In this document: piece after piece, positions 1-47,519 of the stretch
Layout of the letters: each line of letters begins with the position of its first letter
Numbering within the stretch: position 1 is the first letter of the stretch
Origin: a virus
Lineage: Duplodnaviria; Caudoviricetes
Reading direction: 5' to 3' (one strand)
Length of the DNA stretch: 47,519 nucleotides
IMG/VR virus record: IMGVR_UViG_3300032234_000260
Span: 1-47,519 of that record
The notes under the pieces: generated by a model
The model's database searches: none
Told to the model about the DNA's origin: nothing
What the model saw: only the letters and a program-made list of their open reading frames with translations
Position numbers and translations under genes: made by a program

Positions 1-123
1 CCAGCAGTTGGGTACTCGTCGTACTCGCCAACAGTAGGCAATGATCCCTCGCGGAACTTGTCGCCTTGGTTGTCTAGACCCTCATCTTCGTAACGAAGGT
101 TTAGGTACTGCTGCTTACGGAAG
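1..123. repeat. Terminal direct repeat, left copy (circular assembly overlap)
   Basis: Bases 1-123 are identical to 47397-47519 and the capsid ORF reads in frame through the join. Confidence 0.95.
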
Positions 124-341
124 TCATCAACAACTAGACGTGTTGCGAAACGGTCCCACACCTTAGGTGTAGCTTCGTAGTTCTGCAATAGAATCTTGTT
201 GATAACTGGAGCTAGCTGGATAGGTAGATCGCTTGTAGAGATACCTTCCTGTAGCTTTAGCTTGTCGCGGCGGTCTCCACGAAGTGCACCTTCGAGAAGC
301 TTAGCTGCTTCAATTTGACGTGTAGTGATGTTTTCAGTCAT
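1..341 (-). CDS. Major capsid protein, N-terminal part (continues at 47396-46634; 367 aa total)
   Basis: Manual translation from ATG at 341 gives MTENITTRQIEAAKLLEGALRGDRRDKLKLQEGISTSDLP...GSLPTVGEYDEYPTAG, which joins the 46634..47437 ORF. It follows the protease/scaffold and decoration genes. Confidence 0.9.
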   Translation of the reverse strand, partial: MTENITTRQIEAAKLLEGALRGDRRDKLKLQEGISTSDLPIQLAPVINKILLQNYEATPKVWDRFATRLVVDDFRKQQYLNLRYEDEGLDNQGDKFREGSLPTVGEYDEYPTA

Positions 342-355
342 TTTTATACCTTACC

Positions 356-700
356 TTACGCTACTGATGGGTGCAAGCGAACGTAAACAGGACCAGCAAC
401 TGTGGTTGTCTTAGCTTTGATTGCGTGGCCAATAGCCTTGTTTGAAGTTGAGACAGTGGTAACTACGCCACCAGAGGTTACGTACATTGGAGCACCGACT
501 GTTACTGCAACTAGAGTTGATAGTTCAAAAACGCCGTTAAGCTTTAGGGTAGCATACCAGTTACCGTCTTCGCCTTGAACTGCGTCTTTTTCTGCAACAC
601 CCACAAGCTGACCTACCTGAACCAAGTTACCAGACTTAACAGTGCTTGCTACAGGAAAGACGAGCGAGTTAGCATCGTTGTAAATTTCATTAAGAGCCAT
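356..700 (-). CDS. Capsid decoration/cement protein (DUF2190-like)
   Basis: 114 aa, beta-rich, with VKSGNLVQVG..VGVA..D and GVFEL..VGAPMY patterns. Lies between scaffold and capsid genes. Confidence 0.75.
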   Translation of the reverse strand: MALNEIYNDANSLVFPVASTVKSGNLVQVGQLVGVAEKDAVQGEDGNWYATLKLNGVFELSTLVAVTVGAPMYVTSGGVVTTVSTSNKAIGHAIKAKTTTVAGPVYVRLHPSVA

Positions 701-713
701 TTACTTTTTCTTT

Positions 714-1682
714 CTACTTGTTGCCTGAAATGCGGTTCACAACAGCTGTGAACTCATCTACTAGGCTTGACTTGGTTGCCTCTTGGATAACACCAGTGGT
801 GTCAGCTTCTGGGGCGGTAGTGACAGACTCGCTGATTTCGGCAACATATGCCTTCTCATCTGCAATAAGTTCGTCAACTGATAGATCAGCATCAGCCTTC
901 ATAGCTTCAGCAATACGCTTAAGAGCAATTTTTGGCAAACCTGATTCGTTAAACTTCGTTGCAATCTCTACTGGGTCTAGGGCTTCAAGAGCATCCTCAG
1001 CTTCAACCTCTACAGGTTTTGCTGCTTCTGCTAGAACTGAAACCGACTCGACAACAGGCATGATTGCCTCAACGAAGGTTGCTTTGATATCAGCAATAGC
1101 TGCATCAAATTCTTCCTTAGTAATAGACATTACATTTCCTTCCGATACGGACTCCGATACCGGATTGGCATCAGGATCTTTTCTACTGTAGCTCTCGAGA
1201 AGGTTCAAAAACTTTCCTCCAGCTCCAGCTACTGTTACAACATCTACACTCGTTAGTGGGTCTGCCACTAGAGATTCGATGATTGGGCCTTGACGACCCT
1301 CAGCCTCACCAACATTAGCATTACCTAACGCATGGATTGACAAACCTACATCACCAGCCATTTCGCGAATAATCGGGGCGTAGTGTGAGTAAAATTCAAT
1401 ATCTGCAACAAGTCCATTATCAGTAAAGATTGCATCAGAAGTTAGTTTGCCAGCAAGCTGGTGCACATCACGTTCTGGTCTTTCTGAAGACTCTGAAACA
1501 GATGGGTGGTTCATAAAAACTTTAGTGCCTTTTGTAAAAACCTTTGGGCCGTATTCAGCCAACATTTCTGGAGCGTAGTAGCCAGAAGAACCCCAACCGG
1601 ATTCAATAACCTTGACACGCCACTTACTACCAGAGGAAGCAGGTGCACTAAGTGCAATGCTTTCATTTAATGCTATAGACAT
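714..1682 (-). CDS. Capsid maturation protease fused to scaffolding domain
   Basis: N-terminal GWGSSGYY / FMNHP / GLSI / SVDVVTVAGAGG motifs and an acidic Ala/Glu-rich helical C-terminus. Lies downstream of the portal. Confidence 0.8.
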   Translation of the reverse strand: MSIALNESIALSAPASSGSKWRVKVIESGWGSSGYYAPEMLAEYGPKVFTKGTKVFMNHPSVSESSERPERDVHQLAGKLTSDAIFTDNGLVADIEFYSHYAPIIREMAGDVGLSIHALGNANVGEAEGRQGPIIESLVADPLTSVDVVTVAGAGGKFLNLLESYSRKDPDANPVSESVSEGNVMSITKEEFDAAIADIKATFVEAIMPVVESVSVLAEAAKPVEVEAEDALEALDPVEIATKFNESGLPKIALKRIAEAMKADADLSVDELIADEKAYVAEISESVTTAPEADTTGVIQEATKSSLVDEFTAVVNRISGNK

Positions 1683-1728
1683 AAAATCTCCAATAATGAT
1701 TTGTTATTTATTAGTATACCATAACTGA

Positions 1729-3150
1729 TTAAGCAGTTGGGTTATTATCTGATGATCTAAGATCATTTGCGTTATCCTGCATCGAACCTACAGCACCAGA
1801 GTTGCCTTGCGAAGGAATCGGTGAGCCAGAAGTAGGAGGTTCTGTGTTCATCGCAGAAGGCACAGTGTCGTGCAACTTAGCAATATCAAGAACTTCAATC
1901 ACTGCGTTACGGAACTCATCATCCCAAATAGCACCCTGCTCTTTAGCAAGAGCCAAGGCTTGCATCATGCGCTGGCTAGGCTCAGTTTCAATCTTAGGCC
2001 AGTTGATTTCAAGCACATCAGTTTTTGCACCAAGGAACTTCATGATACGGAAGTAGAACTGTGTCCAAACAGCCTGTCTAGCCTCCATAGCTTTAATGGT
2101 TGGCACATCCAGAGTCTGTGCTGTTCCGTAAGCTCCAGAAGAACCCGGGTCAGAAAGAAGTGCAACAACAGAAACTTCAAGTGCAGAAGCCACCATAGAA
2201 CCCAGTGCTCTACCATTGCTTAAGTCAACGCTGTTAGCTCTAGGCATAGAACTTAGCTCCATATCGCTACCCATAACTGCAGTAGAAGCTACGCGGCTAG
2301 AAGTTGCAATAGTGGCAGCAGCAGCTGTTCCACCGCTCTTAGTCTTGCTCTTTAACTGCCAAGCAAACATGCTCAAAGCCTTAAGCATCTTAGAACCATC
2401 TTTAAGGTATTCGTTGTAAGCGTAAGCCCAAGGCACTGCAGAGAAAGCATCTGGAATACCCCAAATGTTTCCAGCTCTGCGGTTAACCCTAGAGGCGAAC
2501 ATTCTGTACTTTGCGTCAACAGGCTGGTTCTGAATAGTAGAAGCATAGCGTCCACCAGCTGGCTCATAAGTGTCAGTAGGATACCAAACGTTCATAAGCT
2601 TACTTGAAACAGTTGTGCTAGAAAGATCTTGCACATTTCTGTTCCAAGTACGCCTGTAGTAGCGAATTTGTTCTGGATCATCAGGGTCTGTAACAACAGC
2701 TGTGATTTCAGCAAAAGGAATTCGCTGGAACTTTTTGCTAGTAATGTTTCCTAGCACAAAGAATTGTCCGTCAGTAAAGTGACTTCTCTCATTAATGACC
2801 TGAGCTTCAGCAGAAAACAAAACATCTTGATTCTGTGGGTCCATCATTAACTTGTTAATACGAGGTGGTTGCTCTGTAAAAGAAACACCTCTACCAAAAA
2901 TGTAACTGCTACGAAGGCCAGAACCGCGCTTAAGCAGTGGATTGCCTTCAGAAATTTCTCGAATATGCTTAGCTACGTGGTGAAGATGGATAAGTGAAAA
3001 CTTATCTTCATCTGAACCGGCACCAAATGGATTCCAGCCCTTATCCTCTAGCTCAAGCAGTGCTGCAGCCATAGAAGAATAAGATTCTGAAAGTATTTCA
3101 TTCTCACTCAAAGCTGCTTGAAGTTGCTCAGAAAGCTGTTCAAATTCCAT
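1729..3150 (-). CDS. Portal protein
   Basis: 473 aa immediately downstream of the large terminase, with NPLLKRG..LR..YIFGRG and DGQFF motifs. Confidence 0.85.
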   Translation of the reverse strand: MEFEQLSEQLQAALSENEILSESYSSMAAALLELEDKGWNPFGAGSDEDKFSLIHLHHVAKHIREISEGNPLLKRGSGLRSSYIFGRGVSFTEQPPRINKLMMDPQNQDVLFSAEAQVINERSHFTDGQFFVLGNITSKKFQRIPFAEITAVVTDPDDPEQIRYYRRTWNRNVQDLSSTTVSSKLMNVWYPTDTYEPAGGRYASTIQNQPVDAKYRMFASRVNRRAGNIWGIPDAFSAVPWAYAYNEYLKDGSKMLKALSMFAWQLKSKTKSGGTAAAATIATSSRVASTAVMGSDMELSSMPRANSVDLSNGRALGSMVASALEVSVVALLSDPGSSGAYGTAQTLDVPTIKAMEARQAVWTQFYFRIMKFLGAKTDVLEINWPKIETEPSQRMMQALALAKEQGAIWDDEFRNAVIEVLDIAKLHDTVPSAMNTEPPTSGSPIPSQGNSGAVGSMQDNANDLRSSDNNPTA

Positions 3151-3181
3151 TAAAAACTCCTAAAAAGTGTATAAAACAAGT

Positions 3182-4693
3182 TTACCACACCCATTTACTA
3201 TAAAAAGCATTATCTCTGTCAAGGAAATTAGAATCCAAAGACAGAATGTCACCCGGATTATTACCTGCAAACTTACCGCCAACAAGCTGAGACATATCCA
3301 AACCTGCATACATTGCAGCATCCAATCTGTCAGGAGACTTCAAACCTCTAGAACGCATGTCATCTTTAGATTCAATCTGAATAGAACCCTTAGCACTAAA
3401 CTTGTATTTAATGACCATCATCTCGTCAGTCAAATCCTTGTCAGCCATATCGATATCAATAAAGCCGTTAAGCATCTTTTCGCGCAAGCTATCGTAACCT
3501 GCAGCCCTAGCGTTAAGCCACCTAGTGTTATCTGGGCTAGCCGCAGAACCTACAATGCTGATAACAATATACCTATCTTCACACATGCTTGCAAGCATAT
3601 CTACGATAGGCGCACCCAAACCTGTGCCGTCAACGCGAACCTCAGAAGCCCCAAGAGCAATAGCAGTCTCATGAATTCTGTTAGCAGACTCAACTGCATT
3701 AGTCTTAGTCCAAGTAGCAACATGGCGCAAACGCCCACCCCTATTAGAATAGATCACAGAATCGTCCTCACCAAAACGCGCAACGTCAACGCCAAGCACA
3801 ACAGGGATTGTCATATCCTCAATAATCTCGCAGTCAATCGCCTTATCTAAAGAATGCTGGCTAAAGAAAGTAGTATCGTCTTCCTCAGGGAACTCACCCA
3901 AAATCTTAGACTTGTATCTAGCTGAATCCTCACCCCAAGCAATCTTCTGGCGCTCAACCCAAGTAGGTTGAATCAGAAGCGGCTTCAACTCTTCCGGGAC
4001 GACCTCACCTGTGAAATTCGGCGTGTCAAAAGCCGAAATATGAATCTTATTCCACGTATCATCCTCTCGAAAAATACGATGAAACTCAGTCCCACGACGG
4101 TCAGGGTTACCAATAGCAAGGACGCGGCTATCAGCAGTAGTAGTAACAGCTTCAGCGGCAGTGTATAAATCAACAGGGATACCTCCGGCTTCATCAAGAA
4201 CAACAAAAACAAAACGTCTGTGAATACCTTGGAAGGCAGACACGATATCGGTGTCAGCAGGGCGACGACCAAACCCAATCAAAGTACCATACTGGTCATC
4301 AAGCTTCCACTCCTCAGACTGGTTAATGTGACCCGGCAAACTAAAACCATTAATAGCAGCAAGCTTGTGATTATCCTTCAACTCACGAAACAACACACGC
4401 GCAATCTGAGGGTAAGTAGGCGCAGAACAAATCAAAGCAACCTCATACGGATCATGCACTGCAATCCACCAAGCCCCAAGAATACCTGCAACCGCAGACT
4501 TACCCGCACCGTTACAACTCACAACAGCAGTGTGCGTATTCTCAACAAGGCTACGCCCAATCTCAGCCTGCTTACTCCACATGTGCTTACCCAACACATC
4601 ACTAGCCCAAGCAACTGGATCATTCGCATAAATGCTATTCTTAGAGCGCTTACGCAAATCAGCAATCACACCATCAATAACATTATCAATCAT
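3182..4693 (-). CDS. terL: Terminase large subunit
   Basis: Walker A SCNGAGKS, Walker B VVLDEA, IGNP motif, nuclease motifs LGVDVARFGEDDS and SPDRLDA. Start chosen from SD AGAGGAG. Confidence 0.95.
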   Translation of the reverse strand: MIDNVIDGVIADLRKRSKNSIYANDPVAWASDVLGKHMWSKQAEIGRSLVENTHTAVVSCNGAGKSAVAGILGAWWIAVHDPYEVALICSAPTYPQIARVLFRELKDNHKLAAINGFSLPGHINQSEEWKLDDQYGTLIGFGRRPADTDIVSAFQGIHRRFVFVVLDEAGGIPVDLYTAAEAVTTTADSRVLAIGNPDRRGTEFHRIFREDDTWNKIHISAFDTPNFTGEVVPEELKPLLIQPTWVERQKIAWGEDSARYKSKILGEFPEEDDTTFFSQHSLDKAIDCEIIEDMTIPVVLGVDVARFGEDDSVIYSNRGGRLRHVATWTKTNAVESANRIHETAIALGASEVRVDGTGLGAPIVDMLASMCEDRYIVISIVGSAASPDNTRWLNARAAGYDSLREKMLNGFIDIDMADKDLTDEMMVIKYKFSAKGSIQIESKDDMRSRGLKSPDRLDAAMYAGLDMSQLVGGKFAGNNPGDILSLDSNFLDRDNAFYSKWVW

Positions 4694-4892
4694 CTTCATC
4701 TCCTCTAAAACCAATACGCAACTCAGGATACGTGAAGTCAGTCACAGTCTCAATGCTGCTAGTCACAGCCAACCCTCCACCTTGAGGCTTAGGACACTTA
4801 TGGCTCTCACGCCACTGATTCAGTAGTTGCAATTCGTTATCGCGCTCAGCAGAAAAAGAAGCACCACATGCACAAGACTCAGAGACGCTCAT
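4686..4892 (-). CDS. Small hypothetical protein (CxC and HxC motifs)
   Basis: 68 aa from ATG 4892 (MSVSESCACGASF...), overlapping both neighbouring genes. Confidence 0.55.
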   Translation of the reverse strand: MSVSESCACGASFSAERDNELQLLNQWRESHKCPKPQGGGLAVTSSIETVTDFTYPELRIGFRGDEDD

Positions 4893-5379
4893 TTTGTTGT
4901 AGCTCACCCTTAGCCAGCATGAGCCCCTCCGCAACAATAGAATCCAACTCAGCCGGCTCAACATCAGGATAACGCTCAGCAAGCTCCTTCTTAGCAAACG
5001 ACAAGGCAGAATCCATAGCCCTCAAAAGCACAGTCTGCTGAAACTCTGTAAGACGCAAAACCTGAGCATCAAGATTAACCTGCTGAGAATCCAAACGCTT
5101 ACCAATAATCTCAAGCGTCTTCAAAAGCAAACGGGCTGAATCAGGGTCCTTAAGCGTTATAGCGGCCTCAGAAAGAGAATCCTTAAGTTCATGCAACTGA
5201 TGCAACAAAAGCTGTCTCTGCTCAACCTCAGACCATACATCACGCCTAGAAAGAAGGCCCTTAACATGCACAACAGCCTGCGCAGCAGGAATACCAGTTT
5301 CTCTGGCAATCTCATCGCCAGACTTACCAGAAGCAGCAGCCCTAAGAAGCGCTTCGTCCAGAAGCGATATGCTCGTCAA
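4879..5379 (-). CDS. Probable terminase small subunit
   Basis: N-terminal HTH-like segment (GKSGDEIARETGIP), helical, upstream of terL, with GGAGG SD. Confidence 0.55.
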   Translation of the reverse strand: MTSISLLDEALLRAAASGKSGDEIARETGIPAAQAVVHVKGLLSRRDVWSEVEQRQLLLHQLHELKDSLSEAAITLKDPDSARLLLKTLEIIGKRLDSQQVNLDAQVLRLTEFQQTVLLRAMDSALSFAKKELAERYPDVEPAELDSIVAEGLMLAKGELQQNERL

Positions 5380-5506
5380 GTTTAGCCTCCAAATCCTTTA
5401 CAGCCGAGAAAACAAGGAACAACATGTCGCCGACATCCTCCAAAGTCAGATCCTTCTTATCAGCATCAGACTCAACAATTTCATCAGTAATAGATCTCGA
5501 AACCAT
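5342..5506 (-). CDS. Small hypothetical protein (54 aa, not in ORF track)
   Basis: MVSRSITDEIVESDADKKDLTLEDVGDMLFLVFSAVKDLEAKLDEHIASGRSAS, with GGAGG SD and an upstream TGCTATAAT. Confidence 0.6.
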   Translation of the reverse strand: MVSRSITDEIVESDADKKDLTLEDVGDMLFLVFSAVKDLEAKLDEHIASGRSAS

Positions 5507-5666
5507 TTAAAAACCTCCAAAAAATTTTTTATATACCCAATTATAGCAGAAAAAGGCTTTTTTAAGAATTCTTTCAAAACACTTACGATACAAGCGTGAG
5601 GGGAGAGGTAGCCCGAGCCTATGTATAAGCGTAATAAAATGATTTCTTTCACCTGTCGCTGGGCAT

Positions 5667-5699
5667 AAAAAAAGCCCCAAGTCTTGCGACCTGAGGCTC
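5667..5699 (-). terminator. Rho-independent terminator ending the leftward early block
   Basis: Minus strand reads AGCCTCAGGTC-GCAA-GACTTGGGGCT followed by a T run. Confidence 0.8.
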
Positions 5700-5785
5700 T
5701 CTCTATTTACTTAGGAGATAGACCAAACTGCTGCTAGAACAGTTAGTGCTATTACTGCGAATGACCAAAATTCCATCTTGACCTC

Positions 5786-6226
5786 CTACTTCTCGAACTT
5801 GACTACAAAGTTTTGAACGCCGTATGAGCCGTTCTCTTTAGCGTCTACAACTACCTTGACGCTTGAACCTACTAGGTCCTGAGTTGCTCCAAACAACTGA
5901 GTGTTGCTGATTCTCAATGCCTCGACAAAAGATACTCGAGCCATTCTAATCCAATCTAACTCAGACTTAGTAGCCGCTGACTTCTCCTTCGGTGCCTCCC
6001 ACTTCGGAACCAACTTGAAGAGAACCCTTCCGTTCTCTGCTGACTTCAACTTGACGTTGAATGCTGGCTTACCTGCGTGCTTGCCACTTGCGATGGTGGT
6101 GTCGGTGATGCTGTCGATAAGAAACTCGTAAGTTCCCTTCTCGAGTGGTGCGAATGACTCAGATACTAGAGTTGAGTCATCTGGAACTACAATTGCTGTA
6201 GTGGTGTTCTTTGTTACTTTTCCCAT
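5786..6226 (-). CDS. DUF669-like putative ssDNA-binding protein (paralogue of 20379..20852)
   Basis: FAPLEKGTYEFLI..IASGKHAGKPAFNVKL aligns by eye with YSPVPAGTYNATI..VKSGENAGKDQFNVQF. Confidence 0.65.
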   Translation of the reverse strand: MGKVTKNTTTAIVVPDDSTLVSESFAPLEKGTYEFLIDSITDTTIASGKHAGKPAFNVKLKSAENGRVLFKLVPKWEAPKEKSAATKSELDWIRMARVSFVEALRISNTQLFGATQDLVGSSVKVVVDAKENGSYGVQNFVVKFEK

Positions 6227-6245
6227 TTGTTTCTCCTTATTTTTT

Positions 6246-6311
6246 GGGAGCCGAGAGACGATCCCCCGACTTACTGCACCTGCGGTCGAGGGGGATTGGC
6301 GAACGGCTCCC
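6246..6311 (-). promoter_or_regulatory. 66-nt GC-rich two-stem hairpin, copy 1
   Basis: Outer stem GGGAGCCG/CGGCTCCC, inner stem ATCCCCC/GGGGGAT. Directly upstream of the SD of 5786..6226. Confidence 0.75.
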
Positions 6312-6388
6312 GCCTTTGACCTTCTATTACAATTTCACTATGTGACCTACCTATTAAGGAGTGATTTTCACTCCAAAAAGTCCGGGGG

Positions 6389-6733
6389 TTATTTTGCGAT
6401 AACAACCCAAAACTCCTCTGTGCCATCGTATGGGTCCTCATCTAGGAATGTGTTTGAACGCCATACTCTTTTGTTACCTGTTAGATGTTCGTTTGCAATC
6501 TCTGCAAGTTCATCATCTAGGAATCCGTCTGCTTGTTCGACTGGTTCCCATCTGTCTCCACAACAGCTGTCTCCAATCTCAACACAGTCACCCTCTCTAC
6601 GTCCGAAGTATCCGTCCATCTCGATGAGTGTTCTATTTGCTTCGAATGCATACTGAGCAAATATGTATATAACTAGTGGCATACCTGATTGTCCTTTGCC
6701 ACCACTGTTCTGTTGTCTGTATTCGAATATCAT
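6389..6733 (-). CDS. Hypothetical early protein (DUF7296-like pattern)
   Basis: Acidic ORF with FEYRQQNSGG and GDSCCGDRW. Start moved to MIFEY because of the AAGGAAGG SD. Confidence 0.6.
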   Translation of the reverse strand: MIFEYRQQNSGGKGQSGMPLVIYIFAQYAFEANRTLIEMDGYFGRREGDCVEIGDSCCGDRWEPVEQADGFLDDELAEIANEHLTGNKRVWRSNTFLDEDPYDGTEEFWVVIAK

Positions 6734-6936
6734 CGAACCCACACTACCTTCCTTGTTGGTACCCAATACTTACGTTTTGGGGTTGAATAGATGAGAGCTT
6801 TTGCTCCATCCAATGTGAAGACGACTATGGTAAACAATCTACCTGTTGCGTCATCGCCTTCGAACTTTACTAAATCACCTACGTCTAGCTTCTGACCCCA
6901 AGCATCCTTGTATGGCCATTCCTCGTATTCTGGCAT
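6730..6936 (-). CDS. Hypothetical early protein (SH3-like pattern)
   Basis: DAWGQKLDVGDLVKF, coupled start/stop with neighbours. Confidence 0.55.
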   Translation of the reverse strand: MPEYEEWPYKDAWGQKLDVGDLVKFEGDDATGRLFTIVVFTLDGAKALIYSTPKRKYWVPTRKVVWVR

Positions 6937-7151
6937 TACTTTCTCACTTTCTTGATGATGTTGTTTGCTGCTAGTGCTGCACACATAATCGCGATGGTTC
7001 CTGCGATAATGTATACCCATTGACCAAACTCGAATAATGCTAATGAGTCTGGTGTACCTGCTGTTTCAATTGCTTGGTACGATACGCTACGTCCTTCGTT
7101 GCTGACGTATGTTGCTACTACTGCGATTACAATGTAGATTCCGATTCTCAT
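6936..7151 (-). CDS. Small membrane protein
   Basis: Two hydrophobic segments, AGGAG SD before MRIGIY. Confidence 0.6.
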   Translation of the reverse strand: MRIGIYIVIAVVATYVSNEGRSVSYQAIETAGTPDSLALFEFGQWVYIIAGTIAIMCAALAANNIIKKVRK

Positions 7152-7345
7152 TCTGTTATCTCCTTGAACTCGACTCTGATTCCGGTTATGCTTTGTGTGT
7201 ACAGTAAACATATCTTACACACTTTTACTCCTGCATTTTGTGACTTGAGCCATCCATACACTGGATGCAGGAACTCTGTTACTCTAACTAGAAACTTTGG
7301 TTCTGTTTTTGTGTCTAATGTTTCGCATCTTACACAGTTACTCAT
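7148..7345 (-). CDS. Small zinc-finger-like protein
   Basis: CxxC...CxxC, strong AAGGAG SD. Confidence 0.65.
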   Translation of the reverse strand: MSNCVRCETLDTKTEPKFLVRVTEFLHPVYGWLKSQNAGVKVCKICLLYTQSITGIRVEFKEITE

Positions 7346-7363
7346 TTTGTTCTCCTTCTAATT

Positions 7364-7429
7364 GGGGGCGCAGAGGGATTACCCCGGCCCGTGGCGAGCT
7401 CCTGCTCAGGGGTAATACCTCAAGCCCCC
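7364..7429 (-). promoter_or_regulatory. 66-nt GC-rich multi-stem hairpin, copy 2
   Basis: Stems GGGGGC/GCCCCC, GAGG/CCTC and ATTACCCC/GGGGTAAT. Directly upstream of the SD of 7148..7345. Confidence 0.75.
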
Positions 7430-7543
7430 CTACCGTACCACCTAGTGGGCGTAGCCGGCGAAGCCGCACTATTACAATTTCATATCCTCTAGCGTAGCCT
7501 TAGGTGCGCTTTTACTTTTAAAATCTGCCGGGACTTTTAGCAT

Positions 7544-7577
7544 AAAAAAAGGCGAGACCGAAGTCCCGCCTTCTTTT
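7544..7577 (-). terminator. Rho-independent terminator (possibly bidirectional)
   Basis: Minus strand AAGGCGGGAC-TTCG-GTCTCGCCTT followed by a T run. Confidence 0.8.
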
Positions 7578-7579
7578 AC

Positions 7580-7708
7580 TTAACATTCACATTCGTGAAT
7601 ATTCTCCATGCACTCGAAGCAACAGTCACACAACTCGTTTGCCCAATTGCCACATACCTCGCAATAGAACTCGAACTGCTTGCTCATGATCTCGTTTATG
7701 TGAGTCAT
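7580..7708 (-). CDS. Cys-rich 42-aa peptide
   Basis: MTHINEIMSKQFEFYCEVCGNWANELCDCCFECMENIHECEC, with GGAG SD and ATGA overlap with the upstream gene. Confidence 0.6.
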   Translation of the reverse strand: MTHINEIMSKQFEFYCEVCGNWANELCDCCFECMENIHECEC

Positions 7709-7983
7709 GTTGTCTCCGATGGTACGTACTTGAGATACACAGTCCAAAGCTTTTTGTTTGGATGGTTCTTTGCTAAAGCGTTTCCGCCTTGACACACAAC
7801 CTCAATGTCTTTGAACTGTTCGCTAACTCTGTAACCTGCGGATGCAAAGTTAACTTTTTCTGGAAACTCTGCCCATTGATTAGGGAACTTATACAGTTCC
7901 TCAACAAATGTTGCAAAGTCGTGTTTTGCTGGACGTCCACGTCCTTTTAGGACGATTGTGTCTTCTACGAACTTAAGCTTCAT
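7705..7983 (-). CDS. Hypothetical protein with AT-hook-like motif
   Basis: KGRGRPAK near the N-terminus. Confidence 0.6.
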   Translation of the reverse strand: MKLKFVEDTIVLKGRGRPAKHDFATFVEELYKFPNQWAEFPEKVNFASAGYRVSEQFKDIEVVCQGGNALAKNHPNKKLWTVYLKYVPSETT

Positions 7984-8260
7984 TTCTTAGCCTCTCATGT
8001 AACTTTTTAGCGAACGCAAGTGCACGTTCTTGCTCTTCGATTCTTGATTCTAATGTGCCGAACTTTTCGTCACACGCATCTACTAGATCATCCCAACTTG
8101 TGCTTCCTGTGTCTAGCACAAACTCTTTGACTAGTCCGCTGATGACTACGCTTTCACGCAAGTCATCTTCGTTTAGCTCTTGATCGTTCGCTAGAACCTT
8201 GAACGTTTCGTCCATGATTGTTTGCTCGTCGATCTCATCACCGTATTCGTTATATGGCAT
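7973..8260 (-). CDS. Hypothetical acidic protein
   Basis: Likely start MPYNEYG, preceded by a hairpin at about 8280-8311. Confidence 0.6.
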   Translation of the reverse strand: MPYNEYGDEIDEQTIMDETFKVLANDQELNEDDLRESVVISGLVKEFVLDTGSTSWDDLVDACDEKFGTLESRIEEQERALAFAKKLHERLRNEA

Positions 8261-8318
8261 TTTGTTCTCTTTCTGGATTGGGAGGGACTTTTCCAAGTCC
8301 CCCCCCTTCCCGTAATGT

Positions 8319-9821
8319 TTAAGCAACCCGATGGGTTACTTTTTCTACTGACTTTGAATCTGTTTTTGTACCCGGTACTACTAGACCCGGTGTCTCCGAC
8401 GCTAGGAAGTAGTTGTACTTACCGAATACATTGACTAGGTCATAGAAGTCCATGACTTTGAAGAATGACTGCATTGTTGCGCCACGCTTTGCTGTCTCAA
8501 TTAGACCACGAACTACCCACGCGAAGAATGTAATTTTATCTGCATTGTAGTTGCAATCCATTTGACGGAACTCTATCGTACCACGATCGTTTAATAGATG
8601 CGATACGTTTACAGCCCTAGGCTTCTCTGCTTTGAGTTTTGGATCCTTTTTGCTCAAAGCAAATCTGATGTGTTCTATCGACACCCTGCGTGCATACTGC
8701 ACATCATTGCGTCCACATAGAACTGAGAAGAGACCTTCTAGTCTCTTGTATGTTGCCATGACTGTACCGACTTGCATAGTCGTTAAGTCTCCGGCCCATA
8801 CGTGAATGTGTGTACCTGCAGTGTCATTCATCTCTGCACCCTCGTCTAATAGCTTCTGGCACAAGTCATACATACCATTATGCTTTACACGTTGGATACC
8901 GCCTGTTGAACGATACTCTGCTGACTCAGCATCTGTGCATTCGCCGCTACCACAGTGATCTGGGCTGTCGTTGTAGTCGCTACAATTATCACAGTTGCAT
9001 TCGTGATAAGTACAATCGCTACAATAACATTCACAGTCTTCACTACCTTCGTATGAACGCAGTGAACCGTCATCACCTTTGTCGATTCCTGAGAACGGCA
9101 ATGGCTCTACACCTTTGCAGTCTGGAGATTCTATCTCGAATCCCCATGTGCGCGATGCTAGACCGTTTGACGGAAGTTGATTGCTTAGAGTTTTGATTTG
9201 CTCCTCTATGCGAAGCGTGAACTCTCTACCGCCTGATGGACCTTCGGTAAGGATTTTGTTTAGACCTGACCCTTGCTCTGTTTCATTCTTGACGATATTG
9301 ACACGCGCTTGCACAATCTCAACCCATCTTTGCAGACTGAATTTAGCATTTTTGAGTTCATCAATGCTTGGTCTGACTTCTGCGAACTTTCTCAGAACAA
9401 ACATAGCTGCAGTTTCTCTTGTATCATCATAGCCATATGAGCTAACGCCTCTAGCCCACATAACATGCTGATTAGAACCTGCACCTGCTGGTCTTGTCTC
9501 TGTGTCGTTTGCATATGCATTCAGCATTCCCTTCCAATAGATTAGCCTCAATCTATTTTGCGGGTTGGTTAGAAACTCTAACCCTCCAAATGATGTTTCA
9601 CCATATTCCCAATTACCATATGTTTGGTCGAGTAGCGGACCTTCGATGATGAATGTATCTGAGATTGCTACCGGGAAATCTGGAAAGAACTCATCCTTGA
9701 TTTCCTTTATTACTGTGTAAGGCATACGTTCGTAACCCATATCTGGTACGAATACCCTACGTTCGTCTATCTTTTGATAGAACTCTAGTGCTTGTTCTCT
9801 TAATTCAGAGTATGTTTGCAT
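8319..9821 (-). CDS. Putative amidoligase (COOH-NH2 ligase type 2, glutamine synthetase-like fold)
   Basis: Motifs TWGFEIE, DDGSL, EYRS, AGTHIHV and GTIEFRQ occur in the expected order. Confidence 0.85.
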   Translation of the reverse strand: MQTYSELREQALEFYQKIDERRVFVPDMGYERMPYTVIKEIKDEFFPDFPVAISDTFIIEGPLLDQTYGNWEYGETSFGGLEFLTNPQNRLRLIYWKGMLNAYANDTETRPAGAGSNQHVMWARGVSSYGYDDTRETAAMFVLRKFAEVRPSIDELKNAKFSLQRWVEIVQARVNIVKNETEQGSGLNKILTEGPSGGREFTLRIEEQIKTLSNQLPSNGLASRTWGFEIESPDCKGVEPLPFSGIDKGDDGSLRSYEGSEDCECYCSDCTYHECNCDNCSDYNDSPDHCGSGECTDAESAEYRSTGGIQRVKHNGMYDLCQKLLDEGAEMNDTAGTHIHVWAGDLTTMQVGTVMATYKRLEGLFSVLCGRNDVQYARRVSIEHIRFALSKKDPKLKAEKPRAVNVSHLLNDRGTIEFRQMDCNYNADKITFFAWVVRGLIETAKRGATMQSFFKVMDFYDLVNVFGKYNYFLASETPGLVVPGTKTDSKSVEKVTHRVA

Positions 9822-9992
9822 GTTGTTAGTTTCCTTTAACTATTAACAAAATGTTTTATTTGTACAGTCAATTGCGACTGCGATTGGAAGCATTACACCT
9901 ACTAAGATGAATACTGAAATTACTGTATACAAAATGAAGTTATCTAGCCTGTTTCCATCTATATCACGTTCCTTACTATATCTAATCGAATT

Positions 9993-10058
9993 GCCCGCAG
10001 CTGAGACACAACCCCGGGTGTTGCGCCGCGGTGTTGGGGGTTGTGGCGATGCGCGGGC
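9993..10058 (-). promoter_or_regulatory. 66-nt GC-rich two-stem hairpin, copy 3
   Basis: Outer stem GCCCGC/GCGGGC, inner stem CACAACCCC/GGGGTTGTG. Confidence 0.75.
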
Positions 10059-10144
10059 GGGGGTCTGGGGGGCACCCCCAGTACTATGATTGATCTCGTT
10101 TAGAGTCGATTTTCTATAATAGACTATAGAACCATATAGGATGG

Positions 10145-10173
10145 CTTATACCACAAAAGTGCCCGGATGTCAA
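10145..10173 (-). promoter_or_regulatory. Leftward sigma70/SigA-type promoter
   Basis: TTGACA-17 nt-TATAAG with TGTGG extended -10. Confidence 0.8.
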
Positions 10174-10188
10174 ATAGGATGGCACAAC

Positions 10189-10218
10189 TTGACAAAGTGC
10201 CGGGATCTGTGGTACATT
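10189..10218 (+). promoter_or_regulatory. Rightward sigma70/SigA-type promoter
   Basis: TTGACA-18 nt-TACATT with TGTGG extended -10. Confidence 0.75.
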
Positions 10219-10284
10219 GTATTACATAGGCAAATAGCCAACCCCCACAAAGGGAAAAAAATTCAAAAAGTTTTGAGAAAATGC

Positions 10285-10313
10285 TTGCGTTCGAGGTGTT
10301 TTTCCTGTAAACT
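10285..10313 (+). promoter_or_regulatory. Second rightward promoter candidate
   Basis: TTGCGT-17 nt-TAAACT upstream of the amidotransferase. Confidence 0.55.
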
Positions 10314-10365
10314 GATTATACAAACAAGAGATGGCTCGGATGAGCCGGAATAGGAAACCGATATT

Positions 10366-11454
10366 ATGTGTGGAATTGCTGGATTTAGTTTATCAAAAAA
10401 TTCTAGAATAAACCCTAGAAAGTTATCAAATGCATTGCTTTGTGGCATCGAGAGTCGTGGTAATCAAGCGGCTGGTTATGCTTGGCAAAATGGTGTGTCT
10501 TCAGGTATGTATAAGAGTAATGTTCGTGGTTCTAGTTTATCCCTAAAGGGTATGCCTAGAGATGCTGACACTGTTATCTTGCATACTCGCTATGCTACGC
10601 ATGGCTCCGTAAATGTTATGGCAAATAATCACCCTGTTGTTTCGCCTGACAAGAATATTGCTTTAGTGCACAATGGCGTTATTTATAATCACAAGCGTGT
10701 TCGTGCTGAGTTGCCTTATACTTTGCCAGAGGTCGATACTAGTGTTATTCCTGCTATTCTGCAAAAGTATGGCGTTGAGCGTTTAGATATGCTTGATGGC
10801 GATGCGTCTATTGCGTGGCTTGATGAGCGTGAGAATGGCACTTTGCGTGTCGGTCGTTTCTCTCATTCTCCTTTGTTTGTTGCACAGACAGAGGATGGCA
10901 GTCTTGTGTTTGCGTCGACAGAGAAAATCTTGCTCGAGGCTCTAAAGCGTGTTCGTCTCAGTGCCGTATATTTGCAACAGGTTGCCGAGAAAGCCCTTTA
11001 TACAGTCCGTCAGGGTCGTATTGACGCATCTGAGACTATGCCTGAGACTAGCCCGGAGTTCGAGGAGAAGTTGTCTTATTCTGCTTATGGCAAGTATCGT
11101 GGTATGACTGCTGGTGGCAAACTCAATAACTCTTCTGTTGTTGGTTATGGTTATGCTGATGGTTTAGATTACTCATCTGATCTTTATGAGGAATTAGATA
11201 GTGAAGAGTTCGAGGACTTTTTGACTAACTATTATGAGACTGATGGTTTCTTCTACGACTATTCTGGAACATTCTTGGGAGATATCGAGTCGATGCGTGA
11301 CATCTTCGAGGATTACCGATACAACGAGTATTGGATGGGCAAGGATGCTAACTATAATCCTTGGACTTTCACCGAAGGTACTGCCAAGAATTACGAGGCT
11401 CCACGCAGGTCTTCTCCTCGCGATTGGTATTGGAATGACAGTGAGATTTTTTAG
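10366..11454 (+). CDS. Class II (Ntn) glutamine amidotransferase
   Basis: N-terminal MCGIAG nucleophile, RG..AAG, LHTRYATHG, NNHP, HNGVIYN and VDTSVI, with an acidic Tyr-rich tail. Confidence 0.92.
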   Translation: MCGIAGFSLSKNSRINPRKLSNALLCGIESRGNQAAGYAWQNGVSSGMYKSNVRGSSLSLKGMPRDADTVILHTRYATHGSVNVMANNHPVVSPDKNIALVHNGVIYNHKRVRAELPYTLPEVDTSVIPAILQKYGVERLDMLDGDASIAWLDERENGTLRVGRFSHSPLFVAQTEDGSLVFASTEKILLEALKRVRLSAVYLQQVAEKALYTVRQGRIDASETMPETSPEFEEKLSYSAYGKYRGMTAGGKLNNSSVVGYGYADGLDYSSDLYEELDSEEFEDFLTNYYETDGFFYDYSGTFLGDIESMRDIFEDYRYNEYWMGKDANYNPWTFTEGTAKNYEAPRRSSPRDWYWNDSEIF

Positions 11455-11479
11455 TCTCACTCCCACTCCACTCTATCTT

Positions 11480-11725
11480 GTATTATAGTATTATAATATA
11501 TAATTAGTATATATACAAGGTATACAAAAAACCTCAAAATGACATTGAATATGGTCAGTTTCCTACCATATTCAATGCATTCTGAGCCTCCACCGACCAC
11601 CCCAAACACAAAACACTACATTTTTCATAGTTTCAAAATAGTGTTTTTTTACAGGAAATAAATAGTGTTTCAGGAAATAACAACCGACCAAATACCATAT
11701 TCAATTCAAAACTGCATTGAATATG
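11480..11725. promoter_or_regulatory. AT-rich repeat region, candidate replication origin or operator cluster
   Basis: AT/TA tract plus four copies of ATTGAATATG in two inverted pairs and short direct repeats. Confidence 0.55.
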
Positions 11726-11745
11726 TCCAAACAAAGGAGAGCCAC

Positions 11746-11937
11746 ATGGAGAGAAAATATGTAAAACACATCAGCAACACCGAACTTGTCGGGCGTATGG
11801 CTGATGAATTTGTCAGTATGCATCAAGGTGGATACATTGACTTACTGCACTGGGAGACTGCCCTAGAGATTGTAGAACGCTATTACAATGTTGAGGCAAA
11901 GATCACTTTCAAGAAAAAGGAGGACGCAAATGCCTAA
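11746..11937 (+). CDS. Hypothetical protein
   Basis: AAAGGAG SD before MERKYV. Confidence 0.65.
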   Translation: MERKYVKHISNTELVGRMADEFVSMHQGGYIDLLHWETALEIVERYYNVEAKITFKKKEDANA

Positions 11938-12127
11938 GTATGCTTTTACACTATGGGAAGAATCGAAGTGGGGTATCTCATTCGAGGCTGATAACCTAGA
12001 ACACGCAAAGGAATTGCTGGCTCAGGCTGAGGAGGACATGGATGTCGAAGGCTTGCCGGAGGTCGAAAGGTTCTTTGTCAAAGGCGACGAGTTCTGGGAC
12101 ATGGAAACCTTGCAGGAGCAAAGGTGA
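11930..12127 (+). CDS. Hypothetical acidic protein
   Basis: AGGAGG SD before MPKYAF. Confidence 0.65.
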   Translation: MPKYAFTLWEESKWGISFEADNLEHAKELLAQAEEDMDVEGLPEVERFFVKGDEFWDMETLQEQR

Positions 12128-12270
12128 GCCGGAAATGTGGTTTCTGCATAACAGGGCACCACCAAAATTGTAAACCTGCTATTGCGTATTATGACAAAGT
12201 GTGGTACTGTGAATGTGAGTGCCGACAGGACAAGGAGAACCAAGATGGAACCACTGCAAATCAAGACTGA
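12124..12270 (+). CDS. Small Cys-rich protein (48 aa, not in ORF track)
   Basis: GTG start overlapping the previous stop, AGGAG SD, sequence MSRKCGFCITGHHQNCKPAIAYYDKVWYCECECRQ... Confidence 0.6.
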   Translation: MSRKCGFCITGHHQNCKPAIAYYDKVWYCECECRQDKENQDGTTANQD

Positions 12271-12439
12271 CGCAGACATGCAGTTTACTATCACAGGCAT
12301 CAAGCCGGTGTTGTACTGCCCACAATGCGACGAGCCTACAACACAGAAACAAATCGACAGATACGAGATGTGCAGAAACTGCGACAGGCAAGCATGCCCT
12401 GAATGCGGACAAGCATTTTGCAACCACAACTATTCATAA
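12245..12439 (+). CDS. Small zinc-finger-like protein
   Basis: AAGGAG SD, three CxxC motifs plus CxH. Confidence 0.65.
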   Translation: MEPLQIKTDADMQFTITGIKPVLYCPQCDEPTTQKQIDRYEMCRNCDRQACPECGQAFCNHNYS

Positions 12440-12451
12440 GGAGGACTATAA

Positions 12452-12943
12452 ATGCAGACATTTATACCATACGCAGACTTTGCAGAGACCGCCTCTGTAT
12501 TGGATAATCAGCGACTAAACAAGCAAGCCTTAGAGGGCTGGCAGATTATGATGAGCAACTTGCAACTAGATCCCAACGGGGACTTTAGGCAGTCAAGGGG
12601 CTGGCGTAACCATCCAGCCGTTATAATGTGGCGTGGCTACGAGAGTGCCCTGCTAGATTACATCGGCTCTATGGTCTTTGAGTGGAAGGGTAGGGGCTAC
12701 AAATCTACCATCTACGACAAGGCTGAGGCGACTTACGAACGAGCACTTCAACTCGGTCTGACACAGGACAACCAGCCAGCAAGTTTGCCAGCATGGTTTT
12801 ACGAGGAGGACTTGCTCGGTAAGATAACCAGTTCGCACAGACAGGCTTTACTGTGTAAGAACTATGGATGGTATTCTCAGTTCGACTGGGCAGAGGACAC
12901 CGGAATAGCACCAACAAACTACGAATATACTTGGACAAGTTAG
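12452..12943 (+). CDS. Pyrimidine dimer DNA glycosylase-like protein (MSMEG_6728 family)
   Basis: MQTFIPY.DF..TA.VLD..RLNKQ..E, GWRNHPAV.MWRGYE and SHRQALL.K. Confidence 0.85.
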   Translation: MQTFIPYADFAETASVLDNQRLNKQALEGWQIMMSNLQLDPNGDFRQSRGWRNHPAVIMWRGYESALLDYIGSMVFEWKGRGYKSTIYDKAEATYERALQLGLTQDNQPASLPAWFYEEDLLGKITSSHRQALLCKNYGWYSQFDWAEDTGIAPTNYEYTWTS

Positions 12944-12952
12944 GAGAAACAA

Positions 12953-13156
12953 ATGAGTTATGACATTCCCGGATATGACGGATGGAAATTAGCAACACCT
13001 TGGGACGATGAAGTCTCTCGCTATGTGGCATTTGAATGCGGACATTGTGAAGAATACAACGAAGATGTTGAGGTCGTTGTGGGTAGACGCGATGATGGCG
13101 TTGATGTAGAATGTGACGAATGTGGCAAAATGAACTATGTGGACTTAGGAGAATAA
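12953..13156 (+). CDS. Zinc-ribbon hypothetical protein
   Basis: PGYDGWKLATP motif, two CxxC, AGGAG SD. Confidence 0.65.
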   Translation: MSYDIPGYDGWKLATPWDDEVSRYVAFECGHCEEYNEDVEVVVGRRDDGVDVECDECGKMNYVDLGE

Positions 13157-13157
13157 A

Positions 13158-13406
13158 ATGGAAAGAGTACCGACAGTAAAGACTTACAAGATCCTTTTGA
13201 CCAAGGATGAAATCCTAAAGGTCGAAGAGGCCTTGTACGACCGAGCCAGCGTCCTGTACGCTATCGGTAGCCAATTAGAGCATGCTGGTAGCAACCAGCA
13301 GTCTAAGAACATCGACAAGAGGGCATCTGAGCTGGAGCACATTGCCAGCCTAATCGCTTACCCGATTGACGAGGAGTACATTAGGAACTATAATGGAATC
13401 CAGTAG
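13158..13406 (+). CDS. Hypothetical protein
   Basis: AGGAG SD, tight gene packing. Confidence 0.6.
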   Translation: MERVPTVKTYKILLTKDEILKVEEALYDRASVLYAIGSQLEHAGSNQQSKNIDKRASELEHIASLIAYPIDEEYIRNYNGIQ

Positions 13407-13566
13407 TGTAGTGTTTCGGAGTGAAGCCGGAACCCTATTTGTAATTGTCGAGAATGGCATGTATTCTATTCGGGATACAACAAAGCCATACGAGGCACAA
13501 GACTTCACATACTACATAAACATTGCGGATGCAAGAGATGCATTCTTGGAAAAGATGGAGAAATAA
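13393..13566 (+). CDS. Hypothetical protein
   Basis: Likely start MESSSV, tight packing. Confidence 0.55.
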   Translation: MESSSVVFRSEAGTLFVIVENGMYSIRDTTKPYEAQDFTYYINIADARDAFLEKMEK

Positions 13567-13881
13567 ATGAAACAAGAAAGATTCTATTTTACAGCACATG
13601 GCTCTTACGGGATCGTTGACGATGAGTTTACTATCATAAACACATCAGACTTTACGCCTGAGGAGTGGGACACTATCAACGAAACCGCTGAATCCATGAG
13701 GATGGATTACGCGATGGCGTATAGGGAACTAAAGGATGCTAACCGCCCTGCTGAGCGTGGCGAATGGCAACATGTGGCAGATAACCTAGGGTACTTGCTT
13801 TTTGAACTAAAGCGTGGTAATGTTGATGAGGCAGAGGTTCTTGATGTTCTCCTGCTGATTCAAGAGGGGCTAGGTCTATAA
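13567..13881 (+). CDS. Hypothetical protein
   Basis: GGAG SD, abuts neighbours. Confidence 0.6.
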   Translation: MKQERFYFTAHGSYGIVDDEFTIINTSDFTPEEWDTINETAESMRMDYAMAYRELKDANRPAERGEWQHVADNLGYLLFELKRGNVDEAEVLDVLLLIQEGLGL

Positions 13882-14114
13882 TGCCAACGCCACCAACCGA
13901 ACAGTGGGAACTCAGAGCCGATGTGATACTGATGCTCGAAAGTTATTTCGAGGATTTAGGCTGGATAGACATGATGGATGTAGTCATGGATGTTCAGGAA
14001 TTTGAAGATGATGGCGTGAATAAAGCCATCTCAGAATACAATGAAACAATGCGTAAAGCACTAAAGCAGTTAGGTAGATTGGCTACCCGACTAGGATATA
14101 TTGAAGGAGAATAA
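13881..14114 (+). CDS. Hypothetical protein
   Basis: TAATG coupling with the upstream gene. Confidence 0.6.
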   Translation: MPTPPTEQWELRADVILMLESYFEDLGWIDMMDVVMDVQEFEDDGVNKAISEYNETMRKALKQLGRLATRLGYIEGE

Positions 14115-14115
14115 C

Positions 14116-14529
14116 ATGCAACAATTAGTAAGCATTCAAGGACTAGTAGCAACAACACCACGCCACCTTGTGACACAAGAGGGGCTACCAATATCATCTT
14201 TCAGAGTTGCATCTCCAACTAAAAAGTATGACAAGAGCCTAGGCAAGTATGTCGATGGCGAGACCAACTGGTACACAGTTACCTCGTTCAAGAACCTTGC
14301 AATAAATGTAGCGACATCTGTGAGCAAAGGCGACAGAGTTGTTATTGTCGGTGCGTTGAGGGTTCGCGACTGGGATAACGGCGAACGAGCCGGAACCAGC
14401 GTGGAGATTGAGGCAGAAACTATCGGACACGACTTAGTGTGGGGTCAAACAACTTTTGAACGCACAGTGAGCAAAGACTTTAGTAGCAAGCCGAAACACG
14501 ACTGCGACTGTGAAAGATGTGACGACTAA
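14116..14529 (+). CDS. ssb: Single-stranded DNA-binding protein (actinobacterial type)
   Basis: SFRVAS, DGETNWYTV, LAINVATSVSKGDRVVIVG.L and SVEIEAETIGHDL. Ends in HDCDCERCDD rather than a PF tail. Confidence 0.9.
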   Translation: MQQLVSIQGLVATTPRHLVTQEGLPISSFRVASPTKKYDKSLGKYVDGETNWYTVTSFKNLAINVATSVSKGDRVVIVGALRVRDWDNGERAGTSVEIEAETIGHDLVWGQTTFERTVSKDFSSKPKHDCDCERCDD

Positions 14530-14699
14530 TGACTTTTGAAGAATTCATGTCAAAGGTGTTGGACGCATTCCCGGACGCACTTGTTAGTACGGACATAAAT
14601 GGCGAGTTGGAGATCTCCACTGGTCTGATGTTCTCTGAGGATGGTAGTGGAAACATTGAAGTTGTTCCACTGCCGTCTGAGAACCTCGACACGCCATAG
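14529..14699 (+). CDS. Small hypothetical protein (56 aa, not in ORF track)
   Basis: TAATG coupling, MTFEEFMSKVLDAFPDALVSTDINGELEISTGL... Confidence 0.6.
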   Translation: MTFEEFMSKVLDAFPDALVSTDINGELEISTGLMFSEDGSGNIEVVPLPSENLDTP

Positions 14700-14763
14700 A
14701 CTTTGTTCCACTATGTATTGTGGTAACATATAACTCTACCCATTCGGGTAGATAGGAGGAAAA

Positions 14764-15060
14764 ATGGAAAAAATAACATACACGATTACAGGTAATCTCG
14801 CTGATGTTGTGAACGCAATTGACCTTGCTAGAACAGAGGGTCGGTTTTTATCTGACGAACCTAATGTGCTTGAGTTGAAGTGGTCTGTGACAGACATGGA
14901 CAACGCTGAGGCTGACATTAGTGTTTCACCAGACAAGCCAATTAGCGGAGATGAGATTGCAATCCTAACTGCAGAATACCCTAGCCTGTTCATTGTCGAA
15001 TCATTTGACAAAGAGGTTCAGTTGCTAGTAGCAGAGGGTGTGCAGGAGCAGGTAGTATGA
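14764..15060 (+). CDS. Hypothetical protein
   Basis: AGGAGG SD. Confidence 0.65.
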   Translation: MEKITYTITGNLADVVNAIDLARTEGRFLSDEPNVLELKWSVTDMDNAEADISVSPDKPISGDEIAILTAEYPSLFIVESFDKEVQLLVAEGVQEQVV

Positions 15061-15536
15061 AACTAAATCAACACGCCAAACAGGCTCTGGACACACTTAG
15101 CGAAAAGCATTTGGCATACACTATCGCCAAGGCTACCATTGAGGCAGAACTGAAGAACGAGTTGACTGAGCGGTTATCATCATTCAAGAGTGAGCGTGAC
15201 ATTGCGTTGCGTCTCGCAGACCAAGCTGGAGTGCCTCGCACTCAGTTAGGTAAGGCTATTGGAACCACTAACTATCGCACAGTCCAAGAGGTGCTGGAGG
15301 CAACAGAATCCTTCATGCACTCAGAGGGATCTGTTGATGGCAAGTGGTCTCTGACGGCTCTACCAGACGGGAACTACAACCTATCTATAAACTCGATGGG
15401 GGTAGGCTCGGTTTCCGGCAGTGCAGTAGTACAGGTAGCATCTGACGACCTTGTGTTCGTTGAGGGTGATGAATTTGTGATTCCACAGGTTTACCGCAAC
15501 GGATACCTTGAACAGATTGTTCAAAGTGCTGGCTGA
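15057..15536 (+). CDS. Putative HTH DNA-binding protein
   Basis: AGVPRTQLGKAIGTTNYRTVQEVL HTH-like segment after a coiled coil. Confidence 0.55.
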   Translation: MKLNQHAKQALDTLSEKHLAYTIAKATIEAELKNELTERLSSFKSERDIALRLADQAGVPRTQLGKAIGTTNYRTVQEVLEATESFMHSEGSVDGKWSLTALPDGNYNLSINSMGVGSVSGSAVVQVASDDLVFVEGDEFVIPQVYRNGYLEQIVQSAG

Positions 15537-15690
15537 CATAGTTATCACCTCAACACTAATACTGTTGGCGGTAGCACCAATCGTGCTTATAATCGCTTTT
15601 ATTTTTGATGAGGCAGATAACAACAAACAAAACAACACAAATGTAAAACAAACACTTTCACAAGAGAACTATTGGAGACAGTATCTATGA
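15508..15690 (+). CDS. Small membrane protein
   Basis: One hydrophobic segment, fills the gap before the helicase. Confidence 0.4.
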   Translation: MNRLFKVLADIVITSTLILLAVAPIVLIIAFIFDEADNNKQNNTNVKQTLSQENYWRQYL

Positions 15691-17075
15691 AACTAACACC
15701 ATATGAATATCAGCAAAGAGATATTGACAAACTTGTTGCAAATGATGGCACAGGTATAATTGCCACTCAAGTTGGTGGCGGTAAAACACTTATTGCAATT
15801 GAAACCGCTAAGAGGCTTGGAACTAAAACTAATTTAGTTGTAGCCCCCAAGGGAACGCACAAGAGAGCATGGGAGCGAACTATTCGCATGCAGATCCCTG
15901 AGGCAGATATTCAATGGTTAGATTCATCGTATATGGGCAGACAGTCGCTAAACAACTTGGCGAACAATGTTCCGGGTTGGTACATTATCAGCCCAGAGTT
16001 CTTCCGTAGATTCGGTTGGAGGGGTGTTACTCCTGACTTGGCAGTCTTTGATGAGGCTCACAGGGCATCTAATCGCAAGAGCAGAACCGCGATTATGTTG
16101 CATACCTTGAAGGCTAAACGCAGGATTGCCATGTCCGGAACTATTGCAGGCAATAACATTGACGGCATTTGGTCAATCCTGAAATGGGTTTACCCTGACA
16201 TCGCTGGCAATAGTTATTGGTCTTGGGTTGAGAAGTATTGTGAAACAAAGGTTGACTACTTTGCTGGTCGTGTTGTGACTGGTGAGCGCAGTCCGGGTTT
16301 GATTGTGAGTAGCATTCCATGCTACATTCGTCATCTAAAGCGTGACAGATGCTGTGAGTTCCATCCAGAGGGTATTGACCACCAACTGCCTAAGATGCAG
16401 ACAATTGTTCGCACAGTGAAGTTGAGTCGCGAGCAAAGATCGATTTACAAAACCATGGAGACAGACTTTGTGGCATGGCTCGGGGAGAATCCGCTAGTTG
16501 TTGAGGTTCCGGTTTCGCTACGCGTTAGGCTACGCCAGATAACGCTAGGCACTCCAACCATCGACAGTGAGGGTGAGGTTAGTTTTCCACTAAACACTAA
16601 GTCAAGTAAACTTGATGAATTGTTTGACATTATCAAAGATTCGGCTGAGGGTGAGAAGATGCTCATCTTGACACATAGCCAAAAGTTTGCTAAAGTAGTA
16701 GCACAAAGGTTGAGAAGTGCTGGTCATACTGCACAGGAGTGGTCTGGTGCAATAACCCAGACTAATCGCAACGCCATCTTGGAAGACTTTATTGAGAGCG
16801 ATTTGCGTTTCATTGTGGCAGTTATCTCTGCAATCGGTGAGGGCACAGATGGGCTCCAGCTGGCTTGTTCAACTGTTGTGTGGTTATCTAAGGACGACAA
16901 CGCTTTGCTCAACGAGCAAGCCGCTGGTCGCCTAGATAGGCAGGGTCAAAAGCAGTCTGTGTTATCTTATGAGATTGTTGCAGAAGATACTTATGACGAA
17001 GGCCAGATGTCAAGTCTGGTGAATAGGCAACTTGCCATGAATAGAAGTTTGAGGAAAGAAGTAGATGTTGAGTAA
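15687..17075 (+). CDS. SF2 (SNF2-like) DNA helicase
   Basis: Q motif PYEYQ, GGGKT, DEAH, MSGT, GEGTDGLQ and QAAGRLDRQGQ. Confidence 0.93.
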   Translation: MKLTPYEYQQRDIDKLVANDGTGIIATQVGGGKTLIAIETAKRLGTKTNLVVAPKGTHKRAWERTIRMQIPEADIQWLDSSYMGRQSLNNLANNVPGWYIISPEFFRRFGWRGVTPDLAVFDEAHRASNRKSRTAIMLHTLKAKRRIAMSGTIAGNNIDGIWSILKWVYPDIAGNSYWSWVEKYCETKVDYFAGRVVTGERSPGLIVSSIPCYIRHLKRDRCCEFHPEGIDHQLPKMQTIVRTVKLSREQRSIYKTMETDFVAWLGENPLVVEVPVSLRVRLRQITLGTPTIDSEGEVSFPLNTKSSKLDELFDIIKDSAEGEKMLILTHSQKFAKVVAQRLRSAGHTAQEWSGAITQTNRNAILEDFIESDLRFIVAVISAIGEGTDGLQLACSTVVWLSKDDNALLNEQAAGRLDRQGQKQSVLSYEIVAEDTYDEGQMSSLVNRQLAMNRSLRKEVDVE

Positions 17076-17253
17076 GGATACGGTGGAGCAAATGACTGAC
17101 GGACAGAGAGAGATTTATCTTGCAGGGCTAGAGGATGGCAAGGCTATCACAAAGCACCTTTTAGAGATGATTATCAAATCCGAGAGCAAGAATGTCAGTG
17201 GTTCGGTTTATACTAATGAGGAAGTAATCTCAATAATAAGGAGGCTGAAATAA
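17065..17253 (+). CDS. Hypothetical protein
   Basis: Packed between the helicase and zinc-ribbon genes. Confidence 0.55.
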   Translation: MLSKDTVEQMTDGQREIYLAGLEDGKAITKHLLEMIIKSESKNVSGSVYTNEEVISIIRRLK

Positions 17254-17465
17254 TGCCAACATATGACTATCGCTGTGTGGCATGCGAAAGCGTTGTAAGC
17301 GTAACAAGCCTAATCATGGAGACACCTAAAACGCCTAGTTGCCTGTCGTGCATAAAGCCGATGGATCGCGTTTATGGTGGAATAGCAGTAACATTCAAAG
17401 GCAATGGCTGGGCAGGTAAGGACGGGAAAAGTGAAATATCATATAACCAATCCGACAACAGGTGA
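17253..17465 (+). CDS. FmdB-family zinc-ribbon protein
   Basis: MPTYDYRCxxC...CxxC...RVY...FKGNGW. Confidence 0.8.
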   Translation: MPTYDYRCVACESVVSVTSLIMETPKTPSCLSCIKPMDRVYGGIAVTFKGNGWAGKDGKSEISYNQSDNR

Positions 17466-17697
17466 GATTGAGACCATTGAAACAAAGGTTGATATCGGCT
17501 TGCTTGAGGATTACAATGGCTGGGTAATTGAGAACAAACTCAACCCACCAACATATTCCCCACAGGAGTATGCAAAACATTTAGAACTGAAAAGCAAGGT
17601 TGTTGCAATCGAAAAGGCTCTGGAGTTTATTGAGAGTTGTGATTACGATTCACCAGCACTAAACACTTTAGTTAGGATTTTGACCAATGAAGAATGA
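17404..17697 (+). CDS. Hypothetical protein
   Basis: Open frame between neighbours. True start may be GTG at 17431. Confidence 0.55.
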   Translation: MAGQVRTGKVKYHITNPTTGEIETIETKVDIGLLEDYNGWVIENKLNPPTYSPQEYAKHLELKSKVVAIEKALEFIESCDYDSPALNTLVRILTNEE

Positions 17698-18232
17698 AAT
17701 ATCCGGCTTTGAACCGGTTTACGATGAAAAGAGAAATATGTTTGTTGATAAAGATGCAGAACCAGCGGTAGTAGAATTCGCTGAGGTAAAAGAATCTAAG
17801 GAAAGATCTCCTAGAATCAATCCAGACGCAATCCCGGTTTTGGCTGTTGCGGTAGGCTTGGTGTCTATTCTGATGCTGTCTTCCTTTATTGTGTCGTTCA
17901 GTGGTATCTATGAGGTATCTGCATGGACTGGCATTCCAAAGGTATTGCAGTGGCTACCAGCCCTGTTTATAGATGCCGCAATTCTGGCTTACACGATCTC
18001 TCTGATTGTGTTCAAGGCTAGAGGTGAGAGCACTTGGAGAACACTAATAGGTTTGGTTTCTTTCGCGTCAATTAGCGTTGTGGCGAATGTTGCCCATACA
18101 CTTGCTTTTTGGCAGGGAAGTGTGCTAGACTATCGAGCATGGATTGGCGTGTTGATTACTGCAAGCGCACCTATTGCTGTGTTGTTAGCATCAGAAGAAA
18201 TCACTAGACTGGCTTTCGCTAAGCCTGAATAG
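17687..18232 (+). CDS. DUF2637-like four-TM membrane protein
   Basis: SFIVSFSGI, WLPALFIDAAI, SVVANVAH and APIAVLLASE. Confidence 0.7.
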   Translation: MKNEISGFEPVYDEKRNMFVDKDAEPAVVEFAEVKESKERSPRINPDAIPVLAVAVGLVSILMLSSFIVSFSGIYEVSAWTGIPKVLQWLPALFIDAAILAYTISLIVFKARGESTWRTLIGLVSFASISVVANVAHTLAFWQGSVLDYRAWIGVLITASAPIAVLLASEEITRLAFAKPE

Positions 18233-18250
18233 CAATAAATAAGGAGAACA

Positions 18251-18664
18251 ATGGCTAGACCAAAGGGTATAACCCCAGTAAAAGAAAAGATAAAGCCGAT
18301 AAGGGGCGAAAGCCACACTGCGCTTTTTACATACATTCACACAGGCATAAAGTCTGAGGCTGTTCAGCCGATGATTGCATTGCATGACGCTATGGATAAA
18401 GCCATTGAATCAAAAGAGTATTGGCCTTGCCTAAACAACCCATACTTCTACACAGAATACGATAGTCTGGGTTTTGAAGATGAGGAGGGCAGGGCTCTAT
18501 ACAGACCAATAACAGTAGACCAAGCGGAGATGCTGTGCCATGGATGCCCACTGCTAAAGCAGTGCTATGATTTTGCAGTTGCAAATGAAGAGCGATACGG
18601 CATCTGGGGTGGCATTGACTTCTCAGCAGATTACGACGAACTATTCCCGGAGGACATGGAATGA
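18251..18664 (+). CDS. whiB: WhiB-family transcription factor
   Basis: C...A..LCHGCPLLKQC..FA..N.ERYGIWGG. Confidence 0.9.
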   Translation: MARPKGITPVKEKIKPIRGESHTALFTYIHTGIKSEAVQPMIALHDAMDKAIESKEYWPCLNNPYFYTEYDSLGFEDEEGRALYRPITVDQAEMLCHGCPLLKQCYDFAVANEERYGIWGGIDFSADYDELFPEDME

Positions 18665-19383
18665 TTACAGATAACAGAATTAGAGAAATGGCTCTAGGCT
18701 TGTTCAAGCAAGAGAGCGAACGCGACAAGCAAAAGAAAGTCGGAGCATCTGACTTCTCTGATCCTTGTGAATACCACTTAGCCAAAAAGCTTATGGGGCA
18801 TCCACAGGAAGAGTTCAAGTATTATCTTGGTGCAAAGATTGGAACTGCGACGCATGAGTTCCTAGAAAAGCGCATTGAGACAGTTGACCTTGATGAGTAT
18901 CCGGAGTTTGCTAACGCAGTTATCGAGGAAACTATCTTCCTTGGCGAACTCGAGGGTTACGGCACAATCAAGTCTAAGCCTGACCTTGTGCTAGTAGACG
19001 GCAAGCATTTAGTCGACTGGAAGACCTCTAAGCGTGATAAGTCTAGGCAACTGCAAGATGTTGTCCATGGCCTCGCTAAGGACACCAAGGTGGCAAAGGA
19101 GGCCGCTTATAGCCTCAAGAAGTACTATGCTCAGGCACAGATTTATGCTTGGGGATTGAACAACTCTGGCACCGAGATCGATGGTTGTTCACTTGTGTTT
19201 ATCAACCGCGATGGAACTTATGACCCTGATGTGTGGACTTGGACATTTGCTTACGACGAGGAATTTGCTCTAAGCATGTGGTCTAGGCTAGAACGCATCT
19301 GGTCTGAGTTGCAGTCCGGAAAAGAAATCGAATCGTTCGAGCGCGAGCCAGAATGTTTCAACTGTAAAGTGTTTGAGGCCTAG
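18661..19383 (+). CDS. Cas4-like PD-(D/E)XK exonuclease
   Basis: GASD...C, GTATHE, PD...LVDWKT, QxxxY and C-terminal CFNC. Confidence 0.85.
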   Translation: MITDNRIREMALGLFKQESERDKQKKVGASDFSDPCEYHLAKKLMGHPQEEFKYYLGAKIGTATHEFLEKRIETVDLDEYPEFANAVIEETIFLGELEGYGTIKSKPDLVLVDGKHLVDWKTSKRDKSRQLQDVVHGLAKDTKVAKEAAYSLKKYYAQAQIYAWGLNNSGTEIDGCSLVFINRDGTYDPDVWTWTFAYDEEFALSMWSRLERIWSELQSGKEIESFEREPECFNCKVFEA

Positions 19384-19386
19384 GAG

Positions 19387-19617
19387 GTGAATATGGATAA
19401 AAGAATAATTTTTATTACGAGTGGGTGGATTGTGTTTGCAATGCGTTTCGGATTTGCCGGTGTTATGGTATGGGCAAGTACTGATGTCACGAATCAAGCA
19501 CTGCAGTTCACCTTGATAGGTCTTGCTGCAATTTTCTTTGGAAATGCAATCAGCCAGATAATCAAGATGTACGACTTCCTGAAAAAGGTCGACACGCTGA
19601 ATTTGACAATTGACTAG
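19387..19617 (+). CDS. Small membrane protein
   Basis: Two hydrophobic segments, AGGAGG SD (start may be the internal ATG). Confidence 0.6.
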   Translation: MNMDKRIIFITSGWIVFAMRFGFAGVMVWASTDVTNQALQFTLIGLAAIFFGNAISQIIKMYDFLKKVDTLNLTID

Positions 19618-19630
19618 AATATGGTATACT
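19603..19630 (+). promoter_or_regulatory. Promoter for the recombination/replication genes
   Basis: TTGACA-16 nt-TATACT with TGG before the -10. Confidence 0.7.
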
Positions 19631-19650
19631 GAATTCCCTAAGGAGGAAAT

Positions 19651-20379
19651 ATGACAAACTTTCCAGCATTGCCTTTCGAAAAGGCAATCAAAAAGGCCTC
19701 GGCCCTAAACGCACCAAAAACCATTCTTCTCTACGGAGACCCAAAGCGTGGTAAGTCATGGCTAGCGGCATCTGCCAGCGAACTAGCAGATCTCTCTCCA
19801 GTGCTCTTCATCGACACTGAGGGTGGCTCTTCTGCGATTGCTCGCGACTGGCCTGATGTGAATGTTGTGGATGGCGACACTCACGAAAAGCTAGACATCA
19901 TCATCAACTCGTTGCTATCTCAGGAACACCAGTACAAGACTGTCATTATCGACACTCTTGGTGTTGCGATGGATAGAGCAGAAAAGTTCTTTGGTGACAA
20001 GCCTGAGAACCGCAACAACAAGTTTGGTAAGTGGGGCGACCTAAAGGAGTGGATTACGGATATGACCCGTAAACTACACTCTGCTCCATTCCTTTCAATT
20101 CTTGTAGCACACGCACAGGACGAGAAAGACGACCAAACCGGTGCTGTGAAGACAGTGCCAATGCTACCGGGTTCTGCAAAGAACACACTGCCTGCAATTC
20201 CAGACATCATCGGCTATATGACTGCCGAGGCTGATGGCAACGGAGGTATCAACCGCGTCCTATACATGCAATCGTCAGAGCGCTTAGTGTCGGGCAACCG
20301 CTTTGGACTACCTGCTAAAATGGTAGACCCAAGCATCAAAAAAATAATCACATCAATTCCACAAGGAGGAACCAAATAA
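19651..20379 (+). CDS. AAA_24 / Sak4-like ATPase
   Basis: LLYGDPKRGKS, FIDTEGG, TVIIDT, LVAH and DIIGYM. Confidence 0.85.
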   Translation: MTNFPALPFEKAIKKASALNAPKTILLYGDPKRGKSWLAASASELADLSPVLFIDTEGGSSAIARDWPDVNVVDGDTHEKLDIIINSLLSQEHQYKTVIIDTLGVAMDRAEKFFGDKPENRNNKFGKWGDLKEWITDMTRKLHSAPFLSILVAHAQDEKDDQTGAVKTVPMLPGSAKNTLPAIPDIIGYMTAEADGNGGINRVLYMQSSERLVSGNRFGLPAKMVDPSIKKIITSIPQGGTK

Positions 20380-20852
20380 TGAGTAGTCTAAACTTCTCAG
20401 CTGACGCGTTTGAATCGTCAGGCTCATATTCACCAGTGCCAGCAGGCACTTACAACGCAACAATCTACGAGGTAAAGATTGTTCAGGTCAAGTCTGGCGA
20501 AAACGCTGGCAAGGATCAGTTCAATGTTCAGTTCCGCATCTCAGATGGGCAGTACGAGAACCGTCGCCTATTCACCTACATTCCTCTATACGCTGGTAAG
20601 GCGCAGTGGAAAGCTCTGGCATTCTTCAAGGCACTTGGCTACGAGCCAAAGCCAAACGAGCCATTCCAGATTCCAACTCCTGCAGACCTAGGTGGCAAGC
20701 CTATTGGTGTAAAGGTTACGGTTGTGCAAGACCAGAATGGTGGCGACGACAACAATGTCTCTGGCTTTTCCAGCCTAAAGGTTTCTGACGCAGTTCAGAA
20801 CCTGACATCAATCCTTGGTGCAACACCGACTAACAACTCTTCTATCTGGTAA
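20379..20852 (+). CDS. DUF669-like ssDNA-binding protein
   Basis: PVPAGTYNATI, G.YENRRLF and FFKALG, adjacent to the Sak4-like ATPase. Confidence 0.75.
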   Translation: MSSLNFSADAFESSGSYSPVPAGTYNATIYEVKIVQVKSGENAGKDQFNVQFRISDGQYENRRLFTYIPLYAGKAQWKALAFFKALGYEPKPNEPFQIPTPADLGGKPIGVKVTVVQDQNGGDDNNVSGFSSLKVSDAVQNLTSILGATPTNNSSIW

Positions 20853-20874
20853 TAATTTTCCAGTAGAAATGGGC

Positions 20875-20902
20875 AATCCTGAGCATGATTCAAAACTGCT
20901 CA
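20875..20902 (+). ncRNA. Compact H-type pseudoknot candidate
   Basis: AATC/GATT and TGAGCA/TGCTCA are interleaved, with a CAAAAC linker. Confidence 0.5.
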
Positions 20903-20905
20903 CAA

Positions 20906-20973
20906 GCCCCCACTGGTGTTTAGCGTTTCGTCTCCTTTCGCTAAAGATAAGTTCGATTCTTATCCGGGGCACC
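20906..20973 (+). ncRNA. tRNA-like RNA with an anti-SD loop
   Basis: Terminal stem GCCCC/GGGGC followed by ACC, T-arm ATAAG-TTCGATT-CTTAT, central stem TTTAGCG/CGCTAAA with loop TTTCGTCTCCTTT, no D-stem. Confidence 0.65.
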
Positions 20974-20976
20974 GTA

Positions 20977-21056
20977 GGGCCTGAAATGGTGTCGATTGCT
21001 CGTCAAAGCCACAAGTTGGAGCGAGTAAGACCACAGTTCAATTCTGTGCAGGTCCA
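20977..21056 (+). ncRNA. Mini-tmRNA (tRNA-like domain only)
   Basis: Acceptor GGGCCTG/CAGGTCC-A with G3.U70, stemless D-loop AAATGGTGTCGA, helix TTGCTCGT/GCGAGTAA, GAC linker, T-arm CACAG-TTCAATT-CTGTG. Confidence 0.8.
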
Positions 21057-21085
21057 CAAATAAAAACTGAATGAAAGGAGGATAA

Positions 21086-23281
21086 GTGAATACAAAAGAT
21101 TTTTTGGAGACAATCTTAGGTAGTAGCGCAGGTTATGCAACAATCGTAACTAAAGACGCTAAAGGTGTCCCGACTGTTCAGAAGTTTTTCAGCTATCCAG
21201 ATGAGTTAGATGAGATGGCAGAATACGCCATCGCCCACAAAGAAGAAGATGTTTACTTCTCACCAATTGTGTATTACGAGCAGAGACGCATTCGCGAGAA
21301 CGCAAAGTCTGTTGCGGTAGTTTATTCTGATGCAGATACTTGCAACCCAGAAAACTTTAGGATTACACCATCTATTGTTGTAGAGACTTCAAAAGACAGG
21401 TGGCATGCATACTGGGTGCTAGACGCATCTTCAGAACCTAACAGGGTTGCCATGCTGGCTAAGCAGATTGCATACGCACACCGCGAGCAGGGCTGTGATG
21501 TCTCCGGCTGGAACCCAACTAAACTACTTCGTGTCGCTGACACAAGCAATCTAAAGTACGATTCTTCTCAGCCTGTTGTAGCGACTACTAATGGCTTGAT
21601 TTACTCTATCGAAGAGATTGAAAAGGCTTATGCTGATGTAGCGGTTGACAAGGTGTTAGAGCCTAGCAATGACCCACTACCAGAGATTACATCAGATGTG
21701 ATGTCTGTGCTAGCAAAGATCTCCAGCAATAAGGAAGTTCTTTCGCTATACATTGACGAGCCAACCCCTAACGCAGATTTGTCTAAGATGCTGTGGAAGA
21801 TGGAGATGGAGTTATTCCGTCAAGGCTTGACTGCTGAAGAAGTTTTTGTCGTAGCAAAACATGCAAAGTGCAACAAGTACCACTCACCAAATAGACCTAG
21901 ACGCTTTGACGCTGATGGAGATCTTTGGCGTGAAGTGCTTAGGGCTAGAGATAGTTTTATCGCTAACAGTGCAAACCCAGAACCAATTGAGGACATCGAG
22001 GCTGATGAAGAAACTCGCAAGGTTGACTTTTTATCCGCCGAGGAGCGTGAATATGTAGCGAACACTCGCACATTTATTGACGACTATGTTGACTGGGCTC
22101 AGAAGAAAACTGATGGTGCTGTTGAATACCAGATTGCTGGTGCGTTTACGATTCTATCTTCTGCATTCTCCGACATTGGATGTGCTGCTCCTAAGTACGG
22201 CAAGATGGGCTTGAATCTCTGGTTCATGCTTTTGGGTGAAACAACTCGTAGCCGTAAATCCACAAGCCGTAACCTAATGCTAAGAATGCTTACTGCATAC
22301 GAAAAGTATGTTGGCTACCAGATTGACATTGGTTCTAACGCAACCGGTGAGGCGCTTGTAAAGCACTTATCAGGTCGCGATAAAATGACATCACTGTTCC
22401 ACCGAGATGAGGTGCAGGGTTTGTTCCGAGAGTTTGTGACAAAGACTTACATGGCTGCAGCTGCTGACCAATACACAGAACTTTACGATGGTAAAGTCCC
22501 TGTAATGTTGCGTTCTACTGGCGCACAGAACGGTGTAAAGGCTTTGCAGACTGAGCGAGCAGAAACAAACTTCATCATGTATCTGATGGGTATCACCAGC
22601 AAGGTTGCTGAGATTCTAACTGTGGACTACTTCCGCTCCGGTTTCTTGGCTCGTTTTATCTATGTAGTGGCTGATGCACCTGAGCGCTCAAGAGAGAGCG
22701 AAGATCTTGCACAGGCAAGCGAGCATGAAACCATTGTGCGTGACGATGAGATGGAGCGCATTATCCGTTCAGTTTACGACAGTGCGCTGTGGTGGCAGAA
22801 AAAGGGTGGCGTGTTCCCTAGACCAATCTTCTTGACTGATGAGGCTCTAAGCCGATTCAACGCGTTCAAGTGGGAGATGGGTAACTTTACTAACGGACAC
22901 CCAAATGAGGAGTCTATCGAGCCATCTCGCCAGCGTCTAGCCCTATCTGTGTGGAAGTGTGCAGTGCTACTAGCCCTGTATGACCGCTCAGAAAAGGTTG
23001 AGACCCAACACCTAGCTATTGCTATTCACTATGCTGAGGGCTGGTTCAAGAACCTAATTCGCATGGCTGGTGCTATCTCAGCGTCAGAATGGCAGAGAGA
23101 TGTTGATGGGCTTGAGGCGGTAATCCTTTCAAAGGGTGGGCGCATGCGTTACGAAGAGGCGTACAAAAAGTTCAGCAACAAGCGTAAGCGCGAGTTTGAT
23201 GAAATGGTTGATGCACTGCGTTCGCAAGCTAGACTAAAAGTATTTGTAGAGGGCAGTAAGACATTTTTGGAGTTGATTTAA
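21086..23281 (+). CDS. DNA primase (RepB-like) fused to helicase-like domain (DUF3987-like)
   Basis: DVYF, YSDAD, VETS..RWHAYW and LLRVADT.NLKY in the N-terminus. GETTRSRKST, HRDE and SGFLARF in the C-terminus. Confidence 0.85.
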   Translation: MNTKDFLETILGSSAGYATIVTKDAKGVPTVQKFFSYPDELDEMAEYAIAHKEEDVYFSPIVYYEQRRIRENAKSVAVVYSDADTCNPENFRITPSIVVETSKDRWHAYWVLDASSEPNRVAMLAKQIAYAHREQGCDVSGWNPTKLLRVADTSNLKYDSSQPVVATTNGLIYSIEEIEKAYADVAVDKVLEPSNDPLPEITSDVMSVLAKISSNKEVLSLYIDEPTPNADLSKMLWKMEMELFRQGLTAEEVFVVAKHAKCNKYHSPNRPRRFDADGDLWREVLRARDSFIANSANPEPIEDIEADEETRKVDFLSAEEREYVANTRTFIDDYVDWAQKKTDGAVEYQIAGAFTILSSAFSDIGCAAPKYGKMGLNLWFMLLGETTRSRKSTSRNLMLRMLTAYEKYVGYQIDIGSNATGEALVKHLSGRDKMTSLFHRDEVQGLFREFVTKTYMAAAADQYTELYDGKVPVMLRSTGAQNGVKALQTERAETNFIMYLMGITSKVAEILTVDYFRSGFLARFIYVVADAPERSRESEDLAQASEHETIVRDDEMERIIRSVYDSALWWQKKGGVFPRPIFLTDEALSRFNAFKWEMGNFTNGHPNEESIEPSRQRLALSVWKCAVLLALYDRSEKVETQHLAIAIHYAEGWFKNLIRMAGAISASEWQRDVDGLEAVILSKGGRMRYEEAYKKFSNKRKREFDEMVDALRSQARLKVFVEGSKTFLELI

Positions 23282-23467
23282 ATGGATGAGAATAACGCTA
23301 AAGCCTTTGTTTTAGGCTTTGACACAGGCAAGGCTTCTGAATTGGAGCGCATTGCAAACCTAATTGAAAAAGAGATTAAAAAAATTACAAACCCAATGGC
23401 GGTTAACAAGGGCTATCTTGACGGCCTCCAAACCGCACTCAACATTATTAAGGGAGAAATTAAATGA
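23282..23467 (+). CDS. Hypothetical protein
   Basis: Short helical ORF abutting the primase gene. Confidence 0.6.
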   Translation: MDENNAKAFVLGFDTGKASELERIANLIEKEIKKITNPMAVNKGYLDGLQTALNIIKGEIK

Positions 23468-23640
23468 ATGAGAATGTAAGACCACAAGAGATCTTTGTGT
23501 TTATTGGAATCTTTATTGCAATGATTGGTTTCTTGATTTATGGTTTTCTGTTTGCAGGTGTTGGCAAGCTAGATAACTGCTGGGACAACTACACAACCGA
23601 ACGCGAGGCAATTATGAACTGCGAGGGTGTAAATGAATGA
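23464..23640 (+). CDS. Small membrane protein (58 aa, not in ORF track)
   Basis: MNENVRPQEIFVFIGIFIAMIGFLIYGFLFAGVGKLDNCW..., with GGGAG SD and ATGA overlap. Confidence 0.6.
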   Translation: MNENVRPQEIFVFIGIFIAMIGFLIYGFLFAGVGKLDNCWDNYTTEREAIMNCEGVNE

Positions 23641-24028
23641 GCAACTAAACAGACTATATGCAATCAACGAGGCTATCTGGATTAGAGATAATGCACAGAA
23701 TATGAGCAAGGAGGTTCTTGTGCAAAGATTGCAAGATCTTGCTGAATATGATATGTTCTCGAATAGGCAACTATCTGCTATTTGTAATGGCATGATAAAG
23801 CATAACTCAATAGGGTTGTACATCAGAAAAGAAGATAAGTCTGGTGGTAGGTTTTCGCCAGTAAGCCTCGAAGATATACGCGAGGCCTTGTTCAGCAAAG
23901 AACGCGGTTCAGTTGATTACAAGTCAGTTGAAAAAGCTATCCTAGCAGGAACAAGCCAAGGCATGATTTCAAAGTTAACAGGAATAAATCAATCATCAAT
24001 TAGTAGGAGGTTCGCAAATGGAAGATAA
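23633..24028 (+). CDS. HTH DNA-binding protein
   Basis: GTSQGMISKLTGINQSSISR at the C-terminus and FSNRQLSAI near the N-terminus. Confidence 0.65.
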   Translation: MNEQLNRLYAINEAIWIRDNAQNMSKEVLVQRLQDLAEYDMFSNRQLSAICNGMIKHNSIGLYIRKEDKSGGRFSPVSLEDIREALFSKERGSVDYKSVEKAILAGTSQGMISKLTGINQSSISRRFANGR

Positions 24029-24302
24029 GTTCGTTAAAGATGTTTCAAAAAAATTCGATGAGGCCAGCAAGCTTTTGATTAAAAAGCACAAAGACTACGG
24101 GCCTACAAACATTGCTAATGCGCCGGGTGGTGCTTTGAATGGCTTGCGTGTGCGCATGCATGATAAGCAGGCTAGGATAAATCATTTAATTGACAATAAG
24201 CTTGACCCAGAAAACGAAAGCTTGCGCGATTCTTTCCTTGACTTAGCAAACTATGCGATAATTGCATTGATGGTTATAGATGAGGAATGGCCTAATGTTT
24301 AA
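24018..24302 (+). CDS. DUF1599-like nucleotide-modification-associated protein
   Basis: KKHKDYG..NI, VRMHDK.AR and ESLRDSFLDLANYAII. Confidence 0.75.
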   Translation: MEDKFVKDVSKKFDEASKLLIKKHKDYGPTNIANAPGGALNGLRVRMHDKQARINHLIDNKLDPENESLRDSFLDLANYAIIALMVIDEEWPNV

Positions 24303-24474
24303 AAAGAAAAAAGAAATGACCATTGAAGAATGGTACGAGATTGGCAGAATTAACAACTGGTGCAGTGAAGTAGTGTGCTACTCGCATGACCCAATCGATC
24401 TTACAGAGGAAGAACAAGATGCATTTGACGAAGGATTTGACGATTGCATACCAATAGTTCGCCTGTGGGCGTAA
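24295..24474 (+). CDS. Hypothetical protein
   Basis: EEW...G...W...VC..HD....T.EE..........C..IVRL pattern. Confidence 0.55.
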   Translation: MFKKKKEMTIEEWYEIGRINNWCSEVVCYSHDPIDLTEEEQDAFDEGFDDCIPIVRLWA

Positions 24475-24914
24475 GCAACATACTTTCAATTGATCCGGGT
24501 GGAACTACTGGTATCGCTATCGTTTCTTTTTCCGACGATTTGGAGCCAGTGGTTTCCCATTACGAGCAGGTGCCAAATGGTTTAGCTGGTTTTATAGGGT
24601 GGTATAAAAACAATGAGCACCTTACTTGGGATGTAATTGTGTGCGAAAACTTCACGCTTAGGCAGAATGTAAAGTTTCCAGATCTTTCACCTGTGTACAT
24701 TATCGGAGCCTTAGAGGCTTTTGAGTCGCCTAGAGAGATAATCTACCAATCACCTTCTCAAAAGCACTTGTGCGACGATAAAAGGCTGAAAACCATGAAA
24801 ATGCACAAACCGGGCAATGGGCACGCAAATGATGCAATTAGACACGCTATAATATATCTTAGGAATAAAAAACACATGCCAACGCTTATGCTTGGCTGGA
24901 AACCAGAAGAGTAG
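24465..24914 (+). CDS. RuvC-like Holliday junction resolvase
   Basis: ILSIDPGGTTGIA, IVCENF and HANDAIRH. Start is uncertain. Confidence 0.8.
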   Translation: MGVSNILSIDPGGTTGIAIVSFSDDLEPVVSHYEQVPNGLAGFIGWYKNNEHLTWDVIVCENFTLRQNVKFPDLSPVYIIGALEAFESPREIIYQSPSQKHLCDDKRLKTMKMHKPGNGHANDAIRHAIIYLRNKKHMPTLMLGWKPEE

Positions 24915-24921
24915 GTAAGTA

Positions 24922-25587
24922 ATGGATAGAGAACTTTATTCGCAAATAAGCGGAGATGAGAAGGCTTTAGCTGATGCAATGCTGTCTATTGTTGAGCAAT
25001 ACGGCAAATTTGAATCAGAAGGTAGCACAGTTAATGCTGGCTACGATAGTGCAGAAAACAACCCTAATCTAGCGATTGGCGTTAAGTGTGGCAACTGCGT
25101 GTTCCACATGGGCGAGGGTGCTGAGATTCAGTGTAGCGCTGTGGCTGTTGATATTGAGGAAAATGGTGCATGTAGATTTGCACTTATTCCACCAGGCTTA
25201 GTTAATGTTGGCGAGGCTTTGGATGTCACAATCAAACAGTCTAGCCAAGTTGTTGTAGAAGAGGCTGAAAAATATAGCCCACCACAGGGTGTCCAGAATG
25301 CCGCTAAGAGAGCTTTAAAGTGGATCTCTGACGGTAAGGCTGGCGACGGGTTTACATCAGTTGGTAGAAGGCGTGCAAGCCAGCTAGCATCTGGTGCTTC
25401 AGTCAGTCGCGACACAGTTGCTCGCATGAAGTCATACTTTGCTAGACACACAGTTGACAAGAAGGCTACTGGATTTAACTCTGGCGAAGAAGGCTATCCG
25501 TCTCCGGGTCGCGTGGCTTGGGATGCATGGGGTGGTACAGCTGGTCAGGCTTGGGTTAACAGGATTAATTTAGAAGATAAAAAATAG
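24922..25587 (+). CDS. Two-domain hypothetical protein (4-Cys domain plus conserved Gly/Trp-rich domain)
   Basis: CGNC..C..C, then PPQGV..AAKRAL.W, RMKSYFARH and GYPSPGRVAWDAWGG. Confidence 0.6.
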   Translation: MDRELYSQISGDEKALADAMLSIVEQYGKFESEGSTVNAGYDSAENNPNLAIGVKCGNCVFHMGEGAEIQCSAVAVDIEENGACRFALIPPGLVNVGEALDVTIKQSSQVVVEEAEKYSPPQGVQNAAKRALKWISDGKAGDGFTSVGRRRASQLASGASVSRDTVARMKSYFARHTVDKKATGFNSGEEGYPSPGRVAWDAWGGTAGQAWVNRINLEDKK

Positions 25588-25595
25588 GGGTTAAA

Positions 25596-26894
25596 ATGGG
25601 CAAATGTAAACTTTGCAACTTACTTCCAAATGCAGAGCTTGAGTTAATGCTTGCAACTAAGTCAAGTAGGCACATTGCAAGCAAGTTCGATGTTGGCAGG
25701 ACAACTGTCAATAAGCATCGCAATGAGTGCATGAAACCGAACGCGGATAAAGAGTTTTGGGAGGAACTTCAGAGCATTAACTGGAGTGGCAACACCGGAG
25801 TTTGGAACACTGGCAACATAGACACTGTGCTAGATAATGTGTCACACGACACTATCTTAGAAAAGTTTGGTCACGACCCTAAAAAGGTTGCAATCAAAGG
25901 CATACTCCGAGAGTCTCACAAAGAATACTGGAGTAGGGATCTAGAGAAGATGCTCTGGAAACACAGTTACTCTTTCTCTGTTGAGAGGCGCGTAGAGGGC
26001 CTTACAGATGAAATTGATGTAGTAGCCTTGCTAAATGCATTACCAAAGACCACAGCCACTTCTAAGCCCGGAAAGGGCGTTCCTAGCACATTTGTGCTGG
26101 ACTGGGCTGATTGGCAGATGGGTAAGAAAGAGGGCGGTGGAACCGAGGCTCTTATTGAGCGCCTAGAGTCTGCTTTTGCCTCAGCTATTGTGCGAATCGA
26201 AGAGCTAAGAGCCACAGGGCGCAGGCTGGAAGAGCTAGTCATTGTGGGTGGTGGCGACATGATTGAAGGTTGTGTAATCTATCCTCAGCAGGCTTTTGGA
26301 ATTGACCTAAACCGCAGAGAGCAAATTCGCAACACAGTTGCGGCAATCTTGCGTGGCTTAACTTTGCTAGCCCCACTATTTGAAACAGTAAGGGTTGTGG
26401 TTGTTCCGGGAAATCATGGCGAGCACCGCATTACTGGAAACCGCACAGAGATTGGCGACAACGACGACTTACTAGTATTTGAGATGGCTCAGGTCGGTTG
26501 TGCTAATGACCCTAGATTTAAGCATGTGTCATTTGAGATAGCCAGCAAGGAAATCTCAGTTGCCACAAATATTCGAGGATGGGTGTATGGAATTACCCAT
26601 GGAGATGTTTATGGTAGAGGGTCTGGCACAGGGGTTAGAAACAAGGTGTTTAACTGGTTTAAGACTATGGCTGCAAACCGCCACCCAGTAGGAGCATCAG
26701 ATGTGCTACTTACTCATCATTTTCACCACGACGCAATGGAAGATTGGGGCAACACACTATGGGTTCAGAATCCAACGATAGACGGAGGAAGCCACTATTT
26801 CAAAGAATATTCGGGACACGAAACACGTCCGGGTATGAACAGTTGGGTGGTTACCGAATCGGAAAGACTTCAAGACAAACAGATCCTGAGATAA
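25596..26894 (+). CDS. Calcineurin-like metallophosphoesterase with N-terminal HTH/Zn region
   Basis: ADWQ, GGDMIEG, PGNHGE, THGD and HHFHH. Confidence 0.85.
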   Translation: MGKCKLCNLLPNAELELMLATKSSRHIASKFDVGRTTVNKHRNECMKPNADKEFWEELQSINWSGNTGVWNTGNIDTVLDNVSHDTILEKFGHDPKKVAIKGILRESHKEYWSRDLEKMLWKHSYSFSVERRVEGLTDEIDVVALLNALPKTTATSKPGKGVPSTFVLDWADWQMGKKEGGGTEALIERLESAFASAIVRIEELRATGRRLEELVIVGGGDMIEGCVIYPQQAFGIDLNRREQIRNTVAAILRGLTLLAPLFETVRVVVVPGNHGEHRITGNRTEIGDNDDLLVFEMAQVGCANDPRFKHVSFEIASKEISVATNIRGWVYGITHGDVYGRGSGTGVRNKVFNWFKTMAANRHPVGASDVLLTHHFHHDAMEDWGNTLWVQNPTIDGGSHYFKEYSGHETRPGMNSWVVTESERLQDKQILR

Positions 26895-27079
26895 CTTATC
26901 TAAAACATATAGAGATTGACCACAATGCTGGTGAGATATCGATAACATTCTTGCTTTGCAAGTGCTCTAGAAAGTTAATAGAGGGAGTTGGCGATAGCTT
27001 CTACTGTGATCATTGTGATAGGCCTTGTTATGCAAAGCCTTGCGAATATTGCGAAAGACTGTTCGAGGTAATTGAATAA
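26890..27079 (+). CDS. Small Cys-rich hypothetical protein (start uncertain)
   Basis: CKC...CDHC..C...CEYC in the last open frame before the terminator. Confidence 0.4.
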
Positions 27080-27082
27080 AAG

Positions 27083-27112
27083 AAAACCCCCGGTTTAATC
27101 GCTGGGGGTTTT
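27083..27112. terminator. Bidirectional terminator between the convergent genome arms
   Basis: AAAACCCCCGG...CTGGGGGTTTT. Confidence 0.85.
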
Positions 27113-27131
27113 GCCTTGTCGGGTGTATAGC

Positions 27132-27374
27132 TTATGGCAGAAGCGTTGAAGCTATCGATACGAGTACAGCCGCAATTGAAATCCACAGGGCAATAGAACT
27201 AGCCTTATTTGCTCTCTGTGTTTTTAGTTCTTTAACATCAAGTTCAATCTCGTTAATACGAGCATCTTGTGCGTCTAGCTTCTTTTCCATGCGTTCTTGT
27301 GATTCTCTAACGAATCTCATCCCCTCTTCAAGTCGCCCTAAAGATACATACAATTCTGGCTGTTGTTCGGACAT
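27132..27374 (-). CDS. Lysis-cassette membrane protein (coiled coil plus C-terminal TM)
   Basis: Downstream of the holin, single C-terminal hydrophobic helix. Confidence 0.6.
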   Translation of the reverse strand: MSEQQPELYVSLGRLEEGMRFVRESQERMEKKLDAQDARINEIELDVKELKTQRANKASSIALWISIAAVLVSIASTLLP

Positions 27375-27652
27375 TACTTTTGGGAGTCCTCTACATGCTT
27401 TTGCACAGCGTCTTTGGTTGCCTTCTCGACATCTTCAGTAGTTACTGTTCCTGTTACTGCGATAGCATAACCAACTGCACCAACAATACCAAGCATAAGC
27501 GTTACCCATGCGATTAGAATACCTGTTAGCGGGTTGCCTGTGATTACAGCACCAGAACCAGCAGCCCCACCGAGAATAAATAGGAATACACCAAATCCAC
27601 GCCAGACTAAAGTTCCAACAATGCTTAATACTTCTCTAATGCGTTCTTGCAT
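27374..27652 (-). CDS. Probable holin
   Basis: Two TM helices and a charged C-terminus, next to the endolysin. Confidence 0.65.
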   Translation of the reverse strand: MQERIREVLSIVGTLVWRGFGVFLFILGGAAGSGAVITGNPLTGILIAWVTLMLGIVGAVGYAIAVTGTVTTEDVEKATKDAVQKHVEDSQK

Positions 27653-27693
27653 TTTATACCAATCTCGCCCACTACTTATTTATCTATTATACC

Positions 27694-28275
27694 TTATTGA
27701 GCTTTTGGTGCTGAAGATGAACCGCTAGAAGATACACTGTGAGCAGGCATTTCATGAGCTGGTTCGCTTTCAGGAGTTGCGGCCTTAGCTTTCTTTGCTA
27801 ATGCTTCGCCTTCTTTTGCATGCTTAATGAATTCAAGTGGAGAATAGAAGCTTGATCCGTCATTGCTCCAGCGGTAAGTCTTGCCTTTGCAAATCTCAAA
27901 ATGTAGGTGCTCACCAGTTGAATCACCTGTTGTGCCTTGGCGACCCAGAGGTGTTCCAGCTTCGATCTTTTGACCAACCTTTACCTGAATGCTGTCTTTT
28001 CTCAAGTGTGCGTAAAGGCTAGTAACATACTCGCCATTGATTAGGTGGCGCATGATTACGTGGAATCCAAACCCACCAACAGAACCGTCTGGCTTTCTTA
28101 GCTTGCTAGGTCCAGCGTGAATTACACGACCCGGAGCAAAAGCTTCAACCCAGCTACCAGCAGGAGCAACAAGGTCTACGCCATTGTGGTGCTTTTTGGT
28201 CTTCTGTGTAGGGTGAACTCTCCAGCCATAAGGGCTAGTGATTTGTGGAAGTTTATCAAAAGGGTATTGAATCAT
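27694..28275 (-). CDS. Endolysin, M23 peptidase
   Basis: ITSPYGWRVHP, HNGVD, YAHL and TGDSTGEHLHFEI. Confidence 0.92.
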   Translation of the reverse strand: MIQYPFDKLPQITSPYGWRVHPTQKTKKHHNGVDLVAPAGSWVEAFAPGRVIHAGPSKLRKPDGSVGGFGFHVIMRHLINGEYVTSLYAHLRKDSIQVKVGQKIEAGTPLGRQGTTGDSTGEHLHFEICKGKTYRWSNDGSSFYSPLEFIKHAKEGEALAKKAKAATPESEPAHEMPAHSVSSSGSSSAPKAQ

Positions 28276-28427
28276 TTTTGCTCCTCAGCAATATCTAGTT
28301 TAAATTGTTTGTAGTTAGGGTTTGAATCGATTGCTGGAAAAGTCAAATACTCCCCATTGCCTTTATCAATCAAAATGTGTTCCTCTGGGCCGTCAATGCC
28401 CTCAAGTTCAATTATCTCATACTTCAT
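28272..28427 (-). CDS. Small fibre-associated protein (51 aa, not in ORF track)
   Basis: MKYEIIELEGIDGPEEHILIDKGNGEYLTFPAIDSNPNYKQF..., coupled to both neighbours. Confidence 0.6.
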   Translation of the reverse strand: MKYEIIELEGIDGPEEHILIDKGNGEYLTFPAIDSNPNYKQFKLDIAEEQK

Positions 28428-29638
28428 TATAACTCCGCACTAAATCCAAGAAAACCTGTTCCAGCAGTTCCAGCAAAACGAGCCATGCATCCACCACCAG
28501 AAGTAAGACCTGACGCAACTGCAATAACAATACGAGAGCCATCAGCTGTAGATTCACCAAGAGTGACTGATGAGGCTGCGGTTGTAGTTGTCGATACTGC
28601 AGTAAAAGTTGTTGCCGCTGCTGAAATTTCTATAGCAGCAGGCGCACTTCTCATAGTCATTGGGAACTTTACATTTATCCAGCCAGTTGTTGTGGATATT
28701 GCCACACCAGCACCAATAACTCCAGTAGCGGCCAATGCATTTGTTGCCCTATAATAGTACCTTTGGCACAAAGCAAGCTCGCCACCAATTGTTTCAGACG
28801 CAGTGGCAAAAGGAGTTGCAATTGAACCCTGTTCGACTTGCACGCCCCAAAGATCGAGTGTGTAGATTGAGTTAAATGTGTTTGGAACAATTGCGAATAT
28901 CAAAGCAGAGTTAGTGTCTACTATTGTCTTGCCAGTAACGCTAGGCACAGTTAAGGTTTGTGTAAACCTAGTCCAAGATGTTGTTACTGAAATTGATGAG
29001 CCAGTAACTACAGTATCCGCTGATCCTCCAGTGCCAAAAAATTGAGTTAATCTTGGTGTGAAGTTTAGGGTTGAGCTAGTTGTTTTAGCCCAAAAGCTAA
29101 TTGTCACAGTGCTACCTGCGCATGTTCTTACGTCTTCAATCGGTTGTTCGACTGCTTCGTAAGTAAATCCGCTACCGCCGGTGCTTACTGCAACCCTAAG
29201 AAACGACCTAGATTCGTATCCAGCTACTGGAGCAGTGCCCGGAGTGAAATTTTCCCTAGACTGAGATAAGACTTTAGCAGATCCACCAGTAGCTGTATAA
29301 CGCCATCTATCTGCCCAATAACCCGGAGCGGTAGTGCTGTTAGAAGTTGTAGTTCTTTGCCATACGTCAAAAGCCCCGTTAATAATAGCATTCTTCCCAG
29401 CAACAAAGTGGCTTGAAAGCGGCACAACACCCAAAGCTGCCTGAGCAGTTGCTTGAGTTGTTCCACCAGTACCACCCCTAGCAATAGGAAGTGTTCCTGC
29501 TGTGATGTCAGTACCTGCGTTGATTGCGCCCAGTGCTGTGTTTGTAGTGTTTGCCATTGTAGCAAAAACTGTTTCTAAAGGAGTTATTGAATCTCCTGAT
29601 GTTGGGAATGTTATACCCCTTGATGTATTAGCTGCCAT
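28427..29638 (-). CDS. Tail fibre / receptor-binding protein with carbohydrate-binding-like domain
   Basis: GTLPIARGGTG, KNAIINGAFDVWQR, ADRW, GVQVEQGSIATPF and ELALCQRYY. Confidence 0.8.
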   Translation of the reverse strand: MAANTSRGITFPTSGDSITPLETVFATMANTTNTALGAINAGTDITAGTLPIARGGTGGTTQATAQAALGVVPLSSHFVAGKNAIINGAFDVWQRTTTSNSTTAPGYWADRWRYTATGGSAKVLSQSRENFTPGTAPVAGYESRSFLRVAVSTGGSGFTYEAVEQPIEDVRTCAGSTVTISFWAKTTSSTLNFTPRLTQFFGTGGSADTVVTGSSISVTTSWTRFTQTLTVPSVTGKTIVDTNSALIFAIVPNTFNSIYTLDLWGVQVEQGSIATPFATASETIGGELALCQRYYYRATNALAATGVIGAGVAISTTTGWINVKFPMTMRSAPAAIEISAAATTFTAVSTTTTAASSVTLGESTADGSRIVIAVASGLTSGGGCMARFAGTAGTGFLGFSAEL

Positions 29639-29652
29639 AATATAATTATACC

Positions 29653-30288
29653 TTACTGTAGAACTGTTACGATTAGGTTGTCTCCAGATGTGCTTAGCAT
29701 CATCGAACCACCGGAAGCCGGGGTGGATGAGTATTGCATTGTTACGGAGATTTTGTAATCGCCTGCCGGGACGGAAATCAATTTAGTCATACCTATTGAA
29801 TCGTAATCATGTATAACATCGTTAATAGTAGTTACCTGCTTTAGCTTCCTCATTGGTTGTGAATCAACTAAAACACCATTTACGAAAATTCTCGAATCAA
29901 AACCATATGATGTTGCCTGTGTGTTTGTTGAGGTTGTCGATTCAACTCTGTAAAAAGTTGAATAGTTTATCAAAAGCTTTCTAGGCCTTCTTAGGCTGAT
30001 GTTTATGTCTAGGGCGCTAGTGTTTGAGTTAAAAGTATTGTTCACACCAGAGGTAAAAGTTACTCTTTGCTCTTGAGATGAATCGAGCTCGGTTGAGTAA
30101 GTTACCAGCTCTGATTTATCCAGCAATAAGCTAGATAAATTTTTTATGTTAGAGTTATTAGCCGCATCTTGACCTGCAATATTTGTGCGGCTAATCGCAG
30201 CACTTTGATTTAAATCTGCTAGCTGTTTTTCAACCTCTCTAGCCCATTGCTGAGAACCGGACGGTAGATTGTTATTAGGTAAAGGCAC
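29653..30288 (-). CDS. Minor tail protein
   Basis: In the tail-tip module. N-terminal helix followed by a beta-rich domain. Confidence 0.7.
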   Translation of the reverse strand: MPLPNNNLPSGSQQWAREVEKQLADLNQSAAISRTNIAGQDAANNSNIKNLSSLLLDKSELVTYSTELDSSQEQRVTFTSGVNNTFNSNTSALDINISLRRPRKLLINYSTFYRVESTTSTNTQATSYGFDSRIFVNGVLVDSQPMRKLKQVTTINDVIHDYDSIGMTKLISVPAGDYKISVTMQYSSTPASGGSMMLSTSGDNLIVTVLQ

Positions 30289-31853
30289 TATACTCCAATC
30301 GTAAGAGGGATAATAGAAAAGTCTGTAAAATTGGCTGATGGGGATGGTAGCACAGTGTTAAACTGAGCAAAAGTTTTGCCCGAGTTAACAGTGTTAAAGT
30401 TAGAGAATGTTGTCATTGACTTGGCATCCCAGCTAATTTCTCTTTCATTGAAAGATACAGAATTTAGCCTAAATCTATTTGAGTTTGCATTAAAGGATCT
30501 TCCAATGCTTGATCCAAATGTAAAGCCAGATGCAGAAGACCCACTCATAGTTACTGCAGGTCCGCACATAGCTTGAGCAGCACTAAGCCCGGCATTAGCT
30601 AAAGTAAAGTTGTCGGTGATAAAAATGTTGTCAACTTCTGGGGCTTCAGGCTTTGTTGTAACGCTAGGATTTGCTCCAGTAGGAAAAGTGTGTTTTGTTT
30701 TCCTGTAGAACACACCAGAGCCAACGATAAAAATTGCAGGATAATCAAAACCAGATCCAGCGCTCTCAACACCAATTCTGTAAGGTGCCAAACCTGTGCC
30801 GTTACCATTTTCTTTTGGTAGTTCTGTGGCATTAGGCGCAGTTATGGTTATCTTGATTTCATTTGGGTTCTCAGTCAATGCCACAACTAAGCTACCACCC
30901 TGTGCAATCCACTGAGAAGGTCTAATTGGTAGATCATCAGAACCGACAATAACATACTGTCCGTTACCTGTTGTTAGGGGGTCGTATGGGATTGGAGAAA
31001 TCTTTGCAACACAATCAGGTTGCTTTACGCTAGTTAAGCTTGCGTCTATTGTAAAAACTTCAGTAACAGTTTCTCCCGCGTTAACTTGGATAGTTCTGTT
31101 AAGGCTTGAAAGGAATTGTTTTTTAGAAGTGTTCGCCGTCTCTTCGTAAAATGATAAATCATAAACAATAGAGTTAGTCTTGTTTACAGTGTTGTAAGAG
31201 TGAACATTTACTGTTTGAGCGGCATCAAAGATTTCAATTGATTCGTTTTGGTCAGAAACAAAAGGCTCGATGTTAATTGAGTTAGTCAATGCAGGTCTAA
31301 ATCCAACGGCTGTGCCTGTAAAGTAAATTTCAATTGGTGATCTGTCAGTTGTGTTAAGTGTCATTACAGAGCACAGTTGCTTTAGGTGGTCCCAAACATT
31401 TCCGGTCCAACCGATAAAGTTTACAGATCTACCTAAGAACGAGATGTCAATAACTCTGCTAGCGCCAGTGATTCCACAAAGACTGCAGTAGTAATCTATA
31501 GCAGCAGCAAGCGTGCCAGAAAATGGTTGAGCAGTTTTTATAACATTTAGTTTTGCCTGAATTGAGTCGCCAATAATGCTGGCAACCCCAGCTGCATTTG
31601 TTGAAACCTTTTTAACGTCAAATTGCACAGTGCCATAGTCGTCATCTTGAATACTTACAGTATTGTTAACCATTAGCTTTGTGTTTACAAGCCCAGCATC
31701 TGCAGTTTCTTCTATTGCGGAAAAACTAACTTGGCTAGTTCCACCATCGCTAGATGTTGGTTCTAATGGTGTGGCATCCTCAGAGTAAGAGAAGGAGATG
31801 AGTGAATCATCTTTTATCTTACCCGGAATGCTGTTTATTAATCTAGTAGCCAT
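30288..31853 (-). CDS. Minor tail protein (hub/tail tip)
   Basis: 521 aa, second gene after the tape measure. Confidence 0.7.
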   Translation of the reverse strand: MATRLINSIPGKIKDDSLISFSYSEDATPLEPTSSDGGTSQVSFSAIEETADAGLVNTKLMVNNTVSIQDDDYGTVQFDVKKVSTNAAGVASIIGDSIQAKLNVIKTAQPFSGTLAAAIDYYCSLCGITGASRVIDISFLGRSVNFIGWTGNVWDHLKQLCSVMTLNTTDRSPIEIYFTGTAVGFRPALTNSINIEPFVSDQNESIEIFDAAQTVNVHSYNTVNKTNSIVYDLSFYEETANTSKKQFLSSLNRTIQVNAGETVTEVFTIDASLTSVKQPDCVAKISPIPYDPLTTGNGQYVIVGSDDLPIRPSQWIAQGGSLVVALTENPNEIKITITAPNATELPKENGNGTGLAPYRIGVESAGSGFDYPAIFIVGSGVFYRKTKHTFPTGANPSVTTKPEAPEVDNIFITDNFTLANAGLSAAQAMCGPAVTMSGSSASGFTFGSSIGRSFNANSNRFRLNSVSFNEREISWDAKSMTTFSNFNTVNSGKTFAQFNTVLPSPSANFTDFSIIPLTIGV

Positions 31854-32740
31854 TAATCAACCTCAGTAAGTGTTGTTGACAAACCTATCTGACCATTATT
31901 AATGTTTGCGCTATAGTATTCAATTTCTACAGGTGAGCTAAACTGCAGTGCGGTTGTTCCTCTACCGGAGATAAAACCACCGGTAGCTACGCTGGTTCCA
32001 GTAGGTAGGACTTGAGCAATGATTGCTGAAATCAAAACGCTTGATGAGCTCGCGCTACCATTTGCAAGATATATTTCAACTCTAGAAGTTGTTGCGCCAT
32101 TGAAGGTTTGGTTAGTTCTAGTGGTTCCACCTGTGAGCAAGCTAACAGGGTTTACAGCTGACTGTGGCGATCCACTGATGTTGTATCCAGACATTCTTAT
32201 TCCAGCTGCTGAGGACGCTGTTATGCCAGCTGCTGATGCATGCCAACCAATGTGCAGGGTGTGAGTTGATGGAATTATGATTGTTAGTCTACGAGTGTCG
32301 ACATGGTTAGCTGGGAGCGAGTAGTTTGCAAGTTTTGAGGGAAAGCCGTTTGCCGGGCTAAGGCTGTTAAAAGTAGGAGTAATAGTGCCAGAGATAGCAG
32401 GCCAGCCCTGTTCTGCCATGGATGGGCTACCCCAGTGCACAGGCATAAGGTTTTGGTTCATGGCATAAGGGTCAAGCCAGTAAACACTGCCTGCTCCGTA
32501 AAATCCATCAGCAAAATCTTTTATGGTGTTAAGGCTGTCTGCGAGCACAGTTGAGTTCATTGGGCCAACCCAAGATGCGGAGAATGCTCTGCTTGCACCA
32601 TTAGAACGCTTAACAAAAGAACGACCATTAAGCAAGTTAGTTGTTGCAGAGTAACCAGAAGAACTAGCCTTTAATCCACTTAGTGGTGCTTCAATAAAAG
32701 TTTGAAAGTTTGCGTTTCCAAAATAAACTTTACCAGCCAT
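31853..32740 (-). CDS. Minor tail protein (distal tail-like)
   Basis: First gene after the tape measure, with YWLDPYA motif. Confidence 0.7.
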   Translation of the reverse strand: MAGKVYFGNANFQTFIEAPLSGLKASSSGYSATTNLLNGRSFVKRSNGASRAFSASWVGPMNSTVLADSLNTIKDFADGFYGAGSVYWLDPYAMNQNLMPVHWGSPSMAEQGWPAISGTITPTFNSLSPANGFPSKLANYSLPANHVDTRRLTIIIPSTHTLHIGWHASAAGITASSAAGIRMSGYNISGSPQSAVNPVSLLTGGTTRTNQTFNGATTSRVEIYLANGSASSSSVLISAIIAQVLPTGTSVATGGFISGRGTTALQFSSPVEIEYYSANINNGQIGLSTTLTEVD

Positions 32741-35700
32741 TAGTTTGTACCTCTCTGAGCTAATAGAACGTTTCCAGCGTTTGCGGATTGGGCAATCTTA
32801 GTGTTTTCAGTGTAAAGATTAACTGGTCTATCTAATGCTGAGCGAAGCAGCGCCCTATCCTCTGGAGACAAGTATACCATCTGGCTGTCGTTTCCAGAAT
32901 TGTTCAGACCAGCTCGAGTAGCAGACGGTGTGTATCCAACGCGCTGTTGGTTTAGCGAGTTCATGAAATCAAGTCCGCCATCTGTTCTTGTGCGCGACAG
33001 GATTCCGGTTCCCTGACTTACAGGCTTGACATCAATTACAATTGCACCTTTAATCTTGCTTAGGCTGCCATTTGCCTGAGCAACAAAGCTTCTAATAGCA
33101 TCCAAAGCTGGTTGATCTACAAGCTTTAGGGTTATGTCACGTGGCTTGTAGGTAACAATCGTAAGCATGTCATCGAATTTCTTTGCATACCTATCAAGTT
33201 CCTCTGCACTGAAACCAATTGCAGTAGCATTGTCCATAAACTCTTGCTTTAGGACAGCAATGCTCTTTTTAGCTTCAGTGGAGCTTTTTGATGTTGCTAG
33301 GATTTGCTCAATGTAAGGGTCGTAGTTTTGAAGCATACTAAGAATCTGTGAGCGGTTTTCAATTGCTGTAACGCTGTCACCGACAAGAGTCTTGTTTAGA
33401 GCTTTGTTCTGCTCGTTGATTTGTGCCTGAGCGTCAGCAATTTCATTATCCTTCTGAGCAATTTCTGCGCGAAGCTTATCTGCACGAACAGTGTCGCCGT
33501 AGCGTACAGCAACATCAAGCTGTGTTTGAAGGATGCCCCTGTCGGCAGACATTTGCTGTATGCTAACAAGTATGTCATCAATTGCTTTTCTAGCGTCATC
33601 GACACTCTTTCTCATGTCAAGCCACTGCTTGTTAATGTTGTCTAACGCTTGTGTGCGACCAAATCTGTTTTGGAACGCTTCACCAAATATGCCCGCTACT
33701 TCAGATGCCCATTGACGGGTTGTCTTAACTGTTCTTTCAAGACTTTCATTAGCACCATCTGCAGCTTCCGAAATTCCTAAGATACTATTAATAATGTCTT
33801 GGAATGCAGACTGACCAGTTGCAGCGCTTATTGCTGAACCAATACCCTTTAAAACAGCTCTAAATTTTTCCAATTGAGCTATTTGAGCGTCAACTCTTTT
33901 GCGTTCTCCGCTAGGCATAAGCGCCTTACCGTAAACTTCTGAACTAGTCGAAGTCTCGCTAAGTTCTTCTCTGAACAGCCTTGTGCTTTTTGTTTTTAAA
34001 TCACTAATCGCTTTGTCAACTCCGGCTAGTGGATTTTTAATTTTTGGGTTCATCATATTTTCTATAACTCCCCTAAAATCAATTCCTTGACTCTTAAGAT
34101 CTTTAATAATAGTTGGGTATTGATCAAACATTTCTTTTACTTTAGAGTTTGCAGCAAGAGAGTTTGCAATCCAAGCTTTGGCGTTTTCACCCAATGCCAT
34201 AGTCTGAGTTTTAACTTCGCTAGTCAAAGATGCTGTCTGGCTATTCATTTCAACTGTAGTACCAGTGGCTTCCTGAACGGCAGCAGCATTTTTATTTAAA
34301 GTTGCTGAATATTCATCATACTTAACTTTAACCAAACCAATGGCTTTACCGCTCTTGTTATACTCAACAGTATCTTTTGCAATTGCATCACGCAGTGAAG
34401 CTAAGCCACCACCAGATTCAAGTAGATCAATTTTGTTGGCCGCCTCAGCAGCTGCATTCATTGACACCACAATTCCAGTAATTGTAGTTGCAACAGTCAG
34501 GGCAATACCAGCCCAGCTAGCTATGCTCAAAAGTTTAGACCCAATACCACCAAGAACACCAGCAGCACCAACCGCACCAGCCCTAGTTTCAAGATCAATT
34601 GCTTTACTGTTTGCCATTCTGGCTGCAGCTTCTTCGTATTTTTGTTTAGTGATAACACCACTAGAAGCATAACCTCTAGCATTGAGAACCTCTTCTTGGG
34701 TTAAGGCTCTGATTTTTCCATCGATAGCAATAACATTTATTTGACGAGCTCTCGCTTCGTTCATAATTGCCGCGCCGTTTTCTGCGCTGATTGTGCCCGA
34801 CTGAACCTTTTTAGAAATCTCAGCATCAAGTGCGTTTATTTCAAGAGCGCGAGCACGAACAATTTGATTAATTGAATCAGCCTCCATACGAGCAAACATT
34901 AATTGCTCAGAAGCCGTTACATTACTTTCCTTGCGAACCGCAGTTAAAGTACCTTCAGAAACTGCAATAGCATCAATTTGCCTGCGAAGCTCTTGACCAG
35001 TGGCGCGATATATTTTGCTTTCTTTTTGAAGGTAAGATCCTCTATCTTCTTTTGTTGTAGTGATGCCATAGGCAATAGGTTGTATTTGTCCACGTGCCGC
35101 TGCATTAGGAGACTGCAGTTGATCACGCATTTCAATTAACTCTGTATTGTAGTTAAGTAGCGCGCGTATCTGTTTTCCAAAACCAGTCACTGCAGTAGGG
35201 TCATTTGCTGTGTTAACCATAGCAACCCTAAACGCATAAATTTGAGCTGTAATCTTTGTCATTACCGCAATAAAGCCAGCACCAACACCGCCAAAAGCAA
35301 CTATTCCTGTGGAAAGTGATGCAAGTGTTTGCATGATTTCATTTCCAGCAAGAACCTTAAGCCCGTTCATTAAATCAGTTAAAACACCAAGCACGCTCTT
35401 AAATGAACCTGCAAGGTTTTTTCCAACCTCGGCACCAAATGATTGCAAACTATTTTGAAAGAGTTTAATCTTTGCATCAACTGTTTCGGAGCTCTTAGCA
35501 AATGCTTGCTGCAAGAAGATGTTTGACTTAAAAGCTTTAGTAGCATCAGACATTGTGCTGTCTACTACATCCAAGTTTTTAGACAAACGAGTTAGAGTGT
35601 TAATCTCTCTAGTTTCAACAATATTTAGCTCATCAAATACCTTTGTTAGGTCTTTACCGGAATCGTTAATTCCCTGCAAGATTCCACGAATAAGCTCATA

Positions 35701-38700
35701 GGACTGACCTGCCTCGCCCCACTTAGCCCTAAACTCATCTGCACTAGTTCCAGCAATCTTTGCGAACTTAGCAAGATTCGGGCCACCCTCACCAACAGCT
35801 CGGTCAATCTTACCAAACAAACGGGTGAATACACCACGCGCTTGTTCAGCAGGCACACCGAGGGATGCAAGTGATGTTGAAAGACCAATAACTTCTGCAG
35901 GCAAAAGACCTACACGCTCAGAAACAGCCGCAATAGATTCTGCAAGTGACATAATCTGAGGTTCAGTAGCAACAGCGTTAACACCAGCATAAGCAATAGA
36001 TGCACCAAGGTTACTCATTTGATCTGATTCTAGCTTAGTAAGCTGGGCAATACGACCAAACTTTTCAGCAATAGTGTCTGCACTCATTCCAGTGATCGAT
36101 GCGAACTGAGAAACTGTTTCGGTAAACTTAACAATACCAGATGCGCCAATACCCATTTGAGCACCGAGTGTTGCAATACGAGAAAGCTCTTCTACTGTAA
36201 CAGGGATTCTTTCAGATAGTTTAATAAACTGCTCAAGCATTCCCTCAGTTTCATCGTTAAGCAATCCCATTGCACGCTCAACAGGCATGAATGCACTTTC
36301 GTATGAGCGATAAGCATCTGTAATGTTAAAAATTTGACGTGAAAGCATAAACATGCGGTTAGATACATTCTGGAAAGCGTTACCAACGTCATAGAGGGCG
36401 TAACGAGCTGTAACCCAAGTGTTAATCATGTTCTTGTTTGCAGACTCTACACGCTTCTCAGCGTCAACATATTCTTTCATCTGCGCTTTAATCTGATTAG
36501 AGAATACAGAACCTGCTTGCTGGTTGAATGGGTTTGCCATTTCAGTTCTACCAACTGGGAGGTTTGTCGCCTGTGAACCAGAGTAGCCTACAGTACTAAT
36601 TGCAACCGGAAGACTTGGCTGTCTGAGCATAGTTGACAATGTGGCATGCATCTTGTCAAGAGTCTTAGCCTCTTTAGCTCTTGCTGCGGCTTCTTGCTCA
36701 ACCTTGGCTACAGCTAGGGTGTAGTCGTCTACCAGTTCCCTGTTGATTTGATAAAGAGTCTTGGTGGAGGTTTTAGTTTCCGCCATTAATGTAGCTCTAA
36801 GAGCTAAGAATCTGTTGCCTCTCTCCAGCTCAGCTGTTTCTTTTTCTGTGCGAACAGATTGCTGAGAAAGTACGCCTACACGCTTTTCGGTTTGCACAGC
36901 AAGTGCGTCAACCATCTTTCTGATATCGGCATCGGCCTGCGCTGAATCAGCTGCAGTCCCAGATACTACAGCTTGAATTTGCTTATAAAGTCTTAGTACG
37001 TGCCCGAGTCTAGCCTCAGCGAGTGCAGCTTGTCCAGCTGGCGAAGCTTGCTGATCTGCCGCTCTAGTTTGCTCGACAAGAACCTGAGCCTCAAGACTTC
37101 TTTCTTGCATGTCAAAGCCGGCTTTACCACCTTTGCCCTTAGTCTTAGAAGGCTGTGCGTAAGGCATGGTTGAGGCGGAGTAAACGCTATTTGCAGGTAG
37201 CCAGCTATAGCCCGGAGTCTCCATAAGACTTCGGAACACTGGGCTGACTTGTCGCATAACTTCAGTAACAATAATCGAAGCGATTGCATCAGCTCGGGCT
37301 GTGTGAGCAGGGAGCTCCTTGCCATCAATCTTAATGGTGAATCCATTTTCACCAAACTTAACCATGTCAGCGTATGGGGCAGTTGCATCTTTAAAGTCTT
37401 CGAATAGTTTTTGAAGAAGCTTGCCTTGACCAAGATTACCCTTGTTTACATTAGCAAAGATAACACCCGGGTCTGTTACGTTTGCAGAACCCTGCATGGA
37501 TTGGAGAATCTTAGGGTTGTCAACAATGTTGCCTAAGCCACCAGTTAACCTTGCGTGAGAGCCTTGACTTGCTAAAAAGTCAACTGTATTTTGTAATTGT
37601 TTAAAGTCTGCGTTAAGCAGGTTGGAGCCAGTAAGCGGAATGCGTAACTGATCCAAAAGATTAATCAAAGCAAGAAGTGCTGAAATCTTTTTATCAAGCT
37701 CGGCTTTGTTTTGCTCCGCGTTTTTCAGATCTCCAAGTTGAGCTTCTGGTATTCCTAAAAGCCCTGCTCTTTCGTTAAACTTAGCCACGCTAGTAATCGC
37801 AGACTTAGAGCCTTCGCCTTGCACGAACATAGCCTGATTCATTCCAGCTACGCCCATGCCGCCTTCTGCTAAATAAGCAGGTCTGTGCATAAATGTCTGT
37901 AGGTCTAGATATTGGCCTAGCGCATTTTTAAGCACAAGGGATGATTCAAGAATTGTGCTCGCTTGGCCCTTGAGCTTATCTGTGAATTCAGTATCCCAAG
38001 CAGCAGTTATTTCACTTGCATTTTTCTTAAGGCTATCTGCAATAAAAACAAATACTTTATCGAAAACCTCTGCGCCCATAATGTTTTTAAGCTTTTGGAA
38101 TTCTGGGCTGTTATAAGCTCCACGCAACGCTTCAACTGCAGAGTTGGTTACATTTTCAACTACAGCTTGTCCAACTTCTTCAGATGCTGCTGCAGGTTTT
38201 GCTGTTGCGGTATTGTTGTTAACTATTGTTTTAGTCTGCTGCTCAATTTCTTTTTGCTGAGCTTTCATTTCTGCAAGAATTGCACGCAGAGCAGAAATTG
38301 GGACTTCACTGTCAGCCCACAGCGAGGTGCCCGCTCCCGGCATTACAGCAGGTCTTGACTGCGCTCCACCAGCAATGTTTGTTTGCCAAGCAGTGTTTAC
38401 TATGTTGTTATAGTCATTAGGTAGGAAAGCTTTTCCCATTGTGGCAAAGCCACCCTGTCTTAAGCCATACTTTTCTTCAAGTTGAGAAATCTTGCTAATA
38501 ATAGCTCTGTCAACATATTCCTGCATGTTGTCAAGTGCGCCAGTAGGGTCGCCAATCTGAAGCTCACCGTAGTTGCTCATCTGGTTGCTGATAACCTTTT
38601 CACCAGCAGCATAGGCTTGGTCACCTATAGATTTAAATATCTTAGTTATATAGTCGTCAAGCAGCTGGTTGAACATTGGCTCAAACTGATCGTTTGATAT

Positions 38701-39930
38701 GCCAGCTCCCATTTGCTGTTTGATCTGCTGGAATAGTTGATCTTTTTGATCTGGCTGATAAAATCCTGTATCCGTTGAGAATGGACTTATGCCACCACCC
38801 GGAGTTCTTGGGGTAGAGATAAGCATTGTCCCCATTGCTCGCTTTTGTTCTTCTGCCGCCTTAGCCGCAGCTTCTTCACGTCTTTTTTGTCTACGAGCAG
38901 CATTCTTGTCGTCTTTAGAATAGTCATAGTCTTGGAAAGTTTGATTTATGACATCGGATATTTGGTCGAAAGTAACGCCAAGTTCTTTTTCGATTTCTTT
39001 TTGAAGCGCTAGTCTTTCAGCTTCAGCAATCTCGGCTCTGCCACCTACGCCGGAAACCTTTGTCATTGCCTCTCTTACGGCAACTAGGAATGTTTGCGGG
39101 CTTATGATTGGGGTTCCACCCGGTCCAGCAGTAAAGTCTTGTAACGCCAGCTTCAGCTGGTCGGCAGATAGACCGGTTTCGCGCTTTGAGAGTCTACCTC
39201 CGTTTTGTAGCACAGAGATGATTTGGTCGTTTAGTTGGAAATCAGATGTTTGTCCTGTGTTAGCCATCGCATCAGACATGAATGTCTTACCAATAATGTC
39301 AGACATTTTCTTAGCTTCAGAGTTTAGCCACTCAGCCTGCGCCTTACGCATCTCATCTTGAAGCAGGTCTCCCCACGCACCAAGGTCTTCTTGGATACTG
39401 CCAGCAAAACCCGGTTCAAAAATATCTTGAAGACTAAGTTTTTTAAGTTCGTCTTCTGCAACTGTAAGACCGCCAACAATAAAGTCTTTAATCCCAGTAA
39501 AGCCCATGCCCTTTAGTGAGTCTAGAATTGCTTTACGGATTGCTGCCGCATCTTGACCAGAAGGCGCTAGTTGGTCGATTGGAAGGTATCTGTCTCCACC
39601 AGACTTGTTAGCTCTGACGCGCTTTTGCTCAGCCTCGTATCCAGTTGATCTAATTGGTGATAATGAGGGTGTGCCAGTCCTGACATCAATAGAAAATTTA
39701 TAGCCAGCTTTTGCGGCTCTTTCGAATGCATTACTAAAAGCAGTTTCTAAAGAGTCTTCAATACCCTTAAATGATGCTGGTCTTTTGCTACCAATTGAGC
39801 CGAACTTCTCGGAGATTAAGTCAACAGCTGTACCTAAACTAGCAATGTCGTCTTTGGCTTTTTTAATACTGTCGGCATCAATGCCAACAGATACATCAAT
39901 ATTGGCACTTAGGTTTTCGTCGTTAGCCAA
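32740..39930 (-). CDS. Tape measure protein (2396 aa) with putative embedded DEDDh nuclease domain
   Basis: Longest ORF, follows the tail chaperones, Ala-rich helical, TMP core (YESAF..VER, LGAQMGI) and hydrophobic segments. Confidence 0.92.
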   Translation of the reverse strand: MANDENLSANIDVSVGIDADSIKKAKDDIASLGTAVDLISEKFGSIGSKRPASFKGIEDSLETAFSNAFERAAKAGYKFSIDVRTGTPSLSPIRSTGYEAEQKRVRANKSGGDRYLPIDQLAPSGQDAAAIRKAILDSLKGMGFTGIKDFIVGGLTVAEDELKKLSLQDIFEPGFAGSIQEDLGAWGDLLQDEMRKAQAEWLNSEAKKMSDIIGKTFMSDAMANTGQTSDFQLNDQIISVLQNGGRLSKRETGLSADQLKLALQDFTAGPGGTPIISPQTFLVAVREAMTKVSGVGGRAEIAEAERLALQKEIEKELGVTFDQISDVINQTFQDYDYSKDDKNAARRQKRREEAAAKAAEEQKRAMGTMLISTPRTPGGGISPFSTDTGFYQPDQKDQLFQQIKQQMGAGISNDQFEPMFNQLLDDYITKIFKSIGDQAYAAGEKVISNQMSNYGELQIGDPTGALDNMQEYVDRAIISKISQLEEKYGLRQGGFATMGKAFLPNDYNNIVNTAWQTNIAGGAQSRPAVMPGAGTSLWADSEVPISALRAILAEMKAQQKEIEQQTKTIVNNNTATAKPAAASEEVGQAVVENVTNSAVEALRGAYNSPEFQKLKNIMGAEVFDKVFVFIADSLKKNASEITAAWDTEFTDKLKGQASTILESSLVLKNALGQYLDLQTFMHRPAYLAEGGMGVAGMNQAMFVQGEGSKSAITSVAKFNERAGLLGIPEAQLGDLKNAEQNKAELDKKISALLALINLLDQLRIPLTGSNLLNADFKQLQNTVDFLASQGSHARLTGGLGNIVDNPKILQSMQGSANVTDPGVIFANVNKGNLGQGKLLQKLFEDFKDATAPYADMVKFGENGFTIKIDGKELPAHTARADAIASIIVTEVMRQVSPVFRSLMETPGYSWLPANSVYSASTMPYAQPSKTKGKGGKAGFDMQERSLEAQVLVEQTRAADQQASPAGQAALAEARLGHVLRLYKQIQAVVSGTAADSAQADADIRKMVDALAVQTEKRVGVLSQQSVRTEKETAELERGNRFLALRATLMAETKTSTKTLYQINRELVDDYTLAVAKVEQEAAARAKEAKTLDKMHATLSTMLRQPSLPVAISTVGYSGSQATNLPVGRTEMANPFNQQAGSVFSNQIKAQMKEYVDAEKRVESANKNMINTWVTARYALYDVGNAFQNVSNRMFMLSRQIFNITDAYRSYESAFMPVERAMGLLNDETEGMLEQFIKLSERIPVTVEELSRIATLGAQMGIGASGIVKFTETVSQFASITGMSADTIAEKFGRIAQLTKLESDQMSNLGASIAYAGVNAVATEPQIMSLAESIAAVSERVGLLPAEVIGLSTSLASLGVPAEQARGVFTRLFGKIDRAVGEGGPNLAKFAKIAGTSADEFRAKWGEAGQSYELIRGILQGINDSGKDLTKVFDELNIVETREINTLTRLSKNLDVVDSTMSDATKAFKSNIFLQQAFAKSSETVDAKIKLFQNSLQSFGAEVGKNLAGSFKSVLGVLTDLMNGLKVLAGNEIMQTLASLSTGIVAFGGVGAGFIAVMTKITAQIYAFRVAMVNTANDPTAVTGFGKQIRALLNYNTELIEMRDQLQSPNAAARGQIQPIAYGITTTKEDRGSYLQKESKIYRATGQELRRQIDAIAVSEGTLTAVRKESNVTASEQLMFARMEADSINQIVRARALEINALDAEISKKVQSGTISAENGAAIMNEARARQINVIAIDGKIRALTQEEVLNARGYASSGVITKQKYEEAAARMANSKAIDLETRAGAVGAAGVLGGIGSKLLSIASWAGIALTVATTITGIVVSMNAAAEAANKIDLLESGGGLASLRDAIAKDTVEYNKSGKAIGLVKVKYDEYSATLNKNAAAVQEATGTTVEMNSQTASLTSEVKTQTMALGENAKAWIANSLAANSKVKEMFDQYPTIIKDLKSQGIDFRGVIENMMNPKIKNPLAGVDKAISDLKTKSTRLFREELSETSTSSEVYGKALMPSGERKRVDAQIAQLEKFRAVLKGIGSAISAATGQSAFQDIINSILGISEAADGANESLERTVKTTRQWASEVAGIFGEAFQNRFGRTQALDNINKQWLDMRKSVDDARKAIDDILVSIQQMSADRGILQTQLDVAVRYGDTVRADKLRAEIAQKDNEIADAQAQINEQNKALNKTLVGDSVTAIENRSQILSMLQNYDPYIEQILATSKSSTEAKKSIAVLKQEFMDNATAIGFSAEELDRYAKKFDDMLTIVTYKPRDITLKLVDQPALDAIRSFVAQANGSLSKIKGAIVIDVKPVSQGTGILSRTRTDGGLDFMNSLNQQRVGYTPSATRAGLNNSGNDSQMVYLSPEDRALLRSALDRPVNLYTENTKIAQSANAGNVLLAQRGTN

Positions 39931-39963
39931 TTCAGCTCCTAAAGATAGTATTAATTACTTATA

Positions 39964-40404
39964 TTATACAGCATCAATCTGCATAGATTCTTCAGCTAAA
40001 GCCTTATAATATGACATTCTAGATGGCATATCGCCCCCGTCATAAGTGTATGCTACCGCGTAGTCGGTTTCACCATACGTCTTAGTTTTTGACTTTCTTT
40101 TCTCTTGCTGTTCGTAGTGTTTTTCAAGCTCTGCTTTAGCAAAACATTTTGACGTTTTAATTTTAAAACCAACATTAGAAGCATTTTCATTTCTACATAT
40201 CCATATAGGATTACCACAATGGCCGCAGGTTTCATCTTTCAAAATCTGATACGCCTCTAAAAGAAGGAAGTCAAACTTTGTCCACACTTCGTTTGGTTGT
40301 TCGTGAAACAGCATTGCGCAGGGACGTATACCGTTTTCTATTGCAGCCCTAAGTCTTGTAACATAAACCCTGTTACTGTTCCAAGTTAGGACCTCTGTAA
40401 AAAA
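39964..40404 (-). CDS. Tail assembly chaperone, -1 frameshift extension (gpGT-like)
   Basis: The -1 frame is open from the slippery site T TTT TTA (40404-40398) through FTEVLTWNSNRVYVTRLRAAIENGIRPCA into the 39964..40314 ORF. Confidence 0.85.
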   Translation of the reverse strand, partial: FFTEVLTWNSNRVYVTRLRAAIENGIRPCAMLFHEQPNEVWTKFDFLLLEAYQILKDETCGHCGNPIWICRNENASNVGFKIKTSKCFAKAELEKHYEQQEKRKSKTKTYGETDYAVAYTYDGGDMPSRMSYYKALAEESMQIDAV

Positions 40405-40988
40405 CCTGCATCCGTAAGTTGCTCAAAGTAGCCACCGGCAAGAGTAAGTTTCTGCATAGCCTCAACAAGCTTTGCCCACTCGTTAGAAGGGATGTTCTTG
40501 CGAAGCTCTTCGATCTTGTCGTAGTCAAACTTAACTGAATCAACGTTGCCACTACCATCTGCAACTTGCTCAATGTTCTCTGCTACTAGCAATGTGACGT
40601 AATCTTTAAACCACGCAGGGTTGCCTAGTGGATCCTCGTCTTTGCCAATACCATGCTTCTTGTTGCAGTCTTCCAGCACACGTTCGATAGTTGCCTGACT
40701 TACTCCACGCATGGAGAACACCAAAGCAGATTGCTTGATCTTTTCTGAAAGCATTTGTGCCTCAGCCTCTAGCTTTTCAACTTCCTTAGCATCAAGACTT
40801 ACGTTAATCAGATCATTAATCTCGACTAGCCTAAGAGCAGTCTCATCATCTAGGTAAATTACAATATCTTTCTTAGGGTAAGCACGACCCTTGATAGCAT
40901 CCGCTAAACTAAAGACTTTAGTTGACTGAGCCTCCTCAACAAGCTTTAATGCTTCTTGAACCTCAGTTGGTTGTGTGTTTTCGCTCAT
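40386..40988 (-). CDS. Tail assembly chaperone (gpG-like)
   Basis: Between the tail tube and tape measure genes, ends at a slippery heptamer. Confidence 0.85.
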   Translation of the reverse strand: MSENTQPTEVQEALKLVEEAQSTKVFSLADAIKGRAYPKKDIVIYLDDETALRLVEINDLINVSLDAKEVEKLEAEAQMLSEKIKQSALVFSMRGVSQATIERVLEDCNKKHGIGKDEDPLGNPAWFKDYVTLLVAENIEQVADGSGNVDSVKFDYDKIEELRKNIPSNEWAKLVEAMQKLTLAGGYFEQLTDAGFLQRS

Positions 40989-41035
40989 TATTCTTTCCTT
41001 TAACCCGTTATTTATGCGCCTTTTGTTTTATAAGA

Positions 41036-41071
41036 TGGGGAGAGGGAAATGGGCGCAAACCCTCTCCCCAC
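41036..41071 (-). terminator. Hairpin after the major tail gene (attenuator/terminator)
   Basis: TGGGGAGAGGG/CCCTCTCCCCA inverted repeat with a weak U tract. Confidence 0.6.
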
Positions 41072-41079
41072 CAGTCTAA

Positions 41080-42405
41080 TTACGCCTGAACAGTTCTCGC
41101 AACAGACATCAAGCCCTGAGGCACGAAGTTAACCATGAACTTAATGCTGTCTTCGCCAGCAGTGTCATCCATAGTCGCGTCTGCGATAAACTTAAAGACG
41201 TTAACCTCGTCACCAGTCGCTACAGCAGTAGAAACTGGAACGTTAGTGCGAACAACCATGTAACCATTTGGTCTAGTAACACCAGTTGAAGCTCTGAATG
41301 TGTCGTAGGCCAATGAGTATGATGTTGCAAATGTGATGCTAGCACCTGAAGCTGCAGTACCTGAAGCAGATAGTGTAACTGTGGTGTTTGTTGAGAAGGA
41401 GAATGAAACCACTCTGCTTCCAGCAGCAATACCAGTACCAGTAACAAGCTGTCCGATTTCTAGGTTAGAGGTTACGTCACCTGCGAAGGCTAGTGTAACA
41501 CCTGACTGAGCAGCGTTTGTAGCAGCTGTGTAAGTCGGTCTTGTTCCTCTGAAGAAGTTTAGCGCAGCATCGAACTGTGCGAAACCTCTGTTCTGAGCTG
41601 CACCGGTGTCAATGATTGAACGGTCGTCAATCTTGTTTGAGTCATTTGCACCAAGTGCAAAGCTGTCCCAAGCAATAGCTTCGGTTAGATCAATTGTGGT
41701 TGTCTTTGCAAAGTCGGCAATCTTTGGACCCTGAGCAAACAGCTGAGCTTCAGTGTTTGTTAGAGTACCTAGTGGAACCCACCATGCACGAATACGTCCG
41801 TTAGACATTGCCTTTGTACCTACAGTAGCCTTAAGAGTTGGACCCGCACCTGCAGTTCCAGCGCTAACTGTGATGTTAGTAGCAACCTCACCTGTGGTTA
41901 GGAATCTTGCACCTAGACGGATCATTCCACCATCGCTGTAGATGTCCTGACCAAAGTCAGTGGTAACACCAAATACGCTAACAATGTCGCCAACTGCGAA
42001 TGCTGCGTCATGTGCCTTACCAATACGCTTGATTAGGTAGTACTTTCTATCTGCAGTCTGGAATAGGTTCTTGAAGTCGTTGTAGACTGATGAAGCAGCT
42101 AGGTTAACGTCGCGGAATCCATCCATTGAAGCTGAGTAGTTGTTAAATGTTGGGGTAACAACGTTTGCGTTGTCAACGATAGCTAGTGAGTTATCGCTTT
42201 GTGAATCTGTTAGACCCAGTGTGTAGTCGTCAGTGATAGCTGGCGAAATGTTTACAACACCTGCGGTTAGTACGTTGCCTGTAAAAGTAGCAGCGGTTGT
42301 AACCTGAGCAAGAGTAATCGCAGAAGTTCCGGTAATACCGGCTGGGAATACGCTTTCATGTGCAACATAGATACCTACGTTTGGGCGAAGAAGTTTTGCT
42401 GGCAT
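41080..42405 (-). CDS. Major tail (tube) protein with internal duplication
   Basis: Position upstream of the chaperones, two similar halves. Confidence 0.85.
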   Translation of the reverse strand: MPAKLLRPNVGIYVAHESVFPAGITGTSAITLAQVTTAATFTGNVLTAGVVNISPAITDDYTLGLTDSQSDNSLAIVDNANVVTPTFNNYSASMDGFRDVNLAASSVYNDFKNLFQTADRKYYLIKRIGKAHDAAFAVGDIVSVFGVTTDFGQDIYSDGGMIRLGARFLTTGEVATNITVSAGTAGAGPTLKATVGTKAMSNGRIRAWWVPLGTLTNTEAQLFAQGPKIADFAKTTTIDLTEAIAWDSFALGANDSNKIDDRSIIDTGAAQNRGFAQFDAALNFFRGTRPTYTAATNAAQSGVTLAFAGDVTSNLEIGQLVTGTGIAAGSRVVSFSFSTNTTVTLSASGTAASGASITFATSYSLAYDTFRASTGVTRPNGYMVVRTNVPVSTAVATGDEVNVFKFIADATMDDTAGEDSIKFMVNFVPQGLMSVARTVQA

Positions 42406-42422
42406 CTTCTATCCTCTATTCT

Positions 42423-42596
42423 TTACTTAGTAGTTTCTGGAGCGGTTTGCTCCTTTTTTGCGCTGTCTTTTGCAGCCTCTACAGGAGTTTCTTCTCCAGT
42501 GTAAGCTTCCCAGTCAGCCCCTAGAATTGGGTGCTCTAGGTAGTGGTCAGGAACGTTGGTTACTGAACCGGTGATTTTGTTTTTAACAAGAGCCAT
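42423..42596 (-). CDS. Small hypothetical protein (57 aa, not in ORF track)
   Basis: MALVKNKITGSVTNVPDHYLEHPILGADWE..., with AAAGGA SD. Confidence 0.7.
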   Translation of the reverse strand: MALVKNKITGSVTNVPDHYLEHPILGADWEAYTGEETPVEAAKDSAKKEQTAPETTK

Positions 42597-42658
42597 GATT
42601 TCCTTTCAATCATATTTTGTCAAAGTGGAGCAAAATATAAGAAGTATTAGTTCATATA

Positions 42659-43090
42659 CTATGATACCACACTTGTGTTTACGGCATACCTAAAGGTTAC
42701 TTCAGCTATGTATTTTACTGGCTTTGATGTCATGTCTGGAGTAAGAAAACGGCTATTATTAATAGGCATTAACGGTCCAGCATCAATCGGTTGATAACCA
42801 GCAAGCTTGTCTCGCACAAGGTCAGCTACTTGACGAGATGATCTCTCAGTAGGTCCTACGCATTGAATTATAACAAAAGATTCGCCTAAGTCTTGGCGCA
42901 CAGAAACTATGCCCCTAGCGTCCAGTGAGCGTGCATATCCGCCAAAGAATGGTACAGTAAAAGGAAGCATAAGGCCATTTGCGTACTCTAGGTTAGCGTC
43001 GTCTGGCACACCATTCTCGTAAACTGTTTGTGGCAGTTCCTTGAGTTTATCTACGATTTGGTCTTGCACTGGAAGTATAGATAGTGACAT
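42659..43090 (-). CDS. Probable tail terminator protein
   Basis: 143 aa, position before the tail tube gene. Confidence 0.65.
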   Translation of the reverse strand: MSLSILPVQDQIVDKLKELPQTVYENGVPDDANLEYANGLMLPFTVPFFGGYARSLDARGIVSVRQDLGESFVIIQCVGPTERSSRQVADLVRDKLAGYQPIDAGPLMPINNSRFLTPDMTSKPVKYIAEVTFRYAVNTSVVS

Positions 43091-43656
43091 TATTTGTATC
43101 CTCGTTTCGCAAAAATTTGGTCTAGTGCTTCTTTAGCTGCTTGAACACCAGCCCTCTGAGAAAACATACCCGGAACCATATCGCCTTCGTTGTTAAAGCC
43201 GTATTCTTGCATCATAAAGTATTTAGGGTCAGAACGCCAACCCGGACCATCAGGCATTCTTTTGCCTTTGGTTGTCGGGCTCATTGGAGCATCTTTAATA
43301 ACGCCAGAGCTATCTAAAGGCCAACCAAAAGAAGCCACAGCACTAGAGCGCCTTCTTCTATCTTGGTTAGCAACGATCTTTCCATAAGTTCTAGCAATAC
43401 TCTCAAACATTGTTCCGGTTTCGTATCTAGCACTTAGAGAAGCATTGCCTCTTTGCTTGTTTATTGCTTCATGCCAACTTGTGCCAGTCGGGCTGTTCAA
43501 AACCTTATCTCTCATGGCTTCAGCGCCCTTGTAGGCGGCATATCCGACAGCTCGACGTACGAATTCTGATTCTTTTGCAACTCGGGCGTTTACGAGCCGA
43601 TTAAACTCGTTTCCGACTGCAATATTGAGCTTCAGTCCGTAACTTTTCCTAGGCAT
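43090..43656 (-). CDS. Neck/tail completion protein (HK97 gp10-like position)
   Basis: Basic protein with RYETGTMFESI and YFMMQEYG motifs. Confidence 0.6.
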   Translation of the reverse strand: MPRKSYGLKLNIAVGNEFNRLVNARVAKESEFVRRAVGYAAYKGAEAMRDKVLNSPTGTSWHEAINKQRGNASLSARYETGTMFESIARTYGKIVANQDRRRRSSAVASFGWPLDSSGVIKDAPMSPTTKGKRMPDGPGWRSDPKYFMMQEYGFNNEGDMVPGMFSQRAGVQAAKEALDQIFAKRGYK

Positions 43657-44134
43657 TGTTTGGATTCAATTCTTGGTTAACTTCGCACAGTAACTGTCTG
43701 TGCCAAGGATTAGAACTGTTAACAACTGAGCGCACAGTAAAGTCAAAGTTCACTAGGTTAGGGTCTAGTGGGGATTCTGTAACAACCATCTTATAACCCG
43801 GACGAATATCTGGCATTGCACCACCACTACCAAGTAGCTGATTCTCTTTAAGTCCAATATTAACTTCAACAATTTGTCTTGCACCCGGGTCAATTGCATT
43901 GATAATGCTTCCATTAGTTCCAGCAGTTGCAGTTGCGTTACGAGGCTGAATCCTAGCCTTACCAACCCAAACAACATCTTGGTTGTGTGTCCAAGTGTTT
44001 GTCACAGGATTGTAAACATTGTCTTTAGAGTTTGGGTTAAAAATCTCTACAGTCGCAAATCTAAAAGCCTTGTCAACGCCAAGGTTATAGTCAATCCATC
44101 TTGGGTCAACTGGACCCCTAGTATTTATACCCAA
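43649..44134 (-). CDS. Probable head-to-tail stopper
   Basis: YNPVT..W, VWVGKARIQP, position after the adaptor. Confidence 0.65.
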   Translation of the reverse strand: MGINTRGPVDPRWIDYNLGVDKAFRFATVEIFNPNSKDNVYNPVTNTWTHNQDVVWVGKARIQPRNATATAGTNGSIINAIDPGARQIVEVNIGLKENQLLGSGGAMPDIRPGYKMVVTESPLDPNLVNFDFTVRSVVNSSNPWHRQLLCEVNQELNPNNA

Positions 44135-44520
44135 TCGCCGTCATCCTTAATAGTAGGAGTGACAATTGTAAAGACATCGTATGAATCATATAGTTCATCT
44201 CTATCGGCATCTTTTTGCAACTGATCTGCCTGTGCACGAAGTTCGGCACCAAGCTTAGCTCCGTCTGTAGCAAAGTCGTAGCTTCTAATAACTTTGTTTA
44301 TAAGAGCTTCAGAAGTTGCTAAAGTTAGCTTAGCTTGCGCAGCAGAACGCTTGACATTATTCTTGTTCATTGACAAGAACGCCTGAATCTGAGCGTCGTT
44401 AAAAATGTATTCAGCGGCAGCAGAAGGGTCGGCTAGATTATCGAGCTGCTCGACATCTGGAATTAGAAGTCTTACCTGACCGATTGCTGTACTGTAATTT
44501 GGGGGAGTAATATCTGGCAT
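44125..44520 (-). CDS. Head-to-tail adaptor
   Basis: IGQVRLLIPD, IFNDAQIQAFL and TDGAKLGAELRAQA. Confidence 0.75.
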   Translation of the reverse strand: MPDITPPNYSTAIGQVRLLIPDVEQLDNLADPSAAAEYIFNDAQIQAFLSMNKNNVKRSAAQAKLTLATSEALINKVIRSYDFATDGAKLGAELRAQADQLQKDADRDELYDSYDVFTIVTPTIKDDGDWV

Positions 44521-44524
44521 ATCT

Positions 44525-44737
44525 CTATTGTACCTTACTTATAATTGCATTAATCTCATCGTGAGTTAATCCGAGTGCTTCTAGTTTTGCAAAAGCAGAT
44601 TGCCTATTCAGCTCTTCTTGAGTAGGCTCAGGATCTTCAATTTCGTAGTGCTCTACTACATTGTTAAGTGGGTGGTCATGGGTGCTGTCGCAATCTTCGC
44701 AAAAACCACCAATGCCATAAACGATAATCGTACTCAT
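44525..44737 (-). CDS. Small fibre-associated protein
   Basis: YGIGGFC..CD..HDHPLNN and SAFAKLEALGLT.DEI, coupled to the collagen gene. Confidence 0.6.
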   Translation of the reverse strand: MSTIIVYGIGGFCEDCDSTHDHPLNNVVEHYEIEDPEPTQEELNRQSAFAKLEALGLTHDEINAIISKVQ

Positions 44738-46467
44738 AGTTCTAAATACACCTCAATCGGTCCAGTAGCTCTGACAAAAGTTGTAACAGAGCTCGGTAGG
44801 TCACCAGATATGCCAGTAATTGCCAACCCAACATTGTTTGAAAACGCTGCCCCTGAAGGCCTTGGGACCTGTGGAACATGCGAAGTCGATAATTTAGATT
44901 GTGCAGTACAAGTCGCTACTTGATTAACTGCCGCAAGCCAATAAATACCCGGAGATAGTGTTTGGTTAATTGTAATAGAAGCAAACTGCGATGAAGTTGT
45001 AGTAGCGACAGTTCCTGCATCAAGAAGTAGTGTTGAAGGCACGCCATCAGTAGATTCATATATTCCTAAACGCATCCTACCGCCAGTGCTTGATGCGGTA
45101 GCAACCCAAATTCCAATCTTTGTAAAAGTAGCGGATACTGATGTAATAAAAGGAAGGAAAGTAACAACATTTAGGCTGTTTGTAGCGTTTGTTGATGCAC
45201 CACCCTGTGCAGAATAAGAAAACCCAGCTTTAAACCCCGTCCAACCAAAGCCAGCCTGTGGAGCAACAAATTCATACAGGCCAGATGTTGCGTTCCAAGA
45301 AAGAACATGCCCATCTTGCTTGCCAGCCATGGTAACGTCATGAATCTCTTTAAGTTCAAAACCATTTTGTGGCTTAACGAAAATCTCACCATTGTTAGCA
45401 TTTACTCTGGTTACTACACCGATAGAAACAAGATGGTCTGGAGCTGCTGGCTTATTTGCCAAGCCATAAATTAAGTTACCAGCTGTTCCTAGCCACACCG
45501 GATCACCAGCAACTGCCGAAGCTGTGTTCAAGCCTGAAAGCAAGCCTTCGGTAATCACCTTGACCTTAGCGTTAGTGGAGCCGCCCTGTTCAAGTAGTCC
45601 TAGGGTTTTTGAAGAAGTAGCCTCAGATGTGTTCGAGGCTTTAGAAACAATCATGTTCGTGCCATCAGCAGAACTTACATAAACTGCCTGCCCCTTAGCA
45701 ATAGCCTCACCAAGTTTAACTTCGTGCTTTAACTGAGAAGTCCAGTTAGCGTAGTTATCAATCCAAATAGTGTCATAATCAGCAGAAGTATCTTTTGCTA
45801 AGATTTGTCCAGCACTGCCTCCGGTAGGAATACCAGCACCAACCAAAGAAGCTAGCCACTCTTCTTCCGTTCCAGTAAAACCTTCAATCTGTGCAACCTG
45901 ATAAGCAGAAAAACCATTAGCACCCTGAGCGCCAGTCGCGCCAGTTGCACCAGTGTCACCTTTAACACCCTGAATTCCTTGAGGCCCAGTATCTCCGGTA
46001 TCACCTTTGATACCTTGTATGCCTTGTAAACCTGTGTCGCCCTTTTCGCCCTGAATACCCTGAATACCTTGGATACCCTGTATACCCTGCGATCCAGTAT
46101 CACCAGTATCGCCTTTAGCTCCTGTAGCACCAGTTAAACCAGTGTCACCCTTGGCCCCAGTATCACCTTTGATGCCCTGAATACCTTGAATACCCTGATC
46201 GCCTTTATCGCCCTTGATTCCCTGAATGCCCTGTTCACCTTGTTCGCCTTGAGGGCCAGTATCGCCTTGCGGACCCTCCGGACCTTGTGGGCCTGTTGGA
46301 CCTGCCGGACCAGCTGGACCCTGTGGCCCAGTACCACCTTCGCCAGTGCCAGAGTCGCCTCCACCACCATAAGGTCGTTTGTCGAGTTTTTTAATTTCAT
46401 TCTCAACCTTGTCAGTCCAATCTTGCGACTGAGGAGGGAGATTAGTATCCGGAAAATAGATTGCCAT
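44734..46467 (-). CDS. Collagen-like fibre protein
   Basis: Long uninterrupted Gly-X-Y run, SAYQVA..GF.GTEEEWLASL.G motif, GG.AGQILAK, and beta-rich C-terminal domains. Confidence 0.85.
   Translation of the reverse strand: MAIYFPDTNLPPQSQDWTDKVENEIKKLDKRPYGGGGDSGTGEGGTGPQGPAGPAGPTGPQGPEGPQGDTGPQGEQGEQGIQGIKGDKGDQGIQGIQGIKGDTGAKGDTGLTGATGAKGDTGDTGSQGIQGIQGIQGIQGEKGDTGLQGIQGIKGDTGDTGPQGIQGVKGDTGATGATGAQGANGFSAYQVAQIEGFTGTEEEWLASLVGAGIPTGGSAGQILAKDTSADYDTIWIDNYANWTSQLKHEVKLGEAIAKGQAVYVSSADGTNMIVSKASNTSEATSSKTLGLLEQGGSTNAKVKVITEGLLSGLNTASAVAGDPVWLGTAGNLIYGLANKPAAPDHLVSIGVVTRVNANNGEIFVKPQNGFELKEIHDVTMAGKQDGHVLSWNATSGLYEFVAPQAGFGWTGFKAGFSYSAQGGASTNATNSLNVVTFLPFITSVSATFTKIGIWVATASSTGGRMRLGIYESTDGVPSTLLLDAGTVATTTSSQFASITINQTLSPGIYWLAAVNQVATCTAQSKLSTSHVPQVPRPSGAAFSNNVGLAITGISGDLPSSVTTFVRATGPIEVYLEL
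45920..46330 (-). repeat. Gly-X-Y codon repeats (GIQ, GDT, GPQ)
   Basis: Imperfect 9-nt periodicity in the coding sequence. Confidence 0.9.
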
Positions 46468-46487
46468 AGTTATACTATTATAACACG

Positions 46488-46564
46488 CAAAAGGGAAAAC
46501 CCTTCGGAGCTATGGCTCAACGAAGGGTCTTCACGCAGAAGCGCGGAAAGGAGGGTACCGCGCT
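46488..46564 (-). ncRNA. Candidate ~75-nt small RNA with anti-SD loop
   Basis: TATAAT at 46575-46570, hairpin AGCGCGG-TACCCTCCTTT-CCGCGCT, then terminator ACCCTTCG/CGAAGGGT with T-rich tail. Confidence 0.65.
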
Positions 46565-46586
46565 ATTCAATTATACCTCATCAAGT

Positions 46587-46616
46587 AAAAAACCCCCACC
46601 GAAGTGAGGGCTTTTT
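46587..46616 (-). terminator. Terminator after the major capsid gene
   Basis: Minus strand GCCCTCAC-TTCG-GTGGGGGT followed by a T run. Confidence 0.85.
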
Positions 46617-46633
46617 ATTATAGCTTAAAGTGA

Positions 46634-47519
46634 TTAGCTACCTGCACCAGTAGATGCAATTGTACCTGCAGGAACGAAGAATCCACCAGTTGCGATGTGA
46701 CGGATTCTCATCTGCCAGTCATCGTTGTCGAATGAACCATAGTTCTCAGGAAGTGCTCCACCACCAAGTGACTGACCAGCAGCTGACTTAACACGAAGCT
46801 CTGGAGTCTCGAATCCACGAAGGAATCCAAGCACAACGCTAGGGTTAAGAGTTGCTGATGGAACTGGAATTAGGAACCAGTAAGCACCTGCAGATGGGTT
46901 GATCTTTGTGATCCAGTCGTTAACAACGATTTCAACCTGTGAACCGATTGGGTTTCCAGTGATGGTCTTTGTTAGGATTGAACCTACAGTGTTTGATGTC
47001 TCTACAGTCTGAACTGCAAGAATCTTCTTAGCAGTAAGCTCAAGTGCACGTGGGATAACCAATGCGAATCTGCTTACAGGCTGGATTAGTCTGCCGTTGT
47101 ACTGCTGTAGGTTTGCTGCCTCGATTGCCTTCTCTAGGTTGTCTAGAGTAAGAGCACCGTTACCAGCGAATAGGTTGTTGTTGCCTGACTTGAAGTTAGC
47201 GGTGTTTAGACCAGAAGCAGAAACTAGCTGCTTGGTAACTTCTTCGTCTTCCTTACCAGCGGCCTTTAGACCAAGCTCGATAGGTAGACGCTCTAGCAAT
47301 GAGATGTTTCCGTCGTTAACAACAGCTTCCCATGAGAAGCGAACTCTCTGACCAGCCTTCTTGACTGCGAAGTCGCTCTCAGTTACTGAGAACCAACCAG
47401 CAGTTGGGTACTCGTCGTACTCGCCAACAGTAGGCAATGATCCCTCGCGGAACTTGTCGCCTTGGTTGTCTAGACCCTCATCTTCGTAACGAAGGTTTAG
47501 GTACTGCTGCTTACGGAAG
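46634..47519 (-). CDS. Major capsid protein, C-terminal part (Mu gpT-like pattern)
   Basis: VGEYDEYP, FSWEAVVND, ALVIPRALELTA, GFLRGFETPEL and FDNDDWQMRIRH. Followed by a strong terminator. Confidence 0.9.
   Translation of the reverse strand, partial: FRKQQYLNLRYEDEGLDNQGDKFREGSLPTVGEYDEYPTAGWFSVTESDFAVKKAGQRVRFSWEAVVNDGNISLLERLPIELGLKAAGKEDEEVTKQLVSASGLNTANFKSGNNNLFAGNGALTLDNLEKAIEAANLQQYNGRLIQPVSRFALVIPRALELTAKKILAVQTVETSNTVGSILTKTITGNPIGSQVEIVVNDWITKINPSAGAYWFLIPVPSATLNPSVVLGFLRGFETPELRVKSAAGQSLGGGALPENYGSFDNDDWQMRIRHIATGGFFVPAGTIASTGAGS
47397..47519. repeat. Terminal direct repeat, right copy
   Basis: Identical to 1-123. Confidence 0.95.

Follow-up and report, generated by a model that had tools for sequence, protein, structure and literature searches.

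Antisense small RNAs with C/U-rich loops include cuckoo/alpha-r14 and LhrC. In MALAT1 a triple helix that protects the 3′ end is followed by the tRNA-like mascRNA unit, which is cut by RNase P, and in engineered tRNA-scaffold cassettes the tRNA frame carries a foreign arm in the anticodon position. The tRNA-like domain of tmRNA has a long D-loop ending in UCGA and a 3-nt GAC linker, which make up the SmpB site. RoxS/RsaE of B. subtilis exposes a pyrimidine loop directed against G-rich leaders or Shine-Dalgarno (SD) sequences, and the outcome can be repression or 5′-end protection (PMC5419742). YrlA of M. smegmatis, a noncoding RNA that mimics tRNA, is cut by RNase P and receives CCA (PMC4201824). 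Among phages, mycobacteriophage DS6A encodes a ‘TLD only’ tmRNA (PMC4131195), and T4 both silences its early mRNAs at GGAG SDs with the RegB endonuclease and produces two small RNAs of unknown role, RNAC and RNAD, from its tRNA region (PMC3014915).

The window analysed here, 47,519 nucleotides of IMG/VR record IMGVR_UViG_3300032234_000260, is a 47.5-kb tailed-phage genome of 44% GC. A PHROGs scan of its proteins showed the minus strand to encode terminase, portal, tail and lysis functions and the plus strand to carry a replication block of helicase, WhiB, Cas4-like exonuclease, Sak4, SSB and primase; divergent amidoligase and glutamine amidotransferase genes occupy 8319–11454. The nearest cultured primases, 26–38% identical, include those of Arthrobacter, Curtobacterium and Clavibacter phages, which together with the WhiB gene suggests an actinobacterial host. 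Within the replication block the Cas4-like exonuclease gene (18661–19383) is followed by a sigma-70-type promoter-like site (19603–19630, plus strand; TTGACA-16-TATACT with TG), the Sak4-like ssDNA-annealing protein gene (19651–20379), the SSB-like gene (DUF669; 20379–20852) and a gene for a DNA primase(-helicase) of 731 aa (21086–23281; phrog_10514, E 4e-161), all on the plus strand. Judged by consensus match only (11 of 12 positions, with two such sites found against 2.5 expected in shuffles), the promoter-like site likely drives sak4, ssb, the RNA described below and primase. The spacer between SSB, which ends at 20852, and primase, which starts at 21086, measures 233 nt and holds three folds in series: a pseudoknot (20875–20902), a tRNA-shaped element without a D-stem (20906–20973) and a mini-tmRNA (20977–21059).

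The 5′ acceptor strand of the element, GCCCCCA (20906–20912, plus strand, as are all its parts), forms five firm pairs, GCCCC (20906–20910) with GGGGC (20966–20970), while positions 6 and 7 are mismatched (6-67, C.C; 7-66, A.C). A short single strand, CTGGTG (20913–20918), replaces the D-arm and contains a conserved GG (20915–16); across relatives G11 is invariant and T9 and G10 are kept in at least 90%. The anticodon-arm position is taken by a middle hairpin (20919–20945) with a 7-bp stem (20919–25/20939–45) and a 13-nt loop, TTTCGTCTCCTTT (20926–38), which carries CUCCUUU and is predicted to be unpaired (0.88–1.0 per base). There follow a T-arm, ATAAG/TTCGATT/CTTAT (20947–20963; stem 20947–51/20959–63), and the 3′ acceptor strand CCGGGGC with discriminator A20971 and CC at 20972–73 (20964–20973). 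The next base is G; CCA is therefore not encoded, and the predicted mature RNA comprises 20906–20971 with CCA added. The T-loop and the D-loop GG of tRNA are elbow residues recognised by RNase P and RNase Z (PMC4810234), and by analogy the GG of the short strand is the predicted elbow partner of the T-loop. An earlier, sequence-only reading had described the canonical T-arm, the missing D-stem and the 7-bp stem with its 13-nt loop just as they were found; its terminal stem followed by ACC is also present, but the 3′ end reads ACCG and the stem has just five firm pairs. By itself the fold of the element is modest (−20 kcal/mol, z −2.7; 3 of 200 shuffles were equally good), and the case for its reality rests on conservation and covariation rather than on folding energy.

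Relatives were gathered via SSB and primase. The 235 sequences examined were the window and 234 loci, and those with SSB and primase in order yielded 133 distinct spacers, every one of which contains the element under a loose rule applied without negative control. A covariance model gave one strong match per genome in 16 genomes, mostly members of the training set, and matched 10 of 10 further genomes, one of which has a second copy. In 43 sequences pairing held in 90% of acceptor and T-stem cells, and double changes numbered 115 where shuffles had 32; slid registers reached just 32–52%. The arms of the middle stem pair at −7.6 kcal/mol with their own partners and at −3.1 kcal/mol when swapped (z −18, 58 clusters). 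The T-loop and the GG of the short strand are kept across the family. By these sequence comparisons the element is a real, uncatalogued RNA family of uncultured phages with a well-supported frame. None of the cultured phages Amigo, Nonagon, CN1A and Jojan60, whose primases are related, was matched by the family model, and blastn of the spacer against cultured phages returned only short matches of 19–37 nt, nine of ten of them over the pseudoknot.

Acceptor pairing is relaxed, with pair 7-66 present in 22 of 97 members and pair 6-67 in 48 of 97, and in most of 27 further members it appears, as read by eye, one base shorter. A 7-bp acceptor has been described as a major RNase P determinant (PMC4201824), and the relaxed acceptor is a caution for RNase P cutting of the element; it also speaks against a tRNA used in decoding. 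Downstream of the discriminator the bases resemble those of real CCA-less tRNAs in the same spacers (C74, then variable), and ACCA is encoded in 16 of the 133.

ARAGORN and Rfam made no calls anywhere in the window, in line with the expectation that no canonical tRNA would be called over the element. With E up to 10, Rfam gave only a weak permuted-tmRNA match, on the neighbouring mini-tmRNA; in 18 related loci it gave no match over the element. ARAGORN found tRNAs in 45 of 131 spacers, none of them overlapping the element. Compared with the canonical tRNA (RF00005), the D-stem and the 7-nt anticodon loop on a 5-bp stem are absent, the loop being 13 nt here and varying in length among relatives; the acceptor falls short of 7 bp, and the 5-bp T-stem, a T-loop of the TTCRANY type and the D-loop GG are present. 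Pair 3-70 is C-G in 53 of 58 clusters, T-A in the other 5 and never G.U, and the element is therefore not a tmRNA domain; the long D-loop ending in UCGA and the GAC linker are missing from it and present in its neighbour at 20977–21059. A decayed tRNA, an unusual one that still works, or a fragment of tmRNA would account for the canonical T-loop, G1-C72, A73 and a position at the head of tRNA clusters, but not for the missing D-stem, a long loop of variable length without anticodon register, the lack of any member called by ARAGORN or Rfam, or retention in all 133 spacers with compensatory changes. Such readings, among them decay from an ordinary tRNA, which the earlier reading had named as an outcome that would refute it, are largely refuted by the sequence record and seem to us very improbable. 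The YrlA model had no match at E up to 10 in 20800–21100 and none at the gathering score in the 18 related loci, and no Ro60 (TROVE) gene was present among 30 window proteins, flanking genes included, scanned against PHROGs. Membership of the cuckoo/alpha-r14 group was rejected: the element has a single loop on a tRNA frame rather than repeated hairpins, and no Rfam match.

Three nucleotides upstream of the element lies a small H-type pseudoknot formed by AATC/GATT and TGAGCA/TGCTCA (20875–20902, plus strand). A pseudoknot was found within 11 nt upstream of the element in 115 of 133 spacers and in 12 of 665 shuffles; it shows clear compensatory changes, has no Rfam match and constitutes a separate family. 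Pseudoknots of this kind also precede the first tRNA in phage Amigo and a tRNA in another contig, which suggests that here the fold caps and protects the 3′ end of the SSB mRNA after a tRNA-type cut. In L002/L003 about 250 nt separate pseudoknot and element.

The mini-tmRNA (20977–21059, plus strand), which begins 3 nt past the element, consists of a tRNA-like domain only, with G3.U70 and a GAC linker and without an mRNA-like domain. The two had been likened to a tRNA operon. The 3-nt spacing is as claimed, but this neighbour is rare, its pattern occurring in six spacers only and not in the closest relative (L001), while the usual neighbour is the pseudoknot. An operon link as a conserved feature was rejected; the mini-tmRNA is an accessory neighbour and the link incidental. 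Stenotrophomonas virus Jojan60 has a similar unit ahead of its primase (L086, ~1886–1969), and one in L351 reaches the Rfam tmRNA score. The SSB-primase spacer expands to as much as about 1 kb in L002/L003, L005, L057, L058, L060–L064 and L071–L073, and the expanded spacers carry tRNA-Asn, -Thr and -Trp and several unannotated structured segments. Minimal tRNA-like units of 46–50 nt, made up of acceptor, GG strand and T-arm with the middle arm absent or tiny, were seen in L109 (~2498), L110 (~1244), L117 (~12987) and L085 (~1926–1974); two such units directly precede a TTGACA promoter-like box. Minimal units lacking both loop and D-stem are found in genomes of the family and also ahead of the primase gene in Clavibacter phage CN1A; the frame can therefore have a job without the loop.

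An unpaired C/U-rich loop complementary to ribosome-binding regions, the mark of small RNAs with anti-SD loops, is present in the element. Its predicted target is the primase SD, GAAAGGAGG (21073–21081, plus strand), in which GAAAGGAG pairs over 8 bp with CUCCUUUC at 20932–20939. The full loop complement, AAAGGAGACGAAA, is absent elsewhere in the window, and perfect matches to the CUCC core reach 8 nt at most there; among relatives the median length of a perfect loop-leader duplex is 8 bp. Of 133 loops, 128 retain CUCC and 105 contain TCCTT, so that the predicted conservation of the loop in homologues is borne out, and the flanks vary in step with the primase leader. A candidate start of the terminase large subunit at 4693 has a leader (4694–4706, minus strand) that pairs with the whole 13-nt loop, including three G.U pairs, at −16.8 kcal/mol. 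This site is among the best in the window, but the 13-bp fit is not kept in relatives (z 0.04, 17 genomes), and the terminase leader was rejected as a conserved target.

Loops were compared with the leaders of their own phage and of others. In an initial comparison of 43 loops the own-pair z values were −7.1 for primase, −1.5 for SSB, −1.9 for Sak4 and −3.1 for the exonuclease. The main test used 115 distinct loop-leader pairs, one per cluster, grouped into 58 clusters at 85% and 28 at 75%. At the two levels the median z for primase was −7.4 and −4.6, the clusters still being related; it was −4.4 and −3.7 for the exonuclease, −2.0 and −1.3 for Sak4, and −0.8 and −1.0 for SSB. Primase outscored SSB in 96 of the 115 pairs. 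A match is seen too in the portion of the primase leader that lies over 14 nt upstream of the start (z 6.5, against 0.0 for SSB), though in some short leaders this portion includes the SD. Two GGAG boxes are present in 33 of 115 primase leaders and in none of 115 SSB leaders. The primase match holds where at least 150 nt, often with tRNAs, intervene (z −4.5; 24 loci, 13 clusters). These comparisons show a loop selective for the primase and exonuclease leaders over those of SSB and Sak4.

The sister-pair test, which is least open to shared ancestry, was less clear-cut. A first independent version gave 8:6 with three ties, a null result, and later pairs at three identity cut-offs gave 21:10 (sign p 0.035, Wilcoxon 0.011), 18:11 (p 0.13) and 12:9 (p 0.33), with SSB scoring 15:7 at the strictest. 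The evidence for correlated change of loop and primase leader, strong at the level of clusters and marginal in sister pairs, is thus good but not conclusive. Across 27 genomes and 32 gene families the lowest z values belonged to the exonuclease (−3.3), primase (−3.1; p 0.002, which just misses correction for 32 tests), the ORF at 24444 (−2.5) and helicase (−2.2). This ORF (24444–24914), whose leader thus ranks third, is of unknown function in PHROGs and has an N-terminal IDPG motif, which we take to resemble that of RuvC-fold resolvases. On the opposite strand none of 18 families passed z −1.9 in the 27 genomes. When sites were ranked using crude gene calls, that of primase came first in 1 of 16 genomes and within the top six in 10; in the window it was 19th of 70.

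AAAGGAG sites had been noted near 11733, 11917 and 21075. They are present, starting at 11733, 11916 and 21074, but are three of eight occurrences on the plus strand; the genes at 11733 and 11917, with too few orthologues, were left out of the own-phage match test. The proposal that the loop is directed against ribosome-binding sites holds in so far as the loop co-varies with the primase leader (the 21075 site) and, in second place, with that of the exonuclease, but it does not extend to every AAAGGAG site. A general block of all such sites is not supported: the leaders of SSB, Sak4 and structural genes show little or no own-phage match, and none of the 18 opposite-strand families has a clear one.

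Natural variants depart from the common pattern in several ways. In L340/L341 CUCC is missing, yet by eye the loop fits its own unusual AAGGAGAGAGA leader through G.U pairs. Three members (L381, L388 and L389) have lost the anti-SD loop and kept the frame. In L349, L351 and L354 the best site lies upstream of the SD, with 9–10 bp against 5 bp at the SD. The second copy in genome G022 (C1:32268–32343, minus strand; L499) lies elsewhere in the genome, downstream of a promoter-like site and of a hairpin whose loop is C-rich, and bears a GU-rich loop on the same frame. The duplex of that loop with its own next leader has an energy of −20.2 kcal/mol, a value that 24 of 7008 windows also reach, in one low-complexity case noticed post hoc; the pairing involves the 5′ part of the leader and leaves the SD free. 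The upstream sites of this copy and of L349/L351/L354 fit protection as well as repression. A sub-clade with a longer middle arm (L008, L018, L021, L024, L025, L029, L031, L343 and L402) has a second pyrimidine bulge, CUCUCCU, that fits its AGGAGA primase SD.

We read the element, which is usually present in a single copy, with a probability of about 0.5 as an antisense RNA that dampens primase translation by covering the primase ribosome-binding site. The region would be co-transcribed as sak4-ssb-pseudoknot-RNA-(tRNAs)-primase. When the uncut transcript of the window is folded, the loop pairs with the primase SD, and action may thus begin in cis, the loop gripping the leader before any cut. 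That such pairing is sterically impossible was considered and dropped: the linker without a D-stem could span the gap, and folding predicts the cis pairing. Host RNase P and RNase Z would then cleave at the frame, in the same way as at the CCA-less tRNAs nearby, to give a pseudoknot-capped SSB mRNA, a stable RNA of ~66–75 nt and a primase mRNA with a leader of ~30 nt; the RNA is probably matured by tRNA-processing enzymes. The released RNA would build up and keep dampening translation of primase and probably of the exonuclease, the match to which lies upstream of the promoter-like site and points to action in trans as well. The predicted outcome is that a single operon keeps the catalytic replication enzymes low and SSB and recombinase high. 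Processing, stability and the sign of the effect, repression or 5′-end protection, are inferred.

The frame might instead be a processing signal and nothing else, a cut mark in the manner of mascRNA that splits the SSB and primase messages while the pseudoknot shields the 3′ end upstream, the loop match then stemming from ancestry and clade-wide SD habits. The pseudoknot immediately upstream in most spacers, the loopless minimal units in the same genomes and before the CN1A primase, the three members without the loop motif and the marginal sister-pair tests all suit this account. It does not explain why CUCC is so widely kept in the loops even where ordinary tRNAs would supply the cuts, nor why the loop matches primase and exonuclease in preference to SSB, with a match that reaches upstream of the SD, and we consider it unlikely, though to be reckoned with. 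Should processing alone be the role, the element would still be an uncatalogued, well-supported RNA family.

If the sign of the effect were reversed, the released RNA would pair near the bare 5′ end of the primase mRNA, block 5′–3′ decay by RNase J, an enzyme present in Actinobacteria, and raise primase output. The leader beyond the last tRNA-like 3′ end is indeed short (median 32 nt), in 32 of 47 adjacent cases the best site starts 0–10 nt past the discriminator, the upstream GGAG box matches its own loop (z 3.6, 17 clusters) and outdoes the SD in L349, L351 and L354, and the G022 copy is predicted to bind the 5′ part of its leader; RoxS on yflS is a precedent (PMC5419742). In 84 of 115 leaders, however, the best site lies over the SD and ends within 10 nt of the start codon (ties being assigned to the downstream site), which favours occlusion, and a second box is present in fewer than a third; a guard of the 5′ end is in our view improbable. 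Still more doubtful is that the loop mimics the tail of 16S rRNA, as a decoy for a nuclease or other protein that recognises the anti-SD, such as a MazF-mt3-like toxin, or as a broad mask of SD-led host mRNAs. The sequence CACCTCC, which we take to be the context of the core in the 16S tail, is found in 0 of 133 loops, the flanking bases track the primase leader, and the core is missing in L340/L341 and in the G022 copy. What speaks for mimicry is the frequency of TCCTT, the finding that in 16 genomes the loop fits same-strand genes of its own phage as a group (z −4.1) and not opposite-strand genes (z −0.1), and the cleavage by MazF-mt3 of the 16S anti-SD and of UCCUU in 23S rRNA (PMC6101614).

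Pattern scans of unrelated phages revealed compact look-alikes of the same D-stemless tRNA shape with UCUCCUU loops: two stand ahead of likely scaffold genes, one of these in a prophage of Alloscardovia macacae (L177, identical to L247 and L260) and the other in L197, and the rest are L272, L281, L284 and L285. An SD-like word with 5–7 matching bases follows in five of the six, as judged partly by eye, and none is near L284. The look-alikes were picked by eye without covariation support and scored weakly with the family model where it was run. The descriptor is loose: the anti-SD word gave matches in 6 of 19 non-family sequences, a shuffled control word in 2 of 22, and two of those six as well as both controls resemble ordinary tRNAs or poor fits. 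The first pattern scan returned mostly tRNA-Val genes, 38 of its 119 loci belonging to the family; a scan of GTDB genomes returned four loci, one of them a prophage look-alike. Related structured segments in L265, L275 and L278, with TCTCCTTTC and a GGTTCGATTCC hairpin, do not fit the tRNA-like descriptor and are possibly another RNA family. It is conceivable, and we put it forward tentatively as something we would sooner doubt than accept, that the D-stemless frame is a programmable antisense device of one widespread class, its swappable loop tuned to the leader of the next gene. The tRNA enzymes would excise the frame, and translation of the next gene would be gated by processing and then by accumulation of the RNA. 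The members proposed are the primase copy, the GU-loop copy of G022 and the look-alikes L177/L247, L197, L272, L281 and L285.

A full-text literature search, with most subscription journals beyond its reach, found no description of the family. One study presents 10,006 viral candidate RNAs and predicts 8,495 candidate RNAs from IMG/VR (PMC10690425); a search of its text and part of its supplements for six contig ids and four domain names returned nothing relevant, and the family may be among these candidates unnamed. The accessible parts of two further papers deal with other irregular tRNAs (PMC5389517) and with Y RNA only (PMC7824862). Precedents thus exist for the parts, namely anti-SD small RNAs, tRNA mimics and tRNA-type processing signals, and no described family was found that joins them.

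The exposed pyrimidine loop is shared with RoxS/RsaE (PMC5419742). The element differs from RoxS/RsaE, cuckoo/alpha-r14 and LhrC in that its loop is single, stands on a tRNA frame and lies within the operon of its own predicted target, and it has no Rfam match. The TLD-only tmRNA of DS6A is likewise a phage RNA with an acceptor, a T-arm and a stemless D-loop (PMC4131195), and the neighbour at 20977–21059 is of that type; in the element G3.U70, the long D-loop and the GAC linker are all absent, and an anti-SD loop is present instead. YrlA and related Y RNAs have D and T stem-loops, a Ro60-binding module, a permuted order and a Ro60 gene nearby (PMC4201824), whereas the element has tRNA-like order, free ends and no match to the YrlA model. 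MALAT1 with mascRNA shows the same layout of a fold followed by a tRNA-like unit, but is eukaryotic and without an antisense loop. If the proposed mechanism is true, it would give a testable role to those tRNA-like units of phage tRNA clusters that ARAGORN and Rfam leave uncalled. Pairs of the predicted target and compensating leaders are already available in nature. The engineered scaffold cassettes, which are man-made, would under this mechanism have a natural, phage-encoded counterpart. The setting of protein ratios in a phage replication operon by RNA only would likewise parallel, in function, the action of T4 RegB, which is a protein nuclease.

Follow-up and report, generated by a model that had tools for sequence, protein, structure and literature searches.

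The window analysed here, a complete 47.5-kb virus record (47,519 nucleotides) with direct terminal repeats, carries an 80-nt mini-tmRNA which, as far as sequence comparison can tell, is a real, conserved and accessory phage gene. Positions 20977-21056 form a complete tmRNA tRNA-like domain (TLD) without the message part (Table 1). That this RNA has no tag had been claimed from the sequence and was borne out; the novelty implied with the claim was not, as a TLD-only tmRNA has already been described for mycobacteriophage DS6A. What the analysis adds to the known DS6A kind is breadth and constraint: the supposed oddity of a single phage belongs to a large gene family that is under tight constraint and has gone almost entirely without annotation.

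Table 1. The mini-tmRNA, its parts and the features around it in the window
Feature	Position	Strand	Basis or detail
Promoter-like site, 11/12, extended -10, at the head of the likely Sak4-SSB-primase operon	19603..19630	+	site scan
SSB-like DUF669 protein gene, upstream of the mini-tmRNA	20379..20852	+	
Neighbour RNA, H-type pseudoknot	20871..20902	+	pairs 20875-78 / 20887-90 and 20880-85 / 20897-902
Neighbour RNA, tRNA-like module	20906..20972	+	5-bp closing stem, D-like loop, 7-bp stem, T-arm
TLD-only ("standard, no CDS") tmRNA gene, DS6A type	20977..21056	+	sequence, fold, covariation, homology
Acceptor stem 5' strand; G3 (20979) pairs with U70 (21053)	20977..20983	+	fold
Stemless D-loop with GG and UCGA	20984..20995	+	sequence
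Helix 2a (7-8 bp), AAAG/A internal loop and 3-bp hairpin cap	20996..21028	+	fold, covariation
Helix 2a strands	20996-21003 / 21021-21028	+	fold
GAC linker	21029..21031	+	sequence
T-arm, 5 bp, UUCAAUU loop	21032..21048	+	fold, covariation
Acceptor stem 3' strand (21049-21055), discriminator A 21056, then CAA	21049..21059	+	sequence
Shine-Dalgarno site of the primase gene, complementary to the anti-SD loop of the neighbour RNA	21073..21081	+	sequence
DNA primase gene, downstream of the mini-tmRNA	21086..23281	+	

A tRNA-like domain without a message

The original prediction had listed a 7-bp acceptor stem with G3.U70 and an A discriminator, a stemless D-loop, a GAC linker and a T-arm, and all of these were found in place. 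It had also noted that CCA is not encoded, and the discriminator is indeed followed by CAA; the missing CCA would be completed by the host. The 17-nt loop that it described (21004-21020) does replace the pseudoknots and tag frame, but is not a plain loop, consisting of an asymmetric internal loop and a 3-bp hairpin (21009-21011 / 21017-21019). Likewise, the proposed 8-bp helix 2a is present, but its eighth pair is weak and is unpaired in 13 of 23 aligned rows. The D-loop and the linker are separated by 33 nt, nearly all of which lie inside this arm, with neither a tag frame nor pseudoknots. G3.U70, the D-loop and the linker have known roles in tmRNA, the GG and UCGA of the D-loop forming the SmpB-binding side. 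The 80 nt fold at -27.9 kcal/mol (z -2.41; 2 of 200 shuffles were as good), and a rule-based caller for the full anatomy made a single call in the window and none in 300 Markov-simulated windows of equal length.

Within the window, ARAGORN returned no match and no tRNA, and Rfam gave no match at gathering level; RF00023 run against the genome itself yielded no candidate. The expectation that both ends would align to RF00023 across a large internal deletion held for relatives, one of which does so at 51.9 bits against a cut-off of 47, but not for the window copy, which was not listed (one overlapping match of the same clan was left out). The cut-off was passed by 22 of 26 mini-bearing records, and the D-loop, helix 2a and linker of the window copy match the ends of the RF00023 consensus. 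ARAGORN misses the family, and Rfam filters often do so. Several other identities were considered and rejected. A permuted two-piece tmRNA (RF04321) conflicts with the standard order of the strands and was matched, in E-value mode, by the 3' half only, as a truncated match of 19.8-21.7 bits against 47. For a standard tmRNA, the window copy lacks the mRNA-like domain, tag frame and pseudoknots, and was not listed by RF00023 at the gathering cut-off; for tRNA-Ala, the fold lacks a D-stem and ARAGORN reported no tRNA. An ssrA attachment-site remnant was rejected on the presence and covariation of both ends and on the lack of an integrase family in the 63 ORFs.

The original prediction had pointed to phage databases for homologues of the same length, and these are numerous. 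A family caller was set to demand a fully paired T-stem (5/5), no fewer than 6/7 pairs in the acceptor stem, GG...UCGA in the D-loop and either GAC or CAC as linker. After removal of one false call it left at least 252 distinct sequences, 75-89 nt long, which form at least 192 clusters at 90% and at least 149 at 80%. Pattern scans of IMG/VR gave 27 loci and, in two further scans, at least 119 and at least 120; scans of metagenomes gave at least 119 loci and those of bacterial genomes 10, comprising seven minis, two 3' ends of full tmRNAs and one locus (L154) that is not a mini. Among the matches listed, 247 of the 252 members are 76-82 nt long, and the spacing from D-loop to linker is 28-43 nt across all 252. 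CCA is encoded in 77 of these 252 members, again among the matches listed, and in 15 of 30 full-length tmRNAs, so that its absence from the window copy is ordinary.

UCGA and GAC were fixed by the search patterns, most of which also fixed the 3' end; a blind pattern left the acceptor stem, the discriminator, the D-loop GG and all pairing free. This pattern gave at least 120 matches, one of them at a contig edge, the remainder comprising 102 distinct sequences. Among the matches listed, G1-C72, G2-C71, G3.U70, A73, the D-loop GG and a 5/5 T-stem occur in 102 of 102 blind-set sequences and a 7/7 acceptor stem in 101 of 102, while acceptor pairs 4-7 each show four to six compensating pair types. 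In a plain (unfitted) MAFFT alignment of 23 sequences, 92.5% of cells are paired and 13 of the 23 pairs change on both sides. Helix 2a contributes changes on both sides at 7 of 8 pairs and the T-arm, with 100% of cells paired, at 4 of 5; the last pair of the inner hairpin is changed on both sides in 11 of the 23 rows. The covariation score was reached by 0 of 500 shuffles, which ignore relatedness, and slid registers scored far lower. A remnant devoid of covariation, which the original prediction had named as its possible undoing, is not what the alignment displays, every helix being seen to covary.

With a pattern blind to the inner part, an AA-n(1-2)-CC motif was found in 67 of 77 sequences and a CC...GG hairpin in 62 of the same 77, which include one false call. 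At the same place, the motif was found in 0 of 30 parsed full-length tmRNAs (33 tried, mostly actinobacterial). The RF00023 consensus has a GAa..cccc bulge after helix 2a, and the inner motif may descend from this helix-2a-junction bulge in another lineage. The inner stem itself is short and variable, a strict parser finding all three base pairs in 142 of the 252 members among the matches listed. From the shared inner motif we infer one family that spread sideways and not repeated deletions of host genes, 80 nt with fixed motifs being too little for a tree.

For the TLD-only tmRNA of DS6A, PMC4131195 and PMC11915505 cite Mao et al. 2009. This phage is listed as having a "TLD only" tmRNA, and a similar molecule is described as a strong inhibitor of tmRNA irrespective of whether it can be charged, possibly through titration of SmpB (PMC4131195, in part); the DS6A type of RNA is reported to inhibit E. 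coli tmRNA (PMC11915505 and PMC4131195, both in part). A 2025 database holds nine "standard, no CDS" entries among 97,179 sequences, with DS6A as the named phage case (PMC11915505, in part), and some members of the present family may already be deposited there. A literature search that covered few subscription journals found no paper describing a wide phage family of mini-tmRNAs. By homology, the window RNA belongs to the DS6A kind: the DS6A RNA, unannotated at JN698994:28478-28560, scores 70.5 bits on a model (R1) that was built without it, and R1 finds it where the GAC-linker pattern misses it. The two RNAs share the 80-nt architecture, G3.U70, A73, the stemless D-loop, helix 2a, an AAA-x-CC...GG inner hairpin, the lack of an encoded CCA and an intergenic position in a phage. 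They are, however, ~60% identical, the linker is CAC in DS6A and GAC in the window copy, and DS6A has an annotated integrase whereas none was found in the window phage.

Standard tmRNA (RF00023, and the full-length forms of Bxz1-like mycobacteriophages and of Streptomyces phages) has all of the same tRNA-like-domain features. The window copy differs from it in having no pseudoknots, resume site, tag frame or stop codon, in possessing an inner hairpin of its own, and in the distance from D-loop to linker, which is ~300 nt in the standard form. The CDS-less tmRNAs of organelles (permuted mitochondrial forms and a ~65 bp form in Mallomonadaceae plastids) likewise keep the TLD and lack a tag frame, but they are the organelle's own genes, with a nucleus-encoded SmpB in the mitochondrial case (PMC11915505, in part), whereas the phage mini-tmRNA is a mobile gene that meets an intact host tmRNA.

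Mobility and distribution of the mini-tmRNA gene

The mini-tmRNA is cleanly absent from one relative (L001) whose flanks are 86-87% identical to those of the window on both sides, and is present in another (L002), where a tRNA-Thr precedes it. Between the window and a 6.4-kb contig of another phage, nucleotide similarity is confined to one copy of the gene, 98.8% identical over 82 nt. On such comparisons, the gene moves alone between phages. At the loci read, relatives hold the short form or nothing, and the full-length tmRNA that the original prediction had considered possible at this site in relatives was not seen. Contigs of relatives from two other sequencing runs span the site in one piece, which rules out misassembly, and a related assembly carries 21011A>G together with 21017T>C, a compensatory change in the inner hairpin. 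Of 42 related records, 3 gave a strong match, as did 1 of the 10 that are at least 90% complete; since most close kin are without it, the mini-tmRNA is an accessory gene. No dedicated protein partner was found among its neighbours, the largest shared-neighbour cluster covering 9 of 96 loci and the flanking genes varying widely.

It is very improbable that the element is non-functional or passive, be it an attachment-site remnant, a recent deletion of a full tmRNA, a misassembly or a processing signal. Its absence between the well-conserved flanks of L001 and its location in a cassette of tRNA-like elements would suit such an origin, but both ends are intact, all four helices covary, the 63 ORFs include no integrase, and the independent assemblies of relatives cover the site in one piece. 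Moreover, the inner motif is missing from all 30 parsed full-length tmRNAs, and G3.U70, found in 102 of 102 sequences among the matches listed, would be superfluous in a processing signal.

When the window copy was compared with cultured phages by blastn, only short chance matches or matches to tRNA T-arms were obtained, and the cultured-phage members were recovered only by querying with other members of the family. Unannotated minis scoring 58-64 bits lie inside tRNA clusters in the Streptomyces phages LuckySocke (OR725497:17977-18057), Shaeky and BRock; GiJojo, pSt2308 and Alone3 gave similar blastn matches, read at match level only. A mini and a full tmRNA occur together in one phage record (G026) of the 26 searched, and Streptomyces phage Riptide has a full tmRNA plus a mini with altered D-loop and linker. 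The latter (L506, 2477-2556) is degenerate, with a gene for a Ro-like protein 2 kb upstream, and the full tmRNA of Riptide (L507, 1501-1767) is unusually short, at ~270 nt, with the tag ANSKFAFALAA. The genomes of Cellulomonas massiliensis and Phytoactinopolyspora halophila each contain a mini and a full tmRNA; no prophage was demonstrated in the region of the Cellulomonas mini, where only a regulator, a helicase and unknown families were seen. Two different mini-tmRNAs are present in a single 136-kb phage record (G148:C1:42520-42602 and 109671-109753). In a cyanobacterial genome bin, a mini (G144:C5:14777-14856) is the only RF00023 match at E 1e-15, and the host's own tmRNA gene may have the permuted form or may not have been captured in the bin.

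Possible roles in ribosome rescue

We see roughly an even chance that the mini-tmRNA, loaded with alanine, acts as a competitor: with the help of host SmpB it would gain entry to non-stop ribosomes and hold down host tagging. Such an RNA would be processed from the transcript of the replication operon and aminoacylated with alanine; host SmpB and EF-Tu would bind it, and it would then rival host tmRNA both for SmpB and for access to non-stop ribosomes. Once there, it would receive the growing peptide and displace the truncated message. As it has no reading frame, it would append only alanine (one or several) and not a degradation tag, and as it also lacks a stop codon, termination would depend on drop-off in the host or on ArfB-type routes. 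The net effect would be a suppression of host tagging during infection. We infer expression, processing, charging, ribosome entry in vivo and benefit to the phage. There is precedent for the ribosomal steps: TLD and SmpB together imitate a complete tRNA; they occupy an empty A site, take on the nascent chain and translocate, ejecting truncated mRNA, and they make polyalanine without a template in vitro (PMC3929946 and PMC2481249, both in part). The polyalanine result concerns a laboratory construct, an engineered E. coli fragment used in vitro (Shimizu and Ueda 2006), and comes through the citing papers (PMC2481249 and PMC3929946, both in part).

The constrained length (75-89 nt), the invariant alanine identity of the blind set (among the matches listed), the homology to DS6A, the covariation and the lack of a phage SmpB count in favour of a charged competitor. 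No SmpB family was detected among the 63 scanned ORFs of the window or in any of 36 phage records searched (0 of the 15 that are at least 90% complete), and SmpB is present in both host genomes tested. Against this reading, most close kin do without the RNA, and the possession of a full tmRNA as well by G026 and Riptide is awkward for a general inhibitor. The need of lambda-immP22 for trans-translation (PMC2862035, in part) also speaks against a lytic phage gaining from a block to tagging. Finally, charging might be kept only for stabilisation by EF-Tu or for tighter capture of SmpB, which would fit a pure SmpB sponge equally.

Such a sponge, which would titrate SmpB off host tmRNA and leave the latter inactive and unstable, with ribosome entry incidental, we regard as unlikely. 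It is the mechanism suggested for DS6A, where inhibition occurs whether or not the RNA is chargeable (PMC4131195, in part), and it agrees with the D-loop GG kept in 102 of 102 blind-set sequences among the matches listed and with the lack of SmpB in the 36 phage records. Nevertheless, because inhibition needs no chargeability (PMC4131195, in part), the invariant G3.U70 favours ribosome entry over sequestration. Titration alone would leave G3.U70 and A73, invariant beside covarying pairs, unexplained, along with the fixed length and the conserved inner arm, and full tmRNA co-occurs in two phages.

The original prediction had offered two roles, sequestration of SmpB or release of stalled ribosomes without a tag. 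These are not exclusive; the alanine identity argues for ribosome entry over pure sequestration, and a clean tagless release would have to proceed without a stop codon. We consider it quite unlikely that the RNA is a tagless rescue factor that frees stalled ribosomes faster than it blocks tagging and so protects phage translation from RNases or toxins. The same role has been proposed for the CDS-less organellar tmRNAs, and both the invariant alanine identity and the ejection of truncated mRNA through EF-G-driven translocation of TLD.SmpB (PMC3929946, in part) are in keeping with it, as is the finding that proteolysis matters less to lambda-immP22 than charging and recycling (PMC2862035, in part). 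Minis often lie in tRNA clusters, and in two Streptomyces phages they are near RNA ligase genes. In contrast, the lack of a stop codon leaves no release-factor step, an E. coli tmRNA with the resume codon changed to a stop fails to support lambda-immP22 (EOP 1.3e-5; PMC2862035, in part), and the one relative tested inhibited and did not help (PMC11915505, in part).

The RNA might also, though improbably, serve as a decoy that draws off host nucleases or defence proteins able to recognise tmRNA as such or by its tRNA-like domain. The patchy presence of the mini-tmRNA and its recent exchange between unrelated phages, both typical of counter-defence genes, would agree with this. CoCoNuT systems carry SmpB-like domains, and their RNases are predicted to engage tmRNA, but the link to tmRNA is itself only predicted (PMC11090510, in part); the lack of variation among phages so unlike one another suggests a partner present everywhere, SmpB or AlaRS for example.

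Returning to the charged competitor, it is possible, though unlikely, that successive Ala-mini-tmRNA.SmpB complexes would pass the chain on along non-stop ribosomes, so that template-free oligo-alanine replaces the tag. If true, this would be an RNA-encoded counterpart of RqcH, by which phages reroute both stalled ribosomes and their products. RqcH tailing is a protein-driven 50S pathway, in contrast to the RNA considered here, and alanine tails act as a ClpXP degron in B. subtilis (PMC8012679, in part). No natural RNA shown to add untemplated alanine in vivo is mentioned in the available portions of PMC2481249, PMC3929946 and PMC8012679. If the mini-tmRNA does work as a competitor, a single RNA of 80 bases would be the means by which many phages attack the chief ribosome-rescue pathway of bacteria, and a naturally occurring inhibitor would also help in the study of trans-translation. 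The action of a tagless tmRNA on the ribosome, an old question that concerns the organellar forms too, becomes directly testable, because intact copies exist in cultured Streptomyces phages with a tractable host.

Gene context and the neighbouring anti-Shine-Dalgarno RNA

The genes of the window include those for terminase, portal, tail, WhiB, Sak4-like, SSB and primase proteins, and the nearest cultured relatives of the primase are mostly from Arthrobacter, Curtobacterium and Clavibacter phages (31-38% identity). On these grounds the virus is probably a tailed phage of actinobacteria; no integrase family was found among its 63 scanned ORFs. The mini-tmRNA sits on the coding strand in the 233-nt gap between the SSB-like gene and the primase gene, 1.35 kb downstream of a promoter-like site rated strong, in a loose-threshold scan that found 2 sites against 2.5 expected by chance. 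No terminator-like site was found on the + strand from this site to the primase, and the mini-tmRNA is likely to be carried by the Sak4-SSB-primase operon. An 82-codon TTG frame at 20815-21063 was rejected as a functional unit, having no Pfam match and being broken in L001.

The same gap contains a second RNA (20871-20972), in which the loop of the 7-bp stem of the tRNA-like module displays UCUCCUUU at 20931-20938, with CUCCUU in the central loop. It occurs at 44 IMG/VR loci, often followed by tRNA genes. CTCCTT formed part of the search pattern and its conservation therefore carries no independent weight; the pseudoknot lies outside the pattern. A pseudoknot could be parsed in 26 of 30 distinct copies, and in an alignment of these 26, 4 of 4 and 5 of 7 pairs change on both sides; in the tRNA-like module the T-stem covaries and the closing stem is invariant. 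Neither an Rfam match nor, in the literature search, a description was found, and by its pattern of conservation the neighbour is a separate, uncatalogued two-part RNA family. It is also more constant than the mini-tmRNA in the related phage group.

A mini-tmRNA lies within 600 nt of the neighbour RNA at 5 of the 44 loci, and two pairs of these look like the same phage. The original prediction had joined the two in an RNA-based translation-control system. The anti-SD RNA is real and conserved, but with so few loci in common the two RNAs share a cassette and do not form an obligate system. In the minimum-energy fold of 20853-21088, the anti-SD loop pairs with the Shine-Dalgarno site of the primase and the fold of the mini-tmRNA is unchanged; because this pairing can form, the neighbour RNA may act as a cis leader.

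Several smaller observations concern these elements. The 5' GGGC of the neighbour RNA can alternatively pair with GCCC of the closing stem, a possible switch. Short contigs consisting of a 30-nt pseudoknot piece (20875-20904 of the window) were present at high depth in two sequencing runs, which suggests that many phages in those samples share the piece. In L002 (2990-3420), the same gap is ~530 nt long and holds folded segments, a variant pseudoknot, an anti-SD module, tRNA-Thr(TGT) and the mini-tmRNA; it is a variable RNA cassette. Pyrimidine-rich, anti-SD-like hairpin loops lie just upstream of the mini-tmRNA at three other loci (L007, L008 and L016).

Elsewhere in the window, divergent genes for an amidoligase-like protein and a glutamine amidotransferase lie at 8319-11454, and a pyrimidine-dimer glycosylase gene at 12452-12943. 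On the minus strand, GC-rich folded leaders at 6227-6390 and 7346-7580 end just before Shine-Dalgarno sites, and both have the same promoter-like string, TGAAATTGTAATAG, ahead of them. A second anti-SD display is found at 46468-46633 on the minus strand, where a small hairpin with a CCCUCCUUUC loop precedes a long hairpin, the two coming after a terminator-like hairpin and a promoter-like site.

Follow-up and report, generated by a model that had tools for sequence, protein, structure and literature searches.

Tape measure proteins (TMPs) are usually seen as rulers and entry channels, and the enzymes known to be carried within them are wall hydrolases and one RNA polymerase. In the record of an uncultured phage analysed here (47,519 nucleotides, hereafter the window, comprising a complete 47.5-kb record), a DEDDh (DnaQ-like) 3'-5' exonuclease domain had been predicted from sequence inside the TMP. 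The locus thus raises the question of whether a tail protein carries such an enzyme and, if so, where and on which nucleic acid it would act. The answer is relevant to how linear phage genomes are dealt with just after infection begins, and to whether the tail lumen permits delivery of folded enzymes.

The tape measure gene and its genomic setting

The 2,396-residue ORF is a true TMP (Table 1). As is typical of siphophage TMPs, it is the longest tail gene, follows the major tail gene and two frameshifted tail-chaperone ORFs, matches PF10145 (E 3e-13) as well as PHROG TMP families, and contains hydrophobic segments, both of which lie C-terminal of the exonuclease domain. Read by eye, the TTG start of the gene is preceded at 5 nt by AGGAG, and the chaperone pair carries a slippery run, GGTTTTTT, at 40406-40399 with the -1 frame open.

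Table 1 Features of the tape measure locus in the window
Feature	TMP residues	Position	Strand	Basis
Tail assembly chaperone pair, directly upstream of TMP		39964-40988	minus	PHROG 20192/15960
TMP gene, 2,396 aa		32740-39930	minus	ORF, PF10145, PHROG TMP families
N-terminal TMP region	1-620	38071-39930	minus	Conserved start motif, then mainly helical
Predicted DEDDh 3'-5' exonuclease domain	~640-905	37216-38013	minus	Models, VIA, Foldseek
ExoI motif TAAWDTEFT (D646, E648)	642-650	37981-38007	minus	Sequence; first strand 641-649
E662 on second strand, extra invariant acid	662	37945-37947	minus	Conservation, 115/115
ExoII motif LTGSNLLNADFKQL (D775)	766-779	37594-37635	minus	Sequence; helix 771-788 after strand 4
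Strand 5 motif IVDNPKIL (D804)	802-809	37504-37527	minus	Sequence
ExoIII motif PAHTARADAIAS (H876, D881)	874-885	37276-37311	minus	Sequence
TMP core domain PF10145	1234-1425	35656-36231	minus	Pfam
Hydrophobic segment, possible membrane span	1536-1562	35245-35325	minus	Kyte-Doolittle peak 1.83
Hydrophobic segment, possible membrane span	1800-1829	34444-34533	minus	Kyte-Doolittle peak 1.69

The exonuclease domain is preceded by a conserved start motif at the TMP N-terminus and followed by a low-complexity Gly/Lys/Pro linker. Residues 1-620 contain one invariant Gly and no invariant catalytic-type residue in 112 sequences, and their pLDDT is patchy; a second enzyme in this segment, modelled within residues 1-920, is unsupported, that Gly being the sole invariant position. 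Two helical blocks of moderate conservation and moderate confidence (residues ~130-290 and ~410-520; 38131-39540, minus strand) carry family motifs without an invariant catalytic residue. Toward the other end of the protein, 110 of the 120 family TMPs listed match a Gly-rich C-terminal motif of ~30 residues that is absent from the window's TMP, which has the shortest spacing at this site (residues ~2310-2325; ~32950-33000, minus strand).

A WhiB-like gene points to an actinobacterial host. PMC6802176 describes such genes as a marker used for freshwater actinophages, and this single marker suggests a freshwater-type habitat. Two regions (18251-20852 and 25596-26894, both plus strand) encode the WhiB-like regulator, a PD-(D/E)XK-like exonuclease, a Sak4-like annealing protein, an SSB and a second exonuclease; no match to a DNA polymerase was found among the 64 ORFs or stretches scanned. 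The end repeat of the record falls inside the capsid gene and looks like an assembly overlap, and promoter and terminator counts are no higher than in shuffled sequences. Divergent amidoligase and glutamine amidotransferase genes (8319-9821, minus strand; 10366-11454, plus strand) mark a switch in transcription direction. A collagen-repeat fibre gene (44734-46467, minus strand) separates the capsid gene from the head-tail genes; its first 40 residues resemble, by eye, the start of a 211-aa tail ORF (29653-30288).

Sequence motifs and predicted fold of the exonuclease domain

The original prediction identified ExoI, ExoII, strand 5 and ExoIII motifs, in that order, together with all five DEDDh catalytic positions (D646, E648, D775, H876 and D881), and each is present in the TMP ORF where it was proposed to be. 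By itself, this pattern is only suggestive, since 47 of 1000 shuffles of the protein match a loose DxE..[DE]..HxxxxD pattern at the TMP spacing; conservation and the predicted fold place the domain beyond chance.

Profile and sequence searches do not recognize the domain. No exonuclease match was returned by Pfam, PHROGs, NCBIfam, the ESM Atlas or PDB sequences, and the domain is not filed under PF00929 (RNase_T) because it gives no match above the curated cut-off. Alignments to DnaQ with hhalign are not significant (probability 0.3 and 0.2%); in one of them, ExoI, the LGI/HGI stretch, strand 5 and ExoIII are in register and ExoII is out of register, and E662 is aligned with the DnaQ IIEIG stretch, again without significance. 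Weak PDB rows on the domain for CutC, PilN and the flagellar hook were judged to be chance, and a Tox-ART-HYD1 match on the domain of one relative (P0014; E 5e-4, below cut-off, 1 of 18 proteins) was rejected. Searches of 50,697 annotated phages and of plasmids with the domain gave no match, no related loci were found in viral_contigs, and a protein search limited to 502-2,000 aa matched one fragment.

An AlphaFold2 model of residues 618-912, built from 18 sequences (pLDDT 87.8, pTM 0.89), comprises three long strands, then a helix-strand-helix-strand succession and a last helix. VIA-align matches this model to E. coli epsilon (1j53) with Z 12.6 and an rmsd of 3.1 Å (166/174 residues). Epsilon, 3'hExo, ExoI and DinG score between Z 12.6 and 12.8, with TREX1 homologues and PARN tied, and the 50 matches listed are all DnaQ-fold chains judging by title, the longest alignments (204-224) being those to PARN/CAF1. 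Among solved structures, Foldseek ranks REXO2, RNase T, ExoI and Orn best, with E-values that are modest (7e-4 and above), and its viral matches are DnaQ-like proteins. A second model, covering residues 1-920 with 29 sequences, recovers the domain (block pLDDT mostly 78-96, one block 60) and the same structural matches.

DEDDh exonucleases place the ExoI acids on the first strand, ExoII after strand 4 and ExoIII at the last helix. In the model, the first strand bears D646 and E648, D775 belongs to the helix that follows strand 4, and H876 immediately precedes the last helix, which contains D881; we take these positions to fit this layout. The RNase H-like/DnaQ fold that the original prediction had put forward for checking is thus found in both models and in both structural searches, and fold and conservation together confirm, at the level of predicted structure, that residues ~640-905 constitute a DEDDh (DnaQ-fold) exonuclease domain. 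The top Z-scores lie within 1 of each other across DEDDh subfamilies (epsilon, RNase T, Orn, ExoI and CAF1/PARN); since no subfamily stands out, the structure makes no distinction between DNA and RNA as substrate.

Conservation across the TMP family

A search with the exonuclease region returned 18 proteins, including that of the window. Relatives were also chosen by TMP core residues 1150-1560, and not by the exonuclease domain, which gave 244 matches, 120 of them listed. A profile of the domain is present in 117 of these 120; the other three are N-truncated fragments that start 25-215 residues before the core, and a further two of those listed begin inside the domain, leaving 115 complete copies. 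The survey of related TMPs suggested with the original prediction therefore shows that a large TMP family carries the domain as a constant component, its members having 820-1,566 residues before the core. Presence of the domain in nearly all relatives chosen by their core fits a role in the core life cycle better than one in optional counter-defence.

Pairwise identity among the 115 copies has a median of 26% and a minimum of 14%. Six of 269 domain columns are invariant, namely D646, E648, E662, H876, A878 and D881, and the two remaining acidic motif positions vary between Asp and Glu (D in 66 and E in 49 copies at position 775; D in 108 and E in 7 at position 804). Most of the 27 further D/E/H positions in the domain have drifted, and the linker from domain to core has no invariant residue between 881 and 1172. 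Judged by this pattern, the domain looks catalytically intact, and metal-dependent 3'-5' exonuclease activity is very probable. One pair of domains gave dN 0.20 and dS 2.25, a weak indication because dS is saturated.

The domain appears to be tied to its TMP. An HMMER search of 1.84 billion cluster representatives matched 31 proteins, 26 of which were already in the TMP set; the five new ones are one full TMP, three apparent fragments whose alignments fall within family TMPs, and one chance repeat match. No stand-alone form of the domain was seen in this search, in which 30 of the 31 matches are family TMPs or pieces of them, and this absence suggests that being fused to the TMP is important. 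Between domain and core distances, the Spearman correlation is 0.54. The domain tree is longer than the core tree (39 vs 14), however, and of its 62 splits with strong support, 40 contradict a strongly supported split of the core, which suggests that the module has been exchanged within the family, with the proviso that FastTree gives liberal support values and that the domain alignment contains many gaps.

Some relatives carry further cargo. A YAcAr/SLOG domain is listed for 3 of the 120 (P0079, P0085 and P0095, at 761-877, directly upstream of the exonuclease, above the Pfam cut-off; 16 long members scanned), and 6 of the 120 have two copies of the Gly-rich C-terminal motif around 225-665 extra residues, three of them with HExxH. 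The TMP family is therefore a cargo platform. The cargo of the double-motif cassettes (P0002, P0004, P0007, P0008, P0009 and P0070) is variable, and by eye three cassettes contain a stretch resembling a degenerate ADP-ribosyltransferase fold, without Pfam support. Seven TMPs of 2,900-3,400 aa (P0021, P0024, P0051, P0058, P0067, P0069 and P0083) have long extra regions in which Pfam recognises almost nothing (one weak match, to a zinc peptidase, in P0058) and which may contain further cargo.

Proposed role at genome entry and alternative explanations

The explanation that we hold at slightly better than even is that, in this large family of freshwater-type actinophages, the TMP serves as an unfolded tape from which an active exonuclease refolds at the pore and processes nucleic-acid ends before expression, and that fusions of this kind arose more than once in tailed phages. 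In the mechanism proposed, the exonuclease domain would travel unfolded in the tail as part of the TMP and regain its fold once infection expels the protein. At the entry channel, it would then shorten the 3' ends of the arriving phage DNA, whereupon the trimmed repeated ends could anneal and the phage genome circularise. Unfolded delivery followed by trimming of the phage's own 3' ends is, as a whole, a tentative proposal that falls somewhat short of an even chance. Of its parts, packaging and delivery to the cytoplasmic side are probable, and the phage's own genome ends may account for about half of the remainder as the substrate. Absence of a significant DEDDh match in sequence profiles and the Glu found at ExoII in 49 of 115 copies weaken this explanation.

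The delivery step draws on structural work in other siphophages. Tail density and channel width are given as 2-4 nm in PMC11445458 and PMC12617516, too narrow for several folded 260-residue domains, so that the domain, if packaged, would have to be packaged unfolded and refold afterwards. In 80alpha, the N-termini of three TMP chains are described as pairing with the tail completion protein, which in turn retains the end of the DNA, and the TMP is proposed to exit together with the genome (10.1101/2024.12.10.627806); the conserved start motif upstream of the exonuclease domain supports, by comparison with these N-termini, an action on the phage's own ends. The JBD30 model (PMC11445458) leaves the C-terminal end of the TMP at the baseplate and expels the rest, and proximity labelling from ManZ in the inner membrane reaches the lambda TMP during injection (PMC13190303); taken together, these would be compatible with an N-terminus at the cytoplasmic face. 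Delivery is further supported by phage P23-45, where an RNA polymerase at the N-terminus of the TMP gp96 is reported to be active and virion-borne (PMC10770324). An N-terminal gpH segment of Ur-lambda is tentatively placed at the outer membrane in PMC12617516, and this placement, together with the two hydrophobic segments, allows the N-terminus on either side, weakening the proposal that the domain trims incoming genome ends.

Several features favour the phage's own genome ends as substrate. A few tethered copies suit a local target, and retention of the domain is universal. The nearest cultured terminases (45%) belong to Arthrobacter cluster AQ, phages for which PMC5513430 gives 1.5-kb terminal repeats; by base-pairing reasoning, resection in the 3'-5' direction at the two direct-repeat ends would leave exposed strands complementary to each other, and the genome encodes a Sak4-like annealing protein and SSBs. 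Against this, three cultured relatives of the core lack the domain, the two other exonuclease genes could resect the ends after expression, the domain is net acidic (net charge -2 in the window's TMP and a family median of -6, with no obvious basic DNA-binding bias), and an unchecked exonuclease acting on its own genome would need a brake.

The domain might instead be delivered at entry to act on host nucleic acid, such as defence-linked ssDNA or RNA, short oligonucleotide signals or stable RNAs. The longer domain tree reflects fast divergence outside the active site, which fits an arms race, and the conflicting splits fit module exchange, although both comparisons draw on liberal FastTree supports and a gappy domain alignment; the YAcAr/SLOG domains and C-terminal cassettes would then be further cargo on the same platform. 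The top Foldseek matches are RNA and oligonucleotide enzymes (REXO2, RNase T and Orn), and PARN/CAF1 give the longest alignments, but DNA and RNA enzymes are tied in structural Z. Only 3-6 TMP copies per virion are expected. Universal retention, as found here, is unusual for counter-defence genes. On balance, we regard a host substrate as unlikely, though it deserves more weight than the explanations that follow.

A less likely explanation still, which we judge rather improbable, is that the enzyme acts in the producing cell, either late or at head-tail joining, where it would trim the packaged DNA end, its N-terminal part being cleaved or lying outside the lumen. TMPs are described as often cleaved, a low-complexity linker follows the domain, and a domain that, in the model, folds on its own cannot fit a 2-4 nm lumen in its folded state. 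However, the start motif, which in 80alpha touches the tail completion protein, precedes the domain in the chain, the linker has no conserved cleavage motif (881-1172, no invariant residue), and a late enzyme needs no fusion, yet no free form was found among 1.84 billion proteins. Finally, loss of nuclease function from a genuine fold, with the domain binding metal or nucleic-acid ends (for example as a genome-end cap) or only adding tail length, would accord with the Asp/Glu variation at ExoII, the large insertions (spacings 129 and 101; family medians 120 and 107) and the lack of a profile match, but is highly improbable, given that the general-base His and all carboxylates are kept in 115 sequences at identities down to 14% and a spacer would not keep them.

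The 290-residue domain is amenable to expression and assay. A conserved, predicted exonuclease hidden from all profile libraries in more than 100 TMPs points to an undescribed enzymatic step at DNA entry.

Comparison with known systems

The predicted fold, the order of ExoI, ExoII and ExoIII and the catalytic residues are common to the domain and to epsilon (1j53), ExoI (1fxx), 3'hExo (1w0h) and DinG (9ii8), as well as to RNase T, Orn/REXO2 and PARN/CAF1. In contrast to these known DEDDh enzymes, to which it is 10-18% identical, below all profile cut-offs, the domain has two insertions of ~40 residues, often has Glu as its ExoII acid and resides inside a structural tail protein.

The closest cultured TMP cores are 30-37% identical to that of the window. 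Microbacterium phage Erenyeager, Clavibacter phage CMP1 and phage Pan2, cultured and of actinophage type, share the TMP core (34% identity, with the RYALYD motif) and gene order with the window, but the core of their TMPs starts after only 100-300 residues and the exonuclease domain is absent. Set beside these domain-less TMPs, the long extension of the family with its exonuclease looks like the result of a single gain at the family root.

80alpha gp44 and the polyvalent proteins (PMC5512222) are further examples of enzymes or end-binding proteins that enter with the DNA and assist in establishing infection; unlike the window's TMP domain, they are separate head-borne proteins. Injected conflict enzymes are discussed in PMC7824862 and PMC5512222, and an exonuclease in a TMP is not; the terms 'tape measure' and 'DEDD' are absent from the main text of PMC5512222, and in PMC6070908 and PMC7326821 the terms occur in unrelated genes. 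Within the literature searched, largely the main text of papers outside subscription journals, no account of a TMP exonuclease was found.

The closest precedent is the P23-45 TMP, which was missed when the original prediction described known TMP cargo as mainly peptidoglycan hydrolase. According to PMC10770324, gp96 is likewise a very long siphophage TMP whose N-terminal part contains a nucleic-acid enzyme, this enzyme escaped sequence search, and action at the entry pore has been proposed for it. A remnant of such a polymerase in the present family is rejected, as the P23-45-type DxDGD polymerase motif (D[FYLA]DGD) occurs in 0 of the 120 family TMPs listed. The two proteins differ in cargo, which is an RNA polymerase in P23-45 and a DEDDh exonuclease, predicted from sequence and model, in the window's TMP.
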